Shown: positions 1 through 64,000 of the stretch, one piece after another
Position numbering within the stretch: position 1 is the stretch's first letter
Layout: each line of letters opens with the position of its first letter
Assembly (NCBI GenBank): GCA_041662745.1
Contig: JBAZRV010000004.1
Coordinates: 6,315 to 70,314 of the forward strand
Reading direction: 5' to 3'
Source: Patescibacteria group bacterium
GTDB lineage: Bacteria > Patescibacteriota > Patescibacteriia > 2-01-FULL-39-33
Length of the DNA: 64,000 nt
Notes under the pieces: generated by a model
The model's database searches: none
What the model was told of the DNA's origin: nothing
Seen by the model: only the letters and a program-made list of their open reading frames with translations
Made by a program: the position numbers and the translations under genes

Positions 1-168
1 TGTTGTAATTTAATACAAATAGCATAAAATTATTATCAAAAAACTCTAATTTTAGATAAAATTTACATTTTCCTCAATAACTATCGATTTTCAGCTCTTG
101 ACAAAATTTTGACGATATGCTATAATTACCTATTAAAATAGTTCATTAAAGCAGTGTAAATTAATATG

Positions 169-292
169 AGGCGAGCGCTTTGCAGGCCATAAATAATGGT
201 TTTCAGAGCGCTCGCCTCATTCCGGGGCAAAAGCCGCCAGTCCGAGCGATTCGGGCAAGTCAGCAGTACCAATCAAGAAAGGAAGGTATGCC
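169..292 (+). promoter_or_regulatory. Conserved 5' leader hairpin of DGR target gene A (GAGGCGAGCGCTTT...AGAGCGCTCGCCTCATTCCGGGGCAA). A paralogous leader precedes gene B at 1227-1290. A candidate -10 CTATAATTACC lies at about 120.
   Basis: A 14-bp stem followed by the conserved single-stranded tail TCATTCCGRGRCAA is present upstream of both paralogs. The stem sequences differ but the structure is kept, which looks like compensatory change. Confidence 0.35.
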
Positions 293-1066
293 ATGGGTAA
301 TCCCACGGTGAGCCGTACCCTGTCGGTACACAAGGAACACGAAGTATTATTGAAACTGGAAGCCGCCGGCCTCGATGACGATCTGGCCCAAAAAGTCATT
401 GACTCCAAAGACAACGACTTGGCCATGAAAGTCATCCGGCTGATTCAGAACGGCGGATTCGAAGCGACCACGAGCCAGAAACGCGCCCGCGAAATCATGG
501 GCACGAACATGTTCGGCGTCGAGGAAGCTATCCTCCATTTCGGCGTCAATCCCAGCAAAGCGCAACTGGCCGCTCTCTCCGAGATTCCGTTCTCCGAGGC
601 GGTACTCGCTCAATGCAAAGACACGCACGTTTTGGTGGCAATCTTCCCGCTGTCCATCCTGGAGATCCGCGGCAAGGTAAAGCGCGGTCTGTTCTACAGC
701 TACGAGGACTCCTGGTATAACAAACAGTCGTTCGCGAAAGACCGCGGCGAAGTGGGTTGGCAACTCGTGCGCAAAACGCCGGTTGACAACTCAACGGCGA
801 AGAACTGGACGGAACAGCAAGCGTTGCTGGGCAAGGAAGACGAGACGCCGACCGCCCAGGTTCTGGCCTACACCATCATCGGGCATTTCCTGGCCACAGG
901 CGAACGGCTGTTCGAAAAGATCTACGTCCGTACGTCCACTGTGGTTTTGGTCGGCGGCCGCGTCCACCTCGGCTTCTTCGATGCTGCCGGCCTCGGGGTC
1001 TACGGCCGCTGGGCTGACGATCGCCATGGCGCTCTGGCCGTCTCCTCCGCCCGGAAGTCCAACTGA
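293..1066 (+). CDS. DGR target protein A, 257 aa, of unknown fold. Its C-terminal 38 codons are the variable repeat VR1a.
   Basis: Complete ORF whose 3' end (940-1054) aligns with TR1 (2522-2636). Every mismatch falls at a TR adenine. It is a paralog of the 1370-2149 ORF, sharing the REIMGTNMFGVEEA...GWQLVRKTPV core. Confidence 0.75.
   Translation: MGNPTVSRTLSVHKEHEVLLKLEAAGLDDDLAQKVIDSKDNDLAMKVIRLIQNGGFEATTSQKRAREIMGTNMFGVEEAILHFGVNPSKAQLAALSEIPFSEAVLAQCKDTHVLVAIFPLSILEIRGKVKRGLFYSYEDSWYNKQSFAKDRGEVGWQLVRKTPVDNSTAKNWTEQQALLGKEDETPTAQVLAYTIIGHFLATGERLFEKIYVRTSTVVLVGGRVHLGFFDAAGLGVYGRWADDRHGALAVSSARKSN
940..1054 (+). repeat. DGR variable repeat VR1a
   Basis: 115-bp near-copy of TR1. Differences occur only where TR1 has A, for example TR AAC vs VR GGC/CAC/TTC. 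The 3' GC-rich end GGCCGTCTCCTCCGCCCGG is identical in TR1 and both VRs, consistent with an IMH-like element. Confidence 0.8.
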
Positions 1067-1078
1067 ACCTTGAATCTT

Positions 1079-1140
1079 TGAGGGCTTGACCCTCTTGATT
1101 CCTTGAGCCTTCGGCGCGAATTTTTTTCGTCGCCGAAGGC
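1079..1140 (+). promoter_or_regulatory. Hairpin pair downstream of VR1a: GAGGG-CTTGA-CCCTC and GCCTTCGGCG...CGCCGAAGGC. It may be a DGR-associated stem-loop and/or a terminator. The same pair recurs at 2162-2222 after VR1b.
   Basis: Inverted repeats read directly from the sequence. The same structure occurs after both VR-bearing genes. Confidence 0.4.
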
Positions 1141-1369
1141 TCACTTCTTTCCTACTATAACCATTGATAGTTTAATAATATTAGTAATTGTCCCTTAAAA
1201 TAAATGTGATAAAAAAATAGATTGAAATGAGCGTTTTGGATGCCAAAGAATTTTGGTTTCTAAAACGCTCGTCTCATTCCGAGACAAGACGTAACAACGG
1301 GATCGTATTCCCATTTCTAGTCGCCCCAAACAAAAAAAACAAGGGGCTAACAGAAAAGGAGCACATACC

Positions 1370-2149
1370 ATGAAGTGGACAGAAATCCTTGCAGGAGAAT
1401 TGCATGCAGCCGAGCAACGCCTCAGGGTCGCCTTGGGCGACAAGGCCAGCGAAGTTGTCGAGAAAATCAACAGCGATGCCGCTTTTGCGGACTCGGTCGC
1501 CGCGCAAATCATTATGATGGCGGGCGAGGCTGACAAAAGTTCCACCAGCTTGAACCCGCAATGGTTGCGCGCCCGCGAAATCATGGGCACGAATATGTTC
1601 GGCGTCGAAGAAGCCATGAAGCATTTCGGCGTCAATCCCAGCAAAGCACAGCTCGCCGCTCTCGCCGAGATTCCCTTCTCGGAGGCAGTGCTCGAACAGT
1701 GCAAGAACACGCATGTCCTGGTTGCGGTCTTTCCGCTGTCGATTCTCGACATCCGGAGCAAGGCCAATGTCAAGAAGCTGTTCTACGACCAGTCGTGGTA
1801 CAATGGCGAGTCCTTCGCCAAAAGCCGCGGCAAGATCGGCTGGCAACTCGTGCGCAAAACGCCGGTTAGCAACTCAACGTCAAAGAATTGGAGCGAACAG
1901 CAAGCTCTGATCAGTCAAGACGATGAAACGCCGACCGCCCAGGTTCTGGCCTACACCATCATCGGGCATTTCCTGGCCACGGGTGAACGGCTGTTCGAAC
2001 GCATTTACGTCCGTACATCGTCTGTGGGTTCGGGCGGCAGCCGCGTCCCCCTCGGCGACTTCGCTGCTGCCGGCCTCCGGGTCTACGGCAGCTGGGATGA
2101 CCATCGCGATGGCGATCTGGCCGTCTCCTCCGCCCGGAAGTCCAACTGA
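1370..2149 (+). CDS. DGR target protein B, 259 aa, a tandem paralog of target A. Its C-terminal VR1b spans 2023-2137.
   Basis: The core is about 80% identical to ORF 293-1066, with a divergent N-terminal 65 aa. The 3' 115 bp match TR1 with about 16 substitutions, all at TR adenines. Confidence 0.75.
   Translation: MKWTEILAGELHAAEQRLRVALGDKASEVVEKINSDAAFADSVAAQIIMMAGEADKSSTSLNPQWLRAREIMGTNMFGVEEAMKHFGVNPSKAQLAALAEIPFSEAVLEQCKNTHVLVAVFPLSILDIRSKANVKKLFYDQSWYNGESFAKSRGKIGWQLVRKTPVSNSTSKNWSEQQALISQDDETPTAQVLAYTIIGHFLATGERLFERIYVRTSSVGSGGSRVPLGDFAAAGLRVYGSWDDHRDGDLAVSSARKSN
2023..2137 (+). repeat. DGR variable repeat VR1b
   Basis: Same structure as VR1a. All mismatches against TR1 are at A positions: AAC-AAC-AAC in TR1 becomes TAC-GGC-AGC. 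Confidence 0.8.
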
Positions 2150-2521
2150 ACCTTGAATCTTTGAGGGCTTGACCCTCTTGATTCCTTGAGCCTTCGGCGC
2201 GAATTTTTTCGCAATGCCGGAGGCTTATTTTCTTTTTAAACTATTTTTTGCTATAATTATTTTGTTCGCTAATGCAGGCGCGGTTACGGCTTCGCCTCGC
2301 GGACAGCTCATCTTTTTGAGACGTCACCAGAGTATCGCCGTCCACGGATTGCGATAGCGTGTGATAAAAAGATTGAGATGGAACTTCTTGCCCGCTCTTA
2401 GTGGAGGTGATCTTACGCTATCTGCTCCCGAATAAAATACAGGAGAGAAAGGACATAGGCCTGTTTTTTAATAGGCAGTAAACCTTAATTTCCAGTGATC
2501 CTGGCGAGAGCTGGCAAATAA

Positions 2522-2636
2522 TGTGGATTCGGACGGCAACCGCGTCAACCTCGGCAACTTCGATGCTACCGGCCTCAAGGTCAACAACAACTGGGATGAC
2601 AATCGCAATGGCGATCTGGCCGTCTCCTCCGCCCGG
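2522..2636 (+). repeat. DGR template repeat TR1, the 3' remnant of a third copy of the target gene. It is noncoding and asparagine(AAC)-rich in the target reading frame.
   Basis: Translates as DSDGNRVNLGNFDATGLKVNNNWDDNRNGDLAVSSAR, with AAC codons at every position that varies in VR1a and VR1b. The upstream gene body is degraded and no start codon remains. A hairpin AACACCCTCCTG-TTAC-AGGAGGGTGTT follows at 2659-2686. Confidence 0.8.
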
Positions 2637-2700
2637 CACTTCCATCTTTTCTTACTAAAACACCCTCCTGTTACAGGAGGGTGTTTCCATTTATTATGGC

Positions 2701-3348
2701 CTACAATTCCTTAGTTGACTTAATCCAGCCGCCGAGCATTCGGCCGACTTCATCGACATCCTGTTGCAATGTCACGTACTTATTAGCCGCTAAGGATTTA
2801 GTTTCTTTCATCAGCCGCAAGAATATCCTGAGGAAATTCAGCTTTAAGCTGGCTTTTTGCAAAACCGGCAGCTTGTCTGTTTTGGACAGCTGGCTGGCCA
2901 GCAATATGCTTTCCAAAATATCCAACAGGACATTTTCACAGCGCTGCCACAAAGTGTAGCGGTCTTGCTTAGCCACGCTTTTCCTGAGGATATAAAATTG
3001 CTTGTAGAGATCATAGATTTTTTTAAAGATCGGTATGTCAAAATCTTCCATATAATTATGAAAATTTATAAAGATATTTATAATGAGATGATTTCCCTGG
3101 AGAATTTGTTTTCCGCCTGGGATAAGTTCAAGATTGGCAATTTTTGCTGGAGTTGGATTTTCCTGATCAATGCTATAATAATTATTATATGCGATTAAAA
3201 CTAAACGCCCATCATCACCCCTTAATATTTTTAAAAGACCCAACTCTTGGTCAAGAATAATCTGACCTACAAGATTAAATTCAGTTATTTCGAATGATAC
3301 AAATTCATCCATATAATTATAATTAATACCTGTATTGAATATTACCAA
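2701..3348 (-). CDS. avd: Avd-like four-helix-bundle protein (23S rRNA IVS protein family) with an in-frame 99-aa N-terminal extension. The Avd module probably starts at the internal Met (2701-3051).
   Basis: The C-terminal 116 aa (IFKKIYDLYKQFYILRKS...DEVGRMLGGWIKS) resemble the four-helix-bundle/Avd family. It is paralogous to ORF 52348-52869 (NEIGRMLGGWRKR). It lies convergent with and immediately downstream of TR1. Confidence 0.6.
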   Translation of the reverse strand: MVIFNTGINYNYMDEFVSFEITEFNLVGQIILDQELGLLKILRGDDGRLVLIAYNNYYSIDQENPTPAKIANLELIPGGKQILQGNHLIINIFINFHNYMEDFDIPIFKKIYDLYKQFYILRKSVAKQDRYTLWQRCENVLLDILESILLASQLSKTDKLPVLQKASLKLNFLRIFLRLMKETKSLAANKYVTLQQDVDEVGRMLGGWIKSTKEL

Positions 3349-3460
3349 AAAATCGCCATTTAGGCGATTTTATTTAGCTAACAAAATAATATACATATAC
3401 TATTTGAGTCGCCCCACCATCATAGGACGGTGAGTCGGCTCCGATACTTAGTTCTACTAC

Positions 3461-3562
3461 CGGTGTGTTTACAAAAAAATTCGAACCGATTTCACCCCCA
3501 AAAATTGATGAGCGGGCGGATTTCCTCCCCCAACCCCTCCATCCGCCCGCCCTTTCGGATTT
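3461..3562. repeat. Inverted repeat IR-A, left arm of a perfect 102-bp pair. The right arm is 5069-5174.
   Basis: An exact reverse-complement match of about 102 bp (GGTGTGTTTACAAAAAAATTCGAACCGATTTCACCCCCAAAAATTGATGAGCGGGCGGATTTCC...) flanks the HTH and 378-aa genes. Confidence 0.85.
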
Positions 3563-3569
3563 GCGATTT

Positions 3570-4706
3570 TCAGTTTTTCTTTGGCGACAAATTCTTTTTT
3601 TCTAGCATTCTTACCACCTTAAAATCCGTAGTGATTATTGGAATATTACTTGGTATGACATCTAATATTTCTTGTGGTATCTGCTCAATATCTTTGTTGA
3701 TAACAACCGCTACAAAATCTTTCGGTGATATATTACCAATTACTCCCATATCACCCTCACTATTTTCTAATGGCCCTAGAGTATGATGTTTGTTTGGGAC
3801 TTTAAATAAAATTGATAAATCATCCCAAAAGTATTTTTTCATCTCACCGGTTTGTTCATAATCGCTTTTTACTAACTCTGGTGGATAGGTTGAAATCATG
3901 TTGGTTCCAAAAAGTAAATCCGCCATATTCCTAAAGGGGTCATCATATATTTCGAAATCCTCTTTATTTTTAGGCTCCCATCGGCTTCTCCAATTTTCCT
4001 TTTTCAAACGTTCAAATGCAAACTTAGCTAGAGGTGAACTAAAAAAATATGTCTTTATAGACTGATACACCTTATCAGTTGTTTCTTTTTTTCTTTCATC
4101 TCTTATTTCTGGCGTAACCAATAACCAGTCTTGAGCGTAATCTTCTTGTATCGTTTCAATCAAGATATTTGAAAATTCATCGCTGTTTACCATTTCGTCG
4201 TAACTTATGCTATCTAAATTAGCTCCATCGTGAACCCTTTTGTCTAAAAAGATCGACATTGCGCGAATCATCGATTTGCCAAGCTTTCCCCGCTCATGTT
4301 GTACTTCTGGACCATAGCCACCAATAGGAAAATTAACAGCATAACCCTCTTTTTGTAATCGAATTTTCCGATGGCTCAAAATTCCTTGCCCAAAATAACT
4401 TTTTAATTTATTTAAAAGTTCCTCTATTCGCACAATATCTTTTTCATTACGATCTTCAGGCGCTGCATTCAACATCTTAATTAGTCCTCCTACGAATCTA
4501 TAGCCACTGTGCTGAGCAACCTTCCTATCGGAAATTAATTGTTTAATTTCTTCAATTAATATTCTCTCATTTTCTTCTCTTTCATTATTATTTAAATCAG
4601 GACTTTCTCCGCTCATTAGCCCATCAAAACCCGCCTCATTTTCAGTTGGATACTCAAGGCCTTGAATAAAATCTTCTTCTTGTTTTGGTTGCTCGAGTTT
4701 TGGCAT
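3570..4706 (-). CDS. Hypothetical protein, 378 aa, acidic, with no recognisable motifs. It is cargo of the IR-A cassette.
   Basis: Complete ORF directly downstream of the HTH gene, with a 5-bp gap between them. It has no RT or nuclease signature I can recognise. Confidence 0.5.
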   Translation of the reverse strand: MPKLEQPKQEEDFIQGLEYPTENEAGFDGLMSGESPDLNNNEREENERILIEEIKQLISDRKVAQHSGYRFVGGLIKMLNAAPEDRNEKDIVRIEELLNKLKSYFGQGILSHRKIRLQKEGYAVNFPIGGYGPEVQHERGKLGKSMIRAMSIFLDKRVHDGANLDSISYDEMVNSDEFSNILIETIQEDYAQDWLLVTPEIRDERKKETTDKVYQSIKTYFFSSPLAKFAFERLKKENWRSRWEPKNKEDFEIYDDPFRNMADLLFGTNMISTYPPELVKSDYEQTGEMKKYFWDDLSILFKVPNKHHTLGPLENSEGDMGVIGNISPKDFVAVVINKDIEQIPQEILDVIPSNIPIITTDFKVVRMLEKKNLSPKKN

Positions 4707-4711
4707 ATTTG

Positions 4712-4924
4712 TTATTTTATTAAATCATCAACCGTAACCCCTAACCCTTTGGCAATTTTTGCCATAGTTTCAATCGTGGGATTGGGCGTAGCCCCCGATT
4801 CAATTTTAATTATTACATTATAAGCAATATCAGCCCTTTTCGAAAGTCCATCTTGAGAAATACCTAGTTTATCTCGGCATTTTTTAATATTCCTGGCTAT
4901 TGTTGGCAATTCACTTTGTTTCAT
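4712..4924 (-). CDS. XRE-family helix-turn-helix transcriptional regulator, 70 aa
   Basis: ARNIKKCRDKLGISQDGLSKRADIAYNVIIKIESG is a typical HTH_XRE (Cro/C1) motif. It sits upstream of and is co-oriented with the 378-aa ORF. Confidence 0.7.
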   Translation of the reverse strand: MKQSELPTIARNIKKCRDKLGISQDGLSKRADIAYNVIIKIESGATPNPTIETMAKIAKGLGVTVDDLIK

Positions 4925-5068
4925 AGTATAATTATACTAGTATAGTAGTTAAACAAGTTTTACTACTATAACTTTATCAAAATTCATGGATTTTATCAAT
5001 AATTTTTTTAAGCCCGCTTTTGGCCAAAATGAAGTTCGAGCCGATATTTTTTCCAGGTTCTTTGGCGG

Positions 5069-5174
5069 TTTTCAATCCGAAAGGGCGGGCGGATGGAGGG
5101 GTTGGGGGAGGAAATCCGCCCGCTCATCAATTTTTGGGGGTGAAATCGGTTCGAATTTTTTTGTAAACACACCG
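5069..5174. repeat. Inverted repeat IR-A, right arm
   Basis: Reverse complement of 3461-3562. It abuts and overlaps by 3 nt the left arm of IR-B. Confidence 0.85.
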
Positions 5175-5258
5175 CCAATCGGTATTTGCCCAATTTTCGG
5201 GCAGAAGTTTCAGAATTCGCCAACCAGTTTTGGCCTGAAATTCAAATTTTTTGGCTTC
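5172..5258. repeat. Inverted repeat IR-B, left arm of a perfect 87-bp pair. The right arm is 6683-6769.
   Basis: CCGCCAATCGGTATTTGCCCAATTTTCGGGCAGAAGTTTCAGAATTCGCC...GGCTTC matches the reverse complement exactly at 6683-6769. Confidence 0.85.
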
Positions 5259-5320
5259 TGATTCTTAAAGAATTGCCAAAAGCGGGCTTTAAAAAAATTA
5301 TTAGTTTTAATCTTAAATAT

Positions 5321-6823
5321 ATGAAGTACTTTATTTACGCTCGCAAGTCCACTGACAGCGAAGAACGGCAGATCTTAAGCATTGAATCCCAGATTGCTGA
5401 GTTGTATGAATTTGCCGCCAAAGAAAAACTGGAAATCGCCGCTTCGCTGTGCGAAGCGAAAACCGCCAAAGAACCTGGCCGAACTGTGTTCGGAGAAATG
5501 CTGGATCGGATTTGCGCCGGCGAAGCCGGAGGAATTTTGGCTTGGCACCCGGATCGGCTGGCTAGAAATTCAATTGACGGAGGCAAAATCATTTATCTTT
5601 TGGACACAGGCCAGATCAAAGACCTAAAGTTTCCCACATTTTGGTTTGACAGCACACCGCAAGGAAAATTCATGATGAACATTGCCTTTGGCCAAAGCAA
5701 GTATTACATCGACAATTTAAGCGAGAATATACGGCGAGGCCATCGGGCTAAACTAAGAAAAGGGATTTGGCCAGTCTTTGCCCCGCTTGGCTATCTAAAT
5801 AATCACAGGACCAAAGGCATAGAATTAGACAGGGAAAGGGCGCCTTTGGTCAAAAAATGCTTTGAGCTATACGCTACGGGCGAATATACCCTCAAAGCCC
5901 TAAGAGATGTAATCAGCCAAGCGGGGCTAAGAAGCTACCGAGGCAATGTTCTGGCCGTGGCCTGTGTCCAAAGAATGCTCAAGAACTCGATCTACTATGG
6001 CCTATTCAAATTTAACGACGAATTGCATGAGGGAACGCACGAGCCGATTATTTCCAAGAAACTTTTTGATGAAGCTCAACAAGTAATGAGTAATCGAGGC
6101 AAGAAGAAACGAAAGCGAAAACACGAATTTGCTTTTTCTGGATTAATGAAATGTGGGGTCTGCGATTGCCTCATAACGGCGGAAAAACAAAAAGGCCATA
6201 ATTACTATCGTTGCACCAAGAAAAAACAAACCTGCGACGAAAAATGTCTGCGCGAAGAATTACTTGTTGAACAGATGAAAGAGATAATTCAAAAAGTTTC
6301 TTTGCCTGACGATTGGGCAAAAAATATGCTCGCCGAGATTGAGTTGGAACGAGAACAAGCAAGAAAAGACGGCATGATTTTTGGGCAAAAACTGGAAGTG
6401 AGAAAAACAGAAATCGAGCAAACCATGGAACGACTGCTTGATTTGTTTATTGAAGGCAAGCATATCGAGCCAGAGGAATATCACGCTAAAAAACAAAAAC
6501 TTCTCATCGAGAAGTGTGAGCTTAATCAACAAATCAAGGATTTTGCCCAAAAAGGAAATAATTGGCTCGAACCCATGAAAGAAATGATTTTAGCCAGCAG
6601 CCAAGCCAAAATTCTATTGTCGCGAGGCGACAATTCGCAAATCCGAGCATTTCTAAAAAATATCGGCTCGAACTTCATTTTGGAAGCCAAAAAATTTGAA
6701 TTTCAGGCCAAAACTGGTTGGCGAATTCTGAAACTTCTGCCCGAAAATTGGGCAAATACCGATTGGCGGAGAGAGAGGGATTCGAACCCTCGGTACGCCC
6801 ATAATAGACGTACAACGGTTTAG
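5321..6823 (+). CDS. Large serine recombinase: resolvase/invertase catalytic domain, recombinase domain and zinc ribbon. The C-terminus is encoded within IR-B and the tRNA-Ser 3' end.
   Basis: N-terminal YARKSTDSEERQILSIESQ...HPDRLARN is a serine-recombinase catalytic motif. CGVCDC...YYRCTKKK is a Zn ribbon. The ORF reads through the IR-B right arm into the tRNA. Confidence 0.8.
   Translation: MKYFIYARKSTDSEERQILSIESQIAELYEFAAKEKLEIAASLCEAKTAKEPGRTVFGEMLDRICAGEAGGILAWHPDRLARNSIDGGKIIYLLDTGQIKDLKFPTFWFDSTPQGKFMMNIAFGQSKYYIDNLSENIRRGHRAKLRKGIWPVFAPLGYLNNHRTKGIELDRERAPLVKKCFELYATGEYTLKALRDVISQAGLRSYRGNVLAVACVQRMLKNSIYYGLFKFNDELHEGTHEPIISKKLFDEAQQVMSNRGKKKRKRKHEFAFSGLMKCGVCDCLITAEKQKGHNYYRCTKKKQTCDEKCLREELLVEQMKEIIQKVSLPDDWAKNMLAEIELEREQARKDGMIFGQKLEVRKTEIEQTMERLLDLFIEGKHIEPEEYHAKKQKLLIEKCELNQQIKDFAQKGNNWLEPMKEMILASSQAKILLSRGDNSQIRAFLKNIGSNFILEAKKFEFQAKTGWRILKLLPENWANTDWRRERDSNPRYAHNRRTTV
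6683..6769. repeat. Inverted repeat IR-B, right arm. It overlaps the 3' end of tRNA-Ser by 6 nt.
   Basis: Exact reverse complement of 5172-5258. Confidence 0.85.
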
Positions 6824-6858
6824 CAAACCGCCGCCTTCAGCCACTCGGCCATCTCTCC
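6764..6858 (-). tRNA. tRNA-Ser (anticodon GCU) with a long variable arm
   Basis: The reverse complement reads GGAGAGATGGCCGAGTGGCTGAAGGCGGCGGTTTGCTAAACCG...GGGTTCGAATCCCTCTCTCTCCGCCA. The anticodon loop is TT-GCT-AA, and CCA is encoded. Confidence 0.8.
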
Positions 6859-6917
6859 AAACAACACGACTTGCTTATTCTATCATAAAACCATACTTAT
6901 TGTAAAGCCCTCCCGAA

Positions 6918-7577
6918 CTACGCAGCTAAGACAAAACCGCTAATTTCAGCAAATCCTGCGGTTTTTAATGTGTCGGCGCATTCACGTAAGGTTGAGCCGG
7001 TAGTCAAAACATCATCAACTAAGATTATCCTTTTACCCCAGTTATCGCTTAAACAATCCAAATTGACTTGAAATGCCCCAATTACATTCTGCTCCCTGTT
7101 TTCTTGCGTCTGGCCGACTTGCGGCTTATGATAAACGACTCGCCGAAGCAAATCCGGACAAACCAATAAAGAAGAATTGGTAGCGGCTAAAGCCCTGGCG
7201 ATTACTTCCGCCTGATTGAACCCCCGCCAGAGATACCGACGGCGATGCAAAGGCACCGGGACCAAAACGGCCGGAAGATCATCTGTTTGTACTGATATTT
7301 TTTCTTTCTTTATTAACTGATGAACAGTGCGGGACAAGTCAAAGGCAAAATTATATTTTAAAGCGGCAATAATCCTGTCAATAAGCGGCTGTTCATAATC
7401 AAATAAAGCCTTAACCTTGATAAAATTAGCGCCAACAGGCAGAATCAATTGCCTTTCCCTGCTTGGCAATGTTGCTAAGCATTTTTCACACAGCCACTCA
7501 CCTTCCTGATGGCAATTCAAACAATAACGCGGGAACAGCAAGTCAACGATTTGCTCTTTAAAACCGCTTATTGCCAT
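6918..7577 (-). CDS. comFC: ComF family protein (ComFC, phosphoribosyltransferase-like)
   Basis: An N-terminal CxxC...CxxC zinc finger is followed by the PRTase signature ILVDDVLTTGST. Confidence 0.75.
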   Translation of the reverse strand: MAISGFKEQIVDLLFPRYCLNCHQEGEWLCEKCLATLPSRERQLILPVGANFIKVKALFDYEQPLIDRIIAALKYNFAFDLSRTVHQLIKKEKISVQTDDLPAVLVPVPLHRRRYLWRGFNQAEVIARALAATNSSLLVCPDLLRRVVYHKPQVGQTQENREQNVIGAFQVNLDCLSDNWGKRIILVDDVLTTGSTLRECADTLKTAGFAEISGFVLAA

Positions 7578-8137
7578 TTAGCTTGGTTTACCAACCATTC
7601 CGTGCCCGATTTGATGAAATTAAGCTGTAAATTACGATAATAAACATTAGGCGTAATGCCATCGCCGCTGGTCTGTGAAACTTGAGTTTTCACTACTACC
7701 GTCGCCGAGTCTGTTTTGACGCTTTGCAAATCGGCAGAAAGCGCCTTAACCGAGTAACCGGAAAAACCGGCAGCGCCGATAACCGGAGATTGAGCTAAAG
7801 ACGCCTTATACATTGTCGGGGTCATTAACGATTCCAAATCCTTGATATTCTTTTGCGGTTCATCAGTGGAATAACTGCCATAACGTTCGGCAAAAGACAT
7901 GGCTAACTGCTTTAGTCCGATAGGATATTGGTTTTCCTGCTCCAATCGCTCCGGTGGCGTAGCCGGCAGACCGAAGGCGGCGGCGTTACCGCTCGTTTCT
8001 ACCTGCGGCGTAGATCCGGGCTGTTGATTTACCGGCGTTTTTTGCGGTCTGAAGACTAACCACAAAACTATAATTAATGCTACCGCTATGGCAACAGCCA
8101 AAATAATTAACACTACTCGTCGTCGATCTTCAAACAT
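7568..8137 (-). CDS. Hypothetical single-pass membrane protein, 189 aa. It may be a VirB8-like T4SS component.
   Basis: An N-terminal TM helix is followed by a 150-aa extracytoplasmic domain. It sits inside the T4SS-like operon. There is no sequence-level proof of VirB8. Confidence 0.3.
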   Translation of the reverse strand: MFEDRRRVVLIILAVAIAVALIIVLWLVFRPQKTPVNQQPGSTPQVETSGNAAAFGLPATPPERLEQENQYPIGLKQLAMSFAERYGSYSTDEPQKNIKDLESLMTPTMYKASLAQSPVIGAAGFSGYSVKALSADLQSVKTDSATVVVKTQVSQTSGDGITPNVYYRNLQLNFIKSGTEWLVNQAKWQ

Positions 8138-8181
8138 ATGGAAAATTAGATTATTTTATCTATAATAATAATTGAATATCG

Positions 8182-10086
8182 CTAATTGTTCTGCGATAGC
8201 ATTGCCTCAGCAAATTCCTTCTTGGCCGCTTCAATTTCCAACAACTGCCGCGGATCGGAAGTAATCAACTGATCTTCAGAATATGAGGCCACCACTTTAA
8301 CGGCCACGTGTTTGGCGCCGGCAAAGAAAATACCTTCGCCCACCGCGCTTTCCAACAACAAATATTTTTCTCCTTCAGTCAATAAAAAGGTCTTTTGCAC
8401 CAAATCAATGGCCGCCGGAGACTGCTTAAGCAATAATTGAAGGGCGGAATTATTGACAATGGCCTGGCCATAAGGAGAGGTCAAAAAATCATTAACATCC
8501 TGAGTGATGGTCGTAACGCCCAAATAATATTTGCGGCAACGTTTGACCAGAGCAAAAATGAATTTGGCTGAATCTTCGCGCTGCATCAGCCACCAAGCTT
8601 CATCTACCACTAAAATCCTCTTTTTCATTTCGGAACGGACAATATTCCAAATATAATTGACAATAGTATAGATTGCCAGCGGCTTAAGCTCATCTTCCAA
8701 ATCACGGACGGAAAAAACCACCAGCTGATTATTTAATTGGACGTTTGTCGGATGATTAAGCAGGCCGGAAAAAGTGCCTTCAGTATATTTTTTAAGGCGC
8801 AAAACAATACTGCTGCCGCCCTCCATACCTTCCAAAATATCCTGAAAATCCTGCATGATAGGCGGTTCCACCGAACGCAAATCAGCATCGGGAGTGATGT
8901 CTTTCTTGGCATAAGTTTCCAACAATGCGCGATCAATAATGGAATCCTCCTCCGGCGTAACATCGCCGATCATTAATCGCACTAACCCCTTAACGGTAAT
9001 AACGGCATTGCGGATAATATCTGCCGGTTTGGCGTCTTCACCGATAGCCCGAGGCAAGTCAAAGGGATTGATTTTGCCCTCAGAATTAAGCGAAATATCG
9101 ATGTAAGTGCCGCCAACGGCTTCACACAGGTGATTATACTCCCGTTCCGGATCAATAATGATCACATCGGTTCCAAACATCATGCTGCGCAAAACTTCCA
9201 ATTTGATCGTATATGACTTGCCGGCGCCGGAAGTGGCAAACACCACGGAATTGGCATTCTGCAAGGAGAAACGATCAAACAGGATTAAACTGTTATTGTG
9301 GCGGTTAATGCCATACAAGATGCCGTGATCGGAAGTCAAATCCGAGGATACGAACGGAAAAGAAGACGCGGCCGGCGAAGAGTTTAGATTGATATAGACT
9401 TGAAGTTCATCATACGCCATGGGCAAGGTAGAATTAAATCCTTGCTCAGCCTGATAAAACACTCGGCGAGAAAAAATCAGAGTGCCGCCGAAAAAGTTCT
9501 CAATGCGTTCCGAAGTTTTGTCCAATTCCTCCAATGTCTTGGCATATAAAGTCACATACAAAGAAAATTGAAAAAAATGCTCAATACCTTGAGTCAGATC
9601 ATCGCGCAATTTCTCCATATCGCGCAAAGCGGTTTCAGACAAAGGATCGCGGGGCGCTCCCTTTTCCGCCGCGCCGATAATCGTCGCTTCCAACACGCCG
9701 ACTTTTTTCTTTAATTGCTTCAAAATGACCGCGGCTTTAACCGGAAAAAAATACATGGCCATGTCCGCCTCAATATCCATATTGATAATCGGCGCAAACC
9801 AGCCGACGGCGATATAGCGAGGATATTCAAAAACAAAAATCGTCCGAATATAAAGCTCGCCCAACCTGATATGATCGGAATTAACCTCCAAGGCGGCCGG
9901 AGCAATCAAATCCCGGACAGAAACGACGCCGCGCCGATAAATTCTCTCCTCCTCCAACACTTCGCGCGCCGTTTGCAACTCCTTAACTTCCGCTTGTTTC
10001 TTCTGCTGTTGCGTTGGCGGCGGCGGCGGAGCATAACCGACTGAAGCCGGGGTTGTTTGCTTATTGATATCTTCTGGAGTAAACAT
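8182..10086 (-). CDS. virB4: VirB4/TrbE-family T4SS ATPase, C-terminal ATPase portion of a split gene
   Basis: Walker A VFATSGAGKSYT and Walker B ILVVDEAWWL are present, at a size and arrangement typical of VirB4. Confidence 0.75.
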   Translation of the reverse strand: MFTPEDINKQTTPASVGYAPPPPPTQQQKKQAEVKELQTAREVLEEERIYRRGVVSVRDLIAPAALEVNSDHIRLGELYIRTIFVFEYPRYIAVGWFAPIINMDIEADMAMYFFPVKAAVILKQLKKKVGVLEATIIGAAEKGAPRDPLSETALRDMEKLRDDLTQGIEHFFQFSLYVTLYAKTLEELDKTSERIENFFGGTLIFSRRVFYQAEQGFNSTLPMAYDELQVYINLNSSPAASSFPFVSSDLTSDHGILYGINRHNNSLILFDRFSLQNANSVVFATSGAGKSYTIKLEVLRSMMFGTDVIIIDPEREYNHLCEAVGGTYIDISLNSEGKINPFDLPRAIGEDAKPADIIRNAVITVKGLVRLMIGDVTPEEDSIIDRALLETYAKKDITPDADLRSVEPPIMQDFQDILEGMEGGSSIVLRLKKYTEGTFSGLLNHPTNVQLNNQLVVFSVRDLEDELKPLAIYTIVNYIWNIVRSEMKKRILVVDEAWWLMQREDSAKFIFALVKRCRKYYLGVTTITQDVNDFLTSPYGQAIVNNSALQLLLKQSPAAIDLVQKTFLLTEGEKYLLLESAVGEGIFFAGAKHVAVKVVASYSEDQLITSDPRQLLEIEAAKKEFAEAMLSQNN

Positions 10087-10090
10087 AAAG

Positions 10091-10774
10091 TTAAACGAAA
10101 TCCTCGGTTCTTAATTTGTTAACATCGACCAATTTCTCACTGCGGGAAACCGTCGGATTATAAGTATTATAAAAAACCTCAATTAACGACTGGGTGTCTA
10201 AAACTTGGGCTCGCAAACCGATACTGGCCAAACCCGTTAAAACTTTATCCACGATAGTCAACAGTTCCCGCTGTCTTTGCATGAATTGTTTCTGTCCCAA
10301 AGATAGGATCTTGGTCGGCGACAGAACATCACCGCCCCTTTGCCAGAAGCTCCTGGTTTTTGAACGGAAGGGTTCATAAGGAACTACGACCAAAAAACGC
10401 TTTGTCATAATATTTCCCAATTCTACCAATTCGGTGACATATTGCCGATACTCGGCCATTTGCATCTTTAATAAGTCATTGGTCTGTTTGACCTCGGCGT
10501 CTTTCAAAAATTCCAAATACGATTCCAAATCCAATTGCCGTGACTGGATAATGATCTGCAATGGCATATCCAAAGAATTCAAGAAACTGACATAACCGGA
10601 AATAATGGCGTTCTGTTCATCCTCGGACTTAAGCGCGAAATTAATTGAAGACACCAAAATCACCGATCGCAAAGTGCCGTTTTTCATAACAATGGTATCA
10701 TCCCTGATCTCCGCTATCTGTAAATATTTCTGAGTTGAGGGAGTGGCTTTTGTGGCTTGCCGATTTTTAGCCAT
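10091..10774 (-). CDS. VirB4 N-terminal domain protein, the split partner of 8182-10086. The ORF track extends the start to 10873.
   Basis: LQIAEIRDDTIVMKNGTLRSVILVSSINFALKSEDEQNAIISGYVSFLNSL matches the conserved start of the VirB4 N-terminal domain. Its stop lies 4 bp upstream of the ATPase ORF. Confidence 0.55.
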   Translation of the reverse strand: MAKNRQATKATPSTQKYLQIAEIRDDTIVMKNGTLRSVILVSSINFALKSEDEQNAIISGYVSFLNSLDMPLQIIIQSRQLDLESYLEFLKDAEVKQTNDLLKMQMAEYRQYVTELVELGNIMTKRFLVVVPYEPFRSKTRSFWQRGGDVLSPTKILSLGQKQFMQRQRELLTIVDKVLTGLASIGLRAQVLDTQSLIEVFYNTYNPTVSRSEKLVDVNKLRTEDFV

Positions 10775-10820
10775 AAGATAAAATCTTCTATTTATGGTCC
10801 ATCGGTTGACGGACTTATTC

Positions 10821-11270
10821 TTAACTTTGATTATTGATCCCATTCTCCCCTTGGTACACGCCTCCGGTATCAATGACCAAGGCGATTTCTGACAAGCGGG
10901 ACTTGCTGACGGGTTGACGCGCCGCCATTCTAACTGCCGGCTTTTCTTCTTTAGGCTTGGCCAAATCAGCCCTTATTTCATCTAAGGTAAAAAATTTACG
11001 CCAAACCTTGAGTTTAGGATTCTTTAAAGTTTGAAAAAAGTTAAGCAAAAATAAATGAAAGGGTTGGCCGTTTATCTTGGCAAAAGCGATAATCAGGGTT
11101 AGAGCCAAAACCGCCAAGCCGGAAACGGCGAATAAAGAAAAATCAAATATCCTATAAAAAATCACGATGATCAATCCGCCGACAATAAGTTCAATGAACT
11201 GACGGACGGAAACCGGTCCGATAATCTTATCTTCAACATCCAAAAATTGTGGCACTACCACCTGTTGCAT
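10821..11270 (-). CDS. PrgI/VirB3-like small T4SS membrane protein
   Basis: QFLDVEDKIIGPVSVRQFIELIVGGLIIVIFY followed by two TM helices resembles the PrgI family. Confidence 0.5.
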   Translation of the reverse strand: MQQVVVPQFLDVEDKIIGPVSVRQFIELIVGGLIIVIFYRIFDFSLFAVSGLAVLALTLIIAFAKINGQPFHLFLLNFFQTLKNPKLKVWRKFFTLDEIRADLAKPKEEKPAVRMAARQPVSKSRLSEIALVIDTGGVYQGENGINNQS

Positions 11271-11272
11271 AA

Positions 11273-12685
11273 TTAGTAGCGTAAATTGCGATTAAGTTCC
11301 ATAACGGCATGGAATTCGTCAAGCGACAAGGTCGGCTTGCCGGCGGTTAAGCGTTCTTTGATTACCATTTCTATATCTTTGCCCTCAGCCATGGCCGCTT
11401 GCCCCAACAAACGATAAAACTTACTGACTTCATTTTTGTGCCAAGCCGCTATGCCCTCAATTTTCTTGCCAAAATATTCTTTCTCCAACAAGTCAATTTT
11501 TTCTTTAAGCTTGGCTGTTACGACCTTCGGATCGGGAGACAGGCGTCGAAAATCAATCAAGGTCATATTCTCCAACTCCTCAATCGGTCCCATTAGTTTT
11601 TTATTGAACTTTACATCGTCCAAATTCGGTCGGCTGGTCGGTCGTGGCAGAGCCAAATTGCCAGCCAAAGTTTCTTTCGTTGCAAACGGCTGAGGTTGCG
11701 GCAAAGGCAAATCCTTAACTACCTTAAGTTTAACATCTTGCGCGCTTGGGGGCAATTGTGTTTCTTTTTTTATCGTCTTAGACAGAGGCGTTAAACCGAT
11801 TTTTTTCTCTAAAATTTCAGAATCATCGCGCGGTTTGACCATCAAATCATCAGGTATCCGGATTACCGGCAAACCGTCTTCCATTTCTATGGTCAGGGCG
11901 GAACTGTTAGCTTGCGGCTTAGCGGTAACCGTCATGACCGCTTCGTTTTCCCCGTCTTCCGTCAAATCATCCGGTGATTCTCCGGAGGCGGGCGCGGGAC
12001 TAACCGGCCCTGCTGGTCCGGCGGCAACCGCTTTAATGATCTTTAACATCCGATCAGCATCGGCTTCCGAAAAATCCATTCCCCCGACTTTGCGGCTCTT
12101 CATCAAGTTCTCCTTGGTTTCCATTTCGTCTCGAACATCTTTTAGCCGAGCGATAATAATTGAGCCCAAACGCTTAACCATTACCTCGTCAGCGGCCGGG
12201 TAACCGAATGACAAAACAATAGAAGTGGCGGCTTCAGTATAATCAATAGTCCTCGGCGACGCCTTGACTGCTTGAGTGTATTTTTTAATTTCCTCTTCAT
12301 CCTCGCGGGAAAAAGTTATAACGGTGGAATTCTTTGGTTTATTTAACGCTTCAGGCTGAAACTTTCTATCAACATCCATTAAAGAAGGAGCGACTGGGGC
12401 CTTCCCGGCCGGCCGGCCGTAATATCCGACTTCATTCACTACCTCCCTAACGCCGTTAGCTACCTGATGCGCCAAAAAATCATTAAAACCGTAATCGATT
12501 TTTAGTTTGTCCGCCAGGACATCGGTCGTCACTTCGCCCAAAAAAATACTGACCACTAAAGACGTGGATTTAATGCCGAATTTTTCATCCAAAGCATCCA
12601 GCTTATCCAATATCTCGTCCGTGGATAACTTATCCTTGACTGTCGGCGGCAATGATTTAAGTTTATTTAAATATTCTTGAGGCAT
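11273..12685 (-). CDS. Hypothetical protein, 470 aa, in the T4SS-like operon
   Basis: Complete ORF with a proline-rich linker. No motifs recognised. Confidence 0.4.
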   Translation of the reverse strand: MPQEYLNKLKSLPPTVKDKLSTDEILDKLDALDEKFGIKSTSLVVSIFLGEVTTDVLADKLKIDYGFNDFLAHQVANGVREVVNEVGYYGRPAGKAPVAPSLMDVDRKFQPEALNKPKNSTVITFSREDEEEIKKYTQAVKASPRTIDYTEAATSIVLSFGYPAADEVMVKRLGSIIIARLKDVRDEMETKENLMKSRKVGGMDFSEADADRMLKIIKAVAAGPAGPVSPAPASGESPDDLTEDGENEAVMTVTAKPQANSSALTIEMEDGLPVIRIPDDLMVKPRDDSEILEKKIGLTPLSKTIKKETQLPPSAQDVKLKVVKDLPLPQPQPFATKETLAGNLALPRPTSRPNLDDVKFNKKLMGPIEELENMTLIDFRRLSPDPKVVTAKLKEKIDLLEKEYFGKKIEGIAAWHKNEVSKFYRLLGQAAMAEGKDIEMVIKERLTAGKPTLSLDEFHAVMELNRNLRY

Positions 12686-12692
12686 AATAATT

Positions 12693-13217
12693 TTAATTTC
12701 CTGCTAACTGTTGGCTCTTTAGGTATTCGTCCAACTCCTGCCGGCTAACGCCCAATTCTTCCAACAGCAGACGGCGCTCCAAGCCGGAAATAGTTGACCA
12801 ATCATACCTGCTTAACATATCGCTCCGACTATTAACCGATTCAACCGGAGCAGGTATAACCGATACTGCCGAATCATTCTCAATTTCTCTGGAAGTGTCA
12901 TTATCCGCAGTTAAAAAATCCTTGGATTGCAACCCCTCAATAAAGGCGTCAATATCGCCAAGATCATCCTGAAAATCCCTAAAACGATTTTTGGCTATTT
13001 CCAAAGCCAAACGCCGCTTAGTGCCATTACTTTGGATAACTGCCTTTTGTAATGCCAACCAAAATTCATTCAAATCAATATCACCCCAAATAACTTGGCC
13101 GATTAAATCCATAACCGCATAAATCTCAGAATCAGATAACTGAAAAGAGCCAAGCCAAGGATTTAACTGCTTTAACTCGTTAATTGTGCCCAGTTCATTT
13201 ACCTGTTGGGTAACCAT
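12693..13217 (-). CDS. Hypothetical protein, 174 aa
   Basis: Complete ORF within the operon. Confidence 0.4.
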   Translation of the reverse strand: MVTQQVNELGTINELKQLNPWLGSFQLSDSEIYAVMDLIGQVIWGDIDLNEFWLALQKAVIQSNGTKRRLALEIAKNRFRDFQDDLGDIDAFIEGLQSKDFLTADNDTSREIENDSAVSVIPAPVESVNSRSDMLSRYDWSTISGLERRLLLEELGVSRQELDEYLKSQQLAGN

Positions 13218-13220
13218 ATT

Positions 13221-16200
13221 TTATATTTCCTCCTCAAAATTTCCACCCTTTTTACCGCCTTTAATCGCCCGGGCCTTTTTGTCCCAATCGGTCGGCTTAA
13301 ATTTCGGACGGTCTTCGTTAATATCCACAAAATAATTCTCATTCTGCTTCAAAAAATCTTCAATCGCATCATTTATTTTCTTTCTTTCTCCTACCCTACC
13401 GCTAACCTGATCGCCTCTCAATTCCAGCTGTCTCTGCATCAACGTATTAATTTCATTTTGCGATGTTGGATCTCTTTTTGCTCGCAGACTTGCCAAATTT
13501 TTCTCTATTTGCTCATCTTCGGATCTTAATTTTTTAGCTTGATCAATCAAATCCTTATATCCGATTTTCACCGGATCATTCTCCGCTTCGTCAAGAATCC
13601 TTTGTTTAACTCCTTTTATCAACTCATTATTATTGCCTCTTGCGCCAATTACCCGCAAAGTATTAACATCCATGCCGCGCGCCACCGCTTTCTGATCAAC
13701 GTCTGACAAACTGCCCCACTTGATTTTTTCCGCGTCTTCTGCCTTAAGCGATCCGATAACATTTGATTTATTTTCCGCATTAACTCGGTCAGAAATACCC
13801 TCAAAAGAACCCTTGGACAACACATATTTTTTTATCATTTCCTCGGCATCCCTCAGATTCTTTGATGCTTGGTCAACAGCCTGCTGAGCGGCGCCCCTAT
13901 TCTCCTCAGTGGCATCATTTAATCCTTTTCTAGCATCCGCCAATTCAGAGTTCAATCGGCTAAAATCATAAGGATCAACGCTGCTGCCATTGCCAATAAT
14001 CGCTTCTTTAAGAGCATTATCAATTTTATCTTTATGCTCCTTACTGCGATCACCGAATTTTTCCTGCAGCTCCTTGGGCGAAGCCAGATCGCCAAAATCA
14101 CGCATAAAGTCTGCTGTCATGCCATCAACATGCATATTCTCCAAAACCTTATTGCGATTTTCGCTGAAATATTTACGAGCCTTTTCTTTTTGTTCCGGAT
14201 CGCTGCGATCATAGGCTTTGGCCACGTCATATTTCGTTGATAAATATTCTTTACGCGAATCTTCATCATAAATAACCTTACCGCTGGCATCAGTAATATT
14301 ATTGCCCTGCGCATCTTTTTTAGCAAAAGACATATGAGAAACTCCAGACCAAATATCCTTCTTGATCTCTGAAGACATGGCCTTGTCTAATTTAGATAAA
14401 TCACCGGCACCATGCTTCATTAAGAACTTAGCCAACGTATCGTCAAATCCTCCGGCACTATCTTTTTTACCGCCTAATGCTTCATTAAGATTAGTTAAGG
14501 TGGCTGAATCCATACTGCCCATGATCTTGTTTAAGTCAATCTTATCGGTCTTAAGATCCGACTCCAGTTTTTCAAGATTAATCTTGCCCTCCTTGGCGTA
14601 CATGGTATTCATGGCCAAATTGGGATTATATTTTCTCAGATTATCATCAAATTCCTTACCTAATTCTGTTCCGGTCAAAGCGGTGCGCGCCTGATTAATC
14701 AAATCAATATTATTACGCTTTTTACTTTCATCAATTTCATCATCCCTAATTAGACCCTTCTTCATCAAGGTTTGAGTAGCGGCAATTTTTTCATATTTAG
14801 TACCGCCGGAAGCCAAATTACGCAATTGATTCTCATTCTTCTTATCAATCTTAGCTCCTCCCGCCACCGCCCTGATGCTTTCATTAAATCTTTTGGTCGT
14901 ACCCGCTTCCAGAGACGCCATTTTGCCGCCTAAAGCTTCGCGCGCAAAGGGTATATTCTTGCCACCGGCTTGATAAAGTCCAGAATATAACCTTTGTCTA
15001 ACGCCTAATCTATCGTCAACGGCCGTGCCGATTGCTCCCGGAGCTTTTTTAGCTGCGGTTTTAGCCAAATTAAGGCCGCTGAAACGTTTGCCCTGCTTAG
15101 TCAAAAATTTCATGCCCGCACCGGCCCAGGAACTGCCGGCCGTGCCGAGTTTTTGACCGATAATGAGAGAGCCGACGAGCAAACCGATCAGCAAACCGAA
15201 GTTAATTATTTTTTCTACCGTACCCATTTTTGACAAGGCAAGAACAGTGGACTCATTACTGGCGCTACTGGCGCTTAGTCCGGCGGCCGCAGTCCCTTCT
15301 TGTTGTAATGCCGCACTGCCGCCGACGCCGGTAGTCTGTAAATCATAAGAAATCGTATCATCAAAACGCCCGTCATTCCCAAGGTCTTTAAGCGTAGTCA
15401 AAGAGACATAAATAAAAAACATCATAGCCGGGCCAACGATCAAATATTTTACCAAATCGCCAAGAACCTGGCCGGTATATTTGCTAGCGGCCGGAAAGGC
15501 CAAGCCAAAAAAATATAAAGGCGATAAGACCACCAAAAACAGCATATAAACTATGCGGTACATCAAAACGGCGGTAATGCAAAAGATTACGACCAAAGCG
15601 ACAAAAGTAAAAATAGTCGCAAACAGCATAGCCGCAACCAAGTTCCAAGTGCTGAACCCGGTGTCAGTCAGCTGGTCAGCTACGCCGTTCAAAGACATTA
15701 AATCAGGCAAACCTAAAGCGTTTAAAATCACGTTATAGCCGGTGCTTTGCGCCAGTGGCGCGGCAAAAGTCAACATCAGAATCTGCGAGGCGTCAATCAT
15801 TAAGCCGAAAAACATCTTAGAAAAGTTTATCAGTATCGCCGCCACCAGAATCTTAGGCATCATAGTGCGGAAATCATAATTTTTCTGATGTAAAATCGTA
15901 CCGACCGCCGAGACTAAAAGCAAAATAATGAAAAAATTATTACAAACATCCCTGATAACGGTCCAACCGATAGTAACCACTTTGTGATTGGTAAAATTAT
16001 TGAAAGTGGCAACAGCCAGCATGGCTTTAGTAACCAAAATCAAAATCCAACCCAAGCCGTAAGTCAAACCATAAAGTATCCAAGTCAACATGCGGGCGAT
16101 GACGTCAGAAAGAGTGGATTGAGCCTCTGTCCTTCTCCCTGCAGTTGCTTGCGTTACAGATTCGCCAGATTCAGGATTAACTAAATTACCATTCTCATCG

Positions 16201-16463
16201 GCGGGCATAGCCGTATCTTCGCCTTTCCCGGCAGGATTTACTAAATAATATTCGGGCGGATTACCAAACTGCCAGACTTGATATTCTATGTTTTCACTGT
16301 CAGTCAGTCGTATTCTTTTATCTGTTAATTGTCCTCCACTTGTTATATAACTATTAGTATATGCATAAGAATAATTAGCAGAAATGCCTAAAACTCCGCC
16401 ACCTACTAAGGCGGCTAACAATAAAGTTACAATTATTCTTTTGTACTTTTGATAAAACATCAC
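13221..16463 (-). CDS. VirB6/TrbL-like polytopic membrane protein, 1080 aa, with a long charged C-terminal extension
   Basis: A signal/TM segment, a secreted 100-aa region, a cluster of at least 6 TM helices, then about 600 aa rich in K, D and E that looks coiled-coil. Confidence 0.45.
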   Translation of the reverse strand: MMFYQKYKRIIVTLLLAALVGGGVLGISANYSYAYTNSYITSGGQLTDKRIRLTDSENIEYQVWQFGNPPEYYLVNPAGKGEDTAMPADENGNLVNPESGESVTQATAGRRTEAQSTLSDVIARMLTWILYGLTYGLGWILILVTKAMLAVATFNNFTNHKVVTIGWTVIRDVCNNFFIILLLVSAVGTILHQKNYDFRTMMPKILVAAILINFSKMFFGLMIDASQILMLTFAAPLAQSTGYNVILNALGLPDLMSLNGVADQLTDTGFSTWNLVAAMLFATIFTFVALVVIFCITAVLMYRIVYMLFLVVLSPLYFFGLAFPAASKYTGQVLGDLVKYLIVGPAMMFFIYVSLTTLKDLGNDGRFDDTISYDLQTTGVGGSAALQQEGTAAAGLSASSASNESTVLALSKMGTVEKIINFGLLIGLLVGSLIIGQKLGTAGSSWAGAGMKFLTKQGKRFSGLNLAKTAAKKAPGAIGTAVDDRLGVRQRLYSGLYQAGGKNIPFAREALGGKMASLEAGTTKRFNESIRAVAGGAKIDKKNENQLRNLASGGTKYEKIAATQTLMKKGLIRDDEIDESKKRNNIDLINQARTALTGTELGKEFDDNLRKYNPNLAMNTMYAKEGKINLEKLESDLKTDKIDLNKIMGSMDSATLTNLNEALGGKKDSAGGFDDTLAKFLMKHGAGDLSKLDKAMSSEIKKDIWSGVSHMSFAKKDAQGNNITDASGKVIYDEDSRKEYLSTKYDVAKAYDRSDPEQKEKARKYFSENRNKVLENMHVDGMTADFMRDFGDLASPKELQEKFGDRSKEHKDKIDNALKEAIIGNGSSVDPYDFSRLNSELADARKGLNDATEENRGAAQQAVDQASKNLRDAEEMIKKYVLSKGSFEGISDRVNAENKSNVIGSLKAEDAEKIKWGSLSDVDQKAVARGMDVNTLRVIGARGNNNELIKGVKQRILDEAENDPVKIGYKDLIDQAKKLRSEDEQIEKNLASLRAKRDPTSQNEINTLMQRQLELRGDQVSGRVGERKKINDAIEDFLKQNENYFVDINEDRPKFKPTDWDKKARAIKGGKKGGNFEEEI

Positions 16464-16490
16464 AAAAATCTAATGAATAAAATGGATAAG

Positions 16491-19400
16491 TTAGTATCCG
16501 CAGTTGCCATAACGGTTGCAGAGACGAAAATTCAAGGACGGCGAAACATTCACCTGGGCCGCCTTATAAGGACGGGACGCATCTTCTTCGGTATTCAAGA
16601 AAGTCGGCGACTGGTCTTCTCCTCCCGCATACAGGGTCACATCGTACAAGCTCGCCTCAATCGGACTGCCGGCTTGCGCTGAATTGGTTACCACTCTTAA
16701 AACCACTCGATCGCCGATTCCCACTTTATCAGCCGGACCATCACAACTTTGATTCTGACAAACCTTAAAATAAACATCGCCGTCCGCGCCACAGGCATCC
16801 AAATAAGCCTTCCAATCGCTCGGATCAGCGCCAAATAATTGTTGCAACCAAGTCGGCTGTGTCTTATAAATATTCAACTTGATCGGACTAACCACGGGAA
16901 TTGACGCGGCATCAGCCGGTTTGACCGCTGATGTTGCCGGACAACTATTTGAACCGGAACCGTAAGAATCCTTAAAACACGGCACTAAGCGGAAAATGTC
17001 GCCGTAACGCAATTGCTTATCACTCTCGGCGTCATTAGGCGCATAAACCAAATCAAGAAAATACTCAATGCTACTGCTAACGGCATAGCCGGCAAAAGTG
17101 CTGGCATCAGCATTAAAATTAAAATTGCCCTTGCTTTCGCCCCGCTCATCATTGTATTCCCCTTCTTCTCCGGTTCCGGGAGCTCCGCCGCAACCGCCAC
17201 CCACCGTGTTTATCGCCATAAACGCCTTCCAGTCATAACTGTCATGGGCCAGCGTAATCAGACTGCCTTGGCCCAAAGGACAATCAATATCATCATCCAA
17301 TGACTTGGTTTCCGGACAAACGCCATCAGCGTAATCAATGGGAGCAACATCGGCCACGACATTGCCACAATCATCCGGACTGTAATTATCAGTATTGGGA
17401 TCAATGGCTTGTTCGCCGATATCGCAATAACCGTCGCCTATCTCTCGACAGCGGCGCCAACCGCCGGTATAAGTGGCGCAACATGTTTTCTGAGTGGAAT
17501 CAGTGGGGTCAATATTAAGATTGACCTCGTTTTCCGGCAACCAATAACAAGTGGCCGAGCAACAGGGGTTGCCACTGGAGCATTGTTGGCCCAAAGCCGA
17601 GCTGTAACTGGCCGGTTTGCATTCGGCCAAAGCATCCTGCTGTTCCGCATCATAAGTATCCCGCCTTAAGACAATCAAATCCTTAATCGTTATGGAATTA
17701 ACCGAAGCCCAATTATCCCGTACCGTTAATTTAATCGGCACGTGGAAAGCAGCGGGATTGGAAGTTGATCTTACCGGTTCTTGGCAAGCGCCTTTGGTCA
17801 AGTCGTCATTGTATTCTTCAACTGTTTCCGTGGTGCCATCGCCCAAAGGCAAGATGCCGACTTTTGTCTCGCATTCCCGTAAATTCTTATTGGCTAAGCT
17901 GTCATAGTTATAAAAATGATACAGATTAAAAGCGTTAGAGGAAGTGGGGCGGCTAGCCAGAGACAAGCCGGCGTAAGATGATACGTTGCCATCGCCCCAA
18001 TCAATATCATAAGAACGAATAGGCACCTGATCCGGATCAATCTTGGAATTAAAGCTTACTTTAACCGCGCCGATACTGTTAACAATAGTGGGGTTGACCT
18101 GGGCTAAAGTGAATTCCGGCCTAACCAAGCAGAATGACAAATAAGTATTGGCGGGACGGGAGTTATTGGGACAATACAACGTCGGCAAACTCCAAACCGA
18201 GTTATTAGAGCTGATGGCGCCGGAAATATCAGTATAATGCCCTATCAAGGGATCGCTGGATTTATCCGCCTGCCATTGCCATAAACTGTAAGAACGCCCG
18301 AATAATTGCAACAAGTCCGGCTTGCTGACGGAGAAATTGTCAACATAGTATAGGGAATTATCTGATTTCTGACCGGCGCGCGCTTGGTAGGGTGGCGCAC
18401 TGCCGCCGGGGAATTCATAAAAAATCGGTTGATTACCGCCGGAGTCGGGACGAGTATCCCATTCATTGGGGTATTGGCCGTTTTCCGGCGCCACCGTAGA
18501 GCCGAAAGGTTTGTAATCGGTAGCGTAATTGTAGCCGACGGCCGCATAAATGCGGCGATAAATCAGCTTTTTATCCCTCAAAATGCCGATTGCTCCGAAA
18601 TTCCTATCATTGACGCAAAAATATTTATAATTAATCCGACAATCATTTATGGCAATAGAGGGGGTATCTTTGGCAAAACTATGAACTTGAAAATAATTAT
18701 TATCCGCTGATTCTCCGATGGGACGAGAGTTATAAGCAATCTCGCAGTTCAGGGCATTAGCCTGATTAAGATAAGCGGTGCGTTGTCTTCCCTCCAAGGA
18801 TATACCTTCAGCGCAATATAATTTGCGCGTCGGATCATCGGGATCGTTGACTCCCTGACCATTATCAATGCCAATAAAATTCTGGCATAAATTCAAGGGA
18901 TAAAAACCTAATAAAGCGCCATCAGCATCATAGAGGCGACGGCTTTCAGCCAAACAATAAGCGGAACTGTAGAAACAGCCATCAGAAAACAACTCGGCAT
19001 TGCTTGGCGTAACAATGCCCACACCGGAAGGAATAGCATCTCCGGAAATTGAACTGTCTTTAACGCAATCTTTGCCCAAATAATCCAAATATTGCGAACC
19101 GGACGATAAACGACTGGCCCAAGCTTTGTTCTCATTGCCGGAATTAACCACTTGAACCAACTTGTAGCAATACTCCACCACCTGTTTGCCGGCAAAATTA
19201 CCCACAACGGCTATACCGCCCATTTTATCGCCCATGCCGGCCGGCTTATTGAAATCCAAGAACTTGGCAAACCCCAGAACATCTCCGGTTACTGCGGGAT
19301 TGGGGTCGGTCAGATCCTTGCCGAACTCCGAATCTTCATCAGTAATAATCCTTAAGCCGAAAGTGGAAATTCCCAAGTCTACACCGGCCGCCTGGATAAG

Positions 19401-22400
19401 CATGCCAGCCAAATTGCCCAAAACTCCTCCGGAAGTGTCAAACTTCTTAGCGGTATGCCAAGGCAGTTCAACATGCAAGACAATATTAACCGGAACAAAA
19501 CTCAATAGCTGTCCGTAACCGGCGACAGCCACCGCCCCCCAACCGCCCCAAGAATCTTCATCAGCCAAGTTAAGCGAATTGGGAGCAAAAACTATGTCCA
19601 GCAAATTGCCCAGACTGCCGAAAATAGAATTGAAAAATTGACTAATGCCTGACCAAGTATTGGTCCAGAAACTGGAAGTTTGTCCTTCACAATCTTCAGT
19701 TGAACCCCTGCAACCTCCATAAAGGTCATTCAAAGATTGATTTTGCTGAGAAATCGTTTGCGCCACTCCGACTGCTCCGGCTGAAGCGCCGCTGTCAACA
19801 AACACTTTGGCGCATTTATTGGTGCCGGGATTAGAGCAGTGGACTGAGTCTTCACAATTCGCGATACCGCCGGTACAAGAACACGGCTCAGCCGTTGTCT
19901 CGCAAAAATAAGTATAATCGCTGATCGGCTTGGCGTACTTTTCGGCTAAGTCTGCAGTAATACAATTATTATTGGAAGAGAAAGCTTCTGTGGAGTTAAC
20001 GCAATTGGCAGTATTAACGACGCTCTGACAAGTGCTATTGGCATTGTCTTCCGGATTATCGCACGAGCAAGGCTTTAATCCTCCGCCAGATGAGTCATTA
20101 AGCGTGGCTAAAACGGAATATTCGCAAACCCTGCCACTGGGATTGCTTTGCACCCAGGATTGCACTTCCTCTTGAGCCGGAGTGGTCACGGAGCTTGTGT
20201 CCGAAACGGTAATTAACCCGTTGCCGGCCGGAACATAACAAATAGGCAAAGGAATGATGCCTAACGGTTTGGCGCAAACTAAATTCTTCCACATGCCGAC
20301 TGACAGGGCTCCGCCAAACAGGGTGTGACTGGCCGTATCGCCGATAGCGATAAAAATGCCGTCAAATTGGAATTTATAAATAAACGGATAACGGAAGAGC
20401 GGCGACCAAGTCGGACTGATTCTAAACGAGGTAGCTTTGGTTTGTTTGGCATTAGTGTCAAATTTCAACGCCTCCATGCCGGAATCATTCACGCCTTCGC
20501 CGAACAAGCCGAAATTACTCGTGTATTGCGACACGTCAAGAACCATAGTTCTCTTTTCCAAGCAATAATACAAAGGATAGCGCTCGCTGTAATAACCGGA
20601 AAAATCGCTTAAAGTCTCACCGCGAATGGAATCAACCGGCCACCATTGCAAACACTGCTGATTATTGGCCGGGTCCGGCGTCAAACAATAGCCGTATTGG
20701 CCATAAAAATAATTATTACCGTCATTATACTTGCAAGCCGGAGCATTCAGGCTGGGATAAACGCGACAAGTGCGATCAACATAGCCATTGGCGCTGGATT
20801 TAAGCAACGGCTTAAGATTGACGTTATCCCACAAGGTATAACCGCCGAGTTTGGAGTTATCTATGCCTTTGCTGCCGTCGGGATTCATATTGAATAAGGC
20901 GAGTTGCACTCCGGAAACATTGTCTCCCGTACGGAAATGCACTATTACCTGCCTCCAGGGCAAGCCGGTAGGAATCTGCATTATCTCGCCTTTGACCCAG
21001 TCGCCTTCATAAACCCCGCCATCAACAATGGCTAAGCCGGGACGCGGCTGACTCTTGGAATTAAGAAAGCGCAAACGCAATTCCGCATAAGGCAAGCGAC
21101 CGCCGGAACCCGGACCTTGTAAATCCTTGGTATGAACCCAGGCGGACAAAAAATATTCCTGATTGGGCAGTATATCAACCGACTCGGAAATAACGCCCCA
21201 ACCCGAATTAACTTTTAAATAACCTACGCCATCTTTGGCCTTGGCGCCGTCACGGCTGATATTGACATAGCTTGATTGCCAATTCCTGTAGACGATATCA
21301 GGATTGCCGCTGGCGCAATCAGAATTGCTGGCGCAATAATAAACGGCCAAACGCCAGCCCAACGGCTGAGTCGTAGCGCCGAAAGTCTCTTCAAAATTAC
21401 CATTAACCACATTAGACGACTGGCCGACTTGCGTCATGGCATCAAAAGAATAATAGCCAACGCGTGAAAAACCGGATTTATTGGCATCCAACGAGGGAGA
21501 ATAGTCATCGTTGCTAACAGCATCATTAGTCAGATAATTATTGCAAATACCGTTATCGCCCAAAGAATTGCAAGCGCTGACCTCCAAGCAAGAATCCTGA
21601 TCGCTGAAAAAATACGGAGCTAAAGTGGATGACTGCCCCTCTTCTTTCTTCTCAAAAGTAGAGCAAGTCAGCCAATTGGCGCAGGCGCGGTTGGGTTGCG
21701 ATTTCAAAATAACATTAGCGTCTTTGGGTTTGCCTTCAGCGGTCGCGGCTGTCGGCGGAACCGAGCGGGATAAACCGTTAATGCCTTGCGGATAATTATT
21801 ATCCCGAGTCAAACGGCTGGAAAAAGCCAACGAGGTGGTGGCGCTATTAATCAGATTGCTGTAATCAAGCTGACTGCGATCATTGAATAAAACACAGCCT
21901 TTATGATAATCAACTTGACCGTTGCAATCGCCGCCGCTAACCTTGGAATTCAAAATATAAGAAACGCTGGCCAAGCCCACTTTATCCCTGACTAAATCTA
22001 TCGGTGATCCGTCTTTGGTCTTGAAAGCCACGCGACAAGTCAATGATTTGGGGTTATCCACGGCTAAATAAAGATAATGGCCAAAATTATCGGAGAGATT
22101 ATTACTTACGTTTTGGACATCGCTGCAAATTATATCGCCGACTTGCAGATTGTCGGACAGGACATACAAAATATTTTTCTTAATAGACACATCTGCGCAG
22201 ACATCCTTGCCCTCACAGCGTTGCGGGATAAGATTGGACGCTAAATTTTCTAATGGATCAATATATTCGCTGCAACCGGATTGTTCGGCTGAACAGGACC
22301 CGACCCAGCCGCTGTAAGCCGGATCAGACGATTCTTGCAGAGTCACTGAGTTGATCGGGCCGAGCGGTTGCAATTTGTCCGTCGCCGCCTTATAGCTTAA

Positions 22401-25400
22401 GCCCAGCGTTTGCTGGTAAGTGGTAGGACAAGTCTCGGTGGTGCCGGATTTAACCCATTTATCCAAATTATTGGTATTATCAGCGGAAGTAAACTGGCAA
22501 ACCTTGCCGTGCGGATCCTTGAAGTAAGCCAAGGTGTTATTCCCGACCCACTCTTCGCACCATAAATTTTCGGCTGAGCATAGATCAGTGGAATAACGAT
22601 CCGGATCGTTTTTAATATAGATATCCCGATAACCGGTAATCTCATCCCATTTGTCTATCAAAGGCAAACCATAGCGAGTGCAACCCTTATCATTCTTGGC
22701 GCAGGCATATTTATCGTCATTGACCAAATAAACCAAGGTATCAGTTGCCACAAAAATATCATCATGATTAACGCTATTGGCGATATTAAACGATTGCGCC
22801 TGAGGCGCGCTGGAATTAAAGGTATCAATCAAGGCCTCGCAACCGGCCGCTTCGGGGCGACACAAGGAAGCAAAGGATCTTAAGTAAGCTGTTTTATTCT
22901 TACGATCCGAGTAACCGGCGCAACCCAGCATTTCTCCGACGGAGCAACGTCCGGACTGGGTATCCTGGCAAACACCCTCAGCTTTGGCCTTGCTGCCGTC
23001 AGGATCATCCAATTTATTGTCGCAAGAAAGCGGAGTGAACCAAGAATTTTCTATGGCGTAAACTTGGTTAGTGATTTCCTTAAGAATAACATTATCCAAA
23101 TAAACGATCTGGCCGTTGGGCATGGAAAATTCCAAGTAATTGCCGTCGCCCGGTTCCCAGGTTACGAATAACGGCCCCAGTTCATAACGCTTCCAGTCTG
23201 CCGTCAACTGCGTCCGCGGACTGATTAGATTTTCTCCGAATAAACGGCTGGCAGAAAAATAATTATTGCCGGCGGCGGCAGAGTTGTCATTCCAATTAAC
23301 ACCGCTCTTTTCGGCAAATCTGATATTGTCAAAATAATAAGAAGCATTGCCTTTAGCCCAGAATGACAGGGTATAGGCCTTGCCCTTGTTAATTGTTATC
23401 GGATAATGAATGGTGGAATTATCAACCTTATTAGATAAAGAATTACCGCCGGGGAAGGTTGACTCGGAAGAAATGAATAAGCCGTTTTTGCCGCCATTGG
23501 CATCCTCCCATAAATCCAAAGCGGTGCTGCTGGCGGTAAAATTAACCACGCTAATGGCATTTTTGACGTTATTACCCCGGTTGCCGGTGTAAGCGCGGCA
23601 GCCCTGAGCGGCGGCAGGACAAGTTTTTCCCTGTCCGGGGATAGCCATATAAATACATTCACTGCTATCATTCCACCAACCGCTATGGCTTTCGCAATTG
23701 GCCTTGGCCTCGGTAAACGAGGTTTCGGTCATGGTGCGGCGATACGGGTGGCAATTATCGGAAACGGAAACAGTGCGGGATAATAAACGATAATGAATAT
23801 TGCCGTTTACATCATACAATTCGCGGCAATCCGGGTTGCTAACCATATCATCCTTGGTACAGACGCCAAAATCATAACGATCGCGATCCGCACCGCGAGC
23901 GCTCGTTGGATCATTGCAAACGGCATTGCCCGAAGCGTTATAAGCCAAATTAACGCAAGGAGCGCTGCCATTGCCAACGCCGGCCGTTTCTGGGTCGCTG
24001 GCGATCTGTGATTTCTTTAAGCTGAACGCCACCAGCTGGTAACCGGTGATATCGGAACCCTCCCAAGTATAATAAGCGCCGTCATCAACCGATGGTTTCT
24101 GGCAGGCCTGGATTTGACTATAATATTCTTTCTGCTCCCCGCCCTGGCCGGCAACGTCAAGATTGGTGAATTCATCGCAACCGGCATAACTGGCAGAACA
24201 AGTCTTGAGTTTGTTGTCGGCGATGAACTGCCTGAAAGCTTGATTGATAAAACTGGTCTCTTCTTGATTGTATAACTGATAGCCGGCGCATTCCTTAGGA
24301 CAAGCATCAAAATCCTGCGCCACACCCGGTATTGACGGGTCACCATTAAGGGGGCGATATAATTCACAACCGACTTCTTGCGGCGTACAAACACCGGAAT
24401 ACAGGGCGCAATTGGCATTCTTATTCTTTAAGACGCCAGTTAGCTCCTGTTGATTTTGGGGCCATTGCAAGCCGGCAAGATCCGGATAAGCATCATAACA
24501 ACTAAAGTAACTGGGGGCCTTCTTAAGGTAAGCCACTTGTTCAATCGGCCGGGTTGAAGGATTATAATCGCTATAATTACTGGGATAAGTAGCATTAAAA
24601 GAAATCGCCTCAACCTTGGCATTATCAATAATCGCCTCCTGGCCGGCCGATCCGGTGGAGAACCACAATTCCAGTTTAGCGGCGTTATCCGGCGCCTTAA
24701 ATTTACAGAAAAACCGACTGGAAGTGGCAAAGGAAGTCGGAGTAAACTTCAAAGCCAATGTTTGCGGGACACTGCCATCCTTGTCTCTGGCCCAGTCGCA
24801 AGTCGCCGAAGAAGTGGCTACCTGCAAAACGGCTCCGGCCTTGGATTTGAATCTCAAAAAAGTCTCAATCGGAACTGCCTGGTCAACGGAAGCTTGATAA
24901 CCGTCAATAGCCAAAAAATAATATTGGCCGGGAGTAACTTGGATTGCCTTATTAACATTAGCGCTATCCAAACCACTTAAATAGCCGATCTTGGCTCTGG
25001 TGTTATCTGCCAAGGTCAGATTGCTCCAATCATATAAAGTGCCGTCAAAGCCGCCGTTAATGACAACATTACCGCCCAAATTTGATTTAGTGCGGATGAA
25101 TTGGCTGCAGCCGTCGCTTAAAGACGAGCAAGTCTGAGCATCACGATCAAAATACATTTCAGTTGCGCCCTCGCGCGAAGAAACAAGGACTGATACGGCG
25201 CCGACGCCGCAAGCAGTACTGATGGGATAAAATTCAAAATCATCAAGATATAAATCGGCGTAAACCCCGGCAGGATTGCGCGCCACCAAAATCACCCGTT
25301 CATTGTCGCCGGAATTAAAATTCAAATTAGCTTCGCGCCAACCGGAGGAACCGCTGGTCAATTGCAAATTATTCAATAAGGAAGGCCATAATGAGCTGTC

Positions 25401-28109
25401 TTGATCAAAAGACGTAAAGTCTTTGCTATCGGCCCGCACTTCCACATTAACATTGCCGTTAATAGACCCTTTATAATAAAATCTAACATTATAATTGGTG
25501 TTCTTCTCTACCGGTATAGCCGGCTCGTAACTGATCAGATCGGCCGGAGCATAAAGCGTCTTAATAAAAAGCGCGGCGGCGCCACTGTGTTTTTCGGTGG
25601 TAACGCGAAGATGGCGATTGTTGTTGTCAATAAACGCCAAAGTCCAAGAAGCGGCTTTCCAGCTTTCCTGGCTGTTAAGCAACGCTTCCAAACCGAGATT
25701 CGGCTTGTTTATCACTTCGGCAGTATAGACATCGGGGAATAATTTAGCGTCATTGCATAACCGCAATTGGCAAGACACGCCATTGTCCGGAACATTGCAG
25801 AAAGGATTCTGAGGGATATAACTGGCCTGATCTGCGGCTTCGGAATACTGGAAACTGCAATAATTGCCGCCGGTAGTCTGATGGAAAACGCAACCTTTGC
25901 CCGTGACATCCAATTTACACATGTCCGAGGAGCAGGGCGAAGCCAATCGCAAACGCGAATTGGCGCTGACTTGATGGCCGGCCTGCACCCACCAATCCTT
26001 ATCGCTTCTGTTGAAAGTTATTATTTGATTGATAGTCTCAGGCGGAGCAAGTTGCGTACCGCTGCCCAAATTAGTCCAAGTCTGACTGGACGGATTGTAA
26101 TTGATGGCATACCAACGACAACCGGCCACTTGCGCATTGCAATTTCTAAAATCCAAGGTATTGGTTAAATAAGAAGAGGCATTGCCGGCGCGCGAAGCGT
26201 AGGTCTGGCAGGAATTGACTCTGGCCGGACAAGTCTTCCCCAAATCCCAAACGCGACGCTCTTCATTGCAATAGCCATAAGCCAAGCAAGCGCCGTTCTC
26301 ATCCTCTTGCAGACATTGTTGCTCGTCGGAACAGTATTCCAAGCGGCCGATGGTTCCGCTTTGATCGTCTTTATTCAGATTAAGAGCGCCGTAACCTTGG
26401 CGGCGACAACTGGTTTCATACGCTTTCAGCGTCCAGTAAGGGTCAACCATCCCCTTAAAGTTATTGGTGGTGCAACCGTTTTTGCCTATGCCTTCATAAC
26501 AATTGATCAATTCGCCCAGAGTATATTCGCGATTACTGTTAGAATTCTTAATAAAATTAGCGGCTTCTTCCCAACCCACCGGTACGATGCGGTATTGGCG
26601 TAAAACCAAAATAGAACGGTAAGGAATGGCTGTCTGCAAGGAGTTGGACTGTTCTGATCGAGGAGAAAAAACCCGGTTCTTGATTTGATCAGGCAGATCA
26701 ATCACATAGGTTTTGCTTTTAACCGCTTGGGCCAAAGAATCATCCATGACGCAGTCCATTGGTCCGGGATTAGTTTTGGCTGAGTCATCGCAAGAAGAAA
26801 GCTCAACTATTAAATCAACCTTCCCGCCTTGCTGGCCCTGGCTGCCGGAAATGGCGTTATTTATTCTTTCTTCAGCCCCCTTAGTGCCTTCAGTAATTAT
26901 CGGACTGGCCGAAGGATTAAACAAAGCGGTCAAGGCGCCGGAAAGTATGCTGGAACCTTGACTGGCCAGAGAATTGGAACTACCGCCGGATGAACCGCCG
27001 GATGATGATTGCGTCAAAGAAAACAAGCCCTCTTTTAATAACCCTAACGATTCGGCTACGACCGTATCCATGAATTCAAACGGCACAGCCATAGCTGTTT
27101 CCGTCCAAGTAATAGCGTATTGCGAGTTGCCTTTTTTCAACATGGCATCAGCCATCATTTCATGAAGCATGGTGCCGGGAGTAAGGATTTTACCATTAAA
27201 GGTTGCCTTGCTCAGCCAACCCTGATTGGTGCTGGCTTCATAAGTTTTGGCTTTGATCTGCTGATTAACCGCCGCATCGCGCAAATCCAAAGCTAACAAT
27301 GAAGCGGTGATATCATTTTCTCCGGGGCGCAAGGCCAAGGTGTACTCTAAGGGAAAATTTAGATTAGTTACGGCCTCTTGCCAATTGGTCATGATTTCGG
27401 AAAAAGTACACCTGACACGGGGAGTCGTCTGGCCTAATTGAATATTAATCAATAGCCGTACCTGCAAATCAGGCTGGCAGATATCCACGCCGTAATGCTG
27501 GCTGAAGTTATCAATAAAATCACCCAAAGCCGAGTCGGCGGCATTAAGCAGATAGGCATTCCATCCTTCGGTAATATAGGCCGGCTTCTGACCCTTAAGC
27601 GCGGTAAAAGCGATCTTGGTGGCTTCACGCGTCACGCTTCTAAGCAAGGTATCCAAGGCTTTAGAGGCGGAACTACTCAGGGCGGATAAAAATTTCCTCC
27701 GCCTTTCATCGTTCTTCACTTTTCTAATTTCTGACTTCAAATCGGCTTCAATTTGGTCTCCCGTGCTGGCATCGGAAATATACTTATTACAAACGGTCTG
27801 AGCTTCAGTTAAAGCGCTAAGTTTGGCGCCGCATTCAAATGCCGTACAAGGTATGGCCAATGCTGCTGTTTTCAATTCTTGGCACATTGCTAAAGCTGTC
27901 TTGGCAGGAACACCGGCTTCCGCTTCAGCTTCCGCTTCAGCTAAATCTATTTTTGATTGAGCTAATTGTTCATCAAAAGCCGCCTGGGGATCAACTTGAG
28001 CTAAGACATTTAAAGGGTAAAGAATCCACAAGCAACAAAAAACTACTCCCAATAAAACCATCGGGCCATAAAATCTTACACGATTATACTTATTCAGATT
28101 TAAAAGCAT
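16491..28109 (-). CDS. Giant cysteine-rich secreted or surface protein, 3872 aa, probably an adhesin or effector of the T4SS-like system
   Basis: A single 11.6-kb ORF with an N-terminal signal/TM segment (MVLLGVVFCCLWILYPLNVLAQV). It has very many Cys residues and repeated lectin/CBM-like segments (NGNFEE...GW...). No stop codon occurs across 11.6 kb. Confidence 0.7.
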   Translation of the reverse strand: MLLNLNKYNRVRFYGPMVLLGVVFCCLWILYPLNVLAQVDPQAAFDEQLAQSKIDLAEAEAEAEAGVPAKTALAMCQELKTAALAIPCTAFECGAKLSALTEAQTVCNKYISDASTGDQIEADLKSEIRKVKNDERRRKFLSALSSSASKALDTLLRSVTREATKIAFTALKGQKPAYITEGWNAYLLNAADSALGDFIDNFSQHYGVDICQPDLQVRLLINIQLGQTTPRVRCTFSEIMTNWQEAVTNLNFPLEYTLALRPGENDITASLLALDLRDAAVNQQIKAKTYEASTNQGWLSKATFNGKILTPGTMLHEMMADAMLKKGNSQYAITWTETAMAVPFEFMDTVVAESLGLLKEGLFSLTQSSSGGSSGGSSNSLASQGSSILSGALTALFNPSASPIITEGTKGAEERINNAISGSQGQQGGKVDLIVELSSCDDSAKTNPGPMDCVMDDSLAQAVKSKTYVIDLPDQIKNRVFSPRSEQSNSLQTAIPYRSILVLRQYRIVPVGWEEAANFIKNSNSNREYTLGELINCYEGIGKNGCTTNNFKGMVDPYWTLKAYETSCRRQGYGALNLNKDDQSGTIGRLEYCSDEQQCLQEDENGACLAYGYCNEERRVWDLGKTCPARVNSCQTYASRAGNASSYLTNTLDFRNCNAQVAGCRWYAINYNPSSQTWTNLGSGTQLAPPETINQIITFNRSDKDWWVQAGHQVSANSRLRLASPCSSDMCKLDVTGKGCVFHQTTGGNYCSFQYSEAADQASYIPQNPFCNVPDNGVSCQLRLCNDAKLFPDVYTAEVINKPNLGLEALLNSQESWKAASWTLAFIDNNNRHLRVTTEKHSGAAALFIKTLYAPADLISYEPAIPVEKNTNYNVRFYYKGSINGNVNVEVRADSKDFTSFDQDSSLWPSLLNNLQLTSGSSGWREANLNFNSGDNERVILVARNPAGVYADLYLDDFEFYPISTACGVGAVSVLVSSREGATEMYFDRDAQTCSSLSDGCSQFIRTKSNLGGNVVINGGFDGTLYDWSNLTLADNTRAKIGYLSGLDSANVNKAIQVTPGQYYFLAIDGYQASVDQAVPIETFLRFKSKAGAVLQVATSSATCDWARDKDGSVPQTLALKFTPTSFATSSRFFCKFKAPDNAAKLELWFSTGSAGQEAIIDNAKVEAISFNATYPSNYSDYNPSTRPIEQVAYLKKAPSYFSCYDAYPDLAGLQWPQNQQELTGVLKNKNANCALYSGVCTPQEVGCELYRPLNGDPSIPGVAQDFDACPKECAGYQLYNQEETSFINQAFRQFIADNKLKTCSASYAGCDEFTNLDVAGQGGEQKEYYSQIQACQKPSVDDGAYYTWEGSDITGYQLVAFSLKKSQIASDPETAGVGNGSAPCVNLAYNASGNAVCNDPTSARGADRDRYDFGVCTKDDMVSNPDCRELYDVNGNIHYRLLSRTVSVSDNCHPYRRTMTETSFTEAKANCESHSGWWNDSSECIYMAIPGQGKTCPAAAQGCRAYTGNRGNNVKNAISVVNFTASSTALDLWEDANGGKNGLFISSESTFPGGNSLSNKVDNSTIHYPITINKGKAYTLSFWAKGNASYYFDNIRFAEKSGVNWNDNSAAAGNNYFSASRLFGENLISPRTQLTADWKRYELGPLFVTWEPGDGNYLEFSMPNGQIVYLDNVILKEITNQVYAIENSWFTPLSCDNKLDDPDGSKAKAEGVCQDTQSGRCSVGEMLGCAGYSDRKNKTAYLRSFASLCRPEAAGCEALIDTFNSSAPQAQSFNIANSVNHDDIFVATDTLVYLVNDDKYACAKNDKGCTRYGLPLIDKWDEITGYRDIYIKNDPDRYSTDLCSAENLWCEEWVGNNTLAYFKDPHGKVCQFTSADNTNNLDKWVKSGTTETCPTTYQQTLGLSYKAATDKLQPLGPINSVTLQESSDPAYSGWVGSCSAEQSGCSEYIDPLENLASNLIPQRCEGKDVCADVSIKKNILYVLSDNLQVGDIICSDVQNVSNNLSDNFGHYLYLAVDNPKSLTCRVAFKTKDGSPIDLVRDKVGLASVSYILNSKVSGGDCNGQVDYHKGCVLFNDRSQLDYSNLINSATTSLAFSSRLTRDNNYPQGINGLSRSVPPTAATAEGKPKDANVILKSQPNRACANWLTCSTFEKKEEGQSSTLAPYFFSDQDSCLEVSACNSLGDNGICNNYLTNDAVSNDDYSPSLDANKSGFSRVGYYSFDAMTQVGQSSNVVNGNFEETFGATTQPLGWRLAVYYCASNSDCASGNPDIVYRNWQSSYVNISRDGAKAKDGVGYLKVNSGWGVISESVDILPNQEYFLSAWVHTKDLQGPGSGGRLPYAELRLRFLNSKSQPRPGLAIVDGGVYEGDWVKGEIMQIPTGLPWRQVIVHFRTGDNVSGVQLALFNMNPDGSKGIDNSKLGGYTLWDNVNLKPLLKSSANGYVDRTCRVYPSLNAPACKYNDGNNYFYGQYGYCLTPDPANNQQCLQWWPVDSIRGETLSDFSGYYSERYPLYYCLEKRTMVLDVSQYTSNFGLFGEGVNDSGMEALKFDTNAKQTKATSFRISPTWSPLFRYPFIYKFQFDGIFIAIGDTASHTLFGGALSVGMWKNLVCAKPLGIIPLPICYVPAGNGLITVSDTSSVTTPAQEEVQSWVQSNPSGRVCEYSVLATLNDSSGGGLKPCSCDNPEDNANSTCQSVVNTANCVNSTEAFSSNNNCITADLAEKYAKPISDYTYFCETTAEPCSCTGGIANCEDSVHCSNPGTNKCAKVFVDSGASAGAVGVAQTISQQNQSLNDLYGGCRGSTEDCEGQTSSFWTNTWSGISQFFNSIFGSLGNLLDIVFAPNSLNLADEDSWGGWGAVAVAGYGQLLSFVPVNIVLHVELPWHTAKKFDTSGGVLGNLAGMLIQAAGVDLGISTFGLRIITDEDSEFGKDLTDPNPAVTGDVLGFAKFLDFNKPAGMGDKMGGIAVVGNFAGKQVVEYCYKLVQVVNSGNENKAWASRLSSGSQYLDYLGKDCVKDSSISGDAIPSGVGIVTPSNAELFSDGCFYSSAYCLAESRRLYDADGALLGFYPLNLCQNFIGIDNGQGVNDPDDPTRKLYCAEGISLEGRQRTAYLNQANALNCEIAYNSRPIGESADNNYFQVHSFAKDTPSIAINDCRINYKYFCVNDRNFGAIGILRDKKLIYRRIYAAVGYNYATDYKPFGSTVAPENGQYPNEWDTRPDSGGNQPIFYEFPGGSAPPYQARAGQKSDNSLYYVDNFSVSKPDLLQLFGRSYSLWQWQADKSSDPLIGHYTDISGAISSNNSVWSLPTLYCPNNSRPANTYLSFCLVRPEFTLAQVNPTIVNSIGAVKVSFNSKIDPDQVPIRSYDIDWGDGNVSSYAGLSLASRPTSSNAFNLYHFYNYDSLANKNLRECETKVGILPLGDGTTETVEEYNDDLTKGACQEPVRSTSNPAAFHVPIKLTVRDNWASVNSITIKDLIVLRRDTYDAEQQDALAECKPASYSSALGQQCSSGNPCCSATCYWLPENEVNLNIDPTDSTQKTCCATYTGGWRRCREIGDGYCDIGEQAIDPNTDNYSPDDCGNVVADVAPIDYADGVCPETKSLDDDIDCPLGQGSLITLAHDSYDWKAFMAINTVGGGCGGAPGTGEEGEYNDERGESKGNFNFNADASTFAGYAVSSSIEYFLDLVYAPNDAESDKQLRYGDIFRLVPCFKDSYGSGSNSCPATSAVKPADAASIPVVSPIKLNIYKTQPTWLQQLFGADPSDWKAYLDACGADGDVYFKVCQNQSCDGPADKVGIGDRVVLRVVTNSAQAGSPIEASLYDVTLYAGGEDQSPTFLNTEEDASRPYKAAQVNVSPSLNFRLCNRYGNCGY

Positions 28110-28116
28110 AATTATT

Positions 28117-29163
28117 TTAAGTTGAAGTTGCTGTTGAAGAAACTATGCGCTTTTCTAATTGGCTGATGAACACCTGTTTCAATTCATCATCGCCAATGGT
28201 GTCCAAAATAACGCTATCACCGCCGGATTTAATCAGGATCTGCCTGATTTGCGCGCCGGACAGCTGTTTAAAATCAGCCATAGTGGTAACGCCGAATGAC
28301 TCCAAATTAACATTGGCCCAACCGCTCGTAGCGGTAGCTAAAGCATCAACGGTCAAATCTGTTTGGTTAACTAAAGCATCATCAACGCCCAAATCTCCGC
28401 CAATGGCGTAAGAAGAAAAAACTGTCGGATCAATCAGGCCGTATTGCTGCAATTGTTGCGCCATAGTCGGATTATTCTGCAAATATTGAGCAAAAGTCTG
28501 CATTAATTCATCATCGGTGGTATCGGCCAGATCCTGATCGCTAATGCCGCTGCTTTTTAGCATCTGTCTGATAATATCCGGAGTCAAAGCCGAATAATTG
28601 TTGGTCTGGCCGGCAGTTGCCGTTAGGGGCGCCGAATCAGTGGAACCGGATGGCAAGACGCCGGTATCGGAAGGGCTGGCAGTAGAATCCATGGTAGGCA
28701 ATCCCGTACATTTTTGGCCTTGCGGACAGTTCGGATCAGTCCCCCTATCCACCTCAATTTTATCGTTAAGGCCGTCGGAATCGCTGTCTTTAAGATAGGG
28801 ACTGGTATGATAAACGCTTAATTCAAGATTATCAGCCAGGCCATCGGCGTCGGTATCGCGGGTCATCATGTCCCTTATTTGCGCTTGTTGCAAAGCTAAC
28901 CTCTCCGCGCGGGATTTATTACCGGCCTTAACTATATCTTGAAAAGGATTTTGGCTGGCGAAAAAAAACTGCCAAAAACCAAAAACAAGGGCCATTAACC
29001 CGATTGCCGCGATTAAAACTGTATGCATTTTTTCCTTGCCGGTAAGCGATTTACCTAAGCTTGAGTCATTGCCTGAAGCGGGGGTATCGCCCACTTCCAG
29101 ATTCTTCAAGTAATCAGCTTCTTTATCTTCACTTATCGGCCGGGGTTGTTCACTACCTTCCAT
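28117..29163 (-). CDS. Membrane-anchored protein with thrombospondin-type-3-like Ca-binding repeats, 348 aa
   Basis: A TM helix (LIAAIGLMALVFGFWQFFF) is followed by the DTDADGLAD and DSDSDGLND repeats. Confidence 0.45.
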   Translation of the reverse strand: MEGSEQPRPISEDKEADYLKNLEVGDTPASGNDSSLGKSLTGKEKMHTVLIAAIGLMALVFGFWQFFFASQNPFQDIVKAGNKSRAERLALQQAQIRDMMTRDTDADGLADNLELSVYHTSPYLKDSDSDGLNDKIEVDRGTDPNCPQGQKCTGLPTMDSTASPSDTGVLPSGSTDSAPLTATAGQTNNYSALTPDIIRQMLKSSGISDQDLADTTDDELMQTFAQYLQNNPTMAQQLQQYGLIDPTVFSSYAIGGDLGVDDALVNQTDLTVDALATATSGWANVNLESFGVTTMADFKQLSGAQIRQILIKSGGDSVILDTIGDDELKQVFISQLEKRIVSSTATST

Positions 29164-29318
29164 TAGAGGTGTGGATAAGTTATGTATTAATTATACCACA
29201 AAATCGTTTTCGTAAAAAGATTTATACTAGAACATTTAAAGAATGAATAAATCAAGGAAACGAAAAAACAACAATCACCCGTTTTGTTGCCTTACTGTTT
29301 GAGCATTATCTCGTTTGG

Positions 29319-30119
29319 TTATTTGATTGCTTCCGCCAATTCAAGCCAGTCATCAACGCTTAAATCTTGGGCGCGGATTTTCTCATCCAATCCCAGTCCG
29401 ATCAAAATTGAACGCACCTGCTTTTCCGGCAAAGGCAATCCCCCGGCTAAGTTATTCTTCATTTGTTTTCTTTTGGCGGCGAAACCGATGCGCGCCAAAC
29501 GAAAAACCTGTTTAGCTTGAGCCGGCGTTTGTCGCTTTAATTTTATCCGGACCACCGCCGAATCCACTGCCGGCACGGGCCAGAAACATCCGCGGCCGAC
29601 TTCAAACAATATTTGCGGTTCGCCAAAAAGCTGAGCCGATAAACTTAATAAAGACATTTCTCCCGGCTTGGCTATCAGCCTTTTCGCCACTTCTTTCTGC
29701 AACATCAGGATCATTTCCGTCGGCTTTGGCCCGGTTTCCAAAAATAACCTCAAAAATGCCGCCGTAATGGAGTATGGCAAATTGGCAACGATACGATAAG
29801 AAAAATCCGTAAATCCTTCAGCCGCCAAATTGACCCGCAGGATATCGCCGGCAATCAAATCAACTTGAGGAAAATTAGTTTTTATATAAGAAATAATCTT
29901 CTGATCTAACTCTACTGCGACCAGGTTGTCAGTGGCTTTGGCCAACTCTTCGGTCAGAACGCCCAAGCCCGGCCCAACCTCTAAAATTCTTTCTTTCGGC
30001 TTAATGGCGGCGGCGGCGATGATTTTTTTAACAATATTGGCATCAATTAAAAAATTCTGCCCCTTGGATTTGGACGGCTTGATATCATACTGCCGGCACA
30101 AAGATTTAACATCAATCAT
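29319..30119 (-). CDS. rsmA: 16S rRNA (adenine1518/1519-N6)-dimethyltransferase
   Basis: KGQNFLIDANIVKKI...ILEVGPGLGVLTEEL is a KsgA signature. The start is chosen at the internal Met abutting the MFS stop. Confidence 0.8.
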   Translation of the reverse strand: MIDVKSLCRQYDIKPSKSKGQNFLIDANIVKKIIAAAAIKPKERILEVGPGLGVLTEELAKATDNLVAVELDQKIISYIKTNFPQVDLIAGDILRVNLAAEGFTDFSYRIVANLPYSITAAFLRLFLETGPKPTEMILMLQKEVAKRLIAKPGEMSLLSLSAQLFGEPQILFEVGRGCFWPVPAVDSAVVRIKLKRQTPAQAKQVFRLARIGFAAKRKQMKNNLAGGLPLPEKQVRSILIGLGLDEKIRAQDLSVDDWLELAEAIK

Positions 30120-31303
30120 AAACGATAAAACAAATAGAATAAAGTAAACATCGCGCCGACAATAAACATCGTATTCCAGCCCGGCGCCACCAATTGCAGG
30201 GCCAGGAAACAAATAATCATGGCCGCTATCTTGCCTAAAACCAAAGTCATCTCAAAAAACACAATGGAGTTCATCACCGAACCGTCCCTGGCATCCTTAT
30301 AAACAAAAGCGGTAATCGGCACGGCCAAAGAATCCTTGGAGATGCGGGAAAAAACATCCAAAAGCAACACTCCCCAGGGCAAGCGCGTTACTAACTTAAG
30401 CAACCAGCTAAAAAAATAAAAGACGATGCCGTAGCCTAAAATTTGCTGGCGAGGACTTTTGTCCGTCCAACGGCCGATAAACAATAAAACAACCAAAGAA
30501 ATCAAAGTTGAAATCGCTGAGAAAATGCCAAGATTAAGATAGGTGCCGACTACCAAAAAAACAAAAATCGGCCAAATCGTCAAAATTATCCATTCCTCGC
30601 CAAAACCCAAATTAGCCCAAAGCCTAAGCCGGTTTTCTTTGGCAAAAATACGCTTAAAAGCTTCGCGATAGCTGAACGGCTTAGGATCAAACTTCTCCTT
30701 GGTAATCAGCATGGGGACATTAGAAACCAGGATGAGTATGGCGGTAACTACAAACAACACTTTAAAACCATAAAATTGCACGATCAAACCGCCAACTAAA
30801 GGAGAGATAACATAAACAATATTCAAAATAACGTACAAATTGCTGATTGCCCTGCCCTGTTCGCCGTCGGAAGAGAATTTGGCAAAATTGGAATGGTAAG
30901 ACGGCCAATAAAGCGCTTTAAAAATAATATAGGGTATGGTCGCCAGCCAAACCGCCGGCGCAAAACGATTGGCGGAAAACAACAAAAAATACATTAACAC
31001 GATGAAGGGCGTAGACAAAGCAATGGAATTTTCATAGCCGAAACGACGGGCAAATTTGGCGCCGAAAGGCACCAGGAAAAAGTACGGGATATAAACCAAG
31101 AGATAAAAAAAGATAATTAACTCTAATGTCTTCTGCAAGTTATGGGTCTGTGAGAAAAAAATATACAAAAATACCGGTTCAAAAATACTGACCATGCAAG
31201 CGGCGAAATCCAAAATAATGGAAGAAGCGTAAAGTTCCTTCACCTGGCGGGTCAACCGATGGGCAAAAAATGATGACAGGACGTTGAGCGGATTACGGCT
31301 CAT
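30116..31303 (-). CDS. MFS-type transporter
   Basis: About 12 predicted TM helices across 395 aa. Confidence 0.5.
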   Translation of the reverse strand: MSRNPLNVLSSFFAHRLTRQVKELYASSIILDFAACMVSIFEPVFLYIFFSQTHNLQKTLELIIFFYLLVYIPYFFLVPFGAKFARRFGYENSIALSTPFIVLMYFLLFSANRFAPAVWLATIPYIIFKALYWPSYHSNFAKFSSDGEQGRAISNLYVILNIVYVISPLVGGLIVQFYGFKVLFVVTAILILVSNVPMLITKEKFDPKPFSYREAFKRIFAKENRLRLWANLGFGEEWIILTIWPIFVFLVVGTYLNLGIFSAISTLISLVVLLFIGRWTDKSPRQQILGYGIVFYFFSWLLKLVTRLPWGVLLLDVFSRISKDSLAVPITAFVYKDARDGSVMNSIVFFEMTLVLGKIAAMIICFLALQLVAPGWNTMFIVGAMFTLFYLFYRL

Positions 31304-32307
31304 GATCTTCTGATTAGTTTATAAAAAAAATATAATAACGGATTGACAATCAAGTCATAAGCTCCGACATATTGAGTTAAAGGACGCTGAGGGGCGAAGC
31401 CGACTTTGAATCTGGTTACGCCGGGCCAACGGTCGGGATCGGCGCCGAAAAAATCATAATATTTGCAACCGCGATTCTGCGCTTCTTTGATCATTTCCCA
31501 TTGCAACAAATACGGCGCCATTTTTTCTCGGGCCTCATAAGCTGAAGCGCCGTGCAAGTAATAGCACCAATCGCCATAAAACGCCATAATGGCGGCGGCC
31601 ACGGCTTGGCCTTCGGCTCGAGCAAAAACTAATGTTATTTCCGGCCGTTCCAGCATTCTGCGATAATAATTTTCCGAGTGCGCGGCAATATTATCGCGTT
31701 TGGCCGTTTGTTTCATTAAGGCCATAAACTCGCCTAAGTCTTCCTGCGGTTTGGCGCCGGTTGCTATTTTTATGCCATGCTTCTGCGCCACTTTTATATT
31801 GTAACGCGTCTTGGGCTTCATGGCCTTAAGCAAATTCTCTGCGGCTTCGGTTAAATCCAAAACCAAAGTGCTGCGCGGCTGGACTTGTCCGCCAAACCTT
31901 AATTTATTAGCCGCCAAGACATCCGCCTCTTCCCAGGCCGGGTCCATTCTGATAAAAATCGCTTTTTCCGTTTCGGCTAATTCTTTCAAGCCCGATAAAA
32001 CATTGGCAAAAATTTGCGGCTTAAGGCCGGTCGTCTGTCCGACTGCTAAGCAAGCTTTAGCTTCTATTATCGGCCCCCGAGGCAGATAAAAATAATTAAA
32101 ACCGCCGGGCAATGGCTGGCGGACAACCAAAGCCACGGCCCTGATTTCAGTCCCGTCCATCCAGGCCAAACGCCAAATTTTTCGGCCGTAAGATTGTTGG
32201 AATTCTCCCCAACCCCAGGATTGCAATAAACCGCCGTCACCGGCGTTGGCTGAGACGAATTTTTCCCAAGAATTACGATTGAGATTGAAATTTTTTTCTA
32301 ATTTCAT
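31300..32307 (-). CDS. FemAB-family peptidoglycan interpeptide-bridge aminoacyltransferase
   Basis: The pattern resembles the FemAB family (WGWGEF...YFYLPRGP). Confidence 0.5.
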   Translation of the reverse strand: MKLEKNFNLNRNSWEKFVSANAGDGGLLQSWGWGEFQQSYGRKIWRLAWMDGTEIRAVALVVRQPLPGGFNYFYLPRGPIIEAKACLAVGQTTGLKPQIFANVLSGLKELAETEKAIFIRMDPAWEEADVLAANKLRFGGQVQPRSTLVLDLTEAAENLLKAMKPKTRYNIKVAQKHGIKIATGAKPQEDLGEFMALMKQTAKRDNIAAHSENYYRRMLERPEITLVFARAEGQAVAAAIMAFYGDWCYYLHGASAYEAREKMAPYLLQWEMIKEAQNRGCKYYDFFGADPDRWPGVTRFKVGFAPQRPLTQYVGAYDLIVNPLLYFFYKLIRRS

Positions 32308-32438
32308 TACTTATATAATAACATAAAAATTAAAAAGCTGCGAAACGCAGCCGAATATAAAATCATTTTGTCTTGACAAAGCGACTAAAAATGTTATATG
32401 ATGTTGTTTTGTCCCTAAATAACTGCTACCATATTAAT

Positions 32439-33803
32439 ATGTCTGATAAATTACCGCGAGTAGCGATCGTTGGACGGGCCAACGTCGGCAAATCAACTTT
32501 ATTTAATCGCCTGATTGAACAGAATAAGGCGTTAGTTTCTTCTATTGCCGGCACCACGCGCGACCGCAACATTGGCGTAGCCGAGTGGCGCGGTATCAAA
32601 TTCACCCTGGTTGACACCGGCGGCTTGGATGTGGATTTGATTGAGGGGGCGCCGGAAGAAATCGCGCTCGGTATCATTAAGCAGGCCCGACAAGCCATCA
32701 AAACCGCCAAGGTAATCGTCTTTGTCGTTGACTTAAAAACCGGCATCCTAACCTCGGACAGGGAATTAGCCAAAGCCCTGCTTCAACAGGGTCTGCGCTC
32801 AAAAATCCTGGTGGTCGGCAATAAGGCGGAAACAGCCCGCTACGAGAAACATTCAGCGGGTGTGGAAAAATTAGGCCTGGGCGAGCCATTATTTGTTTCT
32901 GCCGCTTCCGGTTCCGGCACCGGCGACCTGTTGGATGAAATTGTTAAAAAACTTCCGCCGCAAAAAATCGCCAAGCCGGATGAACGAAAACCGATCCGCG
33001 TCGCTTTATTGGGCAAACCCAATGTCGGCAAATCTTCTTTGCTCAATTCCATTTTGGGCGAAGAAAGAGTCATTGTCAGTCCTCTGCCCCACACTACCCG
33101 CGAAGCGCACGATACTGAATTTGAATACCATGATCACAAATTCGTCATCATTGACACTGCCGGATTGCGAAAAAAGGCCAGGGTAGAAGGCGGACTGGAA
33201 AGAAAATCGGTTGATAAATCGCTTAAAGCGCTGGCCGAATGCGATGTGGCCGTCCTGGTTACCGAAGCGGACAAAAAAATAGACGTGCAGGATAAAAAAA
33301 TAACCCAGGCCATCTTAGAGTCCGGCAAATCGGTGATTATCGTAGCCAATAAATGGGATCTGATCGGCGACAAGGACACGGCGACAATTGATAAATTCGT
33401 GGATTACTATCATTTGTCTTTTCCTTACCTGTGGTGGGCGCCCTTGATTTTCGTTTCCGCCAAAGAACACCTGCGCAGCAAAAAAATCTTGGATGTCATC
33501 CTGGAAATAATCGCCTCGCGCTCCGTGGAGATTTCCGATTCGCGCCTGGATAAATTTTTAAAATCCAAAATCAAACAACATCGGCCGAGCCGCGGCAAAG
33601 GATTGAAAAACCCCTACATCTACAGCATTCGCCAAAGCGGAGTCAACCCGCCGCGCTTTATTATCAATGTCAACGACCCGGCAACTCTGCACTTCTCTTA
33701 TTTGCGCTTCCTGCAAAATAACTTGCGCGACACCTTCAAAATCATCGGCACGCCGATTCAAATTGAAATGAGAAAGTGGCAGGGCGGCAAAATTAAAAGT
33801 TAA
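32439..33803 (+). CDS. der: GTPase Der (EngA) with two GTP-binding domains and a KH-like domain
   Basis: Two G1 motifs: GRANVGKST and GKPNVGKSS. Confidence 0.85.
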   Translation: MSDKLPRVAIVGRANVGKSTLFNRLIEQNKALVSSIAGTTRDRNIGVAEWRGIKFTLVDTGGLDVDLIEGAPEEIALGIIKQARQAIKTAKVIVFVVDLKTGILTSDRELAKALLQQGLRSKILVVGNKAETARYEKHSAGVEKLGLGEPLFVSAASGSGTGDLLDEIVKKLPPQKIAKPDERKPIRVALLGKPNVGKSSLLNSILGEERVIVSPLPHTTREAHDTEFEYHDHKFVIIDTAGLRKKARVEGGLERKSVDKSLKALAECDVAVLVTEADKKIDVQDKKITQAILESGKSVIIVANKWDLIGDKDTATIDKFVDYYHLSFPYLWWAPLIFVSAKEHLRSKKILDVILEIIASRSVEISDSRLDKFLKSKIKQHRPSRGKGLKNPYIYSIRQSGVNPPRFIINVNDPATLHFSYLRFLQNNLRDTFKIIGTPIQIEMRKWQGGKIKS

Positions 33804-33832
33804 TTGATGCTATCGCCTCTTACCAATTATTT

Positions 33833-34399
33833 ATGAAACTAATAGTCGGCCTGGGCAATCCCGGCAAAAAATACGAGTCTACCTGGCATAATCTGGGCTG
33901 GTTGGCTGTTGAAAATTTTCGACAGTTAACGGATCTGCCGAAACTGAAAAAATCAACCAAATTCCAAGCGGAAATCAGCGCCGGTGAGATCAATGGCGAA
34001 AAGGCCGTCTTGGCCCGGCCGCTGACCTACATGAATAATTCCGGAATCAGCGTGAGCGCTCTGGCCAAATTCTATAAAATAAAAATTGAAGACATTATCG
34101 TTATCCACGATGATAAAGACTTAGCTTTGGGCCGGTTGCGCTTATCGCAAGACTCTTCAGCCGGAGGCCATAACGGCGTCAAATCAATCATTGAACGCTT
34201 AGGCGGCCAGAAATTCTTGCGCGTCCGCTTAGGCGTCAAAACGCCGCTTCTGGACCGAGTTTCCACCGCCGATTATGTCTTGATGAAATGGGCTAAAGAT
34301 GAAAAAACGGCGGTTAAAGAACAAACAAAAAAAGCCGCGACTGCGACTCTAAGCATTCTTACCGACGGCTTAACCAAAGCGATGAATCAATATAATTAA
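33833..34399 (+). CDS. pth: Peptidyl-tRNA hydrolase
   Basis: MKLIVGLGNPGKKYESTWHNLGW. Confidence 0.85.
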   Translation: MKLIVGLGNPGKKYESTWHNLGWLAVENFRQLTDLPKLKKSTKFQAEISAGEINGEKAVLARPLTYMNNSGISVSALAKFYKIKIEDIIVIHDDKDLALGRLRLSQDSSAGGHNGVKSIIERLGGQKFLRVRLGVKTPLLDRVSTADYVLMKWAKDEKTAVKEQTKKAATATLSILTDGLTKAMNQYN

Positions 34400-34622
34400 A
34401 TGACGGCCATGATACTGTCTGCCAATAAGCGAGAATTATCAGGAGGGGGACAATAATCGCTAGTTAACAGACAGGATTATAACCGTCATTCGCTGTTTTG
34501 GGCCCAAATAACGGCCAACTGTTTTACGACCCCATCTTAACAAATAACTCCGAACCCGTCAAGGCTTTGGGGTAAAAATTAATAAGCCGTTATTTTTTTA
34601 ATTTTAACTTTCTTTATCAGCC

Positions 34623-35711
34623 ATGATTAACGCGCCCTATTTAATAGCTCTGTCACAAATAAGCTTCTTAGGCCCCTCGCGCCTAAAACGGCTGATTGAA
34701 TTCTTCCCCGATCTTAAGGACGCCTGGATCGCCAAATTCCCTGAACTTTTAGCCGCGGGATTTAACGAAAAGGAAGCGACGGATATAATTTTAAAACGCC
34801 AAGAAATAAATCCGGAACAGGAGCTAAAACAATTAGAACGGGCCGGCATTAAATTCATAACCTCTGCTGAGGCCAATTACCCAAGGCTTCTGAAGGAAAT
34901 TTATAATGCTCCGCCGCTGCTATACTATCGCGGTAATATTGAGTGCCTTGGCGCCTCTTGCTTGGGCGTGGTCGGCGCCAGAAAACATACGGCCTATGGC
35001 CAGCAAGCGACAGAAAAAATAGTCGCCGGCATTGCTCAGGCCGGAATCACGGTGATCTCCGGCTTAGCCTTGGGAATTGACGCTTTGGCGCATAAAATAA
35101 CTTTAGATCAAGGAGGACTGACAGCGGCCGTATTGGGATCGGATTTAAGCTGGGATAATATCGGACCTAAAGCCAACTTTCATTTAGCTGAAAAAATCTT
35201 GGCCTCCGCCGGCTGTTTGGTTTCGGAGTTTCCTTTGGGCGTCAGCGCCAACCGCACAACCTTTCCTCAACGCAACCGCCTGATTTCCGGCTTGTCTTCC
35301 GGCGTATTGGTTATTGAAGCGGGCGAAAGTTCCGGCTCGCTGATTACCGCCAATTACGCCTTGGAACAAAACCGCGACGTTTTTGCCGTGCCCGGAAGCA
35401 TCTTCAGTCCCTGTTCCGCGGGCACCAACAATCTAATCAAAAAGGGAGCCAAATCAATAACTGAACCCGCTGAAATAATTGAGGAGTACGGCTGGCAAAA
35501 ATTGCCTAAAATAACAGTAATCGCCCCGGAAAACAAACCGACTGAAGCGGAAAAAGAAATCCTGGAATACCTCTCGGCTGAACCGCTCCACCTTGACAAA
35601 ATCGTCCAAGTGTGTAATATTAGGGTTAATACTCTCTCATCCTTGCTTATGATAATGTCAATAAAAGGACTAGTGAAAGACCTTGGCGGGGGTAATTATA
35701 TCAGGATATAG
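34623..35711 (+). CDS. dprA: DNA processing protein DprA (Smf)
   Basis: Rossmann-like core GVVGARKHTAYG...GLALGIDALAHK. Confidence 0.8.
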   Translation: MINAPYLIALSQISFLGPSRLKRLIEFFPDLKDAWIAKFPELLAAGFNEKEATDIILKRQEINPEQELKQLERAGIKFITSAEANYPRLLKEIYNAPPLLYYRGNIECLGASCLGVVGARKHTAYGQQATEKIVAGIAQAGITVISGLALGIDALAHKITLDQGGLTAAVLGSDLSWDNIGPKANFHLAEKILASAGCLVSEFPLGVSANRTTFPQRNRLISGLSSGVLVIEAGESSGSLITANYALEQNRDVFAVPGSIFSPCSAGTNNLIKKGAKSITEPAEIIEEYGWQKLPKITVIAPENKPTEAEKEILEYLSAEPLHLDKIVQVCNIRVNTLSSLLMIMSIKGLVKDLGGGNYIRI

Positions 35712-35836
35712 GTTATGAATTCCGTAAAGCCGAAAATTAAAAAATTATTTTTAATGACTCCGGGCCTTAATGACTTTCTAAACTTATAATTTTTATCTTT
35801 TAACTTAATCAATCCGCGCCACCATTAATTTCTCTT

Positions 35837-38023
35837 ATGCCTCATAAACTTCTCATCGTTGAGTCCCCGGCCAAAGCCAAAACCATTGCCAAGTATCTGA
35901 ATAACGAATACACGGTCAAGGCCTCGGTCGGACACATTCGCGATCTGCCGAAATCAAATAAAAACGCCATTGATATCAAGGGCGGATTCGTGCCGCATTA
36001 CGAGGTTGTTCCCGGCAAAGAAAAAATTGTCAGCGAATTGAAAAGCTTGGCGCATAAAGCCGACGAAGTGGTATTGGCTACCGATCCGGACCGCGAAGGA
36101 GAAGCGATCGCCTGGCATATCAAGGAGGCTATCGGCTTAAAGCACCCCAAAAGAATCGTCTTTCATGAGATTACCAAAGAAGCCGTACAGGAAGCCATCA
36201 AGCACCCGCGCGAGATTGACGAGAACCTAAAAGAGGCGCAAGAGGCGCGCCGCGTCCTTGATCGCTTGTTCGGTTACGATCTCAGCGCCCTAATCTGGCA
36301 AAAAGTCCGCTACGGCTTATCCGCCGGCCGCGTGCAATCCCCGGCTCTGCGTATCCTAACGGAAAAAGAAAAAGAAATCCGCGCTTTCGTGCCGGAAACC
36401 TATTTTGTTTTGGAAGCTGATTTTGAAACGCCGCAAAATGACAAGCTAAAATTCAAATGCAGCGAACAGCCCAAAACAGCCGAGGACTCGGAAGACATCC
36501 TGGCTAAAGCCAAAAAAGCGGATTGGCAAGTCAAAGCCGTGGAAGAAAACGAGGCCACCCGCCGCGCCAAAGCGCCGTTTACCACCTCAACATTGCAACA
36601 ATCATCCTCTTCGCGCCTGGGCTATTCGCCCAGCCAGACCATGCGTTTGGCGCAGAAACTCTACGAAGCCGGCCATATTACTTACATGCGTACCGATTCC
36701 ACCACTTTGAGCGGCCAGGCCATGAAAGAAATCAATAGTTTTATTATAGAAAAATTCGGCAAGGAATACGCTAAACCGCAAAAATTCTTAGCTAAAAGCA
36801 AAAACGCGCAAGAAGCGCACGAGGCTGTCCGTCCGACGCATTTTTCGGTCACCGAAGCCGGACATACGCCGCAAGAGAAGCGACTCTATCAATTGATTTG
36901 GCAAAGGACTGTCGCCTGCCAAATGGCCGACGCCAAAACCCTGAAAACCAAAGCTATTGCCAGCGCTAAAAACGAAACGGAAATGCCGGAATTTGTCGCC
37001 GAAGGCAGCCGTATTACTTTTGCCGGCTGGCTGAAGGCCGATCCCAAGGCCCGAGGCGAAGAAGTGGAATTGCCCAAAATGACCGCCGGCGAAAAATTAA
37101 AGCTGTTGGATATCCTGGCCGAAGAAAAGCAAACCGAACCGCCGCATCGCTACACCGAGGCCGGCTTAGTCAAGGAATTGGAAAAACGCGGCATCGGCCG
37201 TCCTTCCACCTATGCCTCCATTATTGACACCGTTATCAAGCGCGGTTACGTCACCAAAGAGCAAAAATCGCTCAAGGTAACCGAGATCGGCGAACTGGTT
37301 GATGATTTTCTGGAAAAATATTTCGGCGATTATATCTCCGACACTTTTACCGCGGAAATGGAAAATCAACTGGATGAAATCGCCCGAGGCCAGGACACTT
37401 ACATCAAAACCTTGAAAGATTTTTACGGCCCCTTTACTGAAGCGGTCAAGAGCAAAAAGTCCATTCCCAAGATTACCGACTTAGGCGATGCGCCGGCCGA
37501 TATCAAATGCCCGGAATGCGGAGCAAAAATGAAAATCAAACTGGGACGCGGCGGCAAATTCTATTCCTGCGAACGGTTCCCCGATTGCCAGGGCGCCTTG
37601 ACTATGGAGGGAAAAGTATTGGAACCGCCCAAAGATACGGGTGAAATCTGCCCCAAATGCGGCAAAGGCAAACTGATTGAACGCGAAGGCAAATACGGCA
37701 AATTCATCGCTTGCTCCAATTATCCCAAATGCAAATTCATCAAAAAAGACGAGGCAGCCGAAGCGGAACGAATGAAGGCCGCCGATACCGGCGTGCAATG
37801 CCCGGAATGCAAAAAAGGCACGATGATAGAAAAACGCGGACGCTACGGAGTTTTCTACGGTTGCAGCAATTATCCCGACTGCAAAAACATCGTCAAAGCC
37901 AAGCCCACGGGCGAACTCTGCCCGCAATGCGGTAAACTGATGATGGCGGGAACCAAAACGATCCCCGAAAGGTGCTCGGACAAGAACTGCCCCAACCATA
38001 ATCCGCAAAAACTCAAAAAATAA
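35837..38023 (+). CDS. topA: DNA topoisomerase I with a C-terminal tandem Zn-ribbon
   Basis: A TOPRIM N-terminus (LLIVESPAKAKTI) and at least four C4 zinc ribbons at the C-terminus. Confidence 0.9.
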   Translation: MPHKLLIVESPAKAKTIAKYLNNEYTVKASVGHIRDLPKSNKNAIDIKGGFVPHYEVVPGKEKIVSELKSLAHKADEVVLATDPDREGEAIAWHIKEAIGLKHPKRIVFHEITKEAVQEAIKHPREIDENLKEAQEARRVLDRLFGYDLSALIWQKVRYGLSAGRVQSPALRILTEKEKEIRAFVPETYFVLEADFETPQNDKLKFKCSEQPKTAEDSEDILAKAKKADWQVKAVEENEATRRAKAPFTTSTLQQSSSSRLGYSPSQTMRLAQKLYEAGHITYMRTDSTTLSGQAMKEINSFIIEKFGKEYAKPQKFLAKSKNAQEAHEAVRPTHFSVTEAGHTPQEKRLYQLIWQRTVACQMADAKTLKTKAIASAKNETEMPEFVAEGSRITFAGWLKADPKARGEEVELPKMTAGEKLKLLDILAEEKQTEPPHRYTEAGLVKELEKRGIGRPSTYASIIDTVIKRGYVTKEQKSLKVTEIGELVDDFLEKYFGDYISDTFTAEMENQLDEIARGQDTYIKTLKDFYGPFTEAVKSKKSIPKITDLGDAPADIKCPECGAKMKIKLGRGGKFYSCERFPDCQGALTMEGKVLEPPKDTGEICPKCGKGKLIEREGKYGKFIACSNYPKCKFIKKDEAAEAERMKAADTGVQCPECKKGTMIEKRGRYGVFYGCSNYPDCKNIVKAKPTGELCPQCGKLMMAGTKTIPERCSDKNCPNHNPQKLKK

Positions 38024-38057
38024 TATTTGTTACGTAGCCTGCTACGTAGCAAGCAGA

Positions 38058-38083
38058 ATCCCGCCGGACGGCGGGATTTTTTA
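38058..38083 (+). terminator. Rho-independent terminator after topA
   Basis: ATCCCGCCGGACGGCGGGAT followed by TTTTTT. Confidence 0.7.
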
Positions 38084-38250
38084 AAAAAGACGCGCCAAAA
38101 TTTAAGGCGACTTTACCTAATTTATGGAATACGTACTATCATCACCTTGGGGATGACGATGAATAAAAGCTCATTTTAGGTGATTATTTACAATCGCCAA
38201 TACCCGTTAGACAGCCGACTATTTATTGTTTATAATAAGTCTACACCAAT

Positions 38251-39714
38251 ATGGCCATTCTTAATCCGCAAAAAGAGTTTGATAAACTGCTAAAAACCGT
38301 TCAAGAAAAACAAATCGGCGGGGATTTGGATATGTTAAAGCTGGCTTATGATTTCGCCTTTGAGGCCCATAAAGGACAAGTGCGCGCCTCCGGCAATCCT
38401 TACATTATCCATCCGCTGGCAACCGCCCAAAAATTAGCGGAGATGAATTTTGATTTGACGACGATTATTGCCGGCCTGCTTCATGACGTTCCCGAAGATA
38501 CCGAGGTGACGCTTTCAGAAATAGAAAAAAATTTCGGCCCGGAAGTCTCCCGATTGGTTGAGGGCATCACCAAATTGGGCAAACTCAAATACCGCGGCAT
38601 GGAACGCTACGCCGAGAATCTGCGCAAGATGTTCGTAGCCATGTCTGACGACATCAGGGTCATCCTGATCAAATTCGCCGATCGGTTGCATAACCTGAAG
38701 ACCTTGGACGCTCTGCCGCCGGACAAACGCTTCCGCATCGCCAAAGAAACCCTGGAAATTTACGCGCCGATTGCCGATCGCCTGGCGATCGGACAAATCA
38801 AAGGCGAATTGGAGGATCTGTCTTTCCCTTATGTTTATCCTGAAGACTACAAATGGATTACTGCGATCATTCCGCGCGAATACAAAATCAAAGAAAAATA
38901 CTTGCAAGAGGTCAAAGACAAGGTTAGGAAAAAATTAGCGGAAGAGGGCATCACGATTGATGAGATTTCCATTCAGGGCCGTACCAAGCATCTTTACTCG
39001 CTGTACAAGAAACTTTTACGGCCGCATATTAATCGCGACCTGTCCAAAATCTACGATCTGATCGCTTTGCGTTTGATTGTGCCGACAGTTACCGATTGTT
39101 ACAGCGCTTTGGGAGTCCTGCACAGCATTTACCGACCCATGCCCGGACGCATCAAGGATTACATCGCCAATCCCAAACCCAACGGCTACCAATCATTGCA
39201 CACCACCGTCTTCACTGATGACGGAGAAATCGTAGAATTCCAAATCCGCACCAGAAAAATGCACGAGCAGGCTGAATACGGAATCGCCGCTCACTGGAGT
39301 TACAAAGAAAGCGGGGGCAAAACCGCGAACACTAATTTAAAATGGCTGAACGAACTGGTGGAGTGGCAAAAAAAGGTCAAAGATAACGATCAATTCCTGC
39401 AAACCGTCAAACTGGATGTCTTTCAAAACCGCATTTTCGTTTTCACGCCTCACGGCGATGTCATTGATTTGCCGGAAGGCGCTACGCCGGTTGATTTTGC
39501 TTATCACGTCCACAGCTCCCTGGGCGACAAATGCGTCGGCGCCAGGGTCAATGACCAATTGGTCAGCTTGGGGCATCAGCTCAAATCCGGCGATATCGTA
39601 GAAATCATTACCGACAAAAACCGCAAAACCCCCAACGCCGACTGGATGGAAACAGTCAAGACCTCCATGGCCAAAGGCAAAATCAGGGCGGCCATCAATA
39701 AGCTAAAAAAATAA
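38251..39714 (+). CDS. rel: Bifunctional (p)ppGpp synthetase/hydrolase (HD + RelA/SpoT + TGS domains), short form
   Basis: An HD motif (HDVPED), synthetase domain and TGS domain are present. At 487 aa there is no room for the usual C-terminal regulatory domains (ACT/RRM). Confidence 0.8.
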   Translation: MAILNPQKEFDKLLKTVQEKQIGGDLDMLKLAYDFAFEAHKGQVRASGNPYIIHPLATAQKLAEMNFDLTTIIAGLLHDVPEDTEVTLSEIEKNFGPEVSRLVEGITKLGKLKYRGMERYAENLRKMFVAMSDDIRVILIKFADRLHNLKTLDALPPDKRFRIAKETLEIYAPIADRLAIGQIKGELEDLSFPYVYPEDYKWITAIIPREYKIKEKYLQEVKDKVRKKLAEEGITIDEISIQGRTKHLYSLYKKLLRPHINRDLSKIYDLIALRLIVPTVTDCYSALGVLHSIYRPMPGRIKDYIANPKPNGYQSLHTTVFTDDGEIVEFQIRTRKMHEQAEYGIAAHWSYKESGGKTANTNLKWLNELVEWQKKVKDNDQFLQTVKLDVFQNRIFVFTPHGDVIDLPEGATPVDFAYHVHSSLGDKCVGARVNDQLVSLGHQLKSGDIVEIITDKNRKTPNADWMETVKTSMAKGKIRAAINKLKK

Positions 39715-39766
39715 AAGACCGCGGAAGCGGCCTTTTATGATATTGAAATCTTTTATGCCATTAAAA

Positions 39767-40648
39767 TCAAGAGATCTTGTTGACCAAGCTGCGCAATTCT
39801 TCATTGGAAAAAAATTTAATGGTGATCTGGCCCACCCCGCCGTGGCGCCTAATCTCTACCTTGGTGCCCAAAGCCGAAGCCACATCTTCCTCCATTTGCT
39901 TTGCCTCCGGATCAAATGATATTTTGCGCAAATTCCTCTTGACGACAATCACCTTCGCCGCTCTTTCGGCTTCGCGCACGCTCATCTTGTTCTCCAATAT
40001 TCGCTGTAAGCCGTCAAATTGCTCGTCTTGAGGCAGGCCGGCCAAGGTGCGCGCATGCCCTTCGGACAAACGGCCGTCAACGATCGCTTCTTTGACTTCC
40101 GGTATCAGATTCAACAAACGCAAACTGTTAGCCACCGCTGAAGTGCTTTTGCCGACTTTTTTGGCCAACTCCACCCGGCTGAGATTAAATTCATCCTCTA
40201 ATTTCTTATAGGCCATGGCCACCTCCAACGAATTCAAATCTTCGCGTTGCAAGTTCTCAATCAAAGCCAGCTCCATTTTCTTCTGTTCGCTTACCTCCCT
40301 GATGATTGACGGCACGGTTTTTAATCCGGCCAGCTTGGCGGCTTTAAGGCGGCGTTCGCCGGCAATCAGTTCGTAATCATCGCCCTTCTTGGTTACGATC
40401 AACGGTTGGATGATACCATGTTCCCTGATGGACTCGGCTAAATCGTTTAAAGCATCAACATCAAAGCTTTGCCGCGGTTGATGCGGATTAGGCAGTATTT
40501 TCTCTACCAGCAACTGATTGATTCGCTCGTGGCTTTCAATCACCTCTTTAATTGTCGGATCAATCAAGCCGATGTTATTGTCGATCTTTTTGCCGGCGGG
40601 TATGAGCGAACCCAAGCCGCGGCCTAAGCCGGAAGGACGGGTGGACAT
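39767..40648 (-). CDS. parB: ParB/Spo0J partition protein
   Basis: GLGRGLGSLIP motif and an HTH. Confidence 0.85.
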   Translation of the reverse strand: MSTRPSGLGRGLGSLIPAGKKIDNNIGLIDPTIKEVIESHERINQLLVEKILPNPHQPRQSFDVDALNDLAESIREHGIIQPLIVTKKGDDYELIAGERRLKAAKLAGLKTVPSIIREVSEQKKMELALIENLQREDLNSLEVAMAYKKLEDEFNLSRVELAKKVGKSTSAVANSLRLLNLIPEVKEAIVDGRLSEGHARTLAGLPQDEQFDGLQRILENKMSVREAERAAKVIVVKRNLRKISFDPEAKQMEEDVASALGTKVEIRRHGGVGQITIKFFSNEELRSLVNKIS

Positions 40649-40654
40649 ATATAT

Positions 40655-40990
40655 TTTTATTTTATTTTATATTGTCATTCCCGCGTACCTTGCCTACCGA
40701 CAGGCAGGGGCGGGAATCCAGGTTTTCTTGTCGTCCTGATCGTAATGAGGGATCTAAAGTTAAATTCAAATTTATTTCTGATACCTTTCTCTATGAGAAA
40801 GGTATCTCCAAAGAGTCGCGAGCGAAGCATAAATCATGGCCTCTTGTCATTCTGAGCAAAGCGAAGAATCTCAGGTTTAAACTTTAGATCCTTCGTTTTC
40901 GCTCCCGCCTCGCTTCCGCTTCACTCGGGATGACGAAAAGGAAACTGAATCTAATTCTTGAATTCTCTGGTCGTTCCCGCATAAAGTCGC
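40655..40990. repeat. Cluster of MITE-like palindromic elements in the parB-parA spacer
   Basis: GTCATTCCCGCG...GGCGGGAATCCAGGTT at about 40676-40726. GTCATTCTGAGCAAAGCGAAGAATCTCAGGTTT at about 40826-40860. An inverted partner CCTTCGTTTTCGCTCCCGCCTCGCTTCCGCTTCACTCGGGATGAC at about 40883-40932. The family also has a copy at 51886-51925. Confidence 0.6.
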
Positions 40991-41037
40991 GCAAGATTTT
41001 GTTATGCTCGCACATTGGAAACAAATTTGAAACAACT

Positions 41038-41805
41038 TCAATTATTCTCGGTCAAATACACAAATTCGCGCGCCAAACGCTCGTAAGCCTTAGCGCCCTT
41101 GGACTTGGGATCATAGCTCAAGATGGTTTTGCCATGGCTCGGCGCCTCCGACAAACGCACGCTGCGCGGAATGACCGTACGGAAAATCTGGTTGGGAAAA
41201 TAATTGTACAGCTCGCTCAGCACATCATTGGCCAGTTTGAAACGGCTGTCATACATGGTTAGGACTACGCCTAAGATATCCAATTCCGGTTTGAGATTTT
41301 CGCGGATCAAGCCGATGGTATCAACCAATTGGCCCAATCCCTCCAAGGCAAAATATTCCGCCTGCACCGGAATCATCAATTTATCAGCGGCGGTCAAGCC
41401 GTTTAAGGTCAGAAGTCCCAAAGAAGGGGGGCAATCTATGATGATATAATCGTAGTTGTTTTTGACCTCCAATAGATTATCATACAAGCGGAATTCGCGG
41501 CGATCCAAATTGACAAACTCCACATTGGCGCCGGCCAGCGAGGTGGTGGAAGGAGCCAAATGATAATTATCATGGCCGGTCTCTACGGCCACATCGGAGA
41601 AAGAATACGGCCCGGTCAAAACTTCATACACGCCGCGGTCTAAATTTTTGGCCACGCCCAAATGCGAAGTGGCATTGGATTGAGGATCAAGATCAACCAA
41701 AAGCACGCGTTTGCCCAAATGGCTTAAAAACGCGGCTAAATTAACGGAGGTGGTGGTCTTTCCGACTCCGCCTTTTTGATTGACAACGGAAATTACTTGT
41801 CCCAT
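41038..41805 (-). CDS. parA: ParA/Soj partition ATPase
   Basis: NQKGGVGKTTT deviant Walker A motif. Confidence 0.85.
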   Translation of the reverse strand: MGQVISVVNQKGGVGKTTTSVNLAAFLSHLGKRVLLVDLDPQSNATSHLGVAKNLDRGVYEVLTGPYSFSDVAVETGHDNYHLAPSTTSLAGANVEFVNLDRREFRLYDNLLEVKNNYDYIIIDCPPSLGLLTLNGLTAADKLMIPVQAEYFALEGLGQLVDTIGLIRENLKPELDILGVVLTMYDSRFKLANDVLSELYNYFPNQIFRTVIPRSVRLSEAPSHGKTILSYDPKSKGAKAYERLAREFVYLTENN

Positions 41806-41890
41806 AACGGATTAATTATAACATAAAATTATCAACGAAGCAAAATCAAACAAAAATAAAAGCCAGCCTAACGCTGACGTTTCATTTCAG

Positions 41891-41962
<72 letters not shown>

Positions 41963-42425
41963 AAAACATGGCATATGGCTAATGGCATATAACTTATGGT
42001 TTAATTATTAACTATAAGCTATGTGCCATTTGCTATGCGCTATCTGTTGACTGGCTCGGTTGTGAACCAGCCAATATCAAGTATTATAAGGTATTTTGAG
42101 GAATTTGTCAAAGGCCGGTTTGAGGCCTCTTGGTCTAGGGGAAAATGCGACAAATGCGACAGTACTTTGGCACTTCCAATTTTATAATTCTGAAGGGTTA
42201 AATGAGACAAATGAGACACCTATAGTGTGTTTTGAAAATAGTATCAAAAGCACGTTTTATGTTTAATTTTAGATTAAAATTTGATGAGACAGCCCGATGA
42301 TGATTGTCTCATTTGCTAAATGCGATTTTTGCCAGCTCTTGACAGAATTTGAGCTTACATTTATGATTAAACATCTAGTTGTATTTGCGCTACTACCAAA
42401 TTATTTGTTATAATATAGTCAACCT

Positions 42426-42962
42426 ATGAATATTCCCCTAGTAAAATTAAAAGCAATCCTTTTGTACTTCGGGACATTTACTGAACAACGTTTTCTCGGC
42501 AAGGTAAAACTCATGAAGTTATTCTACTTCTTGGATTTTATGCATGTCAAAAAATTCGGTTCTCCGGTAACTTACGATAATTATATCAAACTAGAGCATG
42601 GGCCCATTCCCTCTGCAATAAAGAACATGGTAGACACTGCGGAGGATGATGTGGATAATTCAGTCTTGTCTGATACTATAAAAATTGAAATGGCTGACGG
42701 AGAAGGAATCCATAGAATTGTCGCTCTAAGAAAGTTCACTGAAAATGACAAAAAATATTTCACGCCGACAGAAATTAATATACTGGAAACCGTAGTAGAA
42801 AGATTTGGTAGCAAGAATACGAAGTTCATCGAAGACGCCTCTCACAATGAAGCCCCCTGGAAAGAGACTTCATTTATGGATTCAATTCCGTATTGGCTGG
42901 CTACGCATGATAATGACTGCCAGGTAAGCAGGGAGGAAATTGAGTTAATGTTGTCAATCTAG
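42426..42962 (+). CDS. Panacea-domain (DUF4065, SocA-like) protein, a putative antitoxin
   Basis: KLMKLFYFLDFMHVKKFGSPVTYDNYIKLEHGPIPS matches the DUF4065/Panacea core. Confidence 0.55.
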   Translation: MNIPLVKLKAILLYFGTFTEQRFLGKVKLMKLFYFLDFMHVKKFGSPVTYDNYIKLEHGPIPSAIKNMVDTAEDDVDNSVLSDTIKIEMADGEGIHRIVALRKFTENDKKYFTPTEINILETVVERFGSKNTKFIEDASHNEAPWKETSFMDSIPYWLATHDNDCQVSREEIELMLSI

Positions 42963-42966
42963 CCAT

Positions 42967-43359
42967 ATGGATGCTTTACTATTCGGCGATATATTTAGAT
43001 TTAGGGAGGAAGAATATGTCTACCTGGCTTCAGGCGACGGAGTCGATTTTGCGGCCAGAATCCTCAATACTTTTAATACCAACCAAATAGTGGAGTTGGA
43101 TAACCGAAAGGCAATGGGCCATGGCGCAAACAGGACTAATAGCAATCCGCTTTATTGCTATGTTATTTTGCAGACGGATGAATATAAGAATCAAGCAGCG
43201 CACTTCAAGGATAGCCAATATGATTCCGGCCGGCTAATGTTCGAAAAAACCGGTTCGTTATGCGCTGAAGACCAACAGGAAATCAAGAAGAAAATAATTG
43301 ATCCAGCCAGTCCGATCCCATTGGGTCTTAGAGATATAATTTTAAACATGGATATATAG
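42967..43359 (+). CDS. Hypothetical 130-aa protein, a candidate toxin partner of the Panacea-domain protein
   Basis: It starts 4 bp after the Panacea ORF stop and is co-oriented with it. No recognised domain. Confidence 0.4.
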   Translation: MDALLFGDIFRFREEEYVYLASGDGVDFAARILNTFNTNQIVELDNRKAMGHGANRTNSNPLYCYVILQTDEYKNQAAHFKDSQYDSGRLMFEKTGSLCAEDQQEIKKKIIDPASPIPLGLRDIILNMDI

Positions 43360-43458
43360 AAACAGATAAAAAAAGACATCCTGCGAGGGATGTTTTTTGA
43401 TTAATTGACCGATAGTTAGCCATCATATATAATTAAGCTATCACCATGAAAGAAACCC

Positions 43459-43674
43459 TTATGCAGATCCGTCTGCCTCGGGGGTTTTTTCTTTTTGGCC
43501 GATAAACAGGTAAATATAGGCGGCTTGGAATTTTTGGCTGAGCCAGCCGTGGAATTTTTTGTAATCAATGGCAAATCCCAGCTCCTGGGCGCTGCGGTAA
43601 AGGTTATTGCCGTCGATGTAAATGTTGATTTTGGACATGAGATTATGATATCGGGCTATAAACATGACAATCAA
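43459..43674 (-). pseudogene. N-terminal fragment of a NYN/LabA-like domain gene
   Basis: INIYIDGNNLYRSAQ...YIYLFIG aligns with the N-terminus of the full NYN protein at 50866-51402 (AFIDSNNLYQS...FLFIGF). The fragment breaks off after 71 aa. Confidence 0.5.
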
Positions 43675-43680
43675 ACTAAT

Positions 43681-45690
43681 TTATTTAACTTTAAATTCCC
43701 TAGCTTGTTCTTTTTCTGTCCTTTGCCATTTTTCAAATTCAACTGGAATACCATTTTCTCTCCAAAACTCAGCCCAATCTTTATACGCCTCAATTAGATA
43801 GGGAAATCTTCCAATTTTTCTTGCTGCACTCCTTGCATAACCATCGCTTAAATAAAAATCTCTAACCAACTTTTTTTGTGACGCCACGATTTCGCCAACA
43901 TCCACGGAGGATTCAATTGTCGGCGCCTCTTGGTCTAACACCTCCCATTCATCCCATCCCTCGCTTATCAATTCATCAAGTGTTTTATCAGTATCAATAA
44001 TTTCACCATTAGCATCATTATATTTTAATTTTGCAGTCCTTCCTAGAGCTGTTTCTGGGTATGGCGTTTCTGGGGCGACTCTTATATGATCAATTTCTAA
44101 AAATCTCTCTCTTTCTCCATCTCTTAATCCAAATCTTTCTGCAACTAAATCAGATAGCTCTGTTGCCGTATAAGTATTGGCATTTTCTCCCTCTTGTGAC
44201 GATTCAGCTTGTCTATCAAAAATAAATTCCACTGCCTGGCGGAGAAGTTCATAATCAGAAAAAAGCTGTTTTGGAATCTCCAGTTCTAACAATACTCTTG
44301 CCTTTTGCTCGAATAATTCGTCCTGGTTTTCTCTGCCCCAAACAAAATATCCTCTAGTAAACATTCCAAGGTCGCTTGATCGTTTTAATGACCAAACAGC
44401 ATTAGTATATTTTTTTATACCCTCCTGCATTAACTTCTCTCTATCAGCTTCTCCAGTCGGCCTTTTAAGGTTAACCACGTCAATGGGATTAAATGCTTCT
44501 ATTCCTATTCCAATTTTAGAACAACCAGATTTTTTCATAAGCTCCAAAACCTTCTCCGCTTTTCCGCTTACTATTTCCTTTTCGTCGAAAGCTCTTGCCA
44601 GACAAAACCAGTGCACCAATTCTTTATCCTCATCGCTGAATACGCCACTTTTAATCATTTTCAAGCATAGGTCTTCGACATGCTGAATATTTTCGTTAAA
44701 AGTCAAATCTGCAAAATATACAAAATTTGTCCTATATTCAGGATCATCATGATATTTCTTTATTTCAGTGACTATCGATTTCGGATCCCTATACTTTACT
44801 GGCGTTCTATACCTACCACTGCCAGTATCCTCGCCCCAAACCATGGGAGAACTGCAAAACTCACAATTACCTGGGCAACCGCGACAGGAAGAAATCTGAA
44901 TTTCACCTCTTATCTCCTTATGAGAAGGAAAACTACCAAATTGAGTACAGTCTACACTTGAAGGCACCTCCTTAACACCTTCAACCACCCCGTCATTATT
45001 TTTGACGGGAACAACGATCCTCCTATACGCTTCAGGCAATACTTCGAGTTCCTTGTTGGTCATCCTTTTTCTCGGTCTGAATTCATTTACGGCCCCATCC
45101 TCTCTATAAATAATTCCCTCAACTCCAGAAAAATCAGCTTGCCCTTCTTCAACTTTTTTCGCTAATTCTAAAATAGTTTCCTCACCCTCTCCAATAACAA
45201 AAAAATCGACTAAACTAATATTGTCTCCTAATTCTTTTTTCAATTCCTCTTCCCAGGCATTATATTTTTTACTTAAATAAACTTTATCTTTCATGGCAGA
45301 TATATGATAGCCGCCGATTACAATCTTTATTTCTGGATCAGCTTCTTTAATTTTTTTAGCGATCTGCAATGCGCGGTTAAACAGCGGAGTAATAGCACTA
45401 ATTCCAACCATCATACAATCTCCCTGCCTTTTAATGACTTCAGCAATATCTTCGTCAGTTATGTTTATGGGTTCTTCGCCCTCGGGAGTTCCGTCTAACG
45501 CAATCTCGATGTGTTTTCTTTTTACTGGCCTTTGATGAATTAGAGAAACATCAAAACCTCCTCGATCTTTCAAAAATCCTCCTAGTGTTTCTATGGCATA
45601 TGGAGGAGCCTGATTGCCCCTTTTTGCTGGTTCTGGTGTAAAATTCATGCCACCTATGGGCTCAATTAAAATAACTCTTGATTTTGGCAT
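43681..45690 (-). CDS. B12-binding-domain radical SAM protein with a 200-aa C-terminal extension
   Basis: An N-terminal B12-binding-like region is followed by CPGNCEFC (CxxxCxxC). The C-terminal 200 aa has no match I can recognise. Confidence 0.65.
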   Translation of the reverse strand: MPKSRVILIEPIGGMNFTPEPAKRGNQAPPYAIETLGGFLKDRGGFDVSLIHQRPVKRKHIEIALDGTPEGEEPINITDEDIAEVIKRQGDCMMVGISAITPLFNRALQIAKKIKEADPEIKIVIGGYHISAMKDKVYLSKKYNAWEEELKKELGDNISLVDFFVIGEGEETILELAKKVEEGQADFSGVEGIIYREDGAVNEFRPRKRMTNKELEVLPEAYRRIVVPVKNNDGVVEGVKEVPSSVDCTQFGSFPSHKEIRGEIQISSCRGCPGNCEFCSSPMVWGEDTGSGRYRTPVKYRDPKSIVTEIKKYHDDPEYRTNFVYFADLTFNENIQHVEDLCLKMIKSGVFSDEDKELVHWFCLARAFDEKEIVSGKAEKVLELMKKSGCSKIGIGIEAFNPIDVVNLKRPTGEADREKLMQEGIKKYTNAVWSLKRSSDLGMFTRGYFVWGRENQDELFEQKARVLLELEIPKQLFSDYELLRQAVEFIFDRQAESSQEGENANTYTATELSDLVAERFGLRDGERERFLEIDHIRVAPETPYPETALGRTAKLKYNDANGEIIDTDKTLDELISEGWDEWEVLDQEAPTIESSVDVGEIVASQKKLVRDFYLSDGYARSAARKIGRFPYLIEAYKDWAEFWRENGIPVEFEKWQRTEKEQAREFKVK

Positions 45691-45888
45691 ATGAGAAATT
45701 AACTATTATTTCCTATATTTTACTACCTTTTAAGTCCTATTGCAAACTTAAAACTTATCAACTCTTTACCTACTCCAACCATCCTGGACTCCTCAAGAGG
45801 GTTGCGTCATCAATGTCCATAGTAATAACCAAAAACTATAGACAACAACCAAAAATCAAGGGTTTCAAGTGATTTTCAAGGCGATTTA

Positions 45889-47151
45889 GTGCCACTTAAG
45901 TACTGCCTTTATGCCAGAAAATCGACCGAGGCCGATGACAAGCAAGTGTTATCCATCGAATCCCAAGTCAAAGAGATGCTGGCTCTGGCTAGCAAGGATT
46001 CCTTAGATGTAGTAGAAATCAAGCGGGAAGCCCACTCATCTAAGGATGTTGGCCAAAGGCCGATTTACAACGAAATGATTTCTGAAATCAGAGCGGGCAA
46101 GTTTAACGGCATTCTGACCTGGGCGCCGGATCGGCTCAGCCGCAATGCCGGAGATTTGGGCTCAGTTGTGGATTTGATGGATCAGAAACTACTTTTGGAA
46201 ATCAGGACGTATGGCCAGAAGTTCAGCAATAATCCCAATGAGAAATTCCTGTTAATGATTTTAGGCAGCCAAGCCAAGCTGGAAAATGACAATAAAGCGA
46301 TTAACATTAAAAGAGGACTCCGAACCAGGTGCGAAATGGGCTGGCGGCCGGGCGTGGCTCCGACCGGATACTTAAATGAAAAACACGCCGACAAAAAGTG
46401 CCAATCCCGATTAGATCCCAAGAGAGCTGTCATTATCAAAAATATGTTCGAGAAATCGGCTAATGATAATTGGAGTGGCCGAAAAATCTACAGATGGCTT
46501 CGCGAGATTGACTTTAGAACTAAGACCGGCAAGCGATTAGTTTTGGCCAATGTCTATCTGATTTTAAGAAATCCATATTACTACGGTGAATTTGAATTCC
46601 CGGTGGGTAGTGGTAATTGGTACAGTGGCAAACATACGCCGATTATCACTAAGGAACTATTCGACAAAACGCAATTAGCCCTTAACGACCACAATCTACC
46701 TAAGACCGAGAGCAAGGAATTCGCCTTCACTAAACTAATTAAATGCGGCTATTGCGGTTCGGGCATTTCGGCTGATGAGAAATTCAAGAAGCTTAAAAAC
46801 GGCGGCACTAACCGCCATGTCTATTATTTTTGCTCCAAGGCCAGAAATATAGATTGCAAAAATCAACCGATTAATGAAACCAACTTAATCACTGAACTGG
46901 CCGGCTTAATCGATCGGATCAGCTTGGATGAACTGGGCGTCCAGCAGAAAATTGAGGATGAATTCAAAAGATACAACAAATTCAGAATCAGCGTGCTGGG
47001 TAAAAAGAATGAGGAATGCAATAGCGAAGTGGACATCAAGAATTTCGTCAAATACCTACTTAAAGACGGCACGATTCTGGAAAAACGAGAATTGCTTGCT
47101 TGCCTTAAAAGCAGATTGATCCTAAAAGACAGGCAAATCAGTTTGGAATAA
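45889..47151 (+). CDS. Large serine recombinase, 420 aa
   Basis: YARKSTEADDKQVLSIESQ...APDRLSRN catalytic motif and a C-terminal CGYCG...YYFCSK Zn ribbon. Confidence 0.8.
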   Translation: MPLKYCLYARKSTEADDKQVLSIESQVKEMLALASKDSLDVVEIKREAHSSKDVGQRPIYNEMISEIRAGKFNGILTWAPDRLSRNAGDLGSVVDLMDQKLLLEIRTYGQKFSNNPNEKFLLMILGSQAKLENDNKAINIKRGLRTRCEMGWRPGVAPTGYLNEKHADKKCQSRLDPKRAVIIKNMFEKSANDNWSGRKIYRWLREIDFRTKTGKRLVLANVYLILRNPYYYGEFEFPVGSGNWYSGKHTPIITKELFDKTQLALNDHNLPKTESKEFAFTKLIKCGYCGSGISADEKFKKLKNGGTNRHVYYFCSKARNIDCKNQPINETNLITELAGLIDRISLDELGVQQKIEDEFKRYNKFRISVLGKKNEECNSEVDIKNFVKYLLKDGTILEKRELLACLKSRLILKDRQISLE

Positions 47152-47164
47152 ATCTAAAACTAAA

Positions 47165-47192
47165 AATACCGCGGAAAAACCGCGGTATTTTG
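47165..47192 (+). terminator. Rho-independent terminator after the recombinase gene
   Basis: AATACCGCGGAAAAACCGCGGTATTTT. Confidence 0.65.
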
Positions 47193-47241
47193 TGGCTAAA
47201 TCAGTGATACCTCTCGGTCATTTGACTTAGCATAAGCGTGT

Positions 47242-47314
47242 TGCGGGGGGCGGATTCGAACCGCCGACCTCTTGGTTATGAGCCAAGCGAGCTGCCGGAC
47301 TGCTCTACCCCGCG
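47242..47314 (-). tRNA. Initiator tRNA-fMet (CAU)
   Basis: The reverse complement reads CGCGGGGTAGAGCAG...GGCTCATAACCAAG...GGTTCGAATCCGCCCCCCGCA, with the C1:A72 mismatch typical of bacterial initiator tRNA. Confidence 0.8.
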
Positions 47315-47359
47315 ATAATATTTTATTTTCCCTCTCTCCTTAAAAAGATGAGACTGGTG

Positions 47360-47441
47360 TGCCCGAGGAGAGACTCGAACTCTCACATATTGCTATACAC
47401 GATTTTGAGTCGTGCGCGTCTACCAGTTCCGCCACTCGGGC
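47360..47441 (-). tRNA. tRNA-Leu (CAA)
   Basis: The reverse complement reads GCCCGAGTGGCGGAACTGGTAGACGCGCACGACTCAAAATCGTG, followed by a long variable arm and GAGAGTTCGAGTCTCTCCTCGGGCA. Confidence 0.8.
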
Positions 47442-47446
47442 CTGAG

Positions 47447-47685
47447 TTATAACAAACTTTTTAACCATTCTTTACCACAACCTGACTTTAAATATTTTTC
47501 TCTTTGTCTTGCATCTATTCTCGTACTATACTTTTCTGTTATAATCATTTTAAATGGTCGATAAAATCTTGTTGTCCTCTCTCGTCCATTATTGTGGCGA
47601 CTAAATCTGTCATCAAAATCAGAGGTTTGACCGACATAAATATAATTATGTTTTATACTTTGCAAGGCATAAACAGTATACTCCA
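47447..47685 (-). CDS. GIY-YIG nuclease-superfamily protein (YhbQ/UPF0213-like), about 79 aa from the internal Met
   Basis: MEYTVYALQSIKHNYIYVGQTSDFDDRFSRHNNG...REKYLKSGCGKEW. The ORF-track start at 47749 lies inside the tRNA-derived sequence. Confidence 0.6.
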
Positions 47686-47699
47686 TAAGAAAAATATTT

Positions 47700-47755
47700 A
47701 AAGTCGTGCGCGCCTGCCTGCCGGCAGGCAGGTCTACCAGTTCCGCCACTCGGGC
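47700..47755 (-). other. Duplicated 5' half of tRNA-Leu (pseudo-tRNA or att-like remnant) carrying a 19-nt palindromic insertion
   Basis: The reverse complement reads GCCCGAGTGGCGGAACTGGTAGAC[CTGCCTGCCGGCAGGCAGG]CGCGCACGACTT. Outside the insertion it is identical to tRNA-Leu positions 1-37, and it ends inside the anticodon loop. Confidence 0.7.
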
Positions 47756-47883
47756 AATTTAGACTTTATTTATTTTATACTATTTTTTGAAAATTGTCAA
47801 ATATTTCAGAGTTTGATATAATTAAAACATTGTAAATCTGCCTATTTGAGCCTATTGTCATTCAAATAGCAGACCAAAACCAT

Positions 47884-48369
47884 ATGTTTATAACCGTACA
47901 TGCGGCCGCTTCAGCCGTTATCGGCAAGGAAATCGCCAACCCCTTTATTGCCTTCATTATCAGTTTTATCCTGCATTTTATTTTTGATATCATCCCGCAC
48001 GGCGATCGCGATTACTGCAAAAGATTTTTCGGCCTGCAATTCAAGCGCCTGAACGAGGAAGAAAAATTCAAATCCATGGCCTTATACAGTTTGATTGATA
48101 CCGTGGTTCTGGTTTTTTTCTTGCTCTTTTTATTTAAGAACTTCACTTGGGCCAAGGACGACAGTGTTATCTGGGCGATTATCGGCGGCATTATTCCCGA
48201 TTTTATCGTAGCGCTTTATATGCTGACCAAGTCCCGCTGGCTCAAAGGCTTTTTCATTTTCCATCATGAAAACCATAGCTTGATCAAACGCGATTTTCCG
48301 CTTTACGCCGGCATGATTTTCCAAATCGTAATTCTTTTTGGCCTGATCTCCTTGCTTTACCTGCTGTAA
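47884..48369 (+). CDS. Membrane-bound metal-dependent hydrolase-like protein (DUF457-like)
   Basis: Four TM helices and the H...D..PH pattern. Confidence 0.35.
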   Translation: MFITVHAAASAVIGKEIANPFIAFIISFILHFIFDIIPHGDRDYCKRFFGLQFKRLNEEEKFKSMALYSLIDTVVLVFFLLFLFKNFTWAKDDSVIWAIIGGIIPDFIVALYMLTKSRWLKGFFIFHHENHSLIKRDFPLYAGMIFQIVILFGLISLLYLL

Positions 48370-49463
48370 CTTTCCAATAATTCCCTTGTTTGCCGCGCGC
48401 ATTTGTCCCAAGTGAATTCTTGGGATTTTTGTTTTCCTTTTTCCGCCAGTTGCCGTCTAAGGTTTTCGTCAGTAACCGCCTTTTTAATCGCTAAACCTAT
48501 CTCTTCTTCTTGCAGGGGATTCACATAAAGCACGGCTTCACCGCCGATTTCCGGCAAAGAACCGGCATTAGAGGTTACAACCGGCACGCCGCAGGCCAGC
48601 GCTTCCGCCACCGGCAAGCCGAACCCTTCATACAGGCTCGGAAAGACAAAAACCTCGGCGTGACTTAACAACTCGCGCTTTCTGGCTGCCGTAACATAGC
48701 CCAAGTACTTTATTGCTTCTTCTTGCAACTCGGCATTAGCTTGTCTTAATCCTTTGAATATCTCCTTATTCTTCCAGCCGTCTTTTCCGGCCAAGATTAA
48801 TTTAAAATCGCGCGCCGCCGGTTCTTCCTGTTTAAATTTTTTAAACGCTCCGATCAATCGGATCAGATTTTTTCGCGGTTCAATGGTACCCAAATATAAA
48901 ATATACTTCTCCTTGTTTTTTTGCCGATTTATTCCCCTGTCCGCCACACCCTCATAGATTACCTCGATCTTTTCCGGCGCAATGCCGAATAATTTGATAA
49001 TATCCTGTTTGGTGCTGTTAGAAACGGCGATAATTTTATCCGCTCGCCTTAACGATCGCGGCACCAGATAGCGCCGATCAAAGTTAATCAACCGATCGGG
49101 AAATAACTCCGGATAAAGATAAACTGCCAAATCATGGATTGTTACCACGGCTCGGCCGCCATAGCCCAAGGGAATGATATTGGCGGGAAACAGGCAAACG
49201 TCAAGCTTCTGCCGATTAATGAGCCGACCGACCGCCAATTGGGAATAAAAAAACGGCAAATAACGGCGATAACGCGACAAGGACAAATGCTTTATTTCAT
49301 AATCGCCCATTACTATCTCCGACGGCAACTTTTCACCTTCATTTAAAAACAGGACATAATGATTATGCCTGTCTTGGATTAATAAATTTTTAACCACTTG
49401 TCTGCCATACTCCCCGATTCCCGCCGAGGCGGCCAGAGTCCGGCAATCAATTCCGATTCTCAT
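48357..49463 (-). CDS. Glycosyltransferase family 4 (GT1 group)
   Basis: EGFGLPVAEALACGVPVV motif. Confidence 0.75.
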   Translation of the reverse strand: MRIGIDCRTLAASAGIGEYGRQVVKNLLIQDRHNHYVLFLNEGEKLPSEIVMGDYEIKHLSLSRYRRYLPFFYSQLAVGRLINRQKLDVCLFPANIIPLGYGGRAVVTIHDLAVYLYPELFPDRLINFDRRYLVPRSLRRADKIIAVSNSTKQDIIKLFGIAPEKIEVIYEGVADRGINRQKNKEKYILYLGTIEPRKNLIRLIGAFKKFKQEEPAARDFKLILAGKDGWKNKEIFKGLRQANAELQEEAIKYLGYVTAARKRELLSHAEVFVFPSLYEGFGLPVAEALACGVPVVTSNAGSLPEIGGEAVLYVNPLQEEEIGLAIKKAVTDENLRRQLAEKGKQKSQEFTWDKCARQTRELLESYSR

Positions 49464-49466
49464 AGG

Positions 49467-50729
49467 CTATTTGATTAGGCGTCGCAGTTTATCGGCATTC
49501 AAACCCGGTCCGATCAGGGCCAAATTGGCCCGATTAAAATCAAAAATATCCTTAGCCGTCTGTTGCACTTCCTTGGCTGATACCGCGAAAATCTTTTTTA
49601 ATTTCTGTTCCGGCGTCATCAACGGTTTATTCATCAGTTCTTGATTGACGTAAAACTGGGCAATAGACATGGAATCTTCCAAATCCAAAGCGGTTTTGCC
49701 GGCAATGAATTCTTTGGCCCGATTCAGTTCCTCGGCGGTCACGCCGCCAGCCAAAATATTTTTGATTTCCAAAATTATCGTTTCTAAGGCCAACTCCAGT
49801 CGCGCCTTATCCAAGCCCGCCTGAATCACCAAAGATCCGGCATCCTCATACAAATTAGGCCAAGAACGGATAAAATAGGCCAGGCCTTTTTGTTCCCGTA
49901 TATTGATAGACAAACGCGAACTCATGTTGCCTCCCAAAATAATCGCCAAAAGATTCAAAGCATAAACGCGCTTGTCATAAGTGGGAAAAGCGTTAAAACC
50001 CAAAGCCAACTGCACCTGTTCCGTTGCCTTGTTTTTGATTTTTATCCTGGGTTTCTGTTGTCTGACGACCGATCGCCTGATGGCTGATTTCTTGCCCTTG
50101 GGCAAAGAAAACTTAGCCGAGATATCCTTGATCTGCTTGTCGCTGAATTTTCCGGCCAAGCCGATAACGACATTGGCGCCGTTATAATAATTACGCTTGT
50201 AAGCCAGGAGTTTCTTCCTGTCCAACCCCTTGACCGTTTCCTTGCTGCCGGCGATCATGTGGCCCAATTGTCCGCCATCAAACATCAGTTCCTCCAGCAT
50301 TTCTTCCACATGCATCAAGGGATTGTCTTCATACATATTGATCTCTTCTGTAATCACGCCCTTTTCCTTTTCCAGCTCAACAGCATCAAATTTAGAGTTA
50401 ATAACCATGTCCGACAGCATGTCAATCGCCAGCGGCAAATGCCGAGCATCGGATTTGATATAATAGCCGGTCATATCCTTGCCGGTAAAAGCGTTGTATT
50501 CCGCGCCGATGCCGTCTAACTCTTTGGCTAAATCCAAGGTTGTCGGGCGTTTGTTCGTGCCCTTGAACATCATATGCTCAATAAAATGGGAACTGCCGTA
50601 AATTGACGGCGATTCCTGACGGCTACCCACCTTGAACAGGACCAATAAGCTGGCGGTCTGCGTATCATGAAGCGGAGCCGTAATCAACCTAATGCCGTTT
50701 TTTAAGGTTTGTTTTTTATACATAATCAT
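49467..50729 (-). CDS. M16-family zinc peptidase (insulinase-like)
   Basis: HFIEHMMFKGT, the inverted HxxEH zinc-binding motif. Confidence 0.75.
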   Translation of the reverse strand: MIMYKKQTLKNGIRLITAPLHDTQTASLLVLFKVGSRQESPSIYGSSHFIEHMMFKGTNKRPTTLDLAKELDGIGAEYNAFTGKDMTGYYIKSDARHLPLAIDMLSDMVINSKFDAVELEKEKGVITEEINMYEDNPLMHVEEMLEELMFDGGQLGHMIAGSKETVKGLDRKKLLAYKRNYYNGANVVIGLAGKFSDKQIKDISAKFSLPKGKKSAIRRSVVRQQKPRIKIKNKATEQVQLALGFNAFPTYDKRVYALNLLAIILGGNMSSRLSINIREQKGLAYFIRSWPNLYEDAGSLVIQAGLDKARLELALETIILEIKNILAGGVTAEELNRAKEFIAGKTALDLEDSMSIAQFYVNQELMNKPLMTPEQKLKKIFAVSAKEVQQTAKDIFDFNRANLALIGPGLNADKLRRLIK

Positions 50730-50865
50730 TATTTTTGTTAAATTTACAGGGCATTTTAATACTTTCGCTATTTTCCTATTGACAAATAATACGGATATGC
50801 TATAATTACGATAGAATCACGACGAGAAAGGTTCTCTAAGGGTTTCGTCCCGACGAGAGCCTTTT

Positions 50866-51402
50866 TCATTTGTGTTTATTTTTATACTCCAACTTACCTT
50901 TCAAAACATTCAAAAAAATCAAGATATTATTTGCCGGAGAACTTAAGCGATCCAAAAGACAAGAATAATTATTTTGATTCGGAATTAACACTCTCTTGAG
51001 TTTTGCGTTATTGATCAGATATTCTACCAAACAATAAAAATCACCATCACCGGAGACAATAATGGCCTTGTCATAATTAGAGTGTTCAATCATAGTATGC
51101 AATACCAATTCGGCATCTACATTACCCTTAACCGTACCATCGGCTAATTCCAGCGTCGGTTTAAACACGCAAATATAGCCATACTCCTGTAATTTTGTAT
51201 ACATCGCTTGATTGCCGGGTTTAAAGCCAATGAACAGGAAGGCCTTTTCAATGCCATATTTATCCTTAAGATAAACCCTGAATCTTCTATAATCAAGTTG
51301 CCAGCCGGAATAAATTTTCCGGTCTTTTTTATAAATGTCTTTTGACAAGCTTTGATATAAATTATTGCTGTCAATAAAAGCGTAATTTTTTTCTTGCGGC
51401 AT
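50866..51402 (-). CDS. NYN (LabA-like) domain protein
   Basis: YAFIDSNNLY...IIVSGDGDF, an NYN/PIN-like core. Confidence 0.55.
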   Translation of the reverse strand: MPQEKNYAFIDSNNLYQSLSKDIYKKDRKIYSGWQLDYRRFRVYLKDKYGIEKAFLFIGFKPGNQAMYTKLQEYGYICVFKPTLELADGTVKGNVDAELVLHTMIEHSNYDKAIIVSGDGDFYCLVEYLINNAKLKRVLIPNQNNYSCLLDRLSSPANNILIFLNVLKGKLEYKNKHK

Positions 51403-51422
51403 ATTATTTTATATAGATAATC

Positions 51423-52481
51423 TTAGCAAGTATAAGCCAAATTAGCAATTTTTCGTTGTAACTTATAGCTCTGGCCGTGACTCAATAAACCCAAATATGA
51501 ATTTATGGTCTCCAAACTATGGTTTCCTCTCACTCGCCTGAACATTCTTCTTTTACTCGTCGTCCGAAACACCCGATGGTCAAAAAAAGTCACCCAGCCA
51601 AGAAAGTCCAAACCGGAGTTCAGGGTTTTAATGAATAACTTATCAGGATGAAGCATCAGCTTCATTTTATCTCTCAAATATTCATCAATTATTGGAATAA
51701 TATTTTCCAAATATTCTTTATCGTCAGCCATAATCACGAAATCATCGGCATAACGGATATAATGCTTGACTTGCAATTTATGTTTGACGAATTGATCAAA
51801 CTTGTTCATGTAAATATTAACCAAGAGTTGTGAGGTCAGATTGCCTAATGGCAGACCCCTACCACCGCCATTATTCCCACTCTCCCTCTTGTCATTCCCG
51901 CGGAGACGGGAATCCAGGTTATCTTCAATATTATCAAAACTGTCAATTACTTCATCCAATAATCCTAAAATACTTTTATCCGGGATATACTCGGCCAGAA
52001 TCTCTTTCAATATCCTATGGTCAATATTGGCAAAAAATTTCCTGATGTCACCCTTCAAAATCCAGCAAGTGCGGGTATTATTTTTGCTGGCGGCATAAGC
52101 GAATTCCCTGAACCGAGCCAGGGCCTTGTGCGTGCCCTTGCCCAGTCGGCAAGAATAGGAATCGGCAATGAAAGTCCGATCAAAAAACGGATACAAAATC
52201 CGATAAATCGCATGGTGAACCAATCTATCGCGGACAGACGCCTTATGAATTTGCCGCGGTTTGGGATCGCAGATCTTAAAGGCCTGGTAGCCGCCGTGGC
52301 GATAAACACCGGTTGCCAAATACCGATGCAATGCGATAAGATTATCCATGAGGCGCAATTGGAATTCCTGCGCGTCTTTTCTGCCCCTTTTGCCCCTGAC
52401 AAATTCCTGCCAAGCCAATAATAAATTATCAAGACAAATAATATCTTCAAAAGTATGGCTCAATTTGATTTTCCCGTTCAT
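51423..52481 (-). CDS. Diversity-generating retroelement (DGR) reverse transcriptase. It contains an in-frame MITE-like insertion.
   Basis: YADD box (YIRYADDFVIM). Motif 4 is LGNLTSQ, the DGR-type I/LGxxxSQ rather than the group II QGxxxSP. SYSCRLGKGTHKAL motif. There is no room for intron domains V/VI. TR, avd and VR are adjacent. RBS AAAGGA precedes the ATG at 52481. Confidence 0.75.
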   Translation of the reverse strand: MNGKIKLSHTFEDIICLDNLLLAWQEFVRGKRGRKDAQEFQLRLMDNLIALHRYLATGVYRHGGYQAFKICDPKPRQIHKASVRDRLVHHAIYRILYPFFDRTFIADSYSCRLGKGTHKALARFREFAYAASKNNTRTCWILKGDIRKFFANIDHRILKEILAEYIPDKSILGLLDEVIDSFDNIEDNLDSRLRGNDKRESGNNGGGRGLPLGNLTSQLLVNIYMNKFDQFVKHKLQVKHYIRYADDFVIMADDKEYLENIIPIIDEYLRDKMKLMLHPDKLFIKTLNSGLDFLGWVTFFDHRVFRTTSKRRMFRRVRGNHSLETINSYLGLLSHGQSYKLQRKIANLAYTC

Positions 52482-52869
52482 AATAATTCCTTTAATTACC
52501 CCCCCCCCGACGGAAGATTTATCAATCATCAAAAAACTCGTTGAGACCTTTAAGCTCTGGCACGGCTATGTAAAGCATTTCCCCAAAACCTCCCGCTATT
52601 CGTTGGGCGGAAAAATAGACGGCCTGTTTTCTGATCTGATTGAATCGGCATACACCGCCGGCTATCTGCCCCAAACGGAAAAACTGCCGTTCATAGAAAA
52701 ATCCATCGACAAACTGAATTTGCTTAATTTTTTTATGCAAATCGCCTGGGAGCTGAAGGCGTTTGACAACAACAAATACAAAAATATTTCCTTATTGCTT
52801 AATGAAATCGGCCGAATGCTGGGCGGCTGGCGCAAACGGATAAAAAAAGAAACTTCCGCCCCAAAATAA
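52348..52869 (+). CDS. avd: Avd-like four-helix-bundle protein. The functional start is probably near 52515; no ATG is in frame there, so a non-canonical start or frameshift is possible.
   Basis: The C-terminal 115 aa (IKKLVETFKLWHGY...NEIGRMLGGWRKRIKK) resemble the four-helix-bundle/Avd family. It is located between the RT and TR2. Confidence 0.55.
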   Translation: MRRNWNSCASFLPLLPLTNSCQANNKLSRQIISSKVWLNLIFPFIIIPLITPPPTEDLSIIKKLVETFKLWHGYVKHFPKTSRYSLGGKIDGLFSDLIESAYTAGYLPQTEKLPFIEKSIDKLNLLNFFMQIAWELKAFDNNKYKNISLLLNEIGRMLGGWRKRIKKETSAPK

Positions 52870-52889
52870 CCGGGCGGAAGAATGGAGAG

Positions 52890-53020
52890 ATTTGCGGAAA
52901 CAAACGCGAAACGGTTGTCGCTATTGTAGAAATTGTCAGGCCTGCCATTGTTGGCATTAAGCCACGGCTCATCGTCATTACGTTTGACGTTGAACACATT
53001 CGGGTTGCCGTCCGAGTCGG
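52890..53020 (-). repeat. DGR template repeat TR2
   Basis: 131 bp, about 80% identical to 53352-53482. In the target frame it encodes NDDEPWLNANNGRPDNFYNSDNRFAFVSAN, rich in AAC codons. About 25 mismatches to the VR, all at TR adenines on the minus strand. Confidence 0.85.
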
Positions 53021-53342
53021 TTAAATGTCCAAAACGCCGCCAAAACCACCGCCCCTTGATCCGCCGGCTGACGGACTCTCGGGACTGAATCTTATCCGTG
53101 AGCTAAACTCACTTAGCGCCTTAGACCAAGTATCTTCATTTTTAGCAATTATAATTGATACTGGCAAAAGGCGTGCCCGTTGCCACTCCGCAAATTATAA
53201 TTGCAGAATTCGATCATCCGAAGCCGTAACCGCAGATATGTCAATCTACTATCCTAAATATATTTTAACAAACAAAAATAAAAATAAAAAGGAATTAAGG
53301 GTTTAAGGATTAAAGAATAACAATACTTAAGATTTTAAGGAT

Positions 53343-55238
53343 TTAAGTGTTACTTGCGGAAACAAACGCGAAACGGCTGACGCCATAGTAGAAACGGCCA
53401 GGCCCGCCACAGTAGGCACCAAGCCACGGCTCACCGCCACTACGCTCGACGTCGAACACACTCGGGTCGCCGCCCGAGCCGGAAATTGGTTCCATACCGA
53501 TTAAAATCCATTCGCCCAGCGGTTGGTCAGTATATTGTAAACGAAGCTGGGGGCCGGTTTCCGGCGGGCAGAATTCTAAGCCGAGTTTCTTGGCTTGTTC
53601 GTAAATATCCTTGAGCTTGGCGCCGCCTTTGAAACCCAAATCCGCAACAGCCAAGATAATTAACTTTTCTTTGGTTTCTTTTTTGGCCACGGCAAATTCC
53701 GGCTTGCCCATTATGTCTTTGGCCCAATCACTGGTCTGCCCGCCTTTTTTCTCTATGGCTTTAATGAAATCATCTTTGGTTTTTAGTCCGGTGCCCAGTT
53801 CAATGGTTTTCTGTTTGATTCGGCCCTCGGGGAATTCAGTGTAAATATGTTCCAGGTTTGAGGGCAATAGTTTGAAGATGTTGAGGAATAATTCGCCGAC
53901 ATAGACCTTAATGTCTTTTTCTTGTTTAAGCGCTTGCTCTAATTCCTGTTTGTTGTGGATAATCTGGCTCGGTTTGCAGTCAAAAATTACGAGCATGTCG
54001 GCATTCTTGTCCCGTTGACCCCGCAGTTCTTTGATGCGCGGATCTTTCTGGTAGCCAAAGCCCTCAATCGGCGAATTTATTTCGTAAAGGAAGATGAGAT
54101 CTTCTTTGTCTAATGACTTACCTTGCCGGATTTTCTTATCCAGAGCGGTTAAGCGGCTCATGTCCTGCGATTTCTTCTCGTAGCTCTCATGTCCGGGCAG
54201 AGTTCTGGCTTTATCTTGGGCGATATCCACTAAAGCCGGTTCAAGATTTTGTTCCGCATTAATACCCCCAATTTCAGCTATTTGATCATTCTGCATTCTG
54301 ATGGCGATGCGGGGAATCTTAGGTTGGCCTTGATCATTATTGCTGTAATACACATAAAAATCGCCTTCTTTTAATTGCGCCTGGGCCGTGCTTTCTCCGG
54401 CCGTGCACCAGCCCGTGCCGTGGCCTTGGAGTGACTGGCATAGTTTTTGGTAGTCGTCGCCTTGATCGTATTTGACCCATTGGCCCTGGATATTTTCCTT
54501 TTGCTCTTGGCTGGCGGGGGTAACTTTTTCAATGGCATAGGCGTAAAGCTTGGCGAAATTGGCGCCTTCCAGTATTTTGCCCAGTTCTGCATTGATTGGC
54601 GAAGACGCGTTATCCACACCATGCCGTTTATTGACAATATCCAAAACCAAAGCCAAGGCCTCGCGGTTAAGATCGGGAAAAACGCCCCGAGTGAATTGGC
54701 TGCGTTTTTTGAATTCGTGCTTCTGCTTATCAAATTCAGCCAGGCCAGTCACGGAACGAAGGGCAAAATACTTGAGCCAAGTCGGATACATGGCATCTTC
54801 CGACGACAGGTAATCAAACCAGTTGCTTAAGCCGGCCTCCTGGTCTTTGACCGCGGATTCCAAAATCTGCTCCTGCATTTCCCGGGTTACTTCAATATCG
54901 CCATGGCCTTGTTCGCGGGCGACGCGCTTGTCCAAATCAAAAAAATTACCCGGTAAATCGTCAATGGTTTTATGGCGCAAGGGAATGGCCGAATCTAGGA
55001 TTTTATTCTTAAGGTAATCCAACCTGAATTCCCTAAGATTTTGGCCCTTGAGATATTCCTCTTCCGGCGTAGAAAAAATTTCCTCCAAACGATCCAGGTA
55101 AGTGCCAAGTCGGCCTTCCGGAGTATTAGCGACTTTTTCGCCGACACGGATTTTTTTGCGCGCTGAAGCAGACGCCACTTCTGGAGTTTTTTGCAGATCT
55201 TCAAATTTATTATGGAGAAAACGTTCTGGGGAGGGCAT
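53343..55238 (-). CDS. DGR target protein, 631 aa, with a C-terminal C-type-lectin/FGE-like variable domain and no signal peptide
   Basis: Complete ORF. The last 45 codons are the VR. The C-terminal ...GxxRxxxGxSRFAFV pattern is typical of DGR CLec-fold targets. Confidence 0.7.
   Translation of the reverse strand: MPSPERFLHNKFEDLQKTPEVASASARKKIRVGEKVANTPEGRLGTYLDRLEEIFSTPEEEYLKGQNLREFRLDYLKNKILDSAIPLRHKTIDDLPGNFFDLDKRVAREQGHGDIEVTREMQEQILESAVKDQEAGLSNWFDYLSSEDAMYPTWLKYFALRSVTGLAEFDKQKHEFKKRSQFTRGVFPDLNREALALVLDIVNKRHGVDNASSPINAELGKILEGANFAKLYAYAIEKVTPASQEQKENIQGQWVKYDQGDDYQKLCQSLQGHGTGWCTAGESTAQAQLKEGDFYVYYSNNDQGQPKIPRIAIRMQNDQIAEIGGINAEQNLEPALVDIAQDKARTLPGHESYEKKSQDMSRLTALDKKIRQGKSLDKEDLIFLYEINSPIEGFGYQKDPRIKELRGQRDKNADMLVIFDCKPSQIIHNKQELEQALKQEKDIKVYVGELFLNIFKLLPSNLEHIYTEFPEGRIKQKTIELGTGLKTKDDFIKAIEKKGGQTSDWAKDIMGKPEFAVAKKETKEKLIILAVADLGFKGGAKLKDIYEQAKKLGLEFCPPETGPQLRLQYTDQPLGEWILIGMEPISGSGGDPSVFDVERSGGEPWLGAYCGGPGRFYYGVSRFAFVSASNT
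53352..53482 (-). repeat. DGR variable repeat VR2 at the 3' end of the 631-aa target gene
   Basis: Encodes SGGEPWLGAYCGGPGRFYYGVSRFAFVSAS. Every difference from TR2 is at an adenine-templated position. The 3' 23 nt (TTGCGGAAACAAACGCGAAACGG on the plus strand) are identical in TR and VR, consistent with an IMH. Confidence 0.85.
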
Positions 55239-55244
55239 ACGGAT

Positions 55245-56624
55245 TTAACTAATTTTCTCTTTAACCCACTCCTTCAACTCCTCTACTTTAATAAGTTCTT
55301 GCTTCATGGTGTCGCGGTTACGGACAGTAACAGTACCTTTTTCCAAAGTGTCAAAATCAACCGTAATGCAGTAAGGCGTGCCGATTTCATCCTGCCGGCG
55401 ATAGCGTTTGCCCACATTGCCGTTATCGTCAAACTCGCATTTGAATTCGCTTTTCAGGCTAGCAAAAATCTCCCGCGCCTTGGCCACCAATTCCGACTTA
55501 TTCTTAAGCAAGGGAAAAATCGCCACCTTAACCGGCGCGATCCTGGCCGGAAACTTCAACACCACGCGGACATCATCGCCTTCAAGTTTTTCTTCGGTAT
55601 AAGCGGCAGAGAGAGCTACGAGCACTGAGCGATCCAAACCGAAAGTCGGTTCCAAAACATGAGGCAAATATTTCCGGCCGGCCTGCTGATCAAAATATTC
55701 CAAATTAGTGCCGGAAAATTTCTGATGCTGACTCAAGTCAAAATCACCGCGATGCGCCAGCCCGAACAACTCGGCGAAACCAAAAGGAAAGTTATATTCA
55801 ATGTCCACGGTTTTGCGGGAGTAATGCGACAATTTCTCTTTGGGATGCTCGTAATGCTTCAAATCCTCTTTTTTGGCTCCCAGCTCAAGAGCAAATTCCT
55901 CCTGAGCCTTCAGCCACCCCTTGAACAACGGTTCCCATCTCTCTTCGGGAGAAATAAAATATTCTATTTCCATCTGCTCAAATTCGCGCACGCGAAAGAT
56001 AAAATTACGCGCCACAATCTCATTGCGAAAGGCCTTGCCTATTTGGCCGATGCCAAACGGCACCTTCACTCGGCAAGAATCAACCACATTCTTAAAGTCG
56101 GAAAAGATTGCGCCGGCCGTTTCCGGACGCAAGTAAACCGGCTCATCAATGCCGTTCATTTCCGTCTTAAACATCATATTGAAAAATCGGGCTTCGGTCC
56201 AATCTTTCTTGCCGCAATTGGGACAGTTGATCTTTTCTTGGATGACCTTGGTCATTTCCTCCAGCTTGCCCTCTAAATCCTCCCCCAGGACTTCGCTGAT
56301 TAAATTATCGGCCCGATAACGCATCTGGCAATTCTTGCAATCAACCATAGCGTCGTTAAAACCGCTCAAATGGCCGGACGCCTCCCAAAGCTTGGGGTGC
56401 AGCAGGATGGGCCCGTCAATACCCACCATATCCTCGCGTTCGGTAATAAATATTTTCCACCACAAAGCCTTAATGTTATTCTTAAGTTCCACGCCGTATG
56501 GCCCATAGGAGTAAGCGTTGGAAAAACCGCCGTAAATTTCGCACGCCGGAAAAATAAATCCCTTGCGCTTGCATAAAGACACGATTTTCTCCATTTTGTC
56601 GTTCTGTTGCTGTTTATTAGCCAT
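55245..56624 (-). CDS. glyQS: Glycine--tRNA ligase (alpha2 dimeric type)
   Basis: MEKIVSLCKRKGFIFPACEIYGG...YGPYGVELKNNIK matches the GlyQS N-terminus. The length fits. Confidence 0.8.
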   Translation of the reverse strand: MANKQQQNDKMEKIVSLCKRKGFIFPACEIYGGFSNAYSYGPYGVELKNNIKALWWKIFITEREDMVGIDGPILLHPKLWEASGHLSGFNDAMVDCKNCQMRYRADNLISEVLGEDLEGKLEEMTKVIQEKINCPNCGKKDWTEARFFNMMFKTEMNGIDEPVYLRPETAGAIFSDFKNVVDSCRVKVPFGIGQIGKAFRNEIVARNFIFRVREFEQMEIEYFISPEERWEPLFKGWLKAQEEFALELGAKKEDLKHYEHPKEKLSHYSRKTVDIEYNFPFGFAELFGLAHRGDFDLSQHQKFSGTNLEYFDQQAGRKYLPHVLEPTFGLDRSVLVALSAAYTEEKLEGDDVRVVLKFPARIAPVKVAIFPLLKNKSELVAKAREIFASLKSEFKCEFDDNGNVGKRYRRQDEIGTPYCITVDFDTLEKGTVTVRNRDTMKQELIKVEELKEWVKEKIS

Positions 56625-56724
56625 AAAAAAATTATTTCGTAACTTACCCTGTTAAATCGGGTAAAACCAAAGCGCTAATCGCGCCCCTTAACCTGGTAAA
56701 TCTTAACTAAAATCGCCGGTTTAG

Positions 56725-57330
56725 TCAAAAACCGGCTCGATCAGTTCCCCCGGCCACCCGGCCTCGCCGTTTCATAAGGTTATACTTGATCAACCACTCT
56801 ATTTTGCGGGTTATAATTTCATCATCAATCTTCGCCAAGATTGTCTGGCCTACCAAATCCACCGGTGCCTGATAAACCGCTTGAGCGGCCGGAATAAAAG
56901 TATAATTCAAAAAATACTTGGAACAATAAACCAACAAATAAGAGTTGCGCGGCATAAAACTGATGATTAATCCGACTCCTACCGCCGCCGTTACCGTCGC
57001 CAAAGCCGCCTCGCCGGCCAAGTGCCGCCAAAAAAAACTTTTCTTGCTAACCGGCTTCACGCGCCTGGTCTGCACCCAAACCGAGGGACGCGTTGGCAGA
57101 TGATTCTCCAATTCTTTGTCCAGATGCTGATGAAGGCCGGACAAAAACTCGGCCAAACGCTTGGGTTCGGCATACCATTCTTCACCGACTTTAAAAGCTT
57201 TGAGTTTGCCTTTTACCGCCAAATTCACCAAATACTGCCGGCGAACATTAAACTTTTTAGCGGCCTCCGACAGAGCCACTAATTCGGTCTGCAATGAATC
57301 AGTTAACTGTTGTTTTAATTCTTCAGTCAT
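56725..57330 (-). CDS. HTH (excisionase/MerR-like) DNA-binding protein with a C-terminal TM segment
   Basis: ELVALSEAAKKFNVRRQYLVNLAVKGKLKAFKVGEEWY looks like an HTH_17. A C-terminal hydrophobic helix follows. Confidence 0.4.
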   Translation of the reverse strand: MTEELKQQLTDSLQTELVALSEAAKKFNVRRQYLVNLAVKGKLKAFKVGEEWYAEPKRLAEFLSGLHQHLDKELENHLPTRPSVWVQTRRVKPVSKKSFFWRHLAGEAALATVTAAVGVGLIISFMPRNSYLLVYCSKYFLNYTFIPAAQAVYQAPVDLVGQTILAKIDDEIITRKIEWLIKYNLMKRRGRVAGGTDRAGF

Positions 57331-57407
57331 GGCTGTATTATAGCATAAACAATCCGACGCTGACAAAACAAAAAGCCGCCCGGCAAGGGACGGCTTAAAC
57401 ACAAAAA

Positions 57408-57950
57408 TTATTTGGTTGCTGTTTTTTGATCGCTGATGTATTTGCTGATAGCCTGAACCACGCGCGAATCCTTCTTCAGTTTTTCTGTTAAGAGAATCAT
57501 GTCGCGGTTGATAACCATGCGATCGGAGGGCCCGTGGATTTCATTGCCTAATTTTATCAGGGTTAACTCCTGTTGCGATTGATCGCTGGCAGCGGTGGCG
57601 CTCTGTTGGGTTTGTTGCAACGGCTTGGTAACAACCTGCAGATAATAAATATCGGTCAGGGTCAAAGTCTTTCTGCCGACGGCGGTAACTTTGCCGAAGT
57701 AAACTTGACCGTTGCCTAAGAAGACCGCTTGCCAATCGGCTGACGAGACATGAGCAATGGGATCGCCGCCTAAAAGCGAACCGCCCCAACGCATAACCGC
57801 CCCGACCGCCAGAACCGCGATAATCAAAACAATGAGAATGCTGATGATTGATTTCCAAACGCCTCTTTTTCTGCGTCCGGCCATCGGCATTTCTGAGGGC
57901 AGACCCGCCTCAGGCATATCATCCATAGAACGAAATTTTGCGTAAGCCAT
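57408..57950 (-). CDS. Hypothetical single-pass membrane protein
   Basis: Complete ORF with one N-terminal TM helix. Confidence 0.4.
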   Translation of the reverse strand: MAYAKFRSMDDMPEAGLPSEMPMAGRRKRGVWKSIISILIVLIIAVLAVGAVMRWGGSLLGGDPIAHVSSADWQAVFLGNGQVYFGKVTAVGRKTLTLTDIYYLQVVTKPLQQTQQSATAASDQSQQELTLIKLGNEIHGPSDRMVINRDMILLTEKLKKDSRVVQAISKYISDQKTATK

Positions 57951-58059
57951 GTTATTTTCTCCTCAATGCGGCAAAATGGAGCCGCTTTAATTATTTATTA
58001 TTTGATTAACTATAATCAGTATAGCAAAAATCTTAGCTCAATCAAACTTAAACCGAATG

Positions 58060-59097
58060 TTATTTGATTCTCCGATGCTCCAGGTAATCACCCAAGCCCA
58101 CGCCGATCGCCGTGGCTACCGGTACGGATAGTATGATACCCATTAATCCGCTTAATTTGAAGCCGATCATCATGACGATGATAGTAATGACCGGATTAAG
58201 TCCGATCGCCTTGCGCATGATTTGCGGAGTAATAAAATAATTTTCTGCCTGCTGGACAATGATAAATAAAATCAAAACCGCTAATCCTAGCCAAGGCGAC
58301 TGGGTAAAACCGATAAACACCGCCGGGACGCCGGCCATGAAGGGGCCGAGGTAAGGAATGATTTCGGTTAGGCCGGCGATAAGCGCCAACACCCAGGCAT
58401 ACTTTACCCCCAAAACCAATAATCCGACTAAAGACATGATAAAAATAATCAAACACAACAGAAGCTGGCCGCGCAACCATAAGCCGATCTTCTCCTGCAT
58501 GCGATCAATGAGATGATCAAAATAATCGCGGTGCTTGGCGGGCAAAAGATTTCGAGCCACTGTTTTCATTTGCCGATCATAAACCGCCAGATAGAAAGTC
58601 ATGACCAGTATCACCAATAAGGAAAAAATTCCGCCAATAAAAGAAACAAGTCCGCCGACTAAGTTTGTCGCCAACGAGGTCAAGCCGGCCTGCATGGCCG
58701 ATAAAGCGTCTTCAATATTCTGCTTCAAGCCGTGGCTTTGAGAAAATGACTCTACATTACTCCAGCCGGAAGAAATATTCTGCCAATAAGTCGGAAAATC
58801 ATCGGATAAATTTTTGATTTCCGAACTGATGGGATTAACCAACAACAAGAAGGCCATAAACACTGCCCATAATCCGATCAAATAAATTATCAGGATCCCC
58901 AAAGAGCGCGGGACTTTATTTTTGGCAAACCAATCAACCCAGGGCTTGATGGCGGAAGCCAAGATTAAAGAAACGAAAACCATTAATAGAATATCGCGGA
59001 TATAAAATAGCAAAAGCAATGCCAAACAGACGACCGCTATTTTTAATAATGTGGACAGTTTAAAATCAATGCTGATTTTTTTGTTGCTGACTGGCAT
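58060..59097 (-). CDS. AI-2E family transporter (UPF0118/PerM-like)
   Basis: Polytopic membrane protein with the AI-2E-like pattern. Confidence 0.55.
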   Translation of the reverse strand: MPVSNKKISIDFKLSTLLKIAVVCLALLLLFYIRDILLMVFVSLILASAIKPWVDWFAKNKVPRSLGILIIYLIGLWAVFMAFLLLVNPISSEIKNLSDDFPTYWQNISSGWSNVESFSQSHGLKQNIEDALSAMQAGLTSLATNLVGGLVSFIGGIFSLLVILVMTFYLAVYDRQMKTVARNLLPAKHRDYFDHLIDRMQEKIGLWLRGQLLLCLIIFIMSLVGLLVLGVKYAWVLALIAGLTEIIPYLGPFMAGVPAVFIGFTQSPWLGLAVLILFIIVQQAENYFITPQIMRKAIGLNPVITIIVMMIGFKLSGLMGIILSVPVATAIGVGLGDYLEHRRIK

Positions 59098-59171
59098 GGG
59101 CGGGGTTGTAATATCCCTTGAATATATTATACTATGAAAGTACCAAGAGTGCAAAATTAATTATTTTAAAT

Positions 59172-59621
59172 ATGTCGGTGATCATCAAAAATAAAGAAGG
59201 ATTGTTCGGCTATGAGATTATTGACACTTGGCGGGCCGGGGTTGTTTTATCCGGACCGGAAGTCAAGGCGGTAAAGTTAGGGCAAATCAGCTTAAGGGGC
59301 AGTTTTGTTCAAATTGACAATAAAAACGAAGTTTGGTTGGTCAACTGCCATATTAGCCCTTACAAGCCGGCCAAAGGGCACCAAACCGGCTATAATCCCG
59401 ATAAAAGACGGAAACTTCTCTTAAATAAGAAGGAAATTGCCTCAATTATAGGCAAAAAAGCCCAAAAGGGGTTGACAATTATCCCCATTTCAGTATATAC
59501 TTATAAAAGATTAATCAAGGTGGAAATCGGACTGGCCCGCAGCCGAACCAAGTTGGACAAGCGAGAAGTCATCAAGAAACGCGAGCAAGAACGGGAAATT
59601 AGCAGAACGTTAAAAAAATAA
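59172..59621 (+). CDS. smpB: SsrA-binding protein SmpB
   Basis: GYEIIDTWRAGVVLSGPEVKAVK...VNCHISPY. Confidence 0.85.
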   Translation: MSVIIKNKEGLFGYEIIDTWRAGVVLSGPEVKAVKLGQISLRGSFVQIDNKNEVWLVNCHISPYKPAKGHQTGYNPDKRRKLLLNKKEIASIIGKKAQKGLTIIPISVYTYKRLIKVEIGLARSRTKLDKREVIKKREQEREISRTLKK

Positions 59622-60130
59622 ACTAAGTCAAAAGACTTTAGATTTAATTTTGGGGATGTTTTGCTTTGATAGAGATAATGTTTTCCTATTAGCAAACCGA
59701 GCATGACGGCAAACTCGTTAATCCGCCGTCACAGGCAAAATGCCAAAAACATCTTAGCTAAGGTCCAATCTGCTTTTAGCAGCCTGGCTTTGGCTCCTGT
59801 TCTCGCTTAATATCGAGAACCATCGCCGCGCCCATTCCCGGTAAGCGCCAAGCGGTGTTATATTATCGGGATCGCCAATGGCGTCGCCAGAGCGCTTTTG
59901 GTCAAACTTTTCTGGACCGCTTAAGAATTTTTTGCCGCTTTTTCAGTTCTTAAGTCAAAATTTAAAACGGCTAAGTTTGTATCACTTTAGGGGATAATTT
60001 ATTTCTAGACAGGGGCTCATTACCCCTCATCTCCACATACACAGCATATGGCTTATGGCATATGGCTTATGACAGTTTCTTCTGCTATTTGCTATATGCT
60101 ATATGCTATGTGCTATAAGCTAACAATACC

Positions 60131-60700
60131 ATGCGTAAATCATTCAGAGGACACCATCAAAAACCGGAAGGCCCCAAAGAATTCCGCATCAACGAAAAAA
60201 TCTTTTCTCCGGAACTGATGATCATTGATGAAAACGGAGCCAATCTCGGAGCCATGAGCCGCGACCGAGCGCTTAGCGAAGCGCGCGAACGCGAACTTGA
60301 TTTGGTTGAAGTTTCACCCAAAGCCAATCCGCCCATAGCAAAATTCATGGACTATGGCAGTTTCAAGTATCAACGGGAAAAACAAGAACGAAAGGCTAAG
60401 GCCAAACAAAAAACCACCGAAACCAAAACGGTCAAGATTTCACCGCGCATCGGCCAGCACGATCTGGAAGTCAGAGCGTCACAAGCCGCCGGGTTCCTAA
60501 CCGCCGGCGACAAAGTCAAGATAGAACTGCAGCTTCGCGGCCGGGAAAACCAGCATACCGACTTAGCCAAAGAGAATATCCGCGAACTGATTGAAGCCAT
60601 CAAAATAAAACTGATTGGGGAAAAGGAAGATCGGCCGATCAAAATTGAATCCGATATCACCAAGCAGGGCGGACGATTATCCATGACGATTACCTTGTAA
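60131..60700 (+). CDS. infC: Translation initiation factor IF-3. The start codon is uncertain and may be non-AUG.
   Basis: KEFRINEKIFSPELMIIDENGANLGAMSRDRALSEARERELDLVEVSPKANPPIAKFMDYG. Confidence 0.85.
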   Translation: MRKSFRGHHQKPEGPKEFRINEKIFSPELMIIDENGANLGAMSRDRALSEARERELDLVEVSPKANPPIAKFMDYGSFKYQREKQERKAKAKQKTTETKTVKISPRIGQHDLEVRASQAAGFLTAGDKVKIELQLRGRENQHTDLAKENIRELIEAIKIKLIGEKEDRPIKIESDITKQGGRLSMTITL

Positions 60701-60797
60701 GGAATAACCAATAATCAAGCTACAATAATCAAATAATAAAAATTCAATTGGATATTTTTTTGGAAATTGAAAATTGGAAATTGAAAATTATTTTTAT

Positions 60798-60998
60798 ATG
60801 CCTAAAATCAAGAGCAAGCAATCTATCGCTAAAAGATTTAAGATCACCAAAAAGAAAAAGGTCATTAAGCGCTCTACCGGCCAGGATCATTTCAATGCCA
60901 GAGAAACCGGCAAGGCCAAGCGCGCCAAAAGATCAGACATCTCCCTAAAAGACAAACAGACAGCGGCGAACATCCGCCGACTTTTGCCGTATAATTAA
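60798..60998 (+). CDS. rpmI: 50S ribosomal protein L35
   Basis: MPKIKSKQSIAKRFKITKKKKVIKRSTG. Confidence 0.85.
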   Translation: MPKIKSKQSIAKRFKITKKKKVIKRSTGQDHFNARETGKAKRAKRSDISLKDKQTAANIRRLLPYN

Positions 60999-61110
60999 TT
61001 AATAACTAACAGTCCGCAAAGCCAAAGGCCTGAAAAGTCCAAAGTTTAAAAATATTATTTTCAACTTTCAACCTTACAGGCTTTAGAGGCTTTCAACTTT
61101 ATATTACCAT

Positions 61111-61455
61111 ATGCCTAGAGTAAAACGCGGCGTCATGCATGCCAAAAGACGAAAAAACCTATTAAAAACCACCAAGGGTTTTGAACGTGGCCGCAAAAAA
61201 TTAATCAAACTGGCCAAAACCGCCTCCCTTAAAGCCGGAGCTAACGCTTTGCGCGACAGACGCGCCAAGAAACGCACGACTCGCGCCCTCTGGCAAATCC
61301 AACTTAACGCGGCTGTCCGGGAACACGGCTTGTCTTATTCCAAATTCATCGCCGGCCTCAAGAAAGCCAAGATTGACCTGGATCGCAAGGTGCTGGCTCA
61401 ACTGGCCCAGAAAAAACCTAAGATTTTTGCCAAGATTGTAGAAAAAGTTAAATAA
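61111..61455 (+). CDS. rplT: 50S ribosomal protein L20
   Basis: MPRVKRGVMHAKRRKNLLKTTKGF. Confidence 0.9.
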   Translation: MPRVKRGVMHAKRRKNLLKTTKGFERGRKKLIKLAKTASLKAGANALRDRRAKKRTTRALWQIQLNAAVREHGLSYSKFIAGLKKAKIDLDRKVLAQLAQKKPKIFAKIVEKVK

Positions 61456-61463
61456 AAAAATAA

Positions 61464-61497
61464 GTCGCTCCGATATTGTATCGGGGCGATTTTTTTA
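61464..61497 (+). terminator. Rho-independent terminator after rplT
   Basis: GTCGCTCCGATATTGTATCGGGGCGAT followed by TTTTTTT. Confidence 0.7.
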
Positions 61498-61765
61498 TTT
61501 TACTGTTTTTGGACTAAACTAAGCCGAATAATATAAAATTATTATCTAATTTTAGACAAAAATATCCATCTTGACATTCCTCAAATAATACTATATAATA
61601 CCAGCACAACTTAAACCTTTCCCATTCCCTTTTACGGGGCTCTTAAGCGCAAAACGATTTATCTCGCGACTTAAGAAAAGGCAGATAACCACGATTCTTT
61701 AGGGATCCCGGGCTTGCCTTGGGATTTTTTTAAACGGCAAAATATTAATATAATTAATCCATACT

Positions 61766-62239
61766 ATGAACAATTACGAATTGCTCTACATCATCCCCAA
61801 CCAGTACACTGATGATGAGGCCGCCAAGATCAAAGCCAAAATAGATGACATGCTTAAGGGCTTTGGCGCCATTATCGGACTGGAAGAAAACTTAGGCAAG
61901 AAAAAATTAGCCTATCCCATCAACCGCGTTGCCCATGGCTATTATTTACTAAACGAGTTTGAACTGGAAGACGCCGCCAAAATCAAAGAAATTAACAATT
62001 TCCTGCGCTTGGACAAAGAAATCCTGCGCGCGCAAATCGTCAGCAAAAAAAAGCTGACTCCCAAAGAAATTGAAAAACAAAAAAAGCGCGAGCAAGCGGC
62101 GGAAGCCAGACGCGCCGCCGGCGAAAAAAACGAGGAAAAAGCCAAACCGGCAGAAGCCAAAAAAGAAAGCAAGAAGGTGGACATTAAGAATTTGGACGAA
62201 AAATTGGATGAGATTTTAAAAACCGACGATTTAGTGTAA
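61766..62239 (+). CDS. rpsF: 30S ribosomal protein S6 with a K/E-rich C-terminal tail
   Basis: MNNYELLYIIPNQYTDDEAAKI. Confidence 0.85.
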   Translation: MNNYELLYIIPNQYTDDEAAKIKAKIDDMLKGFGAIIGLEENLGKKKLAYPINRVAHGYYLLNEFELEDAAKIKEINNFLRLDKEILRAQIVSKKKLTPKEIEKQKKREQAAEARRAAGEKNEEKAKPAEAKKESKKVDIKNLDEKLDEILKTDDLV

Positions 62240-62359
62240 ACTTATACCAGTTGATTAGTGATTAGCAGTTAGTTAGTAGTTGAATTAAACTATCAACTGA
62301 TAACTGGCTGAATTAAACTATCAACTGACAACTATTTAACTAACAACTAACTAAATAGT

Positions 62360-62836
62360 ATGAACCTAAACAAAGCCATTATCATTGGCAATCTCACCGC
62401 CAATCCCGAAGTCAAAAAAACCGCTTCGGGCCAAACCATTGCCAATTTCTCCATCGCCACCAACCGCGTCTGGACCAACCAGCAAGGCGTCAAACAAGAG
62501 CAAGCTGAATTTCATTCTATTGTCGCTTTCGGGCGTCTGGCTGAAATCGTCGGCCAATACCTGGCCAAAGGCCGCTTATGCATGGTAGAGGGTCGCATCC
62601 AAACCCGCAACTGGGTGGATACCAACAACGTCAAGCATTGGAAAACGGAGATTGTCGCCGAAAACATCCAGCTGGGACCGCGCAGCGCCGCTTCCGCTAA
62701 CGGCAGTTACAACCAAGAGAGACCCGGCAATTCCGGCTATGACGCCGCTCCGGCTTACGAGGTTGAACAAGTAACCGCCGCTCCCGTTGCCAACGACAAT
62801 GAAGAAGAAATAAAAGTTGAAGACATTCCCTTCTAA
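62360..62836 (+). CDS. ssb: Single-stranded DNA-binding protein
   Basis: An OB fold (IIGNLTANPEVKKTASGQTIANFSIATN) and the C-terminal DIPF tail. Confidence 0.85.
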   Translation: MNLNKAIIIGNLTANPEVKKTASGQTIANFSIATNRVWTNQQGVKQEQAEFHSIVAFGRLAEIVGQYLAKGRLCMVEGRIQTRNWVDTNNVKHWKTEIVAENIQLGPRSAASANGSYNQERPGNSGYDAAPAYEVEQVTAAPVANDNEEEIKVEDIPF

Positions 62837-62927
62837 ATAAAAACAGACAAAAATTCTAAAATCCTTAAAGCTGAGGCCGTCATGATGCTATGAATCTTGG
62901 GCTTCGGACTTTACAGGTTATAACACT

Positions 62928-63170
62928 ATGATCCAAAATAAAAAAACCACCGGCGCCGCAACGCCGCAGAAGCGCTATTGCCATTTTTGCGTCCACAACG
63001 TCCGCGACATTGATTACAAAAACATCAATTTGTTGCGCCGTTTCATCTCTTCTTATTCCAAAATCGTACCGCGCAAAAGAAGCGGTGTCTGCGCTTTCCA
63101 TCAACGCAAGTTGGCTAACGCCATCAAACGCGCCAGAATCATGGCCTTGTTGCCATTTGTTACAAAATAA
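62928..63170 (+). CDS. rpsR: 30S ribosomal protein S18
   Basis: KKRYCHFCVHNVRDIDYKNINLLRRFIS. Confidence 0.85.
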   Translation: MIQNKKTTGAATPQKRYCHFCVHNVRDIDYKNINLLRRFISSYSKIVPRKRSGVCAFHQRKLANAIKRARIMALLPFVTK

Positions 63171-63236
63171 GTTAATTAGTTATTAGTTAGTAGTTTAACT
63201 ATCAACTAACAACTAAAAACTATCTACTGAACCCCT

Positions 63237-63806
63237 ATGTCAATTTCCACCTTAAACGATATTAAAAAAGGCGTGAGCGTTATTTATAATGGCGAGCCCT
63301 ATGTCGTCGTTGAAGCCAATTTCGTCAGAATGCAACAACGCAAACCGGTCATGCAAACCAAACTGCGCAACCTGCTTAACGGCAAGGTAGCCGAATACAG
63401 TTTCCATCAGGGCGAACGAGTTGATGAAGCCGATATGACCAGAAAAAAAGTAGATTATTTGTATAACGACGGCACCAGCTATTACTTCATGTCACAGGAC
63501 GATTTTGAACAATTCGCCTTGTCCGGGGACAGCCTGAGCGATAAAATCGGCTATTTGAAAGAGGGCGACAAAGTAGACGCCCTGTACTGGAACAACAATC
63601 CCGTGTCCGTTTCCCTGCCGCCCAAAGTTGAGTTCAAGGTTATTTCCGCTCCGGAAGGCGTCAAAGGCAACTCGGCTCAAGGCCGCGTCACCAAAACCGC
63701 CGAAATAGAAACCGGCCTCTCCGTCCAAGTCCCCTTATTCGTCAAAGAAGGCGACATAATCAGAATCAGCACCGATACCGGCGAATACGTGGAGCGAGTC
63801 AACTAA
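63237..63806 (+). CDS. efp: Elongation factor P
   Basis: KKGVSVIYNGEPYVVVEANFVRMQQRKPVMQTKLRNLLNGK. Confidence 0.85.
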   Translation: MSISTLNDIKKGVSVIYNGEPYVVVEANFVRMQQRKPVMQTKLRNLLNGKVAEYSFHQGERVDEADMTRKKVDYLYNDGTSYYFMSQDDFEQFALSGDSLSDKIGYLKEGDKVDALYWNNNPVSVSLPPKVEFKVISAPEGVKGNSAQGRVTKTAEIETGLSVQVPLFVKEGDIIRISTDTGEYVERVN

Positions 63807-63827
63807 TTTAAAAATACTTAAAAAAAC

Positions 63828-63857
63828 AACCCCGAGATAATCGGGGCTGTTTTTTTA
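63828..63857 (+). terminator. Rho-independent terminator after efp
   Basis: CCCCGAGATAATCGGGG followed by TTTTTTT. Confidence 0.7.
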
Positions 63858-63862
63858 TAACT

Positions 63863-64000
63863 TCATTCTTTCATCGCCGGTTCGTCTTCATAGCCGTCGT
63901 TACCGGCCGGCGGCGGGGCAATACCCGCCTGCTCAGCTTCCCTGAGCTTTTTCACTTCTTCCAAAATCTGCTTCCTGATTATGGCTATCAGCTTGGGATT
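63863..64000 (-). CDS. 3' end (45 codons) of a minus-strand gene that continues past the window edge. Product unknown.
   Basis: Open frame from the window edge to TGA at 63863-63865: ...IRKQILEEVKKLREAEQAGIAPPPAGNDGYEDEPAMKE*. Confidence 0.3.
   Translation of the reverse strand, partial: NPKLIAIIRKQILEEVKKLREAEQAGIAPPPAGNDGYEDEPAMKE

What the first reader, a model, noticed from the sequence alone, without database searches (positions are those of the whole stretch)
51886..51925. MITE-like palindrome inserted in-frame within the DGR reverse transcriptase
The element GTCATTCCCGCGGAGACGGGAATCCAGGTT is a member of the palindrome family clustered in the parB-parA spacer (40676-40726 and others). 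It lies inside the RT ORF and is translated in-frame as ...DSRLRGNDKRESGNN..., just upstream of RT motif 4. The reading frame is kept. Either the RT tolerates about 12 extra residues in the fingers/palm loop, or the RT is a recently disrupted pseudogene. This bears on whether the two DGR loci are currently active.
Basis: seen in the sequence. Interest (0 to 1): 0.55.

Follow-up and report, generated by a model that had tools for sequence, protein, structure and literature searches.

The report
Neisseria-type hairpin repeat inside DGR RT
A 28-30 base hairpin repeat of the family first described in Neisseria (dRS3/NTS) sits in frame in the one insertion-tolerant loop of a Patescibacteria diversity-generating-retroelement reverse transcriptase, and the enzyme appears to have stayed functional.

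Summary
GTCATTCCCGCGGAGACGGGAATCCAGGTT lies at 51891-51920, inside the minus-strand RT gene (51423-52481). It reads N-L-D-S-R-L-R-G-N-D, directly upstream of motif 4 (GLPLGNLTSQ).

It is not a classical MITE. It is a slightly decayed copy (25/28) of the dRS3/NTS hairpin repeat, which small GIY-YIG "Ssn" nucleases recognise as single-stranded DNA. Relatives' RTs carry copies matching the Neisseria consensus 27/28 or 28/28 at the same site.

It is an insertion. The syntenic closest relative lacks 72 nt there, and 100 of 118 homologues have a short linker, mostly 6-8 residues. This linker is the only internal indel site in the family, and about 15% of these RTs carry hairpin-forming inserts of several repeat families there.

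The RT is not a pseudogene:
- dN/dS is 0.09-0.27.
- All catalytic motifs are intact.
- The AlphaFold model is confident except for the inserted loop.
- The insert is shared with lineages at dS 0.25-1.8.
- Template and variable repeats differ at adenines only (0/96 other sites).

A Parcubacteria leucyl-tRNA synthetase shows similar in-frame repeats. How the repeat moves, and whether this genome has its nuclease, remain unknown.

The parts
51891..51918 (+). NTS/dRS3-type hairpin repeat, 28-nt core. The forward (Ssn-cleavable) NTS strand is the window + strand, i.e. antisense to the RT. The core reads LDSRLRGND in the RT frame; two further bases (51919-51920) complete the first asparagine codon, giving 10 codons, NLDSRLRGND, over 51891-51920.
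   Evidence: It matches the published Neisseria NTS consensus at 25/28 positions, counted over 51890-51917 because the consensus starts one base upstream. PMC11893778 gives the consensus.
51894..51913 (.). Strict dRS3 20-mer ATTCCCGCGGAGACGGGAAT (ATTCCC-N8-GGGAAT): a 7-bp stem plus a C.A mismatch
51870..51890 (-). 21-nt extra segment AAGAGGGAGAGTGGGAATAAT (KRESGNN). It looks like a partial second right arm. It is present only in the window and in L004.
51858..51935 (-). Whole 26-codon linker between DSF and GLPLGN (DNIEDNLDSRLRGNDKRESGNNGGGR). The insert-free relative L001 is 72 nt shorter here. The AlphaFold model gives a low-confidence coil.
51423..52481 (-). DGR reverse transcriptase gene (352 aa, P0001)
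51828..51857 (-). RT motif 4, GLPLGNLTSQ, with the DGR-type LGxxxSQ signature. It corresponds to bRT residues that contact the template base and the dNTP.
51741..51761 (-). RT motif 5, YIRYADD (catalytic YxDD)
52519..52869 (+). Avd-like accessory gene, divergent from the RT. The mechanical ORF is 52348-52869; the start is inferred from the 116-aa L001 homologue.
52890..53023 (-). Template repeat (TR) of the RT-linked DGR
53343..55238 (-). Target gene (631 aa). Its variable repeat at about 53352-53485 differs from the TR at 26 of 38 adenines and at 0 of 96 other sites.
40674..40726 (+). Intergenic long-form NTS copy with identical ends. A second palindrome (40689-40708) is nested in its loop. 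It lies in a decayed cluster of related hairpins in the parB-parA spacer (40649-41037).
47447..47686 (-). Small single-domain GIY-YIG nuclease ORF (79 aa). It is a possible but unproven relative of the Ssn nucleases that recognise NTS.
293..3348 (.). Second DGR cassette without its own RT: two targets (VRs 940-1054 and 2023-2137), TR 2522-2636 and Avd 2701-3348(-). It presumably uses the same RT in trans.

Best explanation
The palindrome is a copy of the dRS3/NTS class of short hairpin repeats, also called Ssn-related motifs (SRM). This repeat family occurs in many bacterial phyla. In Neisseria it is bound and cut, as single-stranded DNA, by a small GIY-YIG nuclease called SsnA.

A copy landed in the linker between RT motifs 3 and 4 of an ancestral Patescibacteria DGR reverse transcriptase. 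By my recollection this is the position called RT3a in group II intron RTs. The copy is antisense to the gene and sits in the stop-free, hydrophilic frame N-L-D-S-R-L-R-G-N-D.

This linker is the only place in the enzyme where length changes are seen in the family (2 to 65 residues), so the insertion survived as a disordered loop. The RT stayed under purifying selection and has kept driving adenine mutagenesis. The insert later evolved fast in its non-palindromic parts. It kept its stem through compensatory changes or gene conversion. It seems to have been deleted again in some lineages.

Shown here: family identity, insertion status, location, age relative to sister lineages, purifying selection, hairpin conservation, and adenine-only TR/VR differences.

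Inferred: the mode of insertion (unknown for this repeat family), surface exposure of the loop, and that this RT rather than another one performed the recent homing.
For: Family identity:
- The ends are identical to the intergenic copy at 40674-40726.
- The strict dRS3 pattern is met.
- The same motif is found in at least 120 genome stretches from many phyla, including Neisseria and 8 Patescibacteria records.
- PMC11893778 defines NTS as CGTCATTCCCGCGMAVGCGGGAATCYRG. RT-embedded copies match it 28/28 (L126), 27/28 (L003, L205) and 25/28 (window).

Insertion status:
- The syntenic relative L001 lacks 72 nt.
- 100 of 118 homologues have short linkers, 94 of them 6-8 residues.
- This is the only internal indel site in a 331-column core.
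- 14 of 80 metagenomic RT loci carry inserts here, and 14 of 18 long linkers fold with z < -2.

Function retained:
- dN/dS is 0.10, 0.09 and 0.27 against L001, L003 and L004. The 26 insert codons hold 18 of the 50 non-synonymous differences to L004.
- The AlphaFold model has mean pLDDT 83.9, with values below 50 mainly at residues 188-205 (within the insert) and 296-303. Its best structural match is Bordetella bRT 8ub7, TM-score 0.76/0.81.
- TR/VR: 26 of 38 adenines differ and 0 of 96 other sites differ. Cassette A shows 0/90 and 0/82. L004, whose RT also carries the insert, shows 0/90.

Hairpin kept:
- 98.4% of cells are paired and 3 pairs show compensatory changes; 2 of 500 shuffles reach this.
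Against: - The window copy fails the published degenerate SRM pattern and the one-mismatch NTS rule. Its hairpin is only marginally more stable than shuffles.
- No cd10448-type Ssn gene is seen in the 64 kb. The only GIY-YIG ORF is distant (33% identity over 64 residues to an NTS-adjacent Ssn-like protein) and is not flanked by NTS.
- Whether the 2-residue linkers (P0003, P0008, P0009, P0016) are deletions or the ancestral state is not resolved. The tree is a simple neighbour-joining tree.
- The insert ends one residue before the motif-4 segment that contacts template and dNTP in bRT, so some effect on activity or fidelity cannot be excluded.
- Activity is inferred from sequence, not measured. 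Another RT elsewhere in the genome could supply activity.
Confidence: 0.8

Rival explanations
1. The insertion has been co-opted. Either the DNA hairpin inside the RT gene keeps working as a nuclease or recombination signal, for example limiting replacement of the DGR by incoming DNA, which is how NTS acts in Neisseria transformation. Or the charged loop contributes to binding of RNA or Avd. This can coexist with the main explanation.
For: - The stem is conserved at the DNA level while amino acids change: L004 has CCCG/CGGG changed to CCTG/CAGG, turning R-L-R-G into C-F-R-R.
- All four RT lineages inferred to be independent carry the repeat in the same orientation and frame.
- NTS in transforming DNA lowers its integration in an SsnA-dependent way in Neisseria (PMC11893778).
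- The loop abuts motif 4.
Against: - The insert evolves nearly neutrally between the window and L004 (dN/dS 0.69).
- The window copy has lost its closing base pair, and L205 has an uncompensated arm change.
- Close relatives do without the insert, and 85% of homologues have none.
- No cognate Ssn gene was found in the window.
- Stem conservation can come from gene conversion with other genomic copies.
Confidence: 0.12
2. The RT is a recently disrupted pseudogene. The insert next to motif 4 abolished activity, and the open frame has simply not decayed yet.
For: - The insert lies one residue before the segment that contacts the template base and dNTP in bRT.
- NTS repeats are rarely inside genes in Neisseria (2%; PMC11893778).
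Against: - The same insert architecture is present in L004 (dS 0.25), and the core in L003 (dS about 1.8). dN/dS between insert-bearing RTs is 0.09-0.27.
- All invariant motif residues are kept.
- 0 of 96 non-adenine TR/VR mismatches were seen. Roughly 3 to 15 would be expected if homing had stopped at the window/L004 split (my estimate).
- Linker lengths of 2 to 65 residues occur in intact homologues.
Confidence: 0.06
3. The segment is a native lineage-specific loop, or an assembly artefact, that only resembles the intergenic palindrome by chance.
For: The hairpin is short, and the strict dRS3 pattern alone is not significant in 64 kb (1 match against 0.4 expected at up to 1 mismatch).
Against: - 26 flanking or arm bases are identical to the 40674 copy, with 0 expected by shuffling.
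- There are 28/28 and 27/28 matches to an independently defined consensus in sister RTs.
- Presence and absence alternate among close relatives.
- The insert occurs in independent assemblies from NCBI/ENA, Logan and JGI.
Confidence: 0.02

Closest known systems
Neisseria dRS3 / NTS repeats and the wider Ssn-related motifs (SRM), targets of SsnA GIY-YIG single-strand nucleases (Nat Commun 2025;16:2388, PMC11893778)
   Same: - Same sequence family: GTCATTCCCGCG-loop-CGGGAATCCAG. The ATTCCC-N8-GGGAAT core is met.
- Hairpin-forming and oriented by non-palindromic flanks.
- Clustered decayed copies in an intergenic spacer.
- Spread across many phyla.
   Different: - Here the copy is inside a conserved enzyme, in frame and translated. 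In N. meningitidis only 2% are inside genes, and in-frame copies are not discussed in the paper.
- The host is Patescibacteria, which the paper does not mention.
- The window copy is decayed (25/28) and fails the published SRM pattern.
- No cd10448 Ssn gene was found nearby.
Rickettsia palindromic elements (RPE) inserted in frame in protein-coding genes (Ogata et al. 2000, recalled from memory; mentioned in PMC10969869)
   Same: A selfish palindromic repeat is inserted in frame into functional, conserved proteins at permissive loops, and the host protein remains under selection. A Parcubacteria LeuRS with three such clusters suggests the phenomenon may be more general.
   Different: RPEs are about 100-150 bp and belong to a different sequence family, restricted to Rickettsia. 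Here the unit is 28-30 nt and belongs to a cross-phylum family. Sequence relatedness was not tested.
REP/BIME repeats with RAYT (IS200/IS605-like) transposases
   Same: Short extragenic hairpin repeats that cluster in mosaics and are thought to be mobilised as single-stranded DNA by a dedicated small nuclease.
   Different: No RAYT is present. The associated enzyme class is GIY-YIG, not HUH. REPs are typically extragenic and species-specific.
Bordetella phage DGR reverse transcriptase bRT (PDB 8ub7) and the CPR 'B3' DGR architecture (PMC5758913)
   Same: - RT fold (TM-score 0.76/0.81), motif-4 LGxxxSQ signature and YxDD.
- Divergent Avd, and TR/VR with adenine-only differences.
- Gene order typical of CPR DGRs.
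   Different: bRT and 85% of CPR homologues go almost directly from the preceding helix into motif 4. This RT has a 26-residue repeat-derived loop there.
RT3a insertion of group II intron and non-LTR RTs (nomenclature recalled from memory)
   Same: Extra sequence at the same topological position, between RT motifs 3 and 4. The Eubacterium rectale group II RT has about 17 residues there in the alignment.
   Different: RT3a is a conserved, structured, vertically inherited segment. Here the extra sequence is a recent, variable insert derived from a mobile repeat.

Membership tests
dRS3 / NTS / SRM hairpin repeats | dRS3 core ATTCCC-N8-GGGAAT | tested here: met
   51894-51913 is an exact match and the only one in the window.
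dRS3 / NTS / SRM hairpin repeats | 28-nt NTS consensus CGTCATTCCCGCGMAVGCGGGAATCYRG with at most 1 mismatch (the paper's criterion) | tested here: not met
   The window copy has 3 mismatches (positions 1, 14, 17). Sister RT copies have 0 (L126) and 1 (L003, L205). The insert's lineage is NTS, but this copy is decayed.
dRS3 / NTS / SRM hairpin repeats | Published degenerate SRM pattern HGTCWYN(0-2)YYVSBRHN(0-5)WNVSBRGN(0-2)RNCYNB | tested here: not met
   0 matches in the window (0.15 expected). The RT copy fails because of the G>A change at the loop-closing pair. The long copy fails because its loop is 25 nt.
dRS3 / NTS / SRM hairpin repeats | Forms a hairpin, with the stem maintained among copies | tested here: met
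   -11.4 kcal/mol. Across 8 RT-embedded copies, 98.4% of cells are paired and 3 pairs show compensatory changes.
dRS3 / NTS / SRM hairpin repeats | Multi-copy, clustered near genes | tested here: inconclusive
   Only 2 copies with canonical ends, plus a decayed cluster in the parB-parA spacer, in 64 kb. The rest of the genome was not available.
dRS3 / NTS / SRM hairpin repeats | Genome encodes a cognate Ssn (cd10448 GIY-YIG) nuclease, often flanked by the repeat | tested here: inconclusive
   Window GIY-YIG ORF 47447-47686 (Pfam PF01541, E = 4.7e-17) is 33% identical over 64 residues to an NTS-adjacent Ssn-like protein of L040. It lacks that group's GFTxxY motif (seen directly in the sequences) and is not flanked by NTS.
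dRS3 / NTS / SRM hairpin repeats | Bound and cut as single-stranded DNA by Ssn | not testable with these tools
   Needs biochemistry.
MITE | Terminal inverted repeats derived from a parent IS, a target-site duplication, and a size of roughly 50-500 bp | tested here: not met
   The unit is 28-30 nt. No flanking duplication is visible in the empty and filled alleles. No parent IS is known.
Diversity-generating retroelement RT | RT domain with motif-4 [LIV]GxxxSQ and YxDD; adjacent Avd; TR/VR pair differing at TR adenines | tested here: met
   PF00078, E = 4e-24; LGNLTSQ and YADD; bAvd; 26 of 38 adenines and 0 of 96 other sites differ; best fold match is bRT.
Rickettsia palindromic elements | Member of the RPE sequence families (about 100-150 bp) | not tested
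   Only the behaviour (in-frame insertion into functional genes) is compared. The length differs.

The most novel reading that the evidence does not exclude
Cross-phylum hairpin repeats, including exact Neisseria-type NTS, may colonise essential Patescibacteria proteins in frame as a general and so far undescribed process, as RPEs do in Rickettsia. Examples here are the DGR RT and a leucyl-tRNA synthetase.

In DGR RTs the motif 3-4 linker would be a recurrent landing pad for at least four repeat families. NTS would always be oriented so that the nuclease-cleavable strand is the transcription template strand. That would point to targeted, strand-specific insertion, or to Ssn-imposed selection. 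It would give a natural experiment on how these repeats move, and a ready-made permissive site for engineering DGR RTs.
Probability: 0.3. Interest if true: 0.7.

Novelty: new variant of a known kind. Interest (0 to 1): 0.5.

Why it matters
- DGR activity.
- DGR engineering. It marks the motif 3-4 linker as a naturally validated permissive site (2 to 65 residues) next to the catalytic pocket. This is useful for tagging or engineering DGR RTs.
- Reach of the repeat family. It extends the recently defined NTS/SRM repeat family to Patescibacteria and to translated, in-frame positions.
- Repeat mobility. Filled, empty and variant alleles at one site in closely related genomes are the kind of material needed to work out how these repeats move and are lost.
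- Protein evolution. With the LeuRS example, it suggests that repeat-derived loops are a source of protein length variation in ultra-small bacteria.

Tried and rejected
- The repeat finder (inverted, seed 6) did not report the 7-bp stem. The palindrome was confirmed by pattern search and folding instead.
- The published SRM pattern found nothing in the window, so family assignment rests on the dRS3 core, the exact ends and sister copies.
- Counting NTS copies 'inside ORFs' by stop-free span in the 120 genome loci was abandoned. High-GC genomes give long spurious frames. Only low-GC Patescibacteria loci were inspected by eye. Most copies there are at gene starts or intergenic; one is truly intragenic (LeuRS).
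- NCBIfam gave no useful family for the GIY-YIG ORF.
- Rfam gave only chance-level hits for both repeat regions.
- P0005's contig could not be retrieved.
- Peptide and sequence strings from the repeat found only one paper, a Neisseria construct sequence. Searches for in-frame palindromes in CPR or insertions in DGR RTs found nothing relevant.
The distance of the loop from RNA and Avd could therefore not be measured.
- The phage collection holds only distant RTs, below 40% identity.
- Intron, intein or translational-bypass readings were considered. They were rejected as unsupported: the segment is 72 nt, stop-free, in frame, and its peptide is conserved.
Full report
**Observation.** The 30-mer GTCATTCCCGCGGAGACGGGAATCCAGGTT is at window 51891-51920 on the + strand. 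It lies inside a minus-strand ORF (51423-52532). The ATG of the deposited model P0001 is at 52481. The ORF is a reverse transcriptase (Pfam RVT_1, E = 4e-24). Read on the coding strand, the element gives N-L-D-S-R-L-R-G-N-D. This is followed by KRESGNNGGGR and then GLPLGNLTSQ, which is RT motif 4. The frame is open throughout. The element shares an exact 12-nt left end and an exact 14-nt right end with a longer element at 40674-40726 in the parB-parA spacer. The joint pattern occurs twice, against zero in 100 shuffles. The stem is 7 bp plus a C.A mismatch and is only modestly stable (-11.4 kcal/mol, z = -1.9).

**What the palindrome is.** Hits came from Nitrospirota, Alpha-, Beta-, Gamma- and Deltaproteobacteria, Chloroflexota, Gemmatimonadota, Bacteroidota, Planctomycetota, Actinomycetes, Neisseria, Pseudomonas, Massilia and eight Patescibacteria records. 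Most were a 28-nt form. A literature search by sequence led to Neisseria and then to PMC11893778. That paper re-describes the classical dRS3 repeat (ATTCCC-N8-GGGAAT) as the core of a 28-nt 'Neisseria transformation sequence', CGTCATTCCCGCGMAVGCGGGAATCYRG. It shows that the small GIY-YIG nuclease SsnA binds and cuts this sequence only as single-stranded DNA and only on the forward strand. It shows that the repeat and Ssn genes co-occur across phyla, often as NTS-ssnA-NTS. It states that only 2% of NTS copies lie inside genes in N. meningitidis. I recovered that association in my own sample: Ssn-like ORFs lie next to the repeat in L040, L046, L061 and L098. The window copy meets the strict dRS3 definition. 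It is a decayed NTS, matching 25/28, with the loop-closing G changed to A. It fails the paper's degenerate SRM pattern. No Rfam family matches. 'MITE-like' is therefore imprecise. The element is a dRS3/NTS-class hairpin repeat.

**It is an insertion, at the only indel-tolerant site of the enzyme.** The closest insert-free homologue, P0003 (89% identity), lies on a 958-kb contig with the same gene order: Avd, RT, NYN, M16 peptidase, glycosyltransferase, ParA, ParB. It has DSF-NG-GLPLGN where the window has a 26-residue linker, a difference of 72 nt. In 118 aligned homologues:
- 100 have short linkers (94 of them 6-8 residues, one of 5, five of 2).
- 8 carry NTS-type peptides.
- 7 carry a different repeat (PLLxKEGxGEV...).
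- 3 carry other inserts.

This linker is the only internal position with insertions of 4 or more residues in a 331-column core. Among 80 RT loci fetched from metagenomes, 14 have inserts of 14-39 residues at this site. Of 18 long linkers examined as DNA, 14 fold better than shuffles with z < -2. They belong to several unrelated palindrome families.

At the DNA level the RT-embedded NTS copies are unmistakable. L126 matches the Neisseria consensus 28/28. L003 and L205 match 27/28. L208 matches 26/28. L207 has two copies, one in each orientation. Across the eight copies, 98.4% of stem cells pair and three pairs show compensatory double changes (2 of 500 shuffles reach this). The single unpaired cell is the window's C.A.

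**Age and history.** A neighbour-joining tree built without the linker columns places the window RT in a clade of ten:
- Five members carry the NTS insert: P0001, P0002 and P0005 with 26-residue linkers, and P0004 and P0006 with 19.
- Four have unusually short 2-residue linkers (NG or DR).
- One carries the other repeat.

The window and L004 share the whole 72-nt architecture: linker, NTS, a 21-nt segment that looks like a partial second right arm, then GGxGGxAGx. The insert therefore predates their split (dS 0.25), and its core probably predates the split from L003 (dS about 1.8). The 2-residue linkers are most simply read as later deletions that removed the repeat and part of the native linker. 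The opposite polarity cannot be excluded. NTS copies in P0007/L126, P0031 and P0023 sit among canonical-linker relatives and look like independent gains. All of them have the antisense orientation and the LDSRLRGND frame. P0023 has an additional sense copy. Five of the six frames of the NTS are stop-free, and this frame is hydrophilic.

**Is the RT alive?**
- dN/dS is 0.10 (against L001), 0.09 (L003) and 0.27 (L004). For L004, 18 of the 50 non-synonymous differences fall in the 26 insert codons, where dN/dS is 0.69. The insert is close to neutral and the rest is constrained.
- All family-invariant residues are present, including LGNLTSQ and YADD.
- The AlphaFold model is confident (mean pLDDT 83.9, pTM 0.78). 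The exceptions are residues 188-205, which lie within the inserted linker (183-208) and are predicted as coil, and 296-303. Its best structural match is the Bordetella DGR RT 8ub7 (E = 5e-23, TM-score 0.76/0.81). Sequence alignment to bRT breaks exactly at the insert.
- The RT-linked template and variable repeats differ at 26 of 38 TR adenines and at 0 of 96 other sites. The second cassette at 293-3348 has no RT of its own and shows 0/90 and 0/82 in its cores. L004, whose RT also has the insert, shows 0/90.
- The TRs of L004 and L001 are homologous but differ at non-adenine sites, and each VR follows its own TR. Homing therefore continued after those lineages diverged.
- If homing in the window lineage had stopped at the window/L004 split, I estimate roughly 3 to 15 non-adenine TR/VR mismatches would be expected. 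None is seen. This is an inference. It assumes that no second RT exists elsewhere in the genome.

**Caveat on position.** In bRT the residues equivalent to the motif-4 segment (I181, G182, Q187) contact the template base and the incoming dNTP. The insert ends one residue before that segment. Tolerance is shown by evolution, not by structure. I could not superpose coordinates or find residue-level information for this linker in the cryo-EM preprint. The position corresponds to the RT3a insertion of group II intron RTs (nomenclature from memory). The E. rectale group II RT has about 17 residues there.

**How it got there and whether it does anything.** The mechanism by which NTS/SRM repeats spread is not known. 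The Ssn paper only notes the IS-like NTS-ssnA-NTS layout and the analogy with REP/RAYT. The window has a 79-residue single-domain GIY-YIG ORF at 47447-47686 (Pfam E = 4.7e-17). It is only 33% identical over 64 residues to an NTS-adjacent Ssn-like protein and is not flanked by NTS, so its membership in the Ssn family is open.

My preferred reading is a selection filter. Repeats hit many places, and only in-frame, stop-free, hydrophilic insertions in the one permissive loop survive. The uniform orientation in four lineages, and the compensatory stem change in L004 that alters the peptide (RLRG to CFRR), leave room for two alternatives: a strand-specific insertion preference, or continuing DNA-level constraint (Ssn binding, or gene conversion with other copies). 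I rate these as minor, non-exclusive alternatives.

**Generality.** In a Parcubacteria genome (L101), a 916-residue leucyl-tRNA synthetase is confirmed by Pfam catalytic, editing and anticodon-binding domains. It carries three clusters of in-frame hairpin-repeat peptides. One contains ...CHSRSASVIPAQAGIQ...LDPRFHGDD..., i.e. a forward NTS plus a reverse NTS variant. The behaviour therefore resembles Rickettsia palindromic elements, but with a 28-30 nt cross-phylum repeat. I found no paper describing in-frame NTS/SRM copies, palindromic inserts in Patescibacteria proteins, or insertions in DGR RTs. The searchable library is incomplete, so this is absence of evidence only.

**Verdict.**
It is a tolerated in-frame insertion of a repeat-family member, not a pseudogene and not a MITE.
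- The repeat family and the principle of in-frame palindromic insertion are both known.
- The combination appears to be a new variant: an exact Neisseria-type NTS, translated, in a Patescibacteria DGR RT, at a recurrent single-site hot spot shared with other hairpin families.
- Interest is moderate.

Noticed in passing
window 47359-47757: A 79-aa GIY-YIG nuclease ORF (47447-47686, -) sits between an intact tRNA-Leu(caa) (47359-47441, -) and a duplicated 5' half of the same tRNA (47704-47757). The duplicated half is interrupted by a perfect 20-nt palindrome, CCTGCCTGCCGGCAGGCAGG (47713-47732). This looks like a small mobile GIY-YIG cassette integrated into the tRNA gene with restoration of the tRNA.
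   Followed up: partly
window 40689-40708 within 40674-40726: The long intergenic NTS copy carries, nested in its loop, a diverged copy (3 mismatches) of the same CCTGCC...GGCAGG palindrome found next to the GIY-YIG gene. One hairpin repeat is therefore inserted into the loop of another.
   Followed up: partly
window 40649-41037 vs L001 10864-10919: The parB-parA spacer is about 390 nt here and is filled with decayed GTCATTC...GAATC-type hairpins in both orientations. In the syntenic relative it is 57 nt with one partial copy (CCCGCCTACGCGGGAATGA). This resembles a Neisseria intergenic mosaic element.
   Followed up: partly
window 293-3348: A second DGR cassette has two paralogous targets (293-1066 and 1370-2149, with VRs at 940-1054 and 2023-2137), TR 2522-2636 and an Avd-like gene 2701-3348(-). 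It has no RT. The only RT in the window is 49 kb away. TR/VR differences are at adenines only.
   Followed up: partly
window 5186-6858: The 3' end of a large serine-recombinase-like ORF (5186-6823, +) overlaps tRNA-Ser(gct) (6764-6858, -). GC content is 0.515 in the first 2 kb against about 0.42 just after. The RT-less DGR cassette may lie on an integrated element.
   Followed up: no
L101 (LCEC01000010.1, Parcubacteria GW2011_GWB1_42_6), minus-strand ORF spanning locus 2255-2302: A leucyl-tRNA synthetase has three clusters of in-frame hairpin-repeat-derived peptides (CHCEESEGRRSNP...SPRPDGARDDG; VIASSERAKQSR...EIASSQAPRNDD; CHSRSASVIPAQAGIQ...LDPRFHGDD...LGMT). They lie at or just before the start of the editing-domain match, at its end, and in the stretch after it.
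   Followed up: partly
L145, L153, L165, L183, L187, L192/L195, L193, L197/L204; P0012, P0017, P0021, P0038, P0046, P0049, P0093: Other Patescibacteria DGR RTs carry inserts from unrelated hairpin families at the same linker (e.g. PLLSKEGxGEV...PPLT..KGGE; IYAMAEM; SPQPSPDYGRGG). The longest linker is 65 residues.
   Followed up: partly
L203 4083-6431: A 782-residue ORF about 100 nt downstream of a related DGR RT contains a GIY-YIG-like region (phmmer E = 1e-9 to the window GIY-YIG ORF).
   Followed up: no
L001 1942-4999: The syntenic relative has two tandem target-TR-Avd units (VR/TR pairs at 2482/2958 and 3967/4469) upstream of its single RT. The window has one unit there and the other cassette 49 kb away. 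DGR cassettes are being rearranged between close relatives.
   Followed up: no
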